A stretch of 60,542 nucleotides of DNA, filler included, from Squatina squatina (taxonomy: Eukaryota): assembly GCA_031763465.1 (NCBI GenBank). It is 4 parts of 4 records of this genome, joined end to end, with 100 filler letters (N's around TTAATTAATTAA, not from the genome) between each part and the next. Parts side by side here need not be neighbours in the genome. Positions count along the whole stretch, not along the records: positions 1 to 12,963 come from JARFOE010000219.1; 3 more parts are not named here. One strand, given 5' to 3'. The translations under genes and the position numbers were made by a program. This document shows, in pieces, positions 1 to 60,542 of the stretch; positions within the stretch are counted from its first letter, which is position 1; the number at the start of each line of letters is the position of its first letter. The notes beneath the pieces are model-generated. The model searched no databases, had not been told where the DNA came from, and saw only the letters and a program-made list of their open reading frames with translations.

Positions 1-265
1 AGCAGGGGCGGAGACGAGCAATGTTATGGAAGTGGACGTAGGCAGTCTTAGTGAAGGAGCGGACGTGCAGTTGGAAGCTCATTTCAGGGTCAAGTAGGAC
101 ACCAAAGTTGTGAACGGTCTGGTTCAGCCTCTGACAGTAACCAGGGAGGCCGATGGAGTCAGTGGCAAGGGAAGGGAGTTTGTGATGGGGACCGAAGATA
201 ATGGCTTTGGTATTTACAGTGTTTAGTTGAAGGAAATTTCAGCTTACCAAGAACTGGATGTCTGA
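1..265 (-). mobile_element. L2-clade LINE ORF2 fragment (C-terminal RT region), degenerate
   Basis: Minus strand reads ...NFLQLNTVNTKAIIFGPHHKLPSLATDSI...LNQTVHNFGVLLDPEMSFQLHVRSFTKTAYVHFHNIARLRP, the typical L2 post-RT segment (NxLxLNxxKT...GVxxDxxLSF). Confidence 0.75.
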
Positions 266-626
266 CAGTCACATTCCAAATTTCTATTTGATGTATAGTT
301 AAAATCTGCTTATTGGGAAATTAAATCGTTTCTAAATAATGCTTCTAAGTAAACTGACCTTTTAGGAATCAAATACACAGGGAATCAATTGATACATCTT
401 GGAAACACTTTCCTTTAAATGAAGAACCCAATAATTTATGTCCGAACGAACAAGGACCAGTTATATCATTCAACTTCAGTGCTAGACAGAGAAAATATTT
501 AAATACATATCTATTTGATGTTGTAGTAGGAGCTTGCGTTTGAGTGATAATTGAATCAATACAGCGAAAGAAATGTTACTGCTACATGTATCTCTGAATA
601 TACATTTATCTGCTCATTGCCTGCAG

Positions 627-846
627 GGAATGCAGTCGAATTTTTGGAGAAGAAGGACTAACTCTGAGACTCTTCCTCAAAAGAACAGCCCCATTTTCTA
701 TCCTCTGGACATTGACTAATTACCTATATTTACTGGCTCTGAAGAGATTAACAGCCACAGATGCCTCTGCTCTCTTCTGTTGCAACAAAGCATTTGTCTT
801 CTTGCTGTCTTGGATTGTGCTCAAAGACAAATTCATGGGAGTTAGA
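627..846 (+). CDS. SLC35F4: SLC35F4 internal coding exon (220 nt)
   Basis: Acceptor ctgcag|G, donor AGA|gtaagt. Translates ECSRIFGEEGLTLRLFLKRTAPFSILWTLTNYLYLLALKRLTATDASALFCCNKAFVFLLSWIVLKDKFMGVR, nearly identical to remembered vertebrate SLC35F4. Not listed in the ORF track. Confidence 0.95.
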
Positions 847-1679
847 GTAAGTACCTATGATTAATGACAGCAATAAAAACATTTTTCTCCACAGGTGAAA
901 AACAGCAATGCAGTTTTTAACATAGAGTAAATCTATTTTAGCAGCATTAGAAAAACAACACAAATGAACTTTTGCAACTGTGATCGGTCATATTAATTTT
1001 ACTTACATCGTGTGAAATTTTGAGGAAATTATGGTTTAAAATAATGTAGAAGGACATTCCCCTGAAGCACAGAGTTGTACATAAAGTGTTTCCCTCCAGT
1101 AGGATTCAAATCGCTTATTAAAAATATTTTTTAATGCGAATGCATTGATTACATAACGGGCAAATGCTCCTGTCCTTGCCCCTAGGTGTATTGGCTTACA
1201 TGCACCACAGAGAGGATTTTTTTGGCAGAGAGGATCACATAAATTAATTGATGGAAAATCTGGCAGATTCACTTACGGGCGTGTCACCCTCCTGGCTAAT
1301 TTTTCTCTGCACCTAGGCAATCCAATATCCCAAGGCACAGGGACAAGAAAAACTGGCTCAAAATGTTGGCGATAAACTACAATGCAGAACTCCATAACAA
1401 TCAGGCCGATTTGTTTTGCTGTTTTAGGGCGGCGGCAGGGTGGTAGTACTATGAAAATTCGCAGTGATTATTTGTCCAAACAAGCTTGAGTTCTGTGCAT
1501 GTGCACCTGTCTGGAAGCTGAGCCGAGCTCTGTGGGCCGAGCCTAAATACCATCAAGCCCCATGACCGGAGCCACGCATTCGCACCCAATGCTCAAGCTC
1601 TGCATGTGCCTAGCCGCAGGACTGCGGCCTGAACCATGTTTCCTCATTTTTGCCAGTCCCTTCTGGCGTGGAATAGGTG

Positions 1680-1889
1680 AGGAGATTGGAGCGGGGAGAG
1701 GAGAGGGAATCGGAGCGAAGAGAGGAGAGGGGATCAGAACGGGGAGAGAAGAGTGGGGAGAGGAGAGAGTATCGGAGCAGAGAGAGGAGAGGGGATCGGA
1801 GCGGAGAGAGGAGAGGAGATCGGAGCGGAGAGGGGATCGGAGGGGGGAGAGGAGAGGAGATCGGAGCGGAGAGGGGATTGGAGGGGGGA
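1680..1889 (+). repeat. Purine-rich minisatellite, ~24-bp unit GGAGCGGAGAGAGGAGAGGGGATC, truncated by a gap
   Basis: Visible imperfect tandem repetition inside an SLC35F4 intron; explains the low-complexity ORFs at 1543-2047. Confidence 0.9.
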
Positions 1890-2122
1890 NNNNNNNNNNN
1901 NNNNNNNNNNNNNNNNNNNNNNNNNNNNNNNNNNNNNNNNNNNNNNNNNNNNNNNNNNNNNNNNNNNNNNNNNNNNNNNNNNNNNNNNNGAATGAAAGAA
2001 TATGTTTGTTAATATGGCACACTGGAGATTTGTTCACTTTAATCTAGCAGGAATTTTTAAAGCATGTTTAAAACATTTTCAATTCTCTTGCCCTCCCCTG
2101 TCCCCCATCATCTGTACAATAG

Positions 2123-2248
2123 ATAGTTGCTGCAATCATGGCAATTACCGGGATTGTAATGATGGCATATGCAGACGGTTTCCACGGCGATTCAATCATT
2201 GGAGTAGCATTGGCTGTTGGATCTGCCTCCACATCAGCATTATACAAG
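2123..2248 (+). CDS. SLC35F4: SLC35F4 internal coding exon (126 nt)
   Basis: Acceptor aatag|ATA, donor AAG|gtaaat. IVAAIMAITGIVMMAYADGFHGDSIIGVALAVGSASTSALYK, in phase with the previous exon. Confidence 0.95.
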
Positions 2249-3872
2249 GTAAATGCACCCAACTTGTATCTTCTAAAGATTAATCACATTTATGGTTCTG
2301 GGATAATGGCTCTTAACTCTTATAATTGGCATTCAGTGCCAGGTTAATGTGATTGTTACACGGTCAGTTCTGTCACGCACCTTTACTGGGCCAAATTTTA
2401 CCAGCTGCTTGCTGTAGTCGCTTCATCTCCCATCAACCTCTGGAGCCACACTCCTTCTCTTTGATGTACTACTGTTCTTTTGGAAAGCCGTTAAGAAATT
2501 TCAGAATCAACATTGCCCATCATTTACTGTATACATCCCAACTTTTAAATGGTTGGAAACTCGTTGGAATTCAGTGAGAGGATGATCCAGTGCTAATGTC
2601 AGTGCCAGTCCCAACATTCATTATCATATGTGACAACTTTTTTGAGTTGACTTTGAAAACTATTCTACACAGATGTTCTCTCAATAAAACACCTTTTATT
2701 TAAGAGTGACAACACTGCAGAGAGCAAACCTGAAAAAGTAGTCATACTCATCATAAAAATGAACAATAATACTTCTTTCTGATTTTTATTTCAAGTTTAC
2801 TGAACAGTGTATCGATATATCAGTCCCTGAACAACACACTGTCCCTTCAGTATTAATGTGATTGTTGCTATTTTCCATTTTTATGGATCTTTCTTCTTGC
2901 TTAATATCTAACAGCAATTTCATAAGCAGAACTTATTGTCTAATATTCAGATATCCTCACATAGGTGTGTACCTGGGGAATTAGTGGTTACCCCATCTCC
3001 AGTATTTACTTACTATATTTAATGTACTCTCACACTCTGCTACCAAAATCTCTTTGAAATTGTGGATTTACCATAGAGAAAACAGCGATTTCCAGACAAA
3101 AGCAATCAATATATTTATTTACAATCATATTGTTATAAAGCACAAAGGTCAGCTAATACTAGCAGTACATTACACAGCTATGNNNNNNNNNNNNNNNNNN
3201 NNNNNNNNNNNNNNNNNNNNNNNNNNNNNNNNNNNNNNNNNNNNNNNNNNNNNNNNNNNNNNNNNNNNNNNNNNNNNNNNNNGTGGGGATTTTAAGAGTT
3301 TGCATTGTGGGCAGAGAGCCCTACCTACCGACTGCAACTAGCAGACATTTAGGTACATACTACTCATAATTTTCCCAAGAATTAAATTAATGATGGGCAA
3401 TTATGGGTATTGTGTGCCCAAATTTTCAAGATTCACTTCCCGTGAATTTACTCCTACAAGCAAAATGGGGATCACCTTACAGGGATCACTCTCAAAATGA
3501 CCCCTTTAAGGTGATCTCCATTTTACTTATAGGAGGCAAAGGAAATGGCAAAGACTGTTTGGTAATTTTCAGAATTCTGAAGTTTAAAAAAATGAAGACA
3601 CAGCACATCTGATTCCTTAGGCTGGACTATGCACTGGCAACAAGTACAAATAAGTCAGGTGTAAAATGTAATATTTTCGCTATGAAACATACAGAAAGAA
3701 ACAACAGGATAATTCAAGGACTAATTATGAGGCATTTCTGAATAACTATCAAATTGCATATGGTTTTCCATTACTATATAATATGCCAGGTTATACTACA
3801 TTCAATTTGAAACATAAATAATAAATTGTAAAGGAACATTTTTAACTGAATTCAATTACCTTTTTTACACAG

Positions 3873-4114
3873 CTGTCGACCTTCTGAAACATGAGGTAAT
3901 ATTCAGTGTGGTGAGGTTGGCTGCAACTACCATTATATGCATCGGCTTCCTGCTCATGCTTCTTCCTGAAGAATGGGATGAAATAACTTTAAGGTTTATT
4001 AACAGATTAAAAGAGAAGAAAAATGAAGAACAAACAGAAGATGTCACAGAATCCAGCATCCACACTCGGAGCAGAAGTAGAGCAAATGGAACAGTTTCAA
4101 TTCCTTTAGCTTAA
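3873..4114 (+). CDS. SLC35F4: SLC35F4 last coding exon
   Basis: Acceptor ttttttacacag|CT. (A)VDLLKHEVIFSVVRLAATTIICIGFLLMLLPEEWDEITLRFINRLKEKKNEEQ...RANGTVSIPLA* matches the SLC35F4 C-terminus. Confidence 0.95.
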
Positions 4115-4323
4115 CAGCAGCTAAGTTTTTAAATGCACGGGAATGTATATTCTGTGAATATAATTTAGTGTTGTGAAACACAGTATGCTATTATGACAGT
4201 ATTACTTTTTGAAGTCAAGATCTACTGTATACAATATAAATATGATACAGTTAAGAAACTATAAAGAATACATTATTGCAATTTAAACTTTATAAAGTTA
4301 CATGGGAATGGGTGTTAATGTCT

Positions 4324-4329
4324 AATAAA
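4324..4329 (+). promoter_or_regulatory. Candidate polyadenylation signal of SLC35F4
   Basis: AATAAA ~210 nt after the stop, in AT-rich 3' UTR, followed by T-rich sequence. Confidence 0.45.
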
Positions 4330-4599
4330 GTTTTTGTAAAGAACGTCCTTGCATTGTTTTTTTATAATTTATTTAATAATACAGTTCTTTGGTTAAAAAG
4401 AGCATTTTGTCTTTTTGATTGTTGTTACTGCACTCAATTGTATTCTAACACAATCAAAATAAAAGACCTATCGAGCATACGTAGCAGTGTCCTATTTTGT
4501 CAGATATAGATCATGCTGCAACTTCTTTGAATATTGTTTAATTGCTGCAGTCAATGCACGGGAAATTTATGCTGGCAGCTCATTATAATGCTACCCATA

Positions 4600-4946
4600 C
4601 AGCTTATTGGCAGTGCGGTTGGCTGGGGGGCTGTGGGCAGGAATCAGATGTCACTGACACAACTCAAAGGCAGCCTGCACTTCTTAAAGGGGAGGTGTAC
4701 TGTGACTACAGGCAGCAGGAGGCAGTTTGAAACTGGACAACATGGCTGGAAGGCTTGCAGATTCTCAGATGCAACACTTGAGGCCCTCATTTAGGCAGTC
4801 GACAAGAGGAGGGTATTCTCACCAGCGGACAGAGAGTGCTCCAGGCAACAAACGCATCGACAGTGGGAAGAGGTGGCTTAGGAGATCAATTGCAGGGGCT
4901 TAGCTCCGAGGACCTGGTGGCAATGCCAAAAGAAGTTTAATGATCT
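4600..4946 (+). mobile_element. PIF/Harbinger transposon remnant, Myb/SANT protein fragment
   Basis: KACRFSDATLEALI*AVDKRRVFSP...QWEEVA*EINCRGLAPRTWWQCQKKFNDL: Harbinger Myb/SANT motif (RFS..LE.L...WEEVA...RT..QC.KKFNDL) with stops. Confidence 0.8.
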
Positions 4947-5364
4947 NNNNNNNNNNNNNNNNNNNNNNNNNNNNNNNNNNNNNNNNNNNNNNNNNNNNNN
5001 NNNNNNNNNNNNNNNNNNNNNNNNNNNNNNNNNNNNNNNNNNNNNNGGATCAACATGTGGAATAGACCCCCTGGTACACTGTTGGATACAAAAGCCTTGG
5101 AAACAATTAGATGCTTCAGTGGGGGGACTTTCAGATCTTTGTGGATGGATAAATTAAGATGGACCAATTTTTTTTAAAGAGACAGGCAGTAATAGTTGTG
5201 TGGACCATATTACAAATAGAAAACCTTTTAGCCTGAGATGTTTTATAATTTTGCTTGGAGAGACTAACATCATCTTCAGAAATTATTACACCTAATCTCC
5301 TGCTTTCAATGTTCTCTTGAATACATTTTGACAGCATTATCACAACCCCCACTTCTTCTCAAAG

Positions 5365-5460
5365 GCACAAGAAATACAAGCAGAAATTGCAAAGCAATTT
5401 TCTAGGAGACGGCAGCAAATCCAGAAGATACAATATGAAAAGAAACAAAGGCAGCAAGAG
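5365..5460 (+). CDS. CCDC198: CCDC198 (C14orf105) internal coding exon
   Basis: Acceptor cttcttctcaaag|GCA (alternative in-frame acceptor gives start 5335), donor GAG|gtcagt. AQEIQAEIAKQFSRRRQQIQKIQYEKKQRQQE resembles the coiled-coil exon ending ...RQE in remembered CCDC198; lies between SLC35F4 and the CCDC198 last exon. Confidence 0.65.
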
Positions 5461-6889
5461 GTCAGTTTTTAATAACTGTCAAATTATTGATGTGACTGGT
5501 TTTGTAATTAAATATTTACACTGCAGTAGATGGAAACCAAGATGGTTGGCCAATTCTCTCAATTGCGTTGAGTCATCATCTCAGGAGTACCACAAAAGTA
5601 TAGTGCTTATAAATTAATCTTTTTTGTCAGCTGCCCCAAATTTAATTTATGGCTAGTGCATACTCAGTGATGTTACCCATAGTAAGTTAGACAATACATT
5701 GTTTTATGCTATGTAAAGATATATAATGAATTATATCTATTATCTTTTATGACAGCAAGGATACAGAGGAAAGATGGTCGAGATCATCCACCAGGCTGCA
5801 GGTAGATAGGTAGCGTGTAGCAGTGTTGAGTACTGGTATGAAGAAAGTAGGTCAGATGGGTGAGAGGTCCGATGGTGACCGCGGGACTTCAGAAGGGATA
5901 AGAGGCCTGAGCAGCTGCAGTTGGTTTAGCGGATGGGTGAATACCATATTGAGTAAGTTAAAAGCACGGCTGGATTCATTAAATGAAAAGCGACCATGGG
6001 CTGCATCAACAGGAGGGAAATTGGTGGTAGTCGAGCAGGGTATTTAAAAAAAAATTAGACTGTGAGGTTATATTATGGGGGTTCAGAATAACATAGAGCT
6101 GCAATAAAATACACTGAAAATTAATTTTTATTATAAAATTTGAAGTTTTACTTACCTTTGGGAGTTCTTCCGCAGGAATTTAGCAGCGACAGTACCCCGG
6201 GAGTGCCCCACTCCGCGAGTGGTGACGATATCATCACCGTGCGCAGTGACTCATTTTTGCCCTGGAGCGAAATTTTCGTAGCGCCCCCTGATGCTATGCC
6301 GGGCGATGCCAGCGACAGCTTCGGAGGCTGTAGGATGCTCATCGGGCGAAATGTAAAGGGAAGGTGGTGATTTTTTTAAATGGCCGACTTACCGACAGCC
6401 NNNNNNNNNNNNNNNNNNNNNNNNNNNNNNNNNNNNNNNNNNNNNNNNNNNNNNNNNNNNNNNNNNNNNNNNNNNNNNNNNNNNNNNNNNNNNNNNNNNN
6501 TTATCTTGCCACCGTTTTGTTCCTTGGACCCAGGACCCCAGAGATCCTCTGTTCCATGGAAGGTTCAAGAACATCGACCATTACCAAGATTCTTCAGCCA
6601 CCCCTCTGTTTGGACCTCAATGGACAGATGAAGGTGCTTACTGCAGGCATAGGCTCAATTACGTTAGTTTGCTCTGGAAATCCTGGGACAGCGTTGTAGG
6701 GGTGGAAAGCTGACACAGGGTGTCTCTGCCCTGATGTTCATTTCAATGCACCAGGGAATTGAGCATTCCTTAGGCACAATGGAGTGAGAAATCTGCAGCC
6801 CAATATTTAAAGGTTTAAAAGTGAACGCTGTTCTACTTTAACAAAATAACAAACTAATTATGTTTTGGTTAATACTCCTTATTTTCTAG

Positions 6890-7137
6890 ATAATCCATGG
6901 AATGACTTGTCTTCTTCAATGCTCTTCATAAATGATAATTTGGGTGATGATAACCGCCTTAGGATACCTAAACAACTTATGAAGCATCAGACACAGCGAG
7001 ACGTTTTCAGCAACAGCTCCAGTAATGAATCCTTGGACTGCTGGATAAATAATACCAGACAGTCACAGCACAGACTGATGAGAACTAAGACCGAAAGGAT
7101 CCCAGTGTTTGATGAATTCTTTGATCAAGAATTATAG
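6890..7137 (+). CDS. CCDC198: CCDC198 (C14orf105) last coding exon
   Basis: Acceptor ttattttctag|AT. Ends ...SNSSSNESLD...RLMRTKTERIPVFDEFFDQEL*, matching the remembered human terminus LVRTRTERIPLFDEFFDQE; syntenic with SLC35F4. Confidence 0.9.
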
Positions 7138-7764
7138 CTATTTAGTTGAGCAGAACCAAGCCAAATAATTTCACAGACATATTTGACAATTTAATCAGTA
7201 CAGATACAGAAATATGGACAACTGTATCCAACCTGGAGTCTAGGGCCTTGAAATTGGAGCCTTTAGCATCAGCCATTAAGGCCAATTTGGAAGAGAAAAT
7301 GGCGGCTACATCGCTTCCAGCACAGAATGAGGCAGCCTCCATTTTGGGTAGGTCGGCAGCGCTGCCGTTGCTTGCGCTCGCTGCACATTTTAAATGATCC
7401 AGATCGTCATGTCAATCGGCATTCAATGCCTGAATTGACGCACAATCTCTGATTTTGGAAATTGTTTCTCTTAATAGCCCCCTCTCCAAACCATGCATGG
7501 AAGAGTGTACATGCAGCAGTACAATAGAGACACTGCCAGTGCTTCTTAAAGGGGCACACACGGCTTTCAAGTTCAGATTTTTGATTTTAGACGAGCTTCT
7601 TTAAATTTTATTNNNNNNNNNNNNNNNNNNNNNNNNNNNNNNNNNNNNNNNNNNNNNNNNNNNNNNNNNNNNNNNNNNNNNNNNNNNNNNNNNNNNNNNN
7701 NNNNNNNNNNNNAAGGGCCGAATGGCCTACTCCTGCACCTATTTTCTATGTTTCTATGTTTCTA

Positions 7765-8216
7765 AGACATTCTGTATTATTCCAACTAGAATAACTCCTG
7801 TTGGCACAAAGACCTTATTACCACTGACTAAACAAAAGAGGACGAACATAATGCAACTGAAGAAGGGAGTGAGAGACACCATACAACAATATCTGGTAAA
7901 GTTTGGGTATGATTTACCCTGCTGGAGGAGAATCTAACTGAGCTGGTAAATAAGATTGAACACACTGCTGAAACGTTTAAAGTCCTGAAGGTTGCTGCTT
8001 GGGAAAACTATCACCAGTGATATACCCTGATAGAATGACATTGGAATCACCAGAATCGAAATAACACCCTGGATGTTGCGATTATTATTGTGGGTCCAGT
8101 TGGTCAGTATGGTACTCCTAATGGGAGAATGGATGATAAGAATTCGGGAAAGAAGACGGCGTCAGCAAGACATGGTTGCAACGGTGTCGGTTGTAAAAAT
8201 CAAATGCCCAATTTAA
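7765..8216 (+). pseudogene. Decayed env-like ORF C-terminus of an endogenous retrovirus-like element
   Basis: Reconstruction across two compensating frameshifts (~7920, ~8000): FCIIPTRITPVGTKTLLPLT...YLVKFGYDLP/LEENLTELVNKIEHTAETFKVLK/TITSDIP**NDIGITRIEITPWMLRLLLWVQLVSMVLLMGEWMIRIRERRRRQQ...*. Heptad-like helix, hydrophobic segment and basic tail, directly upstream of a PPT and LTR. Confidence 0.65.
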
Positions 8217-8261
8217 GTGTCTCATGAGGGCCGAAAATTCATGAGTTGCTGGAGGGAGACA

Positions 8262-8887
8262 TGTAAGAAATGAACTGACATGTGGAACAGCTGCGGGATA
8301 CAGATAGTTAATTGCATGCTCACAGCATTCGTTGAAATTCCAAGAATGAAACATCAATTGAAATGCCAAGAATGAAATGAGAAGTCATGAGATGTCAATC
8401 ACCATCCTCACAGAATGGGTTAGCCCCAGATGCTTCGCAAGAGACATCAACCGCCATCCACACAGAATGAATCAGCACCCGATGTGTCTGGAGAGACAAG
8501 TATATCAGGCTCGAAGCTTTGGGAGATTCTAGTGTAGGATAAAGGAAAAAAAGGCACCAACATGACTGACTCAGCAAGATGTGAAACAATAAATATAAGT
8601 CAAAAAGATCAAACCTCTTAAACTGCAGTGGGGAAGAAGGGACCTGATCTGGTTAATCGGACCCAGAGGACCTACAATCAACATGGCCTGACTGTTTGTG
8701 AATGAATGTATGTATAAATTAACAATTATTGTGTAAAGCCATAGGTTTTGTTTTTGAGCGTAATAAGTGGAAAAAGTACTGATCAATTGCTAATAAAGTT
8801 AGAGTTGAATCAGATTAGATTTTGTCACAGTATTCTTCAGTAAGCCTTGGAGTCTGAACTCTCTTTGTGAGAAGACAAACTCTTACA
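8262..8887 (+). mobile_element. 3' LTR (626 bp) of ERV-like element
   Basis: Perfect 7-bp inverted termini TGTAAGA (8262-8268) and TCTTACA (8881-8887); purine tract GGAGGGAGACA at 8251-8261; TATAA 8594-8598; AATAAA 8792-8797. Confidence 0.8.
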
Positions 8888-8889
8888 GA

Positions 8890-9761
8890 ACATCGAAACA
8901 GGATTAAGCCATTCAGCCCCTTGAACCTGTTCTTCCATTCAATGAGATCATGGCCAATCTGTATCTTAACTCCATCAGCCAGCCTTGGCTCCATATTCTT
9001 TTATACACTTGTCTCGTAAAAATCTATCAATATCAGGTTTACAATTATTAATTGAGCTAATATCTACTGCTTTTTTTTAACATGAAAAGTGTTTCTTAAC
9101 TTCTCTCCTGAATGGCCTGGTTCCGATTTTAAGGTTGTGTCCCCTTATACTAGACTTCCCCACCAGGGGAGAAAGTTTCTCTTTAACTATCCTATCAATT
9201 CTTTCCAAAATCCTACAAACCTCAATCAAATCACTCCTTAATCTTTTATATTCCAAAGAATACAAGCCTAGTTTATGTGATCTCTCCTCAAAATCAAACC
9301 CTTGGAGTCCTGGTAACATCCTGGTGAATCTGCGCTGCATTCCTTCCAAGGCCGATCTATCCTTTCTAAGGTGCAGTGTCCAGAACTGTACACAGTGCTC
9401 CAGATGTGGTCTAACCAGAGCTTTGTGTAGCCGTAGCAAAACTTTTTAATATTCTAACCCTCTAGTTATAAAGGCTAACATTCCAATAGCCTTTTTGATT
9501 ATTTTTTGTACCTGACTGCTACATTTTAGTAATCCATGTTCATGGACTTCTAAATCTCTTTGGACTTCCATTGTTCCTAGCTCTTCACCATTTAAATAAT
9601 ACTCAGACCTATCCTTTTCTGCTCCAAAATGGATGATCTCACACTTAGCTGCATTGAAATCCATCTGCCATAGTTTCGCCCACTCACTTAATCTATCAAT
9701 GTCGCTTTGTAATTTTATGCCCGCGCCTCCATTCCTTACTGTACCACCAATCTTTGTGTCA
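8890..9761 (-). mobile_element. CR1 LINE 3' part (RT C-terminus plus 3' UTR)
   Basis: DTKIGGTV...LQSDIDRLSEWAKLWQMDFNAAKCEIIHFG and LVRPHLEHCVQFW...LEGMQRRFTRMLPGL...RGHNLKI are classic CR1 ORF2 motifs; frameshifted. Confidence 0.92.
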
Positions 9762-9861
9762 NNNNNNNNNNNNNNNNNNNNNNNNNNNNNNNNNNNNNNN
9801 NNNNNNNNNNNNNNNNNNNNNNNNNNNNNNNNNNNNNNNNNNNNNNNNNNNNNNNNNNNNN

Positions 9862-10015
9862 AGGCCATTCGGCCCTTCGAGCCTGCTCCGCCATTCAATA
9901 TGATCATGGCTGATCCTCTATCTCAACTCCATGTTCCCACTTTCTCCCCATATCCCTTGATGCCTTTAGTATCCAGAAATCTATCTATCTCCTTCTTGAA
10001 TCTATTCAGCAGTTG
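9862..10015 (-). mobile_element. CR1 3' tail fragment
   Basis: ggccattcggcccttcgagcctgctccgccattcaat...gatcatggctgatc is the reverse complement of the CR1 3' UTR also seen at 22780-22875 and 43400-43500. Confidence 0.8.
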
Positions 10016-12963
10016 AACATTTGAGGCATTGGTTGGAGAATTATGATTTGTTAAAAAACATATGTTCTACCTTTAATTTGCAAGCTGATTGATTAGGTTG
10101 CAAGGAAACAGTGTGCAGCACAATGAGATAGTGAAATAGAAAGACTACTTAACATTAGTCTCAGTATTAATTTAATGATTTAGACTTGCATCTATTTGAT
10201 CATTACTTGCCTGCAAGGAACCAGAGGACAGGTAGTCAGTATAGGCTGCTTTTTGCCACAATATTTCTTTTTGGTTCATATTCTCCCTTCCATGCATTTT
10301 TCTGATGACATGCCTTTTTTCAGCAGAACAAATGTAACATTGGTATGCTCAGAAATAAACAAAGTCTTGATGAAATTTTTCAGTAGCAATTGCTATAATT
10401 CATCTTGTACTGTCTGGTTCTGGAAGTCATGAATAGATTAAGATGCTCCCTTCCTTTGTGCAGATGCAAACACCCCCATCCACACCAATATTTTGGCTGT
10501 GATTTTAAACAGCAATAGAAATTTCATAAGATTGATCATCATAAAATCTAAGTGTTAAAATGTGGAAGTGAGTGATTTATTGCCATCAAAACCCGGCAAA
10601 AGATTTGCTATTGAAAAAATGGCAAGATACTTTATAGTACATTTACATACTGCACAGTACAACAGTAAAAACAGCAAAGAGGCAAACTCAAACAGTAGAC
10701 CTCCATTTTGCTGCCTTGGAAACTTTACAATTTAAGATGTAATTAGGTAGGTTATGATTAAGGACATTTAGATATAGTTGACTGAAGTAGTTCTATATGG
10801 TGGGGGAAGGATTTTATATGGCTTTCAATAAACTATAAACAGATATGTAAATAACAATTGTACCGTATAACTTTATAGTGAGAGGCTACTGTATTATGAA
10901 CTACACGCAAACATTTCCACTGTATAAAAAGCTACCAGGTAGTGTTTCACATAGAAATCTATTCTCTGGGCACATTTGGAAAATGTCACATTCCCAAAAG
11001 ATGACATTTTATTACAATAAATCCTAAAACTGTATTTGTAGAATATCATTTCACAATCTGGGATTTTGCAATCATTTTAAATTCTCCTCTGAAAATGCCC
11101 ATGGAATAAAACAAGAAATCTCCTGAGATGGTGCATTCTAACTTGTGAAACAACATTGCATGAATTGACAATTTTCCATCAAAAATATTTAAACTTTTTT
11201 TTTTAAAACCACAAAATTTCAGACTCTTAAAACCACTTTATTTTACCGCATCTTACAGAGTTATCTTACAAACATTGCAATTTCCATTTAACCCTTTCCT
11301 GTCGCTTTTGTCCTGCTCATTTGGAGAGAAGTAGCAGGGACACCAGTGAAATTCAGTAACATTTACTGACTAAAAACAGAAGTCCAATCAGTCAACACAG
11401 AATTAAATCATTGATATTGAACAGTTGCCCAATCTCATTTACTACCCTCAACTCCAGTAAAACTGCATGGCAAAGAAATCAAGTTGGTTTACTTAAACCC
11501 AAGGACTCATTCCATAAAGTGTGCTCTGCTCCCAATCTCCGTCTGATGTTTTGTACTTGTAAACTGATGAAAGTGTCAAATCCATTGTTCAGTGGCCATC
11601 TACCCTTCTAGAAAATAAGGCAGATTAAGGGACTTTTGAACCATGTAAAGCAGTATTATTCCAAGTAGCTCATGTACTCGAGGGTGAAAACAATCATTAG
11701 CTCCAAAGAAGAGCTCAGCTGCAGAAGGCATACAGATATTGAACTGAAATTGGGTAATATGCACTTTGAATTTATTAATGTCCTTCAGAAATGGCAAACT
11801 TATGCACCTGGTGAGTGAGGATCCTGCAACTAACCTGCCTGCATACTTAAATGGACAATAAAATGTGTCCCAATCACTTTAAAAATCCTACCTTTCACAG
11901 CTTCCAAGAATCTGAATAGATTCTTGGTTAAAATCATATATAAACGTACAATCTGCTATTTAAAAATTTCCTCTATTTAAACCAAGAAAGGTGCATTATA
12001 TAGAATCAGCAAAATGTAGCTGTATACAAGGGGGTTTTAGGAACAGCAGCTACTGGACATTTCTCGAAANNNNNNNNNNNNNNNNNNNNNNNNNNNNNNN
12101 NNNNNNNNNNNNNNNNNNNNNNNNNNNNNNNNNNNNNNNNNNNNNNNNNNNNNNNNNNNNNNNNNNNNNNNNNNNNNNNNNNNNACTCACCACCAAAACT
12201 ATTGTTCAAATAAATGCAAAAGCTTTGTTGCAAGATTGTCTGGAGAAAAAAAAAAGCATGCACTCAAACTAGAAATGAGACATATATGCATATCTATACA
12301 GGCACTGGCAGACGCAATGTTATTTTGTTGTTACGCTCACACACATACACACAACTCCTAACACGTGCTTTCTTCATTCACTGATCACTGAGGTACCAAG
12401 AATTATTAAATGGAAAATTTAATATGAAAAATAAAATCTGAAACACAGAATCAACACCCTTTGAGGAGTTCAGTATTTAATCTGGCAAATTTCTGTATGA
12501 AATGTTGGTGCAGTCCATGGAGAAATCTCAACATACAAGCTTTCTGGAAGCCACAAAACATTTTCCACCAACAGGTCATTTGAGATGCTGTCTACTGCAA
12601 ATGACAGGCAACTTTGTTTCTTTTCTCAGACTTCACTGAAATGATGCATCTCAGAACAACTGCTCCATCTTTCTGGTACCACAATTCATCCATGAATATT
12701 TTGACAATTTTTAAAGAAAAAAAATTCCCAAAGTGTTTCCCCATCAGAGAATGTTTAATATTAATCCCTAGCCTGAATCAACCTGAACTTGAAATAGACC
12801 ACAACAATTAATGCTGTTATTAGAACCATAAAGGTGTTTTAAAAGCTGCAATTTTTAGGTTACAATTGCAGCAGATTTATAAACTAGGTGCTGCTTCAAT
12901 TTCCGAGTTGAATACCAGCTACACCAAGCACCGAGTGGCAATTTCTCTAAAATTACCGAGAGT

Positions 12964-13063
12964 NNNNNNNNNNNNNNNNNNNNNNNNNNNNNNNNNNNNN
13001 NNNNNNNTTAATTAATTAANNNNNNNNNNNNNNNNNNNNNNNNNNNNNNNNNNNNNNNNNNNN
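12964..13063. other. Artificial scaffold-joining linker
   Basis: 44 N + TTAATTAATTAA (13008-13019; stop codons in all six frames) + 44 N. Confidence 0.95.
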
Positions 13064-14641
13064 CGTGTACTGAAGATCATGTCCATTGTGCCCCTTGATG
13101 GGCGGAATCCGCATTGAGAGTCTGGAAGAAGCTCTTCAGCCACTGGAAGGAGATGGTTGAGGAGGATTCTTGTGACCTTCCCTGTGGCAGATAGGGAGAT
13201 CTCTCTATAGTTTCCGCAATCGGACTTGTTTCCTTGAAGATAGTCATGATTACAGCGCCTCGGAGATCCCCTGGCATGCTCTCTCCCTCCTAGACGAGGG
13301 AGACGAGGTCATGGATTCATGCCACGAGTGCCTTTCCGCCGTAGTTTAGGACTTCAGCGGGGATTCCGTCTGCACCGGAGGCCTTGTTTTTCAGCTACCG
13401 GATGGCCTTTTCAACCTCATCGGGCAGGAGTTGTGCTGAGATAGTGGCGGGGAGGATATTGTGGGATGGAATCAAGGGCTCTCGTGTCGAGGACTGAGTC
13501 TTGGTTGAGGAGTTCATCGAAGTGCTCCTTCCATCGGGCGCTGACTGCCTCTCTGTCCGTGATGAGCACCTCTTAGTTCTTAGCTCTGAGTGGGGTAGGT
13601 CCTTAAGTGTTTGGGCCGTAGATGGTGTGGACTGCGCTGAAGAAACCACGCATATCAGGGTTGTCGGTGAGTTGCTGGATCTCCTGTGCTCCTTCAACCC
13701 GCCATCTATTCTTTAGGTCCAGGTTTTTTGTTGGACCTCTGCCTTCATTTGTCTGTAGACCTGTTTTCTTTCCCTCGAGCTTTGGTCGTGCTTCTAATTC
13801 AAGAACACCTTACATTTGCGGTTTAGCAGCTCCTGGATCTCCTGGTTGTTCTCAACAAACCAGTCTTGATGTTTCCTGATCGAGAAACCAAGAGTCTCTT
13901 TTCAGGTGCTGGTAATCATAGACTTGAGGGCGGACCACACACTGTGGACACACTCTGTGGCTCCGGTTCGTTGAGCGTACCCAGGCTGGTTGTAAGGCAT
14001 TGGCTGAGTAGAGCTTTCTTCGCGGGATTTTTGAGTCCTTCAATGCGGATTTTCCTGCGGCAGTGTTTCTGTTGTCGCTGTCATTTTTGGGCCAGGTTGA
14101 CAGAGATAACAGAGCGGATTAGGCGGTGGTCAATGCAGCAGTCGTCGGCTCCTGTCATGGCATGGGTGATGTGGACATCCTTGCGGTCCCTTGCTCAAAC
14201 GATGACATAGTTTAGCAGGTGTCAGTGCCTGGAGCGAGGGTGCGGCCATGAGGTCTTACGCGTGTCTCTCTGGCGGAATAGGGTGTTGGTTATGATAAGG
14301 CCATGTTCCAAACATTTCGTCAGGAGGAGGACTCTGTTGGAGTTTGCTTTCCCTACTCCCTCCCTGCTGATTGCGCCTTTCCAGAGGTTTGCGTCCTTCC
14401 CGACTCTGGCATTGAAATCGCCGAGGAGGATCAGCTTGTCTCCCTTTGGGACATGGGACAGGGATTGCTCAAGGGTGGAGTAGAAATCCTCTTTAGCTTC
14501 ATCCGTTGTTTCTAGGGTTGGGGTGTTCGCACTGACGCCCGTGGTGTACTGGGTCCAGGTTATGAGGCATTCATTTACCTTGCAAGGGGACTCACTTAGG
14601 CGCCTGACTAACTTGTTTTTTATGGCAAAACCAACCCCGTG
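13064..14641 (-). mobile_element. RTE-clade LINE, copy 1 (endonuclease C-half to RT start), decayed
   Basis: Minus strand gives GVGFAIKNKLV..., LILLGDFNARVG, DGIPAEVLNYGG, MPGDLRGAVIMTIFK and SQCGFRPSRGTMDMIF: RTE EN and RT motifs with frameshifts. Confidence 0.9.
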
Positions 14642-14741
14642 NNNNNNNNNNNNNNNNNNNNNNNNNNNNNNNNNNNNNNNNNNNNNNNNNNNNNNNNNNN
14701 NNNNNNNNNNNNNNNNNNNNNNNNNNNNNNNNNNNNNNNNN

Positions 14742-15870
14742 GAACGTCTTGCATTTGCAGTTTAATAGCTCTTGGATCCCCTCGTCGTTCTTGTCAAACC
14801 AGTCTTGATGTTTCCTGGTGGAGAAACCAAGAGCCTCCTTGCAGGTGCTGGTAATTGTGGACTTAAGGGCAGACCTGGCACTGTGGACACTCTGTGTCTC
14901 TGATTTGTTGAGCGTAGCCAGGTAAGTTGTGAGACGTCAACTGAGCAGGGCTTTCTTCACGGGATCTTTGCATCCTTTGACGTTGATTTTCCTGCGGCAG
15001 TGTTTCTGTTGCCACGGTCGTATTTGGGCCAGGTTGATGGAAATAATAGAGCACATTCGGCGGTGGTCAGTCCAGCAGTCGTCGGCTCCTGTCATGGCGC
15101 GGGAGATGCAGACAGCCTTGCGGTCCCTCACTCAAATGATGACGTCTAGTAGGTGTCAATGCCTGTAGCGAGGGTGTTGCCGTGAGGCCTTGTGCTTGTC
15201 TCTCTGATGAAATAGGGTGTTGGTTATGACAAGACCATGTTCTGAGCATTTCATCCGGAGGAGGACTCCTTTGGAATTCCTCTTTGGCCTCGTCCGTTGC
15301 TTCTAGGGTTGGGGCGTTTGCACCGACGACCGTGGTGTGCTGCTTCTGGGTTAGAGTGAGCCGAAGGGTCATGAGGCGTTAGGTTATCCCACAAGGGGAC
15401 TCGCTAAGACACCCGACTAGTTCATTTTTTATGGTGAAGCCAACCCATGGAGATGGCGTTCTTCCTCTGGTTTACCTTTCCAGAAGAAGGCGTATCTGCC
15501 GCCTTGTTCCTTAAGCTGGCCTTCTCCCGCCCGCTGTGTCTCACTCAGGGCAGTAATGTTGATGTTGTAACATCTGAGTTCCCGGGCTATGATAGCGGTG
15601 CAACGTTCAGGACTGTCGCTGTTGGGGTTATCCATGACGGTCCTGACGTTTCAGGTCCCAAACCTTATTTTGAAGGGGTGGAAGATGCCTGTGCATGAAT
15701 TCTTTGAACATGGGGTGGCCTTTGCACACTGGCTACCACACAGTCTTGGCAGAGCAAGGACTTGGCCCAATGGCAAGGAGGTCCGAGACAAAAGTAGAAA
15801 TGAGTTTGTCAGCCTTGTTGGCTGTGACTCGCTACTCCGTAGGTAACCCGGTATGGAAGCGAACAAGGGA
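14742..15870 (-). mobile_element. RTE-clade LINE, copy 2 (5' UTR plus endonuclease), internally deleted
   Basis: MDNPNSDSPERCTAIIARELRCYNINITALSETQRAGEGQLKEQGGRYAFFWKGKPEEERHLHG is the RTE AP-endonuclease N-terminus; 14742-15450 parallels 13810-14640. Upstream boundary approximate. Confidence 0.9.
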
Positions 15871-16604
15871 AACAGGCCACTTCACTTCCCTCTGTCATCT
15901 GACCTGTCATCATCGTCTTCCAGTGATGATGTGTTGGTGCCCTTGACTTCCGTGATCCGTTCATCCAAAGTGATGACTTTTTGTGTGTCGGTCCTGTCCA
16001 ACATAATCGTGCAGGATGTTTGCCTGCATAATAACAACAACAGCAACTTGCCTTCATATAGTGCCTTCATCACAGAATCATACAACACAGCTGGAGGCCA
16101 TTCGGCCCATCGTGCCTGTGCCGGCTCTTTGAAAGAGCTCTCCAATTAGTCNNNNNNNNNNNNNNNNNNNNNNNNNNNNNNNNNNNNNNNNNNNNNNNNN
16201 NNNNNNNNNNNNNNNNNNNNNNNNNNNNNNNNNNNNNNNNNNNNNNNNNNNACTGATTGACAATAAATTGAAGCTCTAACAGCAATATTCAGTGGCAGTG
16301 AGTAAAGAAAATCATGCGTTGGGATGTACTAAAAGGTCAGTAATGAGTCAAATTATTAGGGTACTTCTGCCAATTTGTAAATCATTGGTGCGGCCGCATT
16401 TCGAATACTGTGTACAATTCTGGTTGTAAAACCAATAATCCAGCTATTCTGAGGATACAGAGGAGGGAAAGCAGAATGATTGAGGGGCTGGAAGGATTGG
16501 ATTATGAGGAGTGATTGCATAAATTGGGCATGTTCTCACTGGAAAAAAAGGTTGAGAGATGCTATGATTGATGTTTTTGGTATTCTAAAGGGACTAGAAA
16601 GAGA

Positions 16605-16790
16605 AGAAAGTAATTATATAGTGCCTTTCATGACCTCAGGATGTGCCATAGTGTTTTAAAGCCAATGAAATACTTTTGAAGTGCAGTCACTGTTGTAATG
16701 TAGGAAATGTGGCAGCCATTTGCACACAGCAAGCTCCCACAAACAGCAATGTGATAATTACCAGATATTCTGTTTTAGTGACCAGATAAT
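16605..16790 (-). mobile_element. DeuSINE-type SINE 3' half
   Basis: cagccaatgaagtacttttgaagtgtagtcactgttgtaatgtaggaa...cacagcaagctcccacaaacagcaatgtgataat-type segment shared with copies at 42651-43055 and 53440-53630. Confidence 0.75.
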
Positions 16791-19700
16791 GTCGACCATG
16801 ACAATTTATCATTAAAACCAGCTGGGCCTCTGACCATGGTTTCCTGACGGGCTTCCCACTCACCCAACCAGCCTCCAGCCTGGGAATTAAAATTTGCTAC
16901 ATTGTCTGTCAGGTTTCTCCATACCCTGGGCTTCAAAAAAGATGAGAAATAGAAATTCAGTACATCAGTAAACGTATATGTCTGAGGGTCATATTCAGAG
17001 AGATTGGGAGACACACGGCAAAAGGATAGACAGATTCACAGCACAATGAGAAGAGTACCTGAAAGGCATTCAGAAACAGAGAAAAGAAGACAGAAAGAAC
17101 AGCAACAAAAAATAAGGAGTAGGAAAGAACATGGGAGACAGTTGTACAAAAAGAGATTTTTTATTTCTCTCCATAAGCACCACAGGGGACCAGCTTTAAT
17201 TAGTCCTTAAAATAACAATGCAATTATCTTATTGTGTTACAGAAGGGCATGCTTGCTTCAATATTTGTTAAAAATAGTAAGTATATACAGTTCTAAAAAA
17301 CAACTATAAATCACAAATGTATCAAGTTAAACAAATAGATACAAAAACTAATCATACTAATGTATGAGTTTTATTGAGGCAATTCAGAAACTCCAGAAGC
17401 AATTTTCTCCTATCTGAGAGCTCCAAACCCTATCCACAGACAAAATGCTTGGTTTGAGGAATAAGTACAAATGTTGCAGTTGAATTTGAATTTTTCTGAT
17501 TCCAGTGACCTTTTCCAGTATTAAAATGTCATTACATTATGTCCTGTTCCATCTCTCTGCAATGACTTAACTATCACATTCACTCCTACGTGGCATTAAT
17601 CTCCCACTATGCTTCCTAAATGATACAATATTGAATACATACTTGTCACATACTCTTACACCGCAGTCCAATGTGATTTTCACTGCATTCATAAGAAGAA
17701 TACTATTCAGTTGTGTAATTATATAATATTCAGTTATACCATTATATAACTGTCACACGTGTAGAATAGACATTTAACTGAAACTTCCAGAATGCAACCT
17801 TCTAGAAAGATTACAGCATACCAACAGCTGTAGCATTATAATTGTATGTAAATTGCACAATTAAAAGTGTGTGTGACTGAACTGTGGCAAAAACACTGTA
17901 ATTAACATTTCATACATATCAAATTAAAGCTCAGATAGCAGATCTGCTGAAAAACAGCTCCATCGTACACTAAAGACATGTACTGCAAGTAAAATATAGT
18001 AAAGTTCAAAACAAAATGATTATTAGCACTAGGTGATAGCCTGCACAGTGAGTCACCTTTTACTCTATTCATGTCGGCCAGTATTACTGCACTTCATCAG
18101 TCATTAATGAGGCGGGTTGAATAAATTGATTCTTAATGTAATATGTACATCATTGGAGGTCGTCAATAGTGTAGACGGTCCTATCTCCATTTAACTACCA
18201 TAGACAAAATACCAAAGAAGTAAATATATTCTAATTGTTTATATTCTACAGTCCTTCCAGTGAGATGTACTTATAATCACATCTGATTATTGACATTGTA
18301 ATCTAATACCTGTTTTGATTTGAATATATGTGACAAGTAAATGTGTTATATGCATTGAAAATATATAATTACAGTCATTTGGGGATAACATGAATTTCTG
18401 CTTAATACAAAAGTACCACATTTCAAAATAACTATAGCGCTGATGATCCTGTCTTCACTTATTTTAACAAAAAGATAGGTGTGAATAAGAGTAATGNNNN
18501 NNNNNNNNNNNNNNNNNNNNNNNNNNNNNNNNNNNNNNNNNNNNNNNNNNNNNNNNNNNNNNNNNNNNNNNNNNNNNNNNNNNNNNNNNNNNNNNNGCAC
18601 TACCACGAGTCTACAGCAGACCAATTGGGCCCCCTATTGTTTCAGTGGTGAATTGTCATGCTTGTTACCTCCTTAGATTATTTGAAGGTTGACCTTTCCC
18701 AACAAAAATGTAAATACTCCATTTACTCCATTACAGAAATTACCAGGGATTAGTCAATAACCTGAATTTTCCTCTATTGCCATTAAACCATTATCCACAT
18801 ATATTGAGCACTCCATGGCTGGATCAACATATAGTTGTATATTTGTTTTGGTCATGTGGCTTCTTGGCTACTTGAGGAGCATTAAAAGGTCATTATTGCA
18901 GGTGCATTGTAAATAGGATCTCTTTCTCATCACTACTAAGAAAACTGTATTTCCATAAAGGGTACATTTCAGAAGCACATATTCACACACTGCTGTTAGA
19001 GTCATAAAAGCGGGACATTCCCCCAATTGAAAAAAAGATGAAAATCGAGCCTATGAATTTATGATTCAGCAATTGAGACCAGGATTGGAGCACCATTACT
19101 TGTTTGCAGAAGTGCTGCATTTAAGCTTATGGGGCTGATATATGCATTTGGCTGATGCTGCAAACATGTCTCACTGTCACGCTGCAAGCTTTTGGCCTTA
19201 TTCTGTGAGAAACCAGTAATTTGTGAGAATAAAAAAACACAAAGCCTGCAGACATGTGTCCCGGTAACCAATAGTTACAATCTCATTTATAGCAGTCTCA
19301 GAGGATTGGAAATGTTATTAGCATTCTTGGAAAAGAAAATCTAGAAATAGCATCAGCTAGGGTGTTGTTAGTTTCTGGTATAAAGATTAATGATAAAAGA
19401 TGCTAAAGTTGCATCGTAAACCTAGGAAAGACAAATATTTAAACCCTCACAGTATTATGTCACTCCTTGTGGTGGTCTTACTAATGATGTATAAAATGGT
19501 AGTGTTGTCTTTGAAGATTTGCATCCTTTATGGCCTTCCACAGGGGGCTCAATAGCATGCTGCTACCACCACAATGGTTAGCTCCTTAATATTTGTATGT
19601 TTAATAGCCAGAGGGGGTACATTTTGAGCCCATGCCAAATAGATTCAATCACCCGTGTAGAAAGCTCTGTCACCCGTGCTATAAGCATCTGTTTGCACTG

Positions 19701-20360
19701 AATTAAAGGGCGATTGTCCCTAGATTCAGTATATATTACAGTTGCTGTTAAGGTGAAGTTGTCACCGGTGCCAGTCATTCCTGAGGTTATAAGCAAGTTA
19801 TGCTGTGTCTGCTTTTGTACTTTGATGGAAGAAAGGGTCCTACAACTGATCCCTAAGGAATATCTCCTTGCTGACCTTTTAAAAATTAAATATTTGCATT
19901 GCTAAGAGTTTTCAGTAGGTTCTGTAAATTCACTCACCAGCCATTGAAAATTAATGGCCGTTACATACTTCAACCCAGGTACGGGCAAGCTAAAACGTAA
20001 GCTTAAGGTTGAGCTAAATTTGGGCTGAGTCAAATGACTAGTGGGACTCTTCAAGCAAAACTTGAACCATATTATACTGAACTTGAGAACGGCCACATCT
20101 CCTTTTATATAAATTGATGTGCTTGAGAAATATATTAATGGCCTCACAATTTTTCACAATTCTACTCAACTAAATATTAACACAATGGTAAAGCATGCTG
20201 ACTATTAGTAATAGCTACAGAATGTCAATGTGAAAGTACAATTATACTAATAGGAAATNNNNNNNNNNNNNNNNNNNNNNNNNNNNNNNNNNNNNNNNNN
20301 NNNNNNNNNNNNNNNNNNNNNNNNNNNNNNNNNNNNNNNNNNNNNNNNNNNNNNNNNNTA

Positions 20361-20624
20361 CACAAGTGACAACTCTACCCTACGCAAGTGTCAACTCTAC
20401 TCTACGGAAGTGTCAACGCTACCCTACGCAAGTGTCAACTCCACCCTATGCAAGTGACAACTCTACCCTATGCAAGCGTCAACTCTACTCTACGCAAGTG
20501 TCAACTCCACCCTCCGCAAGTGACAACTCCACCTTACGCAAGTGTCAACACCACCCTACACAAGTGACAACTCTACCCTACGCAAGTGTCAACTCTACTC
20601 TACGGAAGTGTTAACTTCACCCTA
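20361..20624 (+). repeat. Minisatellite, 22-bp unit (consensus CGCAAGTGTCAACTCTACCCTA), at least 12 copies
   Basis: Twelve consecutive 22-bp units counted; left end truncated by a gap. Confidence 0.95.
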
Positions 20625-21504
20625 CAGAAGGAAAAGACTGTCTGTTGTCTTTGAACAATTCCTGACAATTGTTTTACACCACTTCTCCAGGCTTTCTGCA
20701 GAAGTTATAGCGGGGCATCGGGACACTCCCCGCCTGGAAATTCTACAATTTTGTTTCAGCTTGTTGCTGTCTTTCCGAGCTTATCTATTATCTTGACTCC
20801 ATTCTCTCTCTCCCCTCGCTCAAGTCTCTATCCACCTACCTTCAAGAGTTCCCGGAATCTCTCTGTAGCTGTGACAATTTTAGGTTAAAAATTGTTTTCT
20901 GAACCTAATCTCACCCAACACATTAACTGGTTCCCTTCCAGTTGCTGGTTAGCCTACTGTGCTTTTTCACTATTTATTTCAGATTTTTAGCATTCAACTG
21001 TTTTCTTTCTATCTCTCAGCCCCTTTTTTAGTACATTAAAATAGGAAGGAATGAAGGGCCTCAGATGATTCACAAGTGTCTGCCTGCAGATGCTGTGGAT
21101 TATGTCGCTGTTTTGTTCCTATTTTATTCATCTGCTACAAAAGAAGCAAAATTCTGAAACTATGCTGAAAATCTTGATGAATTTTAAGTATTCACCCTTT
21201 GATACAAATTGCAGTTCATGTGCATTTACTTTTCACACCCACACATGCTTTCTGTCCTGAATGTTAATGTGCCAAGAGGTGATCATTATGAATAACCCCT
21301 GCAGTGCAAGACATTCTCTGGCTTCCTTGCTCCTGTCTTTTTTTTGGCATTAACTTTTGCCATTGCTTGACAGTTATGGCTGGACAACATATGGACCTTC
21401 CACGTGTTCTTCCATTTCTAAACCAGACACTGCCATGCCCATTTCAGTCCATCTGTCCTTTTGACAGCTTGCCTGTGAACATTTCTTTGCAGTTTGTTCT
21501 CACT

Positions 21505-22875
21505 AATGAGGCAGGTTTAATAAAGGATCTCAGAGTAAAAGATCCCCGAGGAAACAATGATCAAAACATGATAGAATTTCACATTCAGTCTGAGGGTGAG
21601 AAACTTGGGTCTGAAACCACTGTATTAAACTTAAATAAAGGCAATTACAAAGCTATGGGGATGGAGTTGGCTAAATATTTGGGAAAATAGATTAGAAGTT
21701 AAGACAGTAGATAAGCAGTGGCAGACATTTAAGGAGATATTTCATGACTCTCAACAAAGATATATTCCAGTGAGAAAGAAAGACTCTATGAGAAGGATGA
21801 ACCAACCATGGCTAACTAAGGACGTTAAGGATGGTATCAAATTGAAAGAAAAGGCATACAATGTGGCGAAGATAAGTAGGCCCGAAGATTGGGAAAATTT
21901 TAGAAACCAGCAAAGGATGACAAAAAAAAGAGATTATGAGAGTAAACTTGCAAGAAATATAAAAACTGACAGTAAGAGCTTCGACAAGCATATAAAAAGG
22001 AAGAGAATAGCTAAAGTAAACGTTGGTCCCTTAGAGGATGAGACTGGGGAAATAATAATGGAAAACAAGGAAATGGCAGAGGTATTGAATAAATATTTTG
22101 TATCTCTCTTCACAGTATAAAACACTAAAAACATCCCAATAATAGTAGAAAATTAAGGGGCAAAAGGGATGGAGGAACTTAAAACAATCACTATCACTAT
22201 AGAAAAAGTATGAGGTAAACTAATGGGTTGAAAGAATGACAAGTCCCCTGGAACTGATGGTTTGTATCCTTGCATCTTAAAAGAAGTGGCTACAGACATA
22301 GTGGTTGCACTGGTCGTATTCTTCCAGAATTTCCTAGATTCTGGAAAAGTCCCAGTGGATTGGAAAACCACAAATGTAATGCCTTTATTTAAAAAAGGGA
22401 GGAGAAAGCAGGTAACTATAGGCCAGTTAGCCTAACATCTGTCATTATTAAGGAAGTAGCAGCAAGGCATTTAGAAATTCATAATACAATCAAGGAGTGT
22501 CCACAGGGTTTATGAAAGGGAAATTGTGTTTGACAAATTTATTGGAGTTCTTTAAGGAAGTAATGAGCAGGGTGGATAAAGGGGAACCAGTAGATGTCAT
22601 ATATTTGGATTTTCAAAAGGCATTTGATAAGGTACCACATAAAATGTTACCACACAAGATAAGAGCTCATGTTGTTGGGGATAATATATTAGCATGGATA
22701 GAGGATTGGCTAACTAACAGTTAAGATTCTCTAGATTCTGGATCAGTTCCTGTGGATTGGAGGGTAGCTAATGTAATCAGGGGATCAGGGGGTACGGTGA
22801 GAAAGCAGGTATGGGGTACTGAGTTGGAAGATCAGCCATGATCGTGTTGAATGGCGGTGCAGGCTCGAAGGGCCG
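21505..22875 (+). mobile_element. CR1 LINE ORF2 fragment plus 3' tail, decayed and rearranged
   Basis: NDQNMIEFHI, QPWLTKDVKDGIKLKEKAY, KEMAEVLNKYFVSLFT, KSPGTDGLYP, GFMKGKLCLTNLLEFF...VDVIYLDFQKAFDKVPH. Confidence 0.92.
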
Positions 22876-25800
22876 NNNNNNNNNNNNNNNNNNNNNNNNN
22901 NNNNNNNNNNNNNNNNNNNNNNNNNNNNNNNNNNNNNNNNNNNNNNNNNNNNNNNNNNNNNNNNNNNNNNNNNNNTATAAGACCTATGAAAATATTTGAA
23001 ATGGTTCAGGCAGACTGCTAGTTTTAAGCAAAAAGAATAATTTTTGCATTAAAGTAACTTCCAAAGATAAATGTTATATTTCAAAAAAAATGTTCGCAAA
23101 ATTGTATATACAGTATTACATACTTAAGTAACTTAAGAAAAACACATACTAGAGGGGATGCCACTCAGACTTATTGGCACCATTAGTTACCATTCTTTCT
23201 TTCCTGTAGTGATGATCTATACAGCACAGTGTTCCAGAAGTCACATGCATTGGTTCTAATATTTAAATGGCATTGCATGTTGCTTCAATGCAAATTTGAG
23301 TTTCGGTGCAATGTAAATCATTGAACACTGAGCTAGTACTGGTATAATTGCATTTTTAAAATGGAGCCCGGTGTTTTCCATTCCTGTGGGTAATGTTTCA
23401 TTAATAATGCATAAAGACATTACAGATGAGAAGCCACCCAGGAATGGAGTAACAAACAGATCATTACAAATCATTACTACAGACATAACTTCTCTTACCA
23501 TTGCTCATTGAGACAGATATTGCCACACGACTAAGTATTTCATATGCACTACAGGGAGCAGAATGGAACAAGTTTAATCTATGCATTTCTGTTCAGTTTT
23601 TTTTTAAATTTGAAATACAATGACATAAAGATGTGTCCAAATTGGGATTCAAGTTTCATAATCATTTGTCTGGGCAGAATTTGAGAAGCACATTCTGAAG
23701 CACAGAATGTATGATCATTCTCTTTTAATGCACTGCATTTCAGTGCTTATTTTAAATCCAAATTTTTGTATATATAGCACTTGAAAATGTAAATTTGCTA
23801 GTCTTCAGAGGATAATGTAGACGAAACAGAATTAAATTTATCTTTGGCTTTGCAAGGAAAAAGTATGTATTTGTGGTCTGTTCTTAATGTAACATGAATA
23901 CCAATGTTATTTTACCTGTTACAGTAATAGGATGTGGTCAGTCAGTTATTGAAAATTATATTGATAAGATAGTTTCAGCGACTTGTGAAGGAAGCACAGG
24001 AGAAATAGATGTAAAATTATTAATGATAGAATTTCCAGATACATTGCTATTTACAGCAAGGTCTAGGAATGTCATTTACGTTGCCTGAAGCAAGATATTT
24101 ATTTATATCATATCATGAGATACTGCTGTTCCTGTCACTGATTTGCATTTACAGAATTTTTGTTGGAGTGTTAACAAGGGTTTAAACATCACAAATAATA
24201 TAACAACATATCAATAGTCATTGAAAATACAATGAAACATAAAGGTCGCCATCATTACGTGATGTTTACATTTTATGAAGCAATTCATGGACCTGATTGG
24301 ACAGAAACAGACGTCTGCAAAGCAGGGGATTCTTCAANNNNNNNNNNNNNNNNNNNNNNNNNNNNNNNNNNNNNNNNNNNNNNNNNNNNNNNNNNNNNNN
24401 NNNNNNNNNNNNNNNNNNNNNNNNNNNNNNNNNNNNNCCAGAGGCACTGCAGCAAATCCCTAAAATGTTTAGGGGCTTGAAGAAAATAGCAATGGTAAGA
24501 CAATTAGTCAATACTTTATACCAGATAGAGGGGCAAAATATACATGTCATAAAGTGCTGCTCACACTCTGTTCCATATTGACAGCTATCCCATGCAAAGC
24601 TGTCAGGCTGTCTTGCCACCCTTTTGAGTGCTTGCCAATGCATGCCCTTACTCCAATCTCTCTACCCCAAAAGGTTGTGGATGCTAAAACAATTTAAACC
24701 TTCAAGACTGAGTTTGTAGGGTTTTGTTAGATAAGGGTGTCAAGAGATATGAAGCAAAGGTGAGTAAATGGAGTTGAGGCACAGATCATCCATGAACTAC
24801 TTGAATGGCGGAATAATCTTGAGGGAATGAATAGTTCCTATGTATTTCTAAGGTGGGGTGGGGGACTATGGCCATTGCCCGAAAAAATGAGAAATGATAC
24901 ATTCTGGTTAATTAAAAAATCGTTTACACTTCACAAGCAATAGATTTACATTCTAAAAGCATGGGGTGTGGTAGCATAGCACCTCCTACAAATCCCGCAA
25001 TTCAAGCTGCCACTCTTTCCTATCTCAGAACATGCTGGCATTTAACTCAAGTTCATGCTTGACCTTGACTGGACTGTACTGCAAGACTCTTCCCGAACTG
25101 ATCAGGCATCTGAAGAGCTGTTTCAGGATGCCCAAATCTGTACTACCTTGGTAGAGTCAGGGGTGGTGCATCTGCATTCACTTGCTGACTGTGAGTTCTA
25201 CAAAGGGGTCATTAACCAGGGCTGCAGACTGTAACCTCTGTCACATGTGAGAAAAGGCACCATAAATACACAACATAATAGCAGGGAATATAAGCCTTAA
25301 AGAAAGGTATTACTCATCAAGTGGCCAATGACTGGATTAAGCTCTATTGTTCAAATGTTCTGCATATGGGTGATTGAGATTGTAGGAAAGATTTGTGAAA
25401 GAGGTTTGGAAATTGGCAAATATAATTACAGGGGATATGGACAAATTAACTGTGCAGAAAATTTAGCTGTCAGCACTTCAGCAATGCGATATCTTCAAAT
25501 ACAAGATGGATAGAGTAGAATCATAGAATGATACAGCACAGAAGGAGGTCATTCAGTCCATCATGCCTGTGCTGGTTCGCCGAAAAAGCTATTACATTTT
25601 TTATATATTTTTTTCCTTTTTAAGTAGTGATTCAATTCCCTTTTGAAAGTTATTATTGAATCTGTTTTCTCTCCCCTGTCAAGCAGTAGACTCCAGATCA
25701 CACCATGTATAAAATAAATATAATCCAATAAGGAAAAAAGAGGGTGCAGCAAAGATTAGAGCTCAGTGGATAAACAAAGAGATTAAAGCGAAACTGAAAC

Positions 25801-28800
25801 TGAAGAGGAGGCATATAATAACAATAATAAAGGAAATTCTCATGAATATATAAAGTGGAGTGGGGAGATAAAAATGGAGATTGGGAGAGCAAAGGGGGAA
25901 TATGAAAAATGGTAGCAGATAAAGTAAAAGGAAATAGTAAGAGCTTTTAGAAATATATTAAAANNNNNNNNNNNNNNNNNNNNNNNNNNNNNNNNNNNNN
26001 NNNNNNNNNNNNNNNNNNNNNNNNNNNNNNNNNNNNNNNNNNNNNNNNNNNNNNNNNNNNNNNCGTTTATACTCTTTCTCTAGGGTTTCCACCAAAGTTA
26101 TGGCAGCAAATCCGAAGGCCGCCTGCGGAATTTCAACTCTCAGATTTCTTGATCCAAAAGATGTTAAGAATTTTGACAAATTTCATTGCAGTTTTCACAG
26201 CTCTTTTGTACAACTTGCCAACTTCAAAGCAGCCACACAGCCTTAGTGACTGCAGCTTGTACTACTGCCATGTTCATTTAATATTCAAATGCGCCAAGGC
26301 AGACTTCTCACTTATACGGAGATATATTTTGTTTGTTATTTTGCACTAAAAAGGCAGGTTCTAACTCAATCAGCATCTTGGAGCCTGAAGATTTTGGATC
26401 TGAACCTGTGTTCGGGAGATGTGTTCCCTTGCAACTCAGTACAAAAGATCCTGCACTGAGACTTTTAAAATGAAACTATTCATAATTCACTATGTTTGCA
26501 GTCAGTCCTTAATTCAATATTTGGTAATTGTTGCAACAAGAGCATTACAGTAAAGGGGTAATTGTTACTATTTAATATTCTACAGGACCCAGAGGTTCCT
26601 TTGCGACCGGAAAACATATTTGGAATTCGAACTTGGGAGTCAGCCGGCCCGATTCGCAGCCTACGCAATTTTCTGTCCATTATACCCCAACTTTCAATAT
26701 GTGCTCCCATCGTGCGAAGCAACACACTAGGAGCACGAGGTCATAACATGTACTCCATCTTCATAACTACCACTGTGTTTTCACTCCTTTCTATAGACTG
26801 AATTCCTGTACAATATAGCTTTTATGTTCGCTCGATAAAATAACTCTTTGGGCTATGTTAGCAGATGTACACAAAAGGGACTGGATTCTTCAGTTTCACT
26901 TTTTATGACATGTTACATTTTAGAGGAGAAAAAGACTGATTCCACCTAGAGAAGCTGTGACATTAGTTAAACAATCGCATATTATGTCTCACAGTATTGG
27001 AGCCAACGATCTTACAGCATATAAAACAGTCACTGTAGAACAAAGACTCAAAGGCACATCATTTAACATTCTTGTTGCATTCTTTTAGCTCCACATCATC
27101 ACTTCAGTCTAATTCTTGAAGTGTCAAAGAACATGACAGTAATGCTGCAAAACTCCCCATTTAATGTTCTGTACAGATTACAGTGTAGCAATTAAACAAA
27201 ACTGTGCTCCTAAAGTTGCCTTGTCAAAAAAGAATGATGTATTTAAATATATATTAACTGAATGTGGAGAGACACTTTCCCAGCAGTCCAGGAAAATTGA
27301 ATGTCTCATCCAGACACTTTTATGNNNNNNNNNNTTTTTTAAAGATTTCGTTGGTTCTATTAAAACGCACTCTATTTATCTTCGAAACGACCGAAGCAAT
27401 AAACGAGTGAGACAAGGAAAATAATCTAATTCACTGGTTTTGGTTTATATCAAGTTTGTCATTATCTTGTTTTATATCTTAATAAAGTCTGTTTAAAGTG
27501 ATTCATTTTCCTAAGTGCCACAGTTAGCCACAATTAACCTGAACTTAATATGCAAAACCACCATAATTCCAGAACTATAGAAATTACAAATAAACTTTTA
27601 AAAGATGAGGTTGCACTTTCTTTATTAGATGCAGCGTTATAATTTGAGATAGAAATAGCTTATTGCTGGGAATTTAATACACCTGCAATTATTTGCCTGC
27701 AGATGGATAGTTTCAAGTTTCACATNNNNNNNNNNNNNNNNNNNNNNNNNNNNNNNNNNNNNNNNNNNNNNNNNNNNNNNNNNNNNNNNNNNNNNNNNNN
27801 NNNNNNNNNNNNNNNNNNNNNNNNNTTTCTTCAGAGCTACCGCTCCCAATGCTGTGTTAACGAATTGGGCCCCCTTAGATTTAATCTATTGGGGTGGGAG
27901 GAGGGGGGCACTCGAAATACCTTTAGTATCCTTAGGTTAGGGAGGGAAAAACCAGTGAGAGTTCCCTTACCTGTTCACTATCCAGTCACTCCTGCTGAAA
28001 TGGGAGTATTTTGCTGCAGAACGGCCAAAGAATTCTGGCCCGTTCAACTTAGCCTTACATCTGTTCTATGAACAGAACACCCAGTGGGTAATATTGAACC
28101 TCTGTTCAACGCCCTGTTGCTATGCTGGTATAGTAGTTTAGTTTCCCTTGCTTTGTATTCTTGGTTTTCTGTTAGCCTGGTGTGATTTAATGTTCTATTT
28201 CTGCTTCTCTCTGTTGTAAGCTATAATTTAGTGAGTTGTGTTTCAGGTTGGTCTAGCCAATCCCCTTTCAGCTGTCAGGCATTTCAGCATTTCTTCATAA
28301 TCTGGTGATCTCCAGCTGTATTAACCTTACTTTAAAACAGCTGAAGTTATTTTTAAACCACATTTGCATGCCCTTTGTTGTTTTTAATTTCCTCCTACCT
28401 GCTTGTTCTTTTTCTTAATGTATTCACGTTCCATTATGCACTTCTCTTCAGTGAGGCCTCCTTTCCAGAATTTCTATTATGCTTTGCTGTCTTTGCATAT
28501 ATTTTTTCTTAAAGATAACTAGTTGTACTGAAGGGGGATTATTTTGGGGCAAGGGTGAAAACAGAGGCTAAGTGAGTGCTGTGCGAATAAAAATGTTCCT
28601 GTTTAAAAATCTGGATTCAGTCCACACTCTTGGGGCTAATTGCTGCTTACCACGATCTAAACTTGATGGAGGCACATAAATGAAGACCTGCAGGTTTAGC
28701 ACTCAAGCACTGATTTGTAGCAATTTTCCTGCAGTGATATTTATAGCCTCCACACACACACTTCCACTGAAGGTGTGGATTGCGCTGGCTGACAGTGCAA

Positions 28801-28839
28801 CTGAAGGAGCAGGAAAACGGCACTTGTCAGGATGGCTCA

Positions 28840-29055
28840 GGGACGGAGAGAGAGGGCTCACAGATTCTCAGAGGTGGCACTGGAGGTCCTGGTGGAGGAG
28901 TTACAGTGGAGGAGGGATGTCCTGTGCCTGTAGGGGGGAAGGAGGCCACAGAGGCAACCAATGTGGCAGATGTGGGAGATAAGCGAAGAGGCCCCCTGGA
29001 TATGGCTCCACTGCTGCAAACAGTTTAATGATTTGATATGAGTGGTCAAGGTAGA
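28840..29055 (+). mobile_element. PIF/Harbinger Myb/SANT remnant
   Basis: RERAHRFSEVALEVLVEELQWRRDVL...HCCKQFNDLI*VVK followed by a gt donor; same motif set as 4600-4946. Confidence 0.75.
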
Positions 29056-30461
29056 CTCTATCTCACAAACACACTTCTCAATAACTGCACCACCACCAGC
29101 ATCACAACCTCAACACACTGCTTCCACCATCTAACTCTACACTGGGCGTTCACACAACCCACGCTGTTGCATCCTGCACANNNNNNNNNNNNNNNNNNNN
29201 NNNNNNNNNNNNNNNNNNNNNNNNNNNNNNNNNNNNNNNNNNNNNNNNNNNNNNNNNNNNNNNNNNNNNNNNNNNNNNNNCCAACTCCAGTACTGCCTTC
29301 TAAAATTTGGGGTAAGTAAAAAGGACAGCCGTGCCTGAGAATAACTGTATATATGTGGAACACCTGTAGCTTGGAGCGAACCTCTGGCTTAATGGGAGAA
29401 TTTCCACCTCTGAGTCAGAAAGTGTAGCATTCAAACTCTGCTCCAGACAGTCCCAGCGAGTAGAGACTGGAGCTCCGGCTCCAAATTCTGGGTTGAAATT
29501 CAGTGGGATACTTGCGTCTGGTGAGTGTGGGTAGCTCCCCCTCATCATATGGATTATTGGAGCCCATGAATCCTTACACTGTATAGGACCATCCACTTAT
29601 GGCTGGTATAAAGATGATTACAGCAATGGAAGGAGCATTCGCACCATGGCCAGTCAAGACTAATTCGTTTGTGAATCCTTTCACTACCTCACACTATTCT
29701 CCAAGGGAAGAGTGGGAAACTATGAATAAAAACAACCTGTGGCTTACTTCACCTGTGAAATCTGTAGCTGTTAATAAGGCAGTCTAACACAATCACAGAC
29801 CAAGGCTACAAGAATCAAGACATTCTCTCCATGAAACTGCCATTCTCTGAAATGGAATTAAGCGTGCAGCCCTTATGGACCCAACTAGAGGTAATTCCCT
29901 TCTTTCACCTATGATACTTCAGAGTATGACACAGGATCATCTGCTTGTAGACAAAGTATGAAAATAATTAGGTTGGTGCAAAGAACCAACCCATTACAGT
30001 ACTTCCGTCAGGATAATTGATAGTGGGAAATGGTGACCTAGAATTTACCAGAGCATTAAACTAACTTATTAAGTCTTATGGCTGTACAAAAGTACATCTG
30101 ATATTATGGGTTGTGCTAGGGCTAATAAAAGGTTGGTTTGCAAATCAGGGAAATATGCTTTAATGGCACACTGAGATTCTTGATTGTAATTAACTGAGCC
30201 GGGNNNNNNNNNNGCAGTGATAGCATGCTGTAATAAAAATAGAGATGCTTTAGCCAGGGATCGACAAATTTCTTGGCAGGTTAACTTAATGCAGGATATT
30301 CCCATACAGTGCCGTATTTTAAAGTTATGGATGCTGCCATTAATTCTCGGGTTATTTATCACCTTGAAATTTCTGCCTTATCCATGATCGGCAGTATGGT
30401 TTTCAGCATGGCTGTTCTACTGATGATCTAATTATCTGGGTTATGTTCTTGAATGTTTTAG

Positions 30462-30561
30462 NNNNNNNNNNNNNNNNNNNNNNNNNNNNNNNNNNNNNNN
30501 NNNNNTTAATTAATTAANNNNNNNNNNNNNNNNNNNNNNNNNNNNNNNNNNNNNNNNNNNN
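30462..30561. other. Artificial scaffold-joining linker
   Basis: 44 N + TTAATTAATTAA (30506-30517) + 44 N. Confidence 0.95.
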
Positions 30562-30905
30562 GGGGATGTTACATTTTTTCAGGGAGGCTTTGAGGACGTC
30601 CTTGAAGTGCTTCCTCTGCCCTCCTGGTAATCGCTTGCTGTGACGAAGCTCGGAATAAAGTGCTTGTTTCGGGAGTCTTGTATCAGGCATGCGAACGATG
30701 CGGCCCACCCAACACAGCTGGTTGAGTGTGACCAGTGCCTCGATGTTGGGGATGTTGGTCTAAGAGAGGATGTTGACATTCGTATGCCTGTCCTGCCAGT
30801 GGATTTGCAGGATTTTGCAAAGGCAGCAGTTGGTGGTACTTCCCCAGTGCTTTGAAGTGCCTGCTGTACATTGTCCATGTCTCCGATGCATACAGGAACC
30901 CACGA
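30562..30905 (-). mobile_element. RTE-clade LINE ORF C-terminal fragment
   Basis: LYASETWTMYSRHFKAL...WQDR...GRIVRMPDTRLPKQALYSELRHSKRLPGGQRKHFKDVLKASLKKCNIP: RTE C-terminal signature. Confidence 0.9.
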
Positions 30906-32786
30906 CCTACTAACTCAGAGGCCAGAGAGCTAGCACTGACAAGATTAGTCACTTTTACCTACAATTTCTTGATAAGGTAATGAGTGTTTCCAAGCAACAG
31001 TCTGCAAAGGTATGAATGGCAACTGTTAATTAATTCTATGCGTTGTGTTTTTCCACAGGGAGACCATTTCCCCAATTGCTGGATCCACTACCTAATACTT
31101 CAACAACTTAAGCAACAGCAGTTGAGAGAATACCCTACCATTAAACTGGATATGAACTACTCAGAAAACGGCATCTGTTTCTGTGCTTTTCTTCCCCCCT
31201 CCAACCGCCAGCCACGTCCTCGTAACTTCATCCAGTCTTTATCACCTTGCAAGCTGCTAGTTAAACGAACCCACTGTGTGGGATTAGTAACTCTTCAGTG
31301 ACAATGACTTTAACTGGTGTTATTTCACAAGTGTGAAACACCCATAAAATCATCATCTCCACGGATACTTGTACAGCAGGAATTTAAACAAAAGTGCTGC
31401 GGAGCAGTCTTTTCATCAGTTTGTCTGGAATCTGGCCAATCTGTTGACAGCTGCTGTTTCGGTGGAATTTCAAGCTTACCCAAAGCAACATCAAGTTCAA
31501 CAATGATGGGAAGCACCAACTGGAGAGGCAGACCTTGTATTACCAGTCATGGAGTATTCCCTGATTACCAAGTGCCATTGATTAGACTCACATCAACATT
31601 CATGCAATTACAGGTGTTGTTCTCCCTTTTGTCAACTGAAAGGGTTAAAAACGCACATACTTCAAGGAAATTAAGGTTCTCCAACTGTTTAAAGATGAAG
31701 ACACACCTGGAAGGTTTGCTTTTAAACAATTTAAGCAGAGAAAGATATAAGACTATGGGGAGAGAACAAACAACACAATGAGATTCGTTTTCAATTGCTC
31801 TGGCAGCGAGTCGGCACAGTGGTGATGGGCTGAATGGCCACCTTCTGTACTGTAAGATTCTATAATTCAATATGTCACCATATCTGTGGAAGATTTTACA
31901 GTCGAGCATTTCAGACACATCAGCATTTACAGCTGGGGGAATAATGTAAAGGGTGCTGAATAGATGCACAAGATTGAATTTCTTTTTGTTTAATTCGGTG
32001 ATGACACGTCCGACCCTTCTATGTTCAGTAACTTGCAAGTAATAAAGGCTAATAAACATTGGCCATTGGCTCCTGAATGGTCACTATGCTTACAAAACAG
32101 AAATACTGCGGATGCTGGAATCTAGAATACAAACAAAAATTGCTGGAAAAACTCAGCAGGTCAGGCAGCATCTGTGNNNNNNNNNNNNNNNNNNNNNNNN
32201 NNNNNNNNNNNNNNNNNNNNNNNNNNNNNNNNNNNNNNNNNNNNNNNNNNNNNNNNNNNNNNNNNNNNNNNNNNNNCATTATAGTGTCACTAGAGTTAGG
32301 ATCTCAAAACTAAATGACTATTCAGACTCCTGCATCCAATCTTCAATATTTGATTCAAAGGGTTAGTGTAGAGGAAAGATCAGCACAGCACAGCAATTGT
32401 ATCCCTAGATGTCTTTGCCAAGCTTTGTAGATATACTGCGTAGCTTTTGCTCTAAGTGCTTGGTATCATCTGTACTGCACATTATCATTTTTCAGTCATT
32501 TTCTTTATAGTCTCCCTGCACTATCCCAGTCCGAGCTCAGGAGGCATCCACCAATGGCACTCCATTGTCGATCACTAGAATGTACCAGAAAGGTACTGTG
32601 TCTCTGTTCTATGCCTCCCAACAATAACATGACTGAAATTCATAATTTAACAGATGGGGAGTTACTGCCATGAAGCCATACCTCACCACCCCAAAACATG
32701 GTGTTTGGAAGCTTTGAGGCACTGCACACCCTACTGTGCTACTGCTAAAAGTCCTTTGGGAGCTTGGACATATAGCTAGGTCTAGT

Positions 32787-32940
32787 ACAAAAGCAAAATA
32801 CTGCGGATGCTGGAATCTGAAATATAAACAGAGGCAGCATCTGTGGAGAGAGAAACAGACTTAACGTTTCAGGTTGTCTGACGAAGGGTCATCGACCTGA
32901 AACATTAACTCTGTTTCTCTCTCCACATTCTAATGTTTAT
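32787..32940. mobile_element. Short fold-back Penelope-type element with hammerhead-like core, flanked by a 17-bp direct repeat
   Basis: ATATAGCTAGGTCTAGT at 32770-32786 and 32941-32957; inverted arms 32842-32874 and 32895-32927; CTGACGA (32878-32884)-stem-GAAA (32899-32902). Related pieces at 32095-32176, 34390-34490 and 50000-50100. Family assignment is inference. Confidence 0.65.
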
Positions 32941-34479
32941 ATATAGCTAGGTCTAGTGCTGCTTTCCAATGAGCTACATTCAAGTGGCAACAAATGCAGC
33001 AAACCACCACAGGCTATCCTTTTTAAAAAAATTAATATTGTGAAAGATTATATACTATGGTATCTCAAATCTGCACATCACCGTGGCGATGAACGTCTGG
33101 AAACCACAGTGCCCAAGTAGCAGTTTCTCCCACATACTCAAAGTAGGTTAGGTGGATATCACTGCACATGGCCACAAAATTTTGCAACAAGACCTCAGAG
33201 CGGCTCAATGACTAATAAGTACAACTTCTTATTAGAAAGTATCCTTAAAGAACCTTACAAAGCATAACAAGGTTTATGTTACAATTAGTTATTTTTAATT
33301 TTTACAGTATCAACTACTTAATTATACGAATATTGTACTTCTTTCCTGTTGCACAGCGAAGACTAGACAACTCAGTAAAGATTGGGAATCAAATCTGAGA
33401 TTTTCTGTATGGGCTTAGTATAATGGATGGTGTCCTTACTCATTAAGTCATGATGGGTGCTCCACTATATGAAGTTATTTAAAGAAACGTTCAGAATTTC
33501 TACTCGCTCATTTCTATGGCAGACTTGGATATGAACTAACCACAATAAAACAATACAGTTTCTTGTTACACTGTTCAAAGGTGTACTATAAAATTTGTTA
33601 ATACAACCACCATAATTACAATTTTCAGTGCATAGCTTTGCAGTCCTACGACTAATCTGCACTTAAGCAGATTAATGATAAATTGCTATTCTACTCGTTT
33701 TCATTTAAACGGGTCAGTTTAACATAATGCAGAATCCATTTTTACAGTCCAGCCAGTTTAAAAATGATTAAGATCTGGAAGCAATACTAAACTACTCCAT
33801 TAAATAGTCTCTTGTGGCATAATATGCAGGAAGTCTAGGTGAAAAAATAATTACGTGAATATTACAAATTGTACATGTGAGTGATATGAGGGAATAATAG
33901 AAAGAAAAATGAGGAAACGTTATATCCTTGTANNNNNNNNNNNNNNNNNNNNNNNNNNNNNNNNNNNNNNNNNNNNNNNNNNNNNNNNNNNNNNNNNNNN
34001 NNNNNNNNNNNNNNNNNNNNNNNNNNNNNNNNGTGCGGTGAAATCGCTAAAGCTTCAAAAGGGTTTTTTTTAAAAATAAAAAATATCCTCTTTTAGCAAA
34101 TCGAAGAATACTTTGAACAACCAAAATCCTCTCACTTGATTTTCTTTCTCTTTTAAGTTAACACTGCAGTTTAAAAAAAATCAAACTACCAAGACAATGT
34201 TTGAATCGGAACATTTTTCAAACTGGAAACATCCATCAATGACAACGCCCGTCTTTTATTTTTTTAAAGGGGCACTGTCTTCGTGGAGAAAGTGTTTGGT
34301 ACGTCATATATTGTTTGGAGAGAGAGAGTAGGCAAAGATAATTTCCCTGACAATATTATGTATAAGATAAACCCATGATATAAATAAAACCAGTTTTGAA
34401 GAAGGGTCCACATCCGAAATGTTCTCCCTCTCTCTCTCTCTCTCTGAAGATGCTGAGTGTTTGCAACGCTGTTCGGTTT

Positions 34480-35480
34480 TTACAGGTTTGCCAAACCGCG
34501 ATATTTTTTTTCTCTTCTTCAAAGCGGACAATGTCCCTTTAAGAGAGTGATTGCTATCCAGAATTTCCGTCTTGGAAATCCCTGATGTAAACAAACCGCC
34601 CATTTGTATCAGAATGCCGAAGATGGCAGCGGGTTGCCTGAGCGGTCGCTTCATAGCTCAGTTTTGCCACACAAACACTGTTTCATTCTGCTGATGATCT
34701 ATCGCGTCTGGGATCCCCCGGAACCGTCATCGCCGGTGAGTACAATTTCAAGAGGTAAATCCTAACAATTAGAACAAATGTTGCGAATGTGGATCAGGTT
34801 TGGTGGGGATACAAAGAGAAGCTCTTTTTTTGTACCATCTAATGAATGATACCGTACTGTGGAGGTGTTTAGTTTTGCGCCACCACGTGGTCTGTCTGCG
34901 GGGAGTGAAATTGCAACATTGTCCGGTTGGTGTAAGTTACAAAGGGATCGGGCTGGGAAGAGTCAGACTGTCACTGTCAGATGGGGTCCCAAGATCAGTC
35001 AGCAACACGTGAGTGCAACCTTTCACACATCTATAGATACACGAGCACCGCCATAGAACAACAGTCGTGAATAAAAGGCCAGCGGCATCTCTCTCTCTCG
35101 CGTCCTTCGGATAAGACAAAAACGCTCAGCCATATTTTTTTCTCTCGTTTATTTCGCTTTGGATCCGATGCACTGAATGTCCCGCCTACTTAAAAACGTG
35201 CAATCCGGCTTTTACCTCCGTACACGCCAGGGCTTTCACATTTGCTCTTTAAATACTTTTATTTGACGATCGTGTTTTAAAAGTCGGCAATACATTTTTT
35301 TTCTCCCTTTCCTGTCTTGCTGTTGAAGTCGAGATGCAGGGTTGGAGCAAGTGCGCAGGCGTTCTTATACGCCGTCAGAAACGGGTTGGAGTTTGTGCTG
35401 TATTCTGTTGTCCAACATCTGTTTTTTTTAAATTATTTTCTTCGATCGGATCTTCAAAAGGATTGCTCTGCGAGAATTAT
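34480..35480 (+). promoter_or_regulatory. CpG-enriched promoter / first-exon candidate
   Basis: Clear local rise in CpG without an obvious repeat; GTAAACAA (forkhead-like), AAGATGGC (YY1-like, 34620-34627) and a strong donor CCG|gtgagt after 34735. Confidence 0.55.
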
Positions 35481-37247
35481 GTTCACAGCAATAGACCTCA
35501 TGCACCGTTACCTTTAACACATGGAAACCCAAATATTTAAATGTGCAATTTAGTTTTTCTTAAAATAAATCGGTTGTTAATATGTCACTTCAAACAGTTA
35601 AGAAGCTTTATATAAATTAGATTATCAATTTTTATTTATTAATGTGGCAATGATAAACAGCTTAGAATAAATTTAATTAGTAAAAGTTCCAAGGGCATAA
35701 ATCTGCAGGATATACTGTACAGAGCTTGTATCTAATGGCTCAGTTGATCAAACACCGTCTAGCATGATACATGTTAGCAAATGCCATAAAACACCATCTG
35801 GCCCATTAAAGTTTGTTCTTGGAGTTCTCCTAACTCTTCCTAACTCATAATGGCTTTGATTCTGATTATTACGAAAGGTTCCAGGTTTGAGCTCTGATCT
35901 GTGGTATTATCTTCATTGGCNNNNNNNNNNNNNNNNNNNNNNNNNNNNNNNNNNNNNNNNNNNNNNNNNNNNNNNNNNNNNNNNNNNNNNNNNNNNNNNN
36001 NNNNNNNNNNNNNNNNNNNNGTTGATAGCAAATGCGGTTTAAGTTTTGCGGGGATTTTCTTTTAATCTGGACAAAGGTATTTTGTTTCCTACAGCTGAAA
36101 GTTGTAGTGTCGAGTCTGATCCAAAACAGAAAGCCACACTCTAGAGCATGATTAATAACAGCGAGAATGACAAGTACAGCGAGCGTGGAGAGAAAGCCAA
36201 GAGGGAATGACTCACTCTCGATTTCTTCTAAACATGTTGGCTTCTTTGAAACATATTCAGAAGCTCGGCACCTACTGTTCCTTCCAGTGCTGATTTGTTT
36301 TTTTACAGTGTTTAAATTAACGCCAGGAACCTGACAAATTTGCTGCTTTAAACCCAGCAGCCACGAAATGCGACTCCTGGCACACGTCTGCTAGCACTGG
36401 GGGCCAGCAGAGAGACACAGAAATGGAAACAAAATCCTCATGAGGAAAGAGACGAAAAAAATGGAAATAGGAAAATGAGCTCGTTTTAAGCAAAAGTATT
36501 TTTTTTTAATTGAATTTTCTTTTGAAGAAAATCACACAAAATCACCTGGAATTAGTGCCAAAATAGCGACATAGGGGCGGGAAGCCCATCTTTTAATTTG
36601 AACAAGCATTTAAAAAAATGTTAAAGTGGCTTCTTGTTGATTTTATAAAATTGCACCTAAAATTTTATTATTGAAATATTGGACTGTCTGCAGAACAAAC
36701 AACTGGTGGATTAATGATAAATTGTGTGCTGCCGGGATCGTTGCTGTTTGCACTGTTCCTCAGAGTGATATTTTATATCAGCGAAACACAACACTGATAC
36801 ACACAGAGGCATAGTTTGAGCCCTCCTCTGCTTTTAAACCTGTGTGAAATGCCAGCGCTTAGGGCTCTATGTCAAGTGTTCACACAGATTTGCTCTGCAC
36901 ATATGAAGATCCATAAGAGAAGTACTGGTGCTTGAAAGAATCAAAGAGTGCAGGAGGAGAGGAGGCCATTCGGCCCATCGCGCCAGTGCCAGCTCTTTGA
37001 AAGAGCTGCCCAATCAATCCCATTTCCCTCCCCTCACCGTTTTTCTCCCCCATGGCCCAGCAAACTTTTCCTTCTCAAGTATTTATCCAATTCCCTTTAG
37101 TAAAGTACTATTGAATCTGAGAGGGCAGCGCATTCCAGATCACAACANNNNNNNNNNNNNNNNNNNNNNNNNNNNNNNNNNNNNNNNNNNNNNNNNNNNN
37201 NNNNNNNNNNNNNNNNNNNNNNNNNNNNNNNNNNNNNNNNNNNNNNN

Positions 37248-37490
37248 ACTCTCGCCTATGACTCAGAAGGTTGCAGGTTCAAAGGCCCAGTACAAGGATT
37301 GAGCGCATAATCTCAAAAACAGATCATCAGGTTGGTCACCTCGTTGCTGGTTTGTGGGACCTTGCTGTGTGCAAAATGGCTGCCATGTTTCCTACATTAC
37401 ATCAATTCAAAAGTTCCTCATTGGCTATGAAGTGCTTTGAGGCCGCGCAAAGGTGCTGTATAAATGCAAGTTCTTTCTTGCTTTCTTTCT
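37248..37490 (+). mobile_element. DeuSINE-type SINE, internally deleted
   Basis: tRNA-like head (ctcgcct...tcagaaggttgcaggttcaaa) fused to the 3' half ending gctgtataaatgcaagttctttcttgctttctttct. Confidence 0.7.
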
Positions 37491-37535
37491 AGAGGACATT
37501 ACATCTTAAATCTGTTGTTTTACTTTATTTCTCAG

Positions 37536-37960
37536 CCCATCCCCAACCCATTATTCACGTGAGCCAAGCTGCATACTCCAGCTACCCCAGGAGTACAAGC
37601 CACCGTCTCCGGGCCAGCTTTCAAGGACGCCGCTGCTACTCCGAAGTCAGTGATGCCAAAGTGTACCACCACACAATGCCGTCTCGATTGGCAGCAGATG
37701 ACCAATCCTCGCCAACACATGGGCGATACCTTGCCAGCGATTATCTTAAGGTGCCAGATAGAGCAGACGATGGTCCCATTGATCGGCAGCTAGAGTCCGA
37801 TGATGAGGATTGGATAACCCATAGTCCTCCCGGCACTTTGGACAGGGGAATGAGGAGCACTTCCTCCTGCACGGCGCTTCCTATCCCAGAGAATCACATG
37901 AATAGGGATTCGACGGAATATTCCAGATCGGAGCATGCCCAGTCGTGGCCTTCCATCAAT
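37536..37960 (+). CDS. TBKBP1: TBKBP1 (SINTBAD, TBK1-binding protein 1) penultimate coding exon, 425 nt
   Basis: Acceptor tttatttctcag|CC, donor AAT|gtaggt. HRLRASFQGRRCYSEV...ESDDEDW...SPP...CTALPIPE...SEHAQSWPSIN aligns with remembered human HHVKAGFQGRRSYSEL...SEEDEW...SPP...CAGFPIPE...AEHAQSWPSIN. Confidence 0.88.
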
Positions 37961-38120
37961 GTAGGTCTGCAATTATAATGATCCCAACTGACCTCAATGT
38001 AATGTTGGGCACTCTTCATCNNNNNNNNNNNNNNNNNNNNNNNNNNNNNNNNNNNNNNNNNNNNNNNNNNNNNNNNNNNNNNNNNNNNNNNNNNNNNNNN
38101 NNNNNNNNNNNNNNNNNNNN

Positions 38121-38340
38121 TAGCGCCATGGGATCTTTTACGTCCACCTGAGAGAGCAGACGGGACCTCGGTTTGAACGCCTAATCCGAAAGATGGCACC
38201 TCCGACAGTGCAGCACTCCCTCAGCACTGCACTGGACTATCAGCCTAGATTTTTGTGCTCGGGTCTCTAGAGTGGGACTTTGAACCCACAACCTTCTGAT
38301 CCAGAGGCGAGTGTGTTACCCACTGAGCCACAGCTGACAG
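38121..38340 (-). mobile_element. tRNA-derived DeuSINE (SacSINE1-like) 5' half
   Basis: Minus strand has box A TGGCTCAGTGGG and box B GGTTCAAAGTCC, then gtgcagtgctgagggagtgctgcactgtcggaggtgcc...aaaagatcccatggcgcta. Confidence 0.8.
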
Positions 38341-39759
38341 TCAAAGGCAATTCTAAGTGAGCATGAGCAAGTTTACACCCGGGGAAATGCCACTTATATG
38401 ATATAAGAGTTGGCTGATAACAAGTTGCAAGACTTGAAGATGAATCAAGCGCTTTTAATGCGATCATAAACATGAAGGTCGGGTTACGTGGTAGCAAGGT
38501 TCCTGAGATTGCATTACAGTCAATAACATGCTCCCAGCCAACTGTTGTTTCCTATAATGTATGCATGACTGTGAGAGGCTTTAAATTTGAACAGTTGGCT
38601 GGTTTACCAATTCTCATCTTCCGCTCCACCGCCAAATGTTGCTGTTAGGGTTTCTGCCTTCCGTGCCCCCTGGGGAATTTTACCATTCGCTTTGCATTTT
38701 GCACTCTGCCAGAAAATTTTTGCTGTCCATTTTGTATCTTTTATTTCCACTGCTTGCTTCTTAACTTTCTGCTGTCAAGCGGATTGACGTCATGTGACGG
38801 GAAAAGAGGCTCAAAGCACAATTAGAGTGATGAAAGCCCCTTCCATGTGAGAGGATAGACCATAGAGATACAGGACATTGTTGCTGCACATGACACAGGT
38901 ATTTATGGTCTTGTACATGTTATAGTGACATCATTGTCTCCAGCTGAAGTGATACATTCTGGCTATGACCACAATGTTATAACTTACGAGCTCAGTTCCT
39001 AAATGCACAGCGCAATGCGACCCTGAACCACAGACCAGGAATAGCCCAGGTTCGACCGTTTGTCTGTGCTGATTTAACTGACCTCAGCCAAGGAGGTATT
39101 TGGGGCAGCTCAATTGGCCCTGGGCTGAGGGTTATGGCAAAAAATTAAGCCAATATCCTGGAAAATTGGCGTGAAAGCCATGCGTTTGTGTGATCAATTG
39201 TCCGAACATCAGTTGTAAATTTGTTTTTTTTTTGTTAGTTTGCCCATCATTTTTAACTTGAAGTAGGGGTCTGGAATGAACCTTTTCTATAAATACTTTC
39301 TATTTGTCTGTAACCTGTTAATGATAAAAGATTTGGTCCCTCTCCAGACAACTGGAAGTTCCTGGGTCACAGAGGCGCTGGGCGACAGAGTTACATTTCA
39401 TTGTATAGACAGCATTTTCTTTTAAAGAATGGGCATCTAAAGCCTGCATTTCTGTTCTCCTTAGCAGCGCTAGGATGTCCCTGCTCCTGCTCACCTGTAT
39501 TCAGTGGTGCACTCAGCGCAAGCCCCTCTAACTAACTATCTGTACCACACAGGGTGCCACTTTCTGTGCCTGTGCTTTCACCCCTCAGTTTGTGTGGCAG
39601 CTGGACCTGAGTCATTTGAAGGACCGAGACAAAGGGCAGAGAGATAAAGATTAGTACACCAGTTGAGTGGGAACACAATTCAGCAGCAGCTAAGTGTGTG
39701 CGTGTCTGTGCGCGCACATGTGTGAGTGATTATGTGAACATTAAGAAAAAAGAAAGAGA

Positions 39760-39940
39760 AGCCACTCAAACACTTTGTTGTGCATCGCCTCCAACCTGAT
39801 CATTTCCAAAGCTTTGTGCACTCTCTCTGCCATGATGTTGATGGCAGCCTCGTCCATTGGTGTCAGTGTAGGTAAAGTGGTAGGAGCACCCCACATTCTT
39901 GTACTCTCCCTTCTGTTATGTGCCAAAATCTCCTGCAAGA
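39760..39940 (-). mobile_element. PIF/Harbinger Myb-protein second-exon remnant
   Basis: Acceptor ttcttgcag| then EILAHNRRESTRMWGAPTTLPTLTPMDEAAINIM, resembling the EKxAHNRRE...GGG...LTPxEE segment that follows the Myb domain. Confidence 0.6.
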
Positions 39941-42650
39941 AAAGTCAAAGTTGGTTAATATGTGCCCTGTTTAAGTGTTTCNNNNNNNNNNNNNNNNNNN
40001 NNNNNNNNNNNNNNNNNNNNNNNNNNNNNNNNNNNNNNNNNNNNNNNNNNNNNNNNNNNNNNNNNNNNNNNNNNNNNNNNNNNNNNNNNNNNNNNNNNNN
40101 NNNNNNNNNNNNNNNNNNNNNNNNNNNNNNNNNNNNNNNNNNNNNNNNNNNNNNNNNNNNNNNNNNNNNNNNNNNNNNNNNNNNNNNNNNNNNNNNNNNN
40201 NNNNNNNNNNNNNNNNNNNNNNNNNNNNNNNNNNNNNNNNNNNNNNNNNNNNNNNNNNNNNNNNNNNNNNNNNNNNNNNNTCTTTTGTAGGAAAAGGTGA
40301 TTCGAAAGAGTGTGTCTGACATACACACAGGCTCACCATGGTCAAACATCTGCTTAAAACATCTTATTTTAAAATTGCCTTTCCCATGTGCTGCAAACTC
40401 GTAAGAATAATAGACTTACTTAATTAATCAGCATGGCTGAAAGTTCTCCATCTTTTCATGAAGCCAGAATCCGTTATTTTTGCAGATGATTTTACATCTT
40501 TTATAGATTGTTTTACTGGAGGGAAAAAACTGGAATAATCCAAAAATAATAATCTTGAAAGAAATTTTCATTAATAAGAAAGGTTTTGCAATTAGTGACA
40601 CGTTTGTTCAGTCTTTCAATGCACCTGACCGCCGTATGGTAAAATGAAATATTAGTTCACAGCTGCATTCAGTAGGACCCATATTAATTTCTATTGCCAT
40701 TTTAAGCAATAATAATCCCGGGATTGATATTCAAGTGAAGATATGTGCATCTCAGTGGGAAGTAAGCAGTGTACAGGGTCTGATGGATTGTATACTGATG
40801 TGTAACTAAACACATTTCAAATGTTTATCATAAGAATTGTTAGAAACAGGAATAGGCCATAAGGCCCAATAATCCTTTCTTTTTGAGATGGACCAGCCTT
40901 ACATACCCACCTCCTGATCCTATCTCCCTCCAGAAAGGCATCTATTTGCTCTTGAACTCCTGTATACTGCCCTGCCTTGTAACCTTTTGCAAACGTCGAT
41001 TAGCTTTAGGGTGAAAAAGTTCTGCCTGACTTTCCTTCTAACTCCTAACTTCCTGGTATGTGAACGCTTCAATGTCCCTAACCTCTCAATGCTGACAGGT
41101 GATGTCTCATCAGATGTTGAGTTTGTGAGGAGGCCTGGTATCTCGAACAGTTTATTTCATTCTCAACAAAAGGGCTGTGAGCTACAGTCGCAGGGACTCG
41201 TCAACCCAGTTCAGGCATCTCAGCTTCACAGATTTTGTTAATTTGTGACAGGATCTCAGGAGAACATGTGAAGGAGATCTTCTTTAAAAGCAAGGGAAGG
41301 AAAGAAAACTTTTACCCATCTCCTCCCATTCATATTGCGTCTTCTGCTTCATGTACGTCAGAGGAAAAGAAAGGCCATCATCATATGGTTCATTCGAATT
41401 GTGCCTCTTGTCGACTCTTTGCAACATTGACACTGATTGTTAAGAAATGTTTATGACCACTCGGGGAGGAAGACTCATGGTGACGAGTGGTGCACATCAC
41501 AGATGAATAGACTAACATGGCCACAATATGATAATACTGGGGCTGCTCTCTACAAGTGGGCATACAGCACGCTTGTTTTGTACAAAGCGTAATTGGGCCG
41601 AACTTGTAACCTTAGGAGTGAAGAAGGGAACTGCGTTGAACCTGGAACATTTTCCACAATATTTAACCTCTTCAGCATGATCCCCTTGTGTCTGATGAAT
41701 CCACTTGCTCCCCAGGAAATGTCTACATATTTCAACAGAAACCTAACTGAAACCATCTCAAAATGTCAAAGTAGGTAGAAAATGAGGCTCCTGATTATTT
41801 TTTTCTTCCTATTTCCAATGAGTTAGTGAGAGTCTTTAAAGGCAGCTTCAAATTCTACTGAAATGCCAAAATACACTTGTTGGGCGCTGCCTACGAACTG
41901 TGATCATTTTTACAATTGTGCTAATATTATGCTAGCTAAAGACTCGACAACTCTGATTATGTTACTGTGAACCTTTTTCTCTCTGCAGTGTGCAACAACC
42001 TGCTGGCATGTGCTTGTGGTAATATCAATATTATGAGGGATTTACTCACCAGACTTTCAGGTCCAGTCTCTGACTGGGTAGATATCACAGGGACATTTTC
42101 TAGAAGTGGGATAGAATGGACGTGTGTTTTCCAATTTTTATGCAAGTTTGGTAATTGGATAATGTGTTATCCTCACAGGCTCTTGTCATGTATTATATGT
42201 AGACTCACTTCATCTCGACTTGCTCTTTTCCAGTCTAGATGAGCAGGCTAAACAATGAGTAGCAGCAAGATATGGAGTTTATCCCATATCCAAGAATGTT
42301 TTAAACTTAAAACTAAGATGTCTTCTATTTTATATTCTCATATGGTCTGATTAGGATCAGATCTTCAGATACAGTTATTAAATTTTACACAAAGTGAGGT
42401 GGGACACATACTGAAGGTAGTTCAGATCTTTATATTGTCAGGAACCAGCTATCACAAGAACAGAATGCAAATGTTGGTCAGTTGCTATGTTACCTCACCT
42501 GGGTTCTCTATACATGCTTTGTTAAAGCTATGGAACTTTCTATGTAGTCTGAATATTTATTGTCTCATTATATTTTGTAACATTCAAGTCCGTCCATTTT
42601 GCATAAACCATCGTCAAGTGCACAGATTTACAGATTTTAAAATTAGACTA

Positions 42651-43055
42651 AGAAAAACTTGCATTTCTATAGAGCCATCCATGATCTCAGGACATCCCAA
42701 AGCACTTTACAGCCAATGAAGTATTTTGAAGTTTAGCCACTGTTATAACGTAGGAAACACGACAGCCAATCATGCAAACAGCGAGCTCCCACAAACAGCA
42801 ATGCGACGATTTCCAGAACGTTTTTTTTTAATGTGATGTTGGTTGAGGGATAAGTATTAACCAGGACACCAGGGAACACTCCCCTGTTCTTCTCTGAAAT
42901 AGTGCCTTTTACATCCACCTGAGGGCAGACAGGGCCTGGGTCTAATGTCTCATCTGACAGTGCAGCACTCCTTCAGTGCTGCACTGGGAGCATCAGCCTA
43001 GATTTTGTGCTCAAGTCTCTAAGTGGGATTTGAACCCACAACCTTCGGACTCAGA
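42651..43055 (-). mobile_element. Near full-length DeuSINE-type SINE
   Basis: Head, central domain and tail all present and collinear with the other copies. Confidence 0.82.
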
Positions 43056-43404
43056 GTTTATCAGCCCGGGTGGCTTTCAACCAGGAAGTTGGTTGAGTAA
43101 TACAGGTGCGTCCAGGTAAAGACATACCCAATCCTAAAACAACTAACCACTGCATCTTGGCTTGCTTCTTCGAACCTGGTGGTATCCTGCACTCTGGGTC
43201 TTGGCCCTTGGCTTAGAATCCTTAATAAGAAATAGCATCACCAAAATGTCAGCTCACTTTTCACTATTTCATTCCCTTCAATTAAAAAAACCCTCCTGAT
43301 ACAGAAGTGAACTGCAACACTGCCCTTGCATCTCCGGAACCTTGTCTTGAAGTCAGACAGAGCCACCTGTACCTGGTAGCAGCTGGGAAGATTCAATAAT
43401 AACA

Positions 43405-43824
43405 CAAGAACATAGGAAATAGGAGCAGGAGTAGGCCATATGGCCCCTCGAGCCTGCTGCACCATTTAATAAGATTATGGCTAATCTTTGACCTCAACTT
43501 CACATTCCCACCTGATTCCCATAGCCCTCGATTCCCCTGGAGTGTAAAAAACAATCTCAGTTTTAAATATGCTCAATGACTGAGCATTCACAGTCCTCTG
43601 GGGTTGAAAGTTCCAAAGGTTGCACAACCCTCTGAGTGAAGAAACTTTTCCACATCTCAGTCTTAAATGGCCGACCCCTTATCCTGAGACTATTCCCCCC
43701 TGGTTCTAGACTCTCCAGCCAGGGAAAACAATAGCTCAGCATCTACCCTGCCAAGCCCCCTCAGAATCTTACATGTCTCACTAAGATCACTTCTCATTCT
43801 TTTAAACTCCAGAGAATATAGACC
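43405..43824 (-). mobile_element. CR1 LINE 3' end
   Basis: GLYSLEFKRMRSDLSETCKILRGLGRVDAELLFSLAGESRTRG followed by CR1 3' UTR and (TTCCTATG)-like tail. Confidence 0.88.
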
Positions 43825-46800
43825 NNNNNNNNNNNNNNNNNNNNNNNNNNNNNNNNNNNNNNNNNNNNNNNNNNNNNNNNNNNNNNNNNNNNNNNNNNNN
43901 NNNNNNNNNNNNNNNNNNNNNNNNNNNNNNNNNNNNNNNNNNNNNNNNNNNNNNNNNNNNNNNNNNNNNNNNNNNNNNNNNNNNNNNNNNNNNNNNNNNN
44001 NNNNNNNNNNNNNNNNNNNNNNNNNNNNNNNNNNNNNNNNNNNNNNNNNNNNNNNNNNNNNNNNNNNNNNNNNNNNNNNNNNNNNNNNNNNNNNNNNNNN
44101 NNNNNNNNNNNNNNNNNNNNNNNNNNNNNNNNNNNNNNNNNNNNNNNNNNNNNNNNNNNNNNNNNNNNNNNNNNNNNNNNNNNNNNNNNNNNNNNNNNNN
44201 NNNNNNNNNNNNNNNNNNNNNNNNNNNNNNNNNNNNNNNNNNNNNNNNNNNNNNNNNNNNNNNNNNNNNNNNNNNNNNNNNNNNNNNNNNNNNNNNNNNN
44301 NNNNNNNNNNNNNNNNNNNNNNNNNNNNNNNNNNNNNNNNNNNNNNNNNNNNNNNNNNNNNNNNNNNNNNNNNNNNNNNNNNNNNNNNNNNNNNNNNNNN
44401 NNNNNNNNNNNNNNNNNNNNNNNNNNNNNNNNNNNNNNNNNNNNNNNNNNNNNNNNNNNNNNNNNNNNNNNNNNNNNNNNNNNNNNNNNNNNNNNNNNNN
44501 NNNNNNNNNNNNNNNNNNNNNNNNNNNNNNNNNNNNNNNNNNNNNNNNNNNNNNNNNNNNNNNNNNNNNNNNNNNNNNNNNNNNNNNNNNNNNNNNNNNN
44601 NNNNNTCTGGTTCCCTTAGTATCATCAGTTACAGTCACGCGCGCGTGTTTATATCTGTGTACACACTCGAGCCTGCATAGGAGCCCCGTGCATTCCATCT
44701 CCATTTCCATGTGCCCATTCACCTCATATTATACTTTCTGATGATTTAACACAAGCCTCGTCTCAGCTGGTGCCGAATTCTCACACCACTGGGTGTGACT
44801 GCTATTACTGCAGTACCTGTGAGGGGGTAGATGCAGGCAGTGTCAGATGGGGTGCTAATGGGAATCATTTCAATAGGATCATTATCACAAACAAGTGTCA
44901 GATTCCTCGTTGGTGCTCTGGTGCAGAGCTGTCTGTTCCATATGGAACACCTGACTGCCCTCATTTTCAAAGATCTAAAGATGTCTGATGAAAGCAGATT
45001 AATTAACTGTGTGGAGATGGTGTCCTTTTTGTAATCTTAAATGGGAAATGTTGGAATTCAAAAGTTGAGAGATTTCTTTCAAACTTTATATGAACACATG
45101 AAAATGATGGGCAGGAAAAGACCAGCTGGTCCACCAAGCATGCCTCACACATGGAGCATCAGGACTAGACGCTTCCTAATCCCTCATTGCCCCCCTCCAC
45201 CTTCTTTCCCCCCGACCCCATCACAGGTTTGTAACCTCCTGGGAGAGGCAAGAACANNNNNNNNNNNNNNNNNNNNNNNNNNNNNNNNNNNNNNNNNNNN
45301 NNNNNNNNNNNNNNNNNNNNNNNNNNNNNNNNNNNNNNNNNNNNNNNNNNNNNNNNTCAGAGGCAAGAGTGCTACCCAATGAGCCACGGCTGAAACAATT
45401 ACAACTAAAATTATCGGACAAGCGTGTGCAATCCCGTGTACAGTCTGAAAACTGGTGTTGCCACTGTTAACATGTTCATATGACATTTCTTTGTCTGCTG
45501 TTTTGATTCTGTAACCCATTTATTTTAAATGGTATAATAGTTCCGCTGCAATAACGGATGGTCAAATCAGCACATTAAGCATTCACCCTACCATAGAGAG
45601 ATATATTGGCTACAGTAATTTCTAGTTTATCAGTGAGTGTTTTACAAATAAAATTATTTGATGTCTGCGATTTCACTTCCTCTGGTTAACAATAAATGGA
45701 TACTCAGGGATATTAAAATAACTCCCAAAGGAATTTTACCTCAATGTATTAATCAGCATCAGAGGAAATTAGCATCCCCCACCGGTCTACCTCCACTGTT
45801 ACCTCATACTTTCAATCCAATCATTTCAATAAAACATTGCAATAAAATATCCGTTGTGTGAAATCAATCTACGCTTTAAAAAATAGACAATAAATGGTTA
45901 GAGATTATTGTTTTGTGATTATAGTGTATGAACACAACACATTCATATGATACTCTTCTGTTATTTTAATGGAGGTGTTAACCTGTTTTAAATGAGGTGA
46001 CACCTCTGTTAAAATAGCAGAGGAATGTCTAAACGAATGTGCTAAGTGTCTGTACACCAATATCGCTCACACTGATTTCTAAACTATCTGGGAATAAGGT
46101 GCAGGACTGAAATGAAAATAGGGTTGCCCACTCCAGGAATGCAACCAACTTTCATGACAGTCTGGCACCTTATTCCCAGGTATCCATTATTCTCTGGAAG
46201 TTTCATCACCTGACCACCCCGCCCCCACACTCCCGCCATTGGTTCATCCTCCGGGCCCACTGTCTTCCCATGGCCAATGGGAAATGGAACAGATTCTATG
46301 TTACCCAGTTGGATTCATCTTGACTCTTAGTGAAACAGACATTTTTTGCTCCATCTCTGTTATGTACTGGGAATGGGTTTTGACTTTATGCAATGTCTCA
46401 GGAACAAGGTTGTGGCTTTGCTAGGTACAACTACGGTACCTCCAGTGGGTGGAGTGTAAAGCCAGGTGATTCCTGTAAGCCTGCCCCTCTTACTCTCTCT
46501 CTTCAGCTCTCTCCGTCCAGAGACTCCTGGAGCTCACCTGAGCCAGGAGCCCTGCTGGAGTCAGAGCAGTGCTACTTGATGTGAAGTTATATAGAGGCCC
46601 AGCCTAGAGATCAGGTTAGTCTAGAGCTGGAGCATCTGTTAGGCACTGCGTCGACTAAGTTATTCCAGCTCCACTCTGCATGCGATGCATAAAACTGGCC
46701 ACGAGGATTGGAGTTACAAAACAAAATCGAACCAAGTCCGAGTATGAGCTGGAGAGGAAAGCAAACAAATCAGCAGGCCAGCCAGCAGCGAAACGCCACG

Positions 46801-46834
46801 CACCACAAAGTTCAACACGCCAAGAGCCTGCCCG

Positions 46835-46934
46835 NNNNNNNNNNNNNNNNNNNNNNNNNNNNNNNNNNNNNNNNNNNNTTAATTAATTAANNNNNNNNNN
46901 NNNNNNNNNNNNNNNNNNNNNNNNNNNNNNNNNN
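46835..46934. other. Artificial scaffold-joining linker
   Basis: 44 N + TTAATTAATTAA (46879-46890) + 44 N. Confidence 0.95.
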
Positions 46935-47959
46935 TCTTTCCTCTTAACCTTTGTTCTTATGAAAGAGACCATTTCTCTTGTCTCCTCATAACTAAAGTCC
47001 CTCATCCTATATGTGGCATGTCATACTTGATTTTGGGAACCAGAAAAAGTGAACTAAATCATTGATGTTCAGAGGAAGGTTTTGTTCCTTATTATTATTT
47101 AAACTATGAAATGTTTTTTTTCTTTCTCTAAACTCCAATTCTACATTCCAACATTCAGAATTAGAGATTAGCAGGAAACACTTGCAGATGTCATATAAAA
47201 GAGGTGGGTATTTTGCCAATCCTTGAATGTCCCAGTGGAGTCAAAGGATTGCCTCTGCTCTGTGGGCAATTTCTGCCGTCTACAGCCTTATTAGGGTGGG
47301 GGACGGACAAAATCTGGAAGTTATTAGGGAGGGACTAAAGTCTCACAGTAGGGACAGGTGTGGAAATACTGGAGAAGATGGCAGTATGTAGAGGACAGAG
47401 TGCCAGGGTGTGTTAGAATTTGGGGGTAGTTAGGCGGCTTCTTACAGCATGGGGCACGCCAACACTGACTGAAACACAGTCTGTCCTCAGGTGCTCTCAA
47501 TGCATTTTCACCAGTCAGTCTCAAAATGAAAACCAGGCATTGATAGCCTTTAGGATCGATCCGAGGTTCCTTCATTACTCTGATAAAGTTAACAATGAGG
47601 TTCAACTAGTCTAAGGAGGGCTATGGGTAGTGCCCGACTTGGAATATGGATCATCATCTGTGCAATACAAGTTTGAATAACGTAGATTGTGATGCTTAAT
47701 TTGATATCCTTGTGCTTTCCTTAGATGACCTCACAGGGTAGCAGGGAAATAAAATCATAATTTTCTTCCTCTTGGAAGTTTTATGCTGTTGTTATTTGTG
47801 TTTATTGTGAGATTTGACTAATTACAGAGAGTCTTTGATATCACAAATTGGATGTGCTGCATTAACAAGGCAGCCTCGATAGGTTGGAGGCCTTTACATT
47901 ATTCCAAACTTTCTTGTGTTCTGATGACGTTTTTGGCCACCAGGAATTTTTTTAAATTA

Positions 47960-48270
47960 TCATTCTATTGATGTGGGCATTGCTGGTAAGGCCGGCATTT
48001 ATTGTCCATCCCTAGTTTCCCTTGAGAAGGTGGTGACGAGCTGCCTTCTTGAACCGTTGCAGTCCATTGTGGTGAAGATACTCTCACAGTGCTGTTAGAG
48101 AGGGAGTTCCAGGATTTTGACCCAGTGTCAATGAAGGAATGGCAATATATTTTCAAGTCAGGATGGTGTGTGTGACTTGGAGGGGAACTTGCAGGTGACG
48201 GTATTCCCATGCGCCTGCTGCCCTTTTCCTTCTAGGTGGTAGAGGTCATGGGTTTTGGAGGTGCTGTGAG
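47960..48270 (-). mobile_element. 3' end of an abundant LINE family (CR1/L2 group)
   Basis: Reverse complement of the segments at 51170-51367 and 51468-51680 (gggtcaaaatcctggaactccct...cagcggttcaagaaggc...caataaa). Confidence 0.7.
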
Positions 48271-48939
48271 TTTAGTAATCGTGGCTATCATCACTGTTTT
48301 GGGAACTGTTCATCGATCAGGCCTTTCCTTTTATTGTTCTTGCTTGTAAGGTCTCACTTGGGTTATGAAAAGAAAAAAGAGATTGCAGATGGATGTTGCC
48401 TGGAACTGAGATTTTGTACTGAAATTCACTCCTTCCTTACACCATGAAAAAAGGAAAGACTTTTCCTCAGAAACACATTATTGAAAGCCTCCTGAAAATC
48501 CACATTCAGTGTACGCTACATCTACTGCATTCCCTTTGTCTATTTAATCGGTCACAGAGATCGATAGATTTCTAGATATTAAAGACATCAAGGGATATGG
48601 GGATAGTGCAGGAAAATGGAGTTGAAGTAGAAGATCAGTCATGATCATATTGAATGTCGGAGCAGTCTCAAGGGGCTGAATGGCCCNNNNNNNNNNNNNN
48701 NNNNNNNNNNNNNNNNNNNNNNNNNNNNNNNNNNNNNNNNNNNNNNNNNNNNNNNNNNNNNNNNNNNNNNNNNNNNNNNNNNNNNNTTACACTCTCCCAT
48801 CAAGTGTGCTACAGGCCAATGCTTTCTGGGCAAGCTTCCCATGTGTGTGGAGCCTATTTAAATTAGTGCAAAAATTGGTGCAGCCTACTGTGAGCTCCTG
48901 TGAGACTCTCAGAGCTGAGGCTTATAGAAATGCAAGTTA

Positions 48940-49100
48940 GTCCTTTCTTTCCTTTCTTTCTCTTCCTCTTTTGCTTGCACTCTCTTTTTCTCTTGCTCAC
49001 TTTCTCTCTCTCTTTTGCTTTCTCTCTCTTCTGCTTTCTCACTTCCACTCTCCCTCTCATTCTCTTTTCTCCTTTCTATTTTTCCCTCCTTCTCTCATGT
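48940..49100 (+). repeat. Pyrimidine-rich (TC) low-complexity tract
   Basis: Near-continuous C/T sequence. Confidence 0.85.
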
Positions 49101-49651
49101 TACTTGAATGAAATGGACAGGACACATGTCCCATTGTAGGAGCTGAGCAAATAAGGTGATATTTAAAAAAAGAACCCGCATGCTCTCTGTATGAATACTT
49201 TCCATTAATAATATTTAGCTGTAGAGTTGCCTCCAATTTAAGAGAAGTATGGTCGAACCCGTCCAGTCAATGTTTCCTGTTTTTGTTAAGCAATCAGGCC
49301 ATCCTTTAATTCCAGCATGTCAGCTTTAGGCAATCAATCACTCTGATAAAATGCGTCCTTCTGGCACTCAAAGGCTAAGCTGTTTTTGAACACATTGTTT
49401 TAGTTACTGGCCTGTTACTTTATGTGCACACATTAAATGTGGAGTGAAGGCTTTTACTGCTTTACTGGGAATATGAACTGCAATATAACCTTTGAAGAGA
49501 AAGTTCAGTAACAAGTTTATTTCCCCATTTATCTTGCTAAAGCCCTCCGCCTTCCCTTTAAATGTTACTCCCATCGGATCTGATCAAAGACCACAGAATA
49601 AATGAAAACCACAGCATTGTGCAAACAGCACTTGTCTTGTTTATCCTCCCG

Positions 49652-49664
49652 CCACTAGGTGGCA
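49652..49664 (+). promoter_or_regulatory. CTCF consensus motif
   Basis: CCACTAGGTGGCA matches the CTCF core CCASYAGRKGGCR in apparently unique sequence. Confidence 0.55.
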
Positions 49665-51169
49665 TTCACCACCCCAGCAACACTACCTGCCCAAAATATT
49701 AGTTCAGGTGTCGAATTTAAACACCACTTAATCCACAGAATGACATTCGATTTATTACAGAATTACAGTGATTACAGAAAATATGTGATGAGAAACCAGC
49801 ACATTTTATTTTACTATTAAATGTGTCAAGAACTCTTTTATTTAAAGGGGCACTATCTTCAATGAAACATTCCACCGATTTTTGTTTGTTCATAAGCATG
49901 GTAAGTATTTATTTTTTGTTGTTATGCGATGCTGGCAAGGCTGCATTTATTGCATATCCTGGGAGCGAATGTTTTTACAACTGAGTAACTTGCTAGCCTG
50001 TAAACAAAAAGTGCTGGAAAAACTCAGCAGGCCACGCAGCATCTGTGGAGAGAAAAACAGAGTTAACGTTTCTGGTCGATGACCCTTCTTCAGAACACAG
50101 AAAAGCCAGAAATGCAGGATGTTTTCAAGCACTGGCAGGNNNNNNNNNNNNNNNNNNNNNNNNNNNNNNNNNNNNNNNNNNNNNNNNNNNNNNNNNNNNN
50201 NNNNNNNNNNNNNNNNNNNNNNNNNNNNNNNNNNNNNNNAATACTTCAGACAGCTGAGCAGCTGAGTGATTTTATTTGTGCTTCCTGAGGCTCATCTTGA
50301 TGAAAGCCTGTTTGTCCAGCACCCAGCTATGATGCTGCAGATTCTTAGCCATGCAAAGCCATATCATACGGCAAAAACAAAAAAGTGTCCTAGCAGGACA
50401 CGCTGAATTTCCCTGTCTCTCTCATCTCAGGGGGCAAAAAATCTTAATCCAAACGACAGGGAGATAAATAATGAGGGGCGATCTGCCGGCTTAATGGTTA
50501 CAGCAATGACTGCACCCAGCAGATGATCGCGAGTTTAATTCTCACAGTCAAACGTCATCTAAATTTACCCGACACAATCGGAATGACTTTTGCCAGTTCT
50601 CAGCCGGGCAATTAGGTGCCTCGGTGTAGCAGATGTTCCACATCAAGGGAGGTGAACACTGACATTCCTTCTCACATAGACGTAAGTCTCTTCCTTCTGG
50701 CAGGCTGCTGCCACAAAAAAGTCATTTGGCCAGGCTATCTCGTTCTCTTGATTACATAATATTGCCTGAATCCAAAAGGCTTCAAGAGTGAAGTATTGGG
50801 GGTGGGGGGTGGGGGGGGGGGTGGGTGCGATAAGTGGCTGTCCTCAGAACTGGCATATAAATAAGTCTATTTATTTAGATTTCTCCAATTGCTCATCTGA
50901 TTTATTTCCTTACCCCTGTCTCTCCCAAAAGAAATAATTCATGTTGGGGTACCAGAAAGGCACAGACCTGTCCAAGACCTCTCCCAAGTGGCTACCCTTG
51001 TATCAACCTTGGTACCATGTGTCAGTGGGCTTTTCAACCAGTAGAACATGAAGGTCAGGACAATCTGTGACTTTACTACATATAAATAATTTGCATTAAG
51101 CATGTCACATAGTCATTATCCAGTTATTCATTTGTTCCACTTAAACATTAAATGTAACAGAAATGTATC

Positions 51170-51680
51170 TAGAAGGACAATGGCAGCAGACGCATGGGAA
51201 CAGTACCACCTCCAAGTTCCCCTTCAAGTCACACGCCATCCTGACTTTGATGTCTATTGCCGTTCCTTCGTCGTCACTGGGTCAAAATCCTGGAACTCCC
51301 TCCCTAACAGTACTGTGGGAGTTCCTTCACCACAAGGACTGCAGCGGTTCAAGAAGGCGGCTCATCANNNNNNNNNNNNNNNNNNNNNNNNNNNNNNNNN
51401 NNNNNNNNNNNNNNNNNNNNNNNNNNNNNNNNNNNNNNNNNNNNNNNNNNNNNNNNNNNNNNNNNNNGGGAACACCAGCACCTTTAAGTTCCCCTTCGAG
51501 TCACACAGCATCCTGACTTGGACATATATCGGCGTTCCTTCATCGTCGCTGGGTCAACACTCTCCCTAACAGCACTGTGGGAGTACCTTCACCACATGGA
51601 CAGTGGCGGCTCAAGAAGAAGGCCCAACACCACCTTCTCAATAGAAGCTGGGGATGGACAATAAACACTAGCCTTGCCTA
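51170..51680 (+). mobile_element. Two tandem LINE 3'-end fragments, same family as 47960-48270
   Basis: Repeated gggaacaccacc...aagttccccttcaagtcacac..catcctgactt segment on both sides of a gap. Confidence 0.7.
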
Positions 51681-52109
51681 TATCACGAGAAAGAGAAAAA
51701 ACACACTGAGCACGTGTAATCATTCATATACAATTCACAAACAGCGAGCCTGTGTTCTATGGACTGGTACCATTACTATGGTGATGAAACGAAAGTGTTT
51801 TGATTGTATTTTACAGAGCTTGCTTGTTTCATATTTTGATACATGTTGAATGGTACACTGCATCTGAAGGAACAGCAACTTTAAAGTGACAGCAATGTTT
51901 TGATCCGTATTTGTAAGGCTGTATTTCAAAGCTGTGCAGTGTCTATTTAGAGAACAGTGACATCTCCCATACACAACTAGCTAGAGCTCTGGTGAGTTTG
52001 TCAAATCCCTTGATTTAGCTCAGCAAATCCATTCAAAGTTGTGAGCCTTTTGCTGGTCATCCTATGATTTTGAATTTGCATAATCATTTCACTTTAAAAA
52101 AAGGAGTGT

Positions 52110-52437
52110 GGTCTAGAAATTCGCCTCAGGATATGGTGCAAAATAGGCAGCATCGGATCGGCTGCATGTTATACGCACCGCCTGATATTCAGCTCCATCG
52201 ACTGCAACACTTGGTTATATTAATGGGGGCTGTACTGGCAGACGACCTCGCCCTCCAGGACCTACAGCGGAGGGAATAGAGGCAGCGAGAAAGACTGGAA
52301 TATGTAGCCAGAGGGAGGAGGGGGCTATGAGGGCTCACACAGGAGGCCTTACCTTCCAAGGATATTCTGAGAGCACTTCTCCTTCCTCCAATTAAATGAG
52401 GAGCTTTGTATTAGAAGGCTCCATTTCACCAAAGAGG
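52110..52437 (+). mobile_element. PIF/Harbinger terminus plus transposase N-terminal remnant
   Basis: RRPYLPRIF*EHFSFLQLNEELCIRRLHFTKE resembles the HARBI1-type N-terminus; preceded by a terminus-like ggtctagaaatt. Confidence 0.7.
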
Positions 52438-52679
52438 NNNNNNNNNNNNNNNNNNNNNNNNNNNNNNNNNNNNNNNNNNNNNNNNNNNNNNNNNNNNNNN
52501 NNNNNNNNNNNNNNNNNNNNNNNNNNNNNNNNNNNNNACATTACAACAGTGACTGCACTCCAAAAGTATTTCATTGGCTGTGAAGCACTTTCCAGATGTC
52601 TGGTGGTCGTGAAAGGCGCTACATAAATCCAAGTCTTTCTTTCTACTATATAAATACAAGTTGTTGTTGTGGAGGGTTC

Positions 52680-53330
52680 CAAATTGAGGGAGATCTCCTC
52701 CGGTTGGATCTGTTTCCTTCTGCTGTGAGCTTCTTTATCCTGCCAGCTGCGATGTTGGAAATTTGAAGAACGCATAGAGTGAAAACTAAGTGACCAGCTT
52801 GCATCACAACCTGTGTGTGATTCAATGAATATGCATCGAGCAGGTTCAGTTGTGTGGCAAGTTTGCTTTGGTGGGGGCACCTTTCCAAATTGTGAAGTGA
52901 CAAAAGGTTGCCATTTCAAGTGACAATAATTAAGTGTTGCTGCAACATGGGAATGATTGTGAAGATTGGAAAGAGCTGTTTTCTGGAGACTTAGCATGTA
53001 ACAGGGTGACAGGAAACAGTCTGTGACCTGATACAGTGCAGTGCTGATTAGCCTCAACTTGGCAGACCTCCTGAGGCTATTGACCTTTTTCCTCATCTTC
53101 CTTCAGCTACACAGGGTGTTGGGAGACTGTATTTAACCTGACAGCCATGTCCATCAAGCAGTCAGCACATTTCTTCTGACAGAAGGGTGCCTTGGGATGC
53201 CAAAAGAGAATAGCCTTCCTTTGCTGCACTTCCTCCAACAGGATCTCCAGACATTCATCCAAAAATGGGGCAGATCTGCTTCTTCCTGTAGTCATTTCTC
53301 CTTTTCTGGCTAAAGGCAATTAATCTAAAC
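52680..53330 (-). mobile_element. PIF/Harbinger Myb/SANT gene remnant (two exons)
   Basis: RSAPFLDECLEILLEEVQQRKAILF...MAVRLNTVS...MRKKVNSLRRSAK, then DKEAHSRRKQIQ after an intron-like stretch. Confidence 0.65.
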
Positions 53331-53439
53331 TTTTAAATAGCAAACGCAACCCTTAAGAACTGCAGCTGTGCACAATTTCCTGCTCCCTGCTCAAAATGAG
53401 CTCCAGCAAGCAAGCCTCATCTGCTTGCCATGAACGTGT

Positions 53440-53630
53440 AAAAAGACTTACATTTCAACAGCACCTTTCATAACCTCAGGACGTCCCAAAGCACTTTACA
53501 GCCGATGAAGTACTTTTGAAGTGTAGCCACTGTTGTACAGTAGGGAACGTGACAGCCAATTTGCGCACAGCAAGCTCCCACAAACGGCAATGTGATAATG
53601 ACCAGATAATCTGTTTTTAGTCATGTTGAT
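53440..53630 (-). mobile_element. DeuSINE-type SINE 3' half
   Basis: Collinear with 16605-16790 and 42651-42850. Confidence 0.78.
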
Positions 53631-53880
53631 GTATACTGGGGGCAATTTTGGGATTGGTCCAGTGTGATTATTGTGAGTGTTGTGTTCACCCTGAAGAGTT
53701 ATCTGCTTTGGTACAGTAATAGTAGTGTGTGGTGAATAGCCTGTGATTGAGAATATAGGGCTGCAGTTATACTGCCACTTTTACATTGATGCAAAGTGAT
53801 TTGGGAGTTGATTATAATGGGGAAAAAAATGTAATTCTGAGTTATGCCATGATCTGACTCTAGAATAAACTCAGGCTAAG

Positions 53881-54361
53881 TGACAGGAGACCCCCTTTCA
53901 GGAACACCGGGCTTGGAATGAGTTGTGGGACAAATCACCACTCGGAGTCCCTGGTAGACAGTCACGAAAGAATCTTTATTACAAGCATGCAGTGCACCAC
54001 ATGCAGGGGAGAATCCCAGTCCTAGGGATCTCTCTCCGAGTTAAAAATGACATTGAGTTTTATACATGATTAGGGGGTTTCGAATGACATCTCCTCCCCT
54101 GGATCCTGCCATTCACATTCGTTAAATCAGTAAACAGTTTGCATTATTCATTTTTTCTGACTGTTTGTCGTTAACAGAGACCATTCTATTTGCTAATCTT
54201 CTGTCCGAAACTTGTTAACAGCATTCTATTACATTAGTTAACAGTTTGCATTATTCAATCGCCTCCTCTCCACATTATGCATTTTCAATACAGGAAACGG
54301 ATATTCATATTTAACCTACTCATACCCTGCAAATGCCAAACACTCTTATATTTCCCCTTCA
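53881..54361 (-). mobile_element. 3' LTR (481 bp) of a second ERV-like element
   Basis: Minus strand TGAAGGGG...CCTGTCA; preceded by GGGGGCCAATAGTGGGGAG (54380-54362); TATAAAA 54064-54058; AATAAA 53980-53975; duplicated 18-mers in U3. Confidence 0.75.
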
Positions 54362-54561
54362 CTCCCCACTATTGGCCCCCTGGTCAGACCTACCAGCTGA
54401 CCCAGATAGGCCACATCTAAACCTCGAATTCTCGACTCGCAGGCTTGTCCAGGGATCCTACTGGACTCCTGCGAGTGTCAAATTCATGAATTTAAAGCTC
54501 TCTTACAGCCTTGTCAATGCCCTACTGGCTTTGGCTAGGCCTGGAACTGTCAGAATCCAAT

Positions 54562-54876
54562 TTATATAGCATATACATTTACTAATTCCCCTGTCTCTGG
54601 AAGTGGCGTTGAGGGTGCGGACACTGGGGCGTACCCTTTACTTGACATCATTACCATCTGCATTGCTTGTGATATCATCAGTTTTTGTTCATAGCAGATG
54701 CATAGACTGATGACAAGGACGAGCGCTGAGGCGATGGTGGCTGCCATTCTGCCTATCTCCCACCCATTATACTGTATTCGATTGAGTTCAGCTCCTCCAC
54801 TGGCGGAGGTCTCTAGTATCTTGACCGTTCCTTTTGCCAAGTTCACTTGCACCCTCCCTTTGTTAGTGGTCTGACA
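54562..54876 (-). CDS. Env-like ORF C-terminus, open up to the gap; ERV-like element
   Basis: CQTTNKGRVQVNLAKGTVKILETSASGGAELNRIQYNGWEIGR-MAATIASALVLVISLCICY-EQKLMISQAMQMVMMSSKGYAPVSAPSTPLPETGELVNVYAI*: one hydrophobic helix and a GYxxV tail motif, ending ~180 bp before the PPT/LTR. Confidence 0.6.
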   Translation of the reverse strand, partial: CQTTNKGRVQVNLAKGTVKILETSASGGAELNRIQYNGWEIGRMAATIASALVLVISLCICYEQKLMISQAMQMVMMSSKGYAPVSAPSTPLPETGELVNVYAI

Positions 54877-54976
54877 NNNNNNNNNNNNNNNNNNNNNNNN
54901 NNNNNNNNNNNNNNNNNNNNNNNNNNNNNNNNNNNNNNNNNNNNNNNNNNNNNNNNNNNNNNNNNNNNNNNNNNNN

Positions 54977-55520
54977 AGAGCCTCTCAGCTCACTGCACAA
55001 AGGTCTATCAGGCCCTGTGCACTGCTTACAGCCTCAGCAGAAGCATAACAGCACACAGTCCCTGTCCATTGTCTTTCAGGTCACTGTACAAGGTCTCTCA
55101 GTTCTTGCTCACAATTCCCTATTCAGAGCCTCTCAGCTCACTGCACAAAGGTCTATCAGGCCCTGTGCACTGCCGGGCTTCAGCCCAGCCTAGCCCCAAT
55201 CGGACTCTTGTGCCAGATTATATGAGCTAAGGCCGTGTCCCCACTGAAAAACGCACGCGTTGTCACCACTCGATTTAGTGTACACTGACACTGTGCAATT
55301 CTGGACGGGCGCCCATTTTGGGCGGCATGCACAATGATGACATCACAGGGCCGCGTATAGACTAACGCCAGTGCCTCGAGCATTATGGACTCTGCGCCCG
55401 TTTTGCGCCGGCGCAAACGGGACCCAAATTTTGCGCCTGCGTTTTAGCGCCAAAAGTGACTTAACGCCAGTTTTGCGCCACTTTCACGCCAGAAGTTTTA
55501 CCACGAATTGGCCGCCCTAT
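54977..55520. repeat. 49-bp direct repeat (54977-55025 / 55125-55173) followed by a CpG-rich transposon-like terminus
   Basis: Identical agagcctctcagctcactgcacaaaggtctatcaggccctgtgcactgc copies 148 bp apart; repeated ttttgcgcc/acgcca motifs ending gaattggccgccc. Confidence 0.6.
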
Positions 55521-56892
55521 ATCTGCAAAATCCAAATAAAAAAAGTACAGAAGCATCCTAATTCCTCAATTTATAAACAATCACAAACAAAGGAATATTT
55601 CATGCTTCTGTGCGTTTCTCAAATTCTGCTTCGTAATGTAAATTTGGTATGTAATGTGTTGCAGATGTTGCGCGACCGAAGGATTGGGTTTACTCTTCCC
55701 TCCAGCATAAACGTGCAGTTCTATTACAAAACTTTTTTGGCACAGGTTGAACTTGCACAACGCCAAGCCATCCCACCCTCCTAAGCTCTGTGCCAGTGCT
55801 AACTAACGTGGGCAAAAATTACTTAAGCGGGATTAGTACGTTCGCTGGGGGCATTCTGTGGTTACTAAGATACTTTCCTCTCATTCATTTAGGGTTAAAT
55901 CCTTGCAATAAATCATCTTTCAGCTGGTCTTAATACAAAAGCTATAAAACAGAGCACATGTTCGTCTAACAGACACATCCTGACCGTGGAGGGACACAGG
56001 CTGACGCATGTAGCCTGCTGTGGCTGCCGAGCAACTGAGAGAGCCACGGAAATAAGAGCTAATCCTATAAAGCAGTAGTCAAATTAAGTTTCCAGTTTAT
56101 CTTTTTAATGTATTAAAAGCAGCTGTGTTCTGGGATGGCCCTGGGCTTGCCACTGTTTGCCAAAACCAGATGGGTCAGGGCAAATGATGGTATCNNNNNN
56201 NNNNNNNNNNNNNNNNNNNNNNNNNNNNNNNNNNNNNNNNNNNNNNNNNNNNNNNNNNNNNNNNNNNNNNNNNNNNNNNNNNNNNNNNNNNNNNTGGGGC
56301 ACCAAAGAAAGCATGGGAATCCACCATTGTTTTGGAAATTACACAGGGCATCAATGTTACAGTTTGAAGACAACTAGAAGTCCAATCTGGGGTTGGTTTT
56401 GCACGAAAGTGGATTAAAAACCACAATTTTTTAATGTAATTAAGAAGAAAATGTAACACTGGACCAGCTGTAATGTACAGAACCTGAAAAGGATATGGAG
56501 GGGCAATGGGGGTAATTCAGCAATTACAGTGGGTGGAGGGAGGAGACATACAGTCTTGAGTTCATCCCCTAAATTGGCACTGATATGCAAGGTGGGTTTT
56601 GTTTACGCACTGGCAGCCAATTTGCATTATAGGAGACAACACAGCTACACTGGGTTTTGGCAGTTGGCTTCGTAGCCTGATCAAGCCTCTGAACTGCAGT
56701 GTAACTACTGCAGTGAGATACTTGGGTGTTGTTTCATTACAGAAATAGCACTTGCTACAGCCCCGCTGTGGTATGCAGTGTCTAACCACAGTTATCATTT
56801 TATCAGCCCATTGAGCAGTCTTTTTTTTTCACAAATTACAACATTAACTCTTACTTTTATGATTTAACTTGCATGATTTTATGTTTTAATTC

Positions 56893-57336
56893 GCAGCTTG
56901 GCTCAGTCAGTTACCCTCTGGCCTCCGAATCAGAAGGTTGTGGGTTCTAAGCCCCACTCCTGTATGATCTAGGCTGACACTTCAGGACTGAAGGAGTTCT
57001 GCATTGTTGGAAGTGACACCCATCCAATGAGACACTAAGCTGAAGGCATGTCTGCCTGTTCAAATGGATGGAAAATATTCCATTAGCACCATTTGTAGTA
57101 GGTCACAATGATTTCCTGGTGAGGATTCCTCCCTCAACCAGCAACACCAAAAACATATTAAGGGATCATTAATCTCATCTGCTGTTTGTGGGGCCCTGCT
57201 GTGGACAAAATTGTCTGCCACATTTACCTACATAACAACTGTAACTGCACTTCAAAAGTAATAAACTACATGTAAAACACTTTGGAACATCCTGAGGCCA
57301 TGGAAAGGGCTGTTTAAATGCAATCTTTTTCTTTCT
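56893..57336 (+). mobile_element. Old full-length DeuSINE-type SINE
   Basis: Head gcagcttggctcagt...tcagaaggttgtgggttctaagcccc, central domain and aaatgcaatctttt tail; more diverged than other copies. Confidence 0.75.
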
Positions 57337-58880
57337 AAATTACATACCATGCAAGCTAACAGTGCTAAAGCTAAAACTCGTCCAAGATCAACAGCTTGCA
57401 ATTACTCAGCTCTTTATTCCGACACTCAAAAGAGTTTAATTGTCACTGCGTGCAGATCCCTTTGAAAAAGCTGCCGATTAACTCATTACCAGATGTGGCA
57501 AAGCATGAAAAGAAGAACAGGAGGATGAGCAAGTACGAAAGGTCAGAGCAAATCTGGAATCCATTACATCGCTGCATGGGCTTACAATTCTGCAGAAGAT
57601 CATAGTGGCAGCTAATCACCACAAATGATGGTATTACTGGTGACAACAGATAGCCCCTTCAACACAAACAAACTAGAAATGTCTTGTCCAACTATTAATT
57701 AATAGAGAAAGAAATGCACTAAAGACAGAGGACACTTGAAATACTTCCATTCATTCACCCAGCTGTTCTGTAGACTGAATCAATGCTGCTTCTGTGCTCA
57801 TGTTATATGCCTTACTCAGAAGACAGTGGGCACAGCAAAAATAATGGCAAAGCCTATTACTTTTTAAATTGCTGTTCAGTCTGTTTTCTTTAACGATCGG
57901 TCCTCCTGCAATATGTGTCTCGATATGCTGCTGTTACAAAAGGATTGTACATATTTTTATTACATCGGCCTGCAGACCATTCACAAGTTCAATAAATGCC
58001 AGATTTAAGGGCAACAGGGAGCTCATTTCCTTTATCACCGAGTATTTCTCAGCTCCTTAAAATGGAGACAGCCATCACAGAAAATCTTGCCTGTCTTGTC
58101 TGTGGCAGGGAGTACAACTGCGCAGCAGTTTGTGGCAAGTTACATTTATCACACTGACTATACGACAAAAGAAGCCAAACGATGATCAAGAAGAGGGTGA
58201 CTTCCTGCTTTGTAATTCAAGAAATTTTAATGGCCTATCCTAAAGGATGATTCTACACAGATTATTATTGCCAGTGAGTTGAACAGTCACTGGCCATTAT
58301 GGTGATTTTTCAACTCTCACAAGCTTGGTCTTAATGGTTGTGAAAGCACAGAAGGCTTGGCAGAATTGTGCAGGATGTCAGGCAGCAAGGCCTGAGCCTT
58401 CTCATGGCTGGAGTCAACCTCCATTAACACTAAATGGCTAATTTTCCAAATGCATGCTCCCAGCGTGGAGCCTTGCCTGCCAGGAACGCTTATTGGGGAA
58501 TTGCGTTCGTGCTCTGAACGATTTTCCATCCATTAATTTTAATGGATGGAAAATCCTGCGGAGCACAGCCACAATTTCCTGAAGTGTGCTGCTAGGTGTG
58601 AAGGCTCAGCCTTCAGTTCACCTGGTGATGGGTGCCTTCCTGCTTGAACTGCTGCACAAGAGTTCCAGGCATGGGAGAGAGTTCCACTGACAGGAGAGGT
58701 AATATGTGAAACCACACAGCCATCACTGTGGGAGGATTTGTCCCTGTCCTGTTAGTCTAAAAGTGAATGTTTCTGCCTCANNNNNNNNNNNNNNNNNNNN
58801 NNNNNNNNNNNNNNNNNNNNNNNNNNNNNNNNNNNNNNNNNNNNNNNNNNNNNNNNNNNNNNNNNNNNNNNNNNNNNNNN

Positions 58881-59565
58881 CTGCTCTCTCAGGACGGGCC
58901 CCACTTATACCGAGCCGCATCCTGGCAAATCAAATAACTAGGGCTGTAGATAGGGCTTTAAACTACAAAACGGGAGGAGGGGTCAGGTGAGGGGTAATTT
59001 AGATATTGAAAGAGAAAGATCAATGCAATAGAGCGGTGTCGCAATTTGGGTAAAAATAAGCAGTGTGTGACAGAAAGGGACAGAGAATCTAACAGTAGCA
59101 TTGCAACAGAGAATAAGGTTAAAGCAGGGAATAATGTTAAAAAAAATTAAATTAAAGGCTCTTTATCTGAATACACAAAGCATTCGTAACAAGATAGAAA
59201 AACTAGTGGCACAAATAGAGATAAATGGACTTGATCTAATAGCCATCACAGAAATGTGGTTGCAAGGTGACCAAGGTTGGGATCTAAATGTTCCAGGGTT
59301 GTTGACATTTCGAAAAGACCGACAGAATGGAAAAAGAGGCTTTTGGAAAAAACATGAGAAATTAATGGGATTAAAAGCTGACAAATCCCCTGGACCTGAC
59401 AACCTACACCCTAGGGTTCTAAAAGAGGTGGATGGAGAGATAGTGGATGCATTGGTTTTGATCTCCCAGAATTCCCTAGGTTCTAGAACAGTCCCAGTGG
59501 ATTGGAAGGTAGAAAATGTAATACTGCTATTCAAGAAAGGAGGGAGAGAGAAAACAGGGAACTAT
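58881..59565 (+). mobile_element. CR1 LINE fragment (ORF1 end, endonuclease start fused to pre-RT region by internal deletion)
   Basis: LKALYLNTQSIRNK...DLIAITEMWL...FRKDRQNGKRG joins directly to EKLMGLKADKSPGPDNLHPRVLKEV...DWKVENVILLFKKGGREKTGNY. Confidence 0.9.
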
Positions 59566-59665
59566 NNNNNNNNNNNNNNNNNNNNNNNNNNNNNNNNNNN
59601 NNNNNNNNNNNNNNNNNNNNNNNNNNNNNNNNNNNNNNNNNNNNNNNNNNNNNNNNNNNNNNNNN

Positions 59666-59905
59666 ACTATCGATTGTATTTGTTCTGCTTTTTGTGGACA
59701 GGCGATATCTGGGTAATTTTATACTTTTTCAGATTGTTGCCAGTGTTGTAGCTGCAGTGGAACAGCTTGGCTAGAAGTGCGGCTAGCCCTGGAGCACAAG
59801 TCTTCAGCACTACAGCGGGGATGTTGTTGGACCCATAGTCTTTGCTGTATCCAGTGTGCTCAGCCATTTCTTGATATCACGTGGCATGAATCCAATTGGC
59901 TGAAG
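59666..59905 (-). mobile_element. LINE (CR1/L2 group) pre-RT fragment
   Basis: NNIPAVVLKTCAPGLAALLAKLFHCSYNTG...KITQISPVHKKQNKYNR, equivalent to the GPD.IP..VLK...P.HKK...NYR block. Confidence 0.8.
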
Positions 59906-60542
59906 ATTCTGTGATAAGCTTGGATAAACAACCAATGAAATGAAGGGGGAGAAAAATCAAATCCAGGCTTCTAGTGTGTCTTGGTCCTGTCAATAATAGG
60001 GTTAGTCACTCTTGCAGTAATAATGAGTAAAAATAACTCAATTGATCCACAAAGGATCAGTCTGCAGGAGGCTCCATCAAGCATCACTTACATTTCCTGT
60101 CATTTGCAGCACTGTGGGCTGCCAGGATTAGTAAAATGAAAGATGAAACAGCCATTGAGACAGAGGTTAACACAGAGAGCATGGCAACCCTTGTCACATT
60201 ACGCTGGCAATTTTGTGAGCATTTGACCATAATTGCCGGAGCAACTTATTTGCCCTGACTCGGTTAGTGTATAAGTGCTACTTACAGCACCTTTAAATGG
60301 ATAGTTCTTTCTGGTCCCTTAATGTGGCTGATACAGCAAAAATCAGGGCAATGAATACCCTACTATCAGAGGCACCTTAGAAGTTTTTGGACACACAACA
60401 TTGTGCTATCCACCTGGTTGCAGTGCTTTGTGCTGATCCTCTTATTTTGTAAGCTCATTTTGAATGAGTTTGTGTTTTAATGAAGATGTTTACATTTCTA
60501 TGAGAAAAGAAAAAAACATGCATTTATATAGAAACTTTCACA

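Follow-up and report, generated by a model that had tools for sequence, protein, structure and literature searches.

The window, that is, the whole stretch of 60,542 nucleotides of Squatina squatina DNA that was analysed, is composed of four joined stretches. The element described here sits in the first of these (contig C219 of the animal's own genome), on a 2-kb piece (7713-9761) with a 100-N gap at each end. Upstream lies the last coding exon of a DUF4619 gene, presumably CCDC198, which a 100-N gap of unknown size separates from the env piece. The features are:

6850..7137, plus strand: last coding exon of the DUF4619 gene, outside the element (Pfam PF15398, E 1.3e-11, profile positions 244-296 of 296)
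7713..7764, plus strand: LINE 3' tail ending in a microsatellite, which adjoins env and cuts it short; env homology to other copies begins at 7765
7765..8216, plus strand: broken 3' part of env by translation (end of the beta-rich region, second heptad helix, transmembrane segment, cytoplasmic tail)
7920..8009, plus strand: heptad-like helix by translation, in a frame different from that of the neighbouring parts; continuous with the transmembrane segment in copies L026, L027 and L036
8082-8138, plus strand: transmembrane segment (Kyte-Doolittle hydropathy 1.87 over 19 residues)
8139-8162, plus strand: basic stop-transfer tail RIRERRRR, by translation
8251..8259, plus strand: polypurine tract (PPT), 2 nt 5' of the LTR
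8262..8887, plus strand: 3' LTR of 626 bp, TGT...ACA, defined by its ends and by copies across the genome
8594..8598, plus strand: likely TATA box (predicted), a TATA-like context being among the commonest column patterns of the copies
8792..8797, plus strand: polyadenylation signal, AATAAA in 30/39 copies
8888..9761, minus strand: 3' end of a second LINE whose tail meets the LTR end; ORFs on this strand at 9077-9445 and 9446-9761

The env remnant ends with a stop codon at 8214-8216. Its reading frame shifts several times and is stopped twice at 8028-8033, so the window copy is dead. It encodes nothing, everything upstream of the env tail being lost or lying within an assembly gap; neither pol nor further env was found in the rest of the window and the fetched flanks of 10 kb per side. 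The frameshifted reading frame with a heptad-like helix, a hydrophobic segment and an RIRERRRR tail that the original prediction described is present, and we infer that the helix is the equivalent of HR2. Equally present are the perfect LTR ends that it reported (TGTAAGA at 8262, TCTTACA ending at 8887), the adjacent purine tract, and TATAA followed by AATAAA. TATAA occurs at 8594 and 8713, and AATAAA at 8588 and 8792. The TATAA at 8594 seems the likelier TATA box, since the one at 8713 is poorly conserved, with TATA[AT]A in 7/39 copies; the strict count for 8594, lowered by alignment gaps, is 4/39. U3 of the LTR contains two sets of repeats, one a tandem pair of 52 nt (8386-8489), the other a pair of 20-nt repeats (8332-8377).

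The element is flanked on both sides by LINE tails, each pointing towards it, and we take both LINEs to be CR1-like. The tail at 7713..7764 is 76% complementary over 33 nt to that at 8887-8919; the LINE at 8888..9761 gave no Pfam or PDB match. The insertion may have been cut afterwards by the LINEs or by deletion. As a locus, this is a dead fragment of an ordinary kind.

Two observations concern the 3' side of the DUF4619 gene. Between its stop codon and the LTR (window 7135-8797), AATAAA and ATTAAA are absent from the assembled sequence, the first such signals being those of the LTR at 8588 and 8792; the LTR, which lies on the same strand, could terminate the mRNA of the gene, with the gap intervening. 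Additionally, the 3' flank of the exon contains an open stretch of 83 amino acids (7146-7397) without a Pfam match, which is probably another repeat.

Copies of the family in the genome

Searching the same genome with the LTR yielded 39 other loci, 73-85% identical in their best piece (40 of 244 candidates were scored), and for the env piece (7765-8261) a further 39 contigs were scored, with 73-88% identity at the DNA level. The LTR is thus not single-copy, which the original prediction had named as a point against itself, but multicopy with shared ends; likewise, env has homologues next to pol, being located downstream of retroviral pol in other copies. Among the scored loci, 25/39 LTR copies reach the 3' end and 15/39 the 5' end. 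TACA closes 19/21 readable ends; the perfect 7-bp inverted end is particular to the window copy, and many others finish CCTACA. AATAAA at 8588 is kept in 2/39. Of the 12 env-bearing loci examined, 10 have a GAGGGAGG-type tract separated from TGT by 2 nt; one of the remaining two is purine-rich but off this pattern, and for the other no end was found. The LTR and env features are more than chance.

A chain of overlapping natural copies (L018, L197, L054, L051, L053 and L038; 77-88% DNA identity) leads from the LTR and primer binding site (PBS) through gag, PR, RT, RNase H, IN and env to the env tail of the window. Through these overlaps the Retroviridae order LTR-PBS-gag-pro-pol-env-PPT-LTR is found, which bears out the proposed retroviral env-PPT-3' LTR architecture; no single intact provirus was seen. 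The order in other copies is LTR, 5-nt spacer, tRNA-Lys(UUU) primer site, coiled-coil-rich gag, in-frame TGA, PR-RT-tether-RNase H-IN, env, PPT and LTR. In six LTR copies the primer site after the 5-nt spacer matches the 3' end of the genome's own tRNA-Lys(TTT) at 17, 16, 14, 12, 11 and 10 of 18 ungapped positions. The in-frame TGA 5' of pol is present in 6/7 copies and also in L116. Pol may thus be produced by TGA readthrough, as has been proposed for XtERV-S (PMC8278194), and reverse transcription would be primed by tRNA-Lys and the PPT. Two sister families in the same genome are better preserved: L069 carries an open env piece of 519 aa downstream of RH-IN, and L116 has gag, the TGA and a 1279-aa PR-RT-tether-RH-IN frame. 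First-look candidates for Env and Pol pieces in this genome number 916 to 2477, so the group is large.

Pairwise distances among U5-side LTR pieces (n=40) are 0.094-0.237 (median 0.163), the nearest copy to the window being at 0.114. The family appears to be old; an LTR-pair date is not available because the long scaffolds fetched, many of them N-masked, yielded no provirus with paired LTRs. A candidate 4-bp target-site duplication (11/28 matches in seven solo LTRs, permutation p 0.067) is only suggestive.

Several further observations were made on the copies. The spacing between the terminal CA of the LTR and the primer site is a constant 5 nt (L006, L016, L020, L082, L157, L018), versus 2 nt on the PPT side, which would mean unequal end processing by integrase. 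L018 1-2744 (G000:C398191) is a single contig with env-PPT-LTR-PBS-gag, its LTR apparently shared by two tandem proviruses. A longer LTR form, with ca. 100-130 additional bases immediately internal to the 5' end, occurs in L011, L028, L031, L033 and L035; the window copy is of the short form. One env copy contains, close within its LTR, another element, presumably Harbinger-like, whose open frame is DDE-like (L037 1592-2642). Finally, a tRNA at L193 315-387 has a Lys-type 3' end and a TTG anticodon, called as Gln by ARAGORN.

Relationship of the polymerase

The nearest database proteins of the polymerase are an unnamed one (73%) and 'NYNRIN-like' Pols of frogs and coelacanth (48-51%); an IMG/VR scan gave no pol relatives. 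In an RT tree of 56 rows (all hits covering >190 of 264 positions, shorter rows excluded), which contains no SnRV, foamy or Loki reference, L116 falls on the retrovirus side (100/100) and outside the gamma/epsilon clade (95/97), with its position among the frog and coelacanth rows left unresolved. The RT is outside Ty3/gypsy (100/100), and a tether and second RNase H are present.

Motif B and a hand count of identities, rather than the tree, indicate that the polymerase is likely nearer to snakehead retrovirus (SnRV) than to lokiretroviruses. Over three conserved blocks (104 positions) of the sister copy L116, which is not of the window's subfamily, identities are 67 with SnRV, 47 with simian foamy virus, 46 with Loki-Lch and 41 with MuLV, so that SnRV is the closest of these four references, ERV-L not being among those counted. 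An RNase H block is also in common with SnRV, and both have an aquatic host and gag-pol-env with dual RNase H. SnRV is primed by tRNA-Arg, unlike the present family with its match to tRNA-Lys(TTT).

A rival reading is a lokiretrovirus, which would be the first from a cartilaginous fish; the Loki RT alignment in the supplement of PMC7947760 speaks against it. In motif B, PFG is found in 24/24 Loki RTs from that alignment versus 0/8 readable sites of the window's own family, and L116 has LPQGF. Together with the lower identity to Loki-Lch this bars membership, and the reading appears largely refuted by RT motif and identity. What speaks for it is the dual RNase H, which is common to retroviruses; the annotation 'NYNRIN-like' of the closest Pol proteins, Loki IN being closest to CGIN1/NYNRIN; and an Env whose layout and several motifs resemble the published Loki Env by eye. 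Against it, too, the Loki screen as given in PMC7947760 was positive in 0/3 Chondrichthyes, among them the whale shark, which carries a relative of the family's Env (P0051). We regard a lokiretrovirus as extremely improbable. The lokiretrovirus-like affinity suggested by the original prediction thus fails for the polymerase and holds in part for Env, which is likely F-type as in lokiretroviruses.

The best matches to solved structures would point to a foamy-like ERV (clade Tu): for RT, foamy (E 6e-52) precedes MLV (5e-43) and Ty3 (6e-32), for IN it is best with E 2e-32, and the Env profile also has a foamy protein as its best PDB match (E 0.041). The Lys primer agrees with this. However, no SnRV chain is among the PDB matches, and hence foamy ranks first by default, as the nearest class III relative with solved structures; in the hand count it trails SnRV by 47 to 67. 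Foamy virus Gag is not known to have a CCHC knuckle, which the Gag of this family carries. Besides, pol here continues the gag frame after a TGA, whereas foamy Pol has a separate start (PMC8278194). A foamy-like element is therefore very improbable.

The SnRV-related reading places the family in a lineage of a known kind. SnRV-related ERVs have been published from the elephant shark (CmiERV lineage I, PMC4422223), are the main ERV class of the coelacanth (PMC4977317) and form clade Huo, class III included (PMC6001957). The TGT...ACA LTR ends of the family are a class III-type feature, reported to be conserved in that class (PMC8278194). Similar ends, and gag and pol in frame across a TGA, are described for the class III frog element XtERV-S, which differs in being ERV-L-related and Ser-primed and in having a gamma-like TM with an ISD (PMC8278194). 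The proposal of an undescribed family therefore does not stand for the lineage and does so for the Env design only. A word search of the CmiERV supplement for primer site and PPT found none, and line breaks may hide matches.

The envelope protein

The named Env relatives are mostly chondrichthyan (20/25). Sequence anatomy, with furin site, fusion peptide, HR1, beta-rich domains, HR2 and TM, corresponds to the class Ib (F-type) layout. Six relatives are full-length; a furin motif occurs in four, CXXC in two and CX6CC in none, which agrees with the earlier failure to see this gamma-type motif and makes the Env non-gamma. The window piece matches the sister Env L078 directly with E 7e-4, and the same-family copy L026 does so with E 1e-17. 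Both Env folds were made from sister-family queries; the F-side model has a 63-residue helix followed by strands (mean pLDDT 61, pTM 0.29). At the N-terminus, ahead of an F2-like segment, an Ig-like domain is predicted, which relative P0074 lacks. The Env is accordingly modelled as a predicted F-type (RSV-type) fusion protein capped by an antibody-like (Ig) domain.

Open env frames of full length occur in bamboo shark and two frogs (P0044, P0050, P0080, with P0083 and P0084) and may be young proviruses or host-retained env genes, both being possible. Env pieces inside shark gene models (fbxo15, Niban 1-like, cadherin-related 5-like; P0060, P0041, P0045) are either annotation chimeras or exonised env.

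An SnRV-like Pol could also be combined with a class I fusogen of another kind, the F-type signals arising by chance, and there is no significant match to F in sequence or structure. Foldseek of the F-side model against F gave E of at least 0.096 and TM 0.11-0.15, VIA structure comparison gave F and foamy chains Z 3.4-4.5 only, and the Atlas score of 0.92 to an F0 cluster compares with shuffled proteins reaching 0.9 in 4-10 per 100. PF00523 was not matched in any of 36 Env members (Pfam), a wide VIA search with the F-side model gave helical bundles only, and a viral structure library gave this model no significant fold match (best, a torovirus spike, E 3.9e-3). Single Env pieces gave weak Ig hints only against Pfam and no match against PDB; a word-limited search of a 5.8-billion sequence collection with the 519-aa Env of L069 gave none either. 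Nevertheless, three partly independent weak signals (Foldseek, Env profile, Atlas) concur, and a cysteine-containing beta-rich block of ca. 200 residues lies between the helices. We know of no gamma- or beta-type TM with such a block. By eye the Env resembles that of lokiretroviruses, for which a PF00523 match is published (PMC7947760). A fusogen of another kind is thus unlikely.

The predicted F-type Env shares with lokiretroviruses, as described in PMC7947760, a signal peptide, RxKR site, fusion peptide, coiled coil, beta-rich region and TM, and the motif at the start of the F2-like segment is similar by eye; the Loki Envs presented there begin this segment directly after the signal peptide, without an Ig domain. 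With foamy Env and paramyxo/pneumovirus F (class Ib, PMC11468914) a common core is predicted, and these gave the best weak profile and fold matches. In foamy Env, however, the receptor-binding domain is inserted in SU, unlike the N-terminal Ig module here, and F proteins act beside a separate attachment protein (PMC11468914). Gamma-type Envs with an IgV-like receptor-binding domain (MLV, FeLV, Env-Pb1; bioRxiv 10.1101/2024.03.17.585361) are similar in their N-terminal Ig-like module and differ in the fusion scaffold and in CX6CC. By analogy, furin would cleave Env at the RxKR/RKKR site, the Ig domain may grip a host receptor, and the fusion peptide and two heptad helices would fuse the membranes by forming a trimer of hairpins, in the manner of paramyxo/pneumovirus F and of foamy Env (PMC11468914).

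Taken together, the locus is most probably a dead remnant, truncated to the env tail, polypurine tract and 3' LTR, from an old ERV family of many copies that is likely SnRV-related (clade Huo/class III) and whose Env is predicted to be F-type with an Ig-like head. The envelope is interesting as predicted, its structural proof being incomplete. Its design is not described in the literature searched, which excluded most subscription journals and Repbase; Env architecture of SnRV-related ERVs is not described in the available text of PMC4422223 and PMC6001957. F-type Env was already known on Loki (PMC7947760), foamy (PMC11468914) and errantiviruses, and IgV-like heads on gamma-type Env (bioRxiv 10.1101/2024.03.17.585361); what appears to be new is the joining of an SnRV-like Pol to a predicted F-type Env with an Ig head.

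Wang and Han left open four scenarios for the origin of retroviral Env since no similarity was seen between Loki Env and canonical retroviral Env (PMC7947760), and the foamy structure added one F-type case (PMC11468914). It is conceivable, with somewhat less than even chances, that SnRV-related retroviruses of sharks, rays, coelacanth and frogs carry an F-type Env homologous to Loki and foamy Env, mostly topped by a captured Ig domain, and that the ancestral retroviral Env was F-type, the gamma and beta types being later replacements. If true, the SnRV-like polymerase with its F-type Env would add a third case, inside the canonical retroviruses, the Ig head would be a second scaffold bearing an antibody-like module in retroviruses, and the question of Env origin would become testable by comparing an Env tree with the RT tree.
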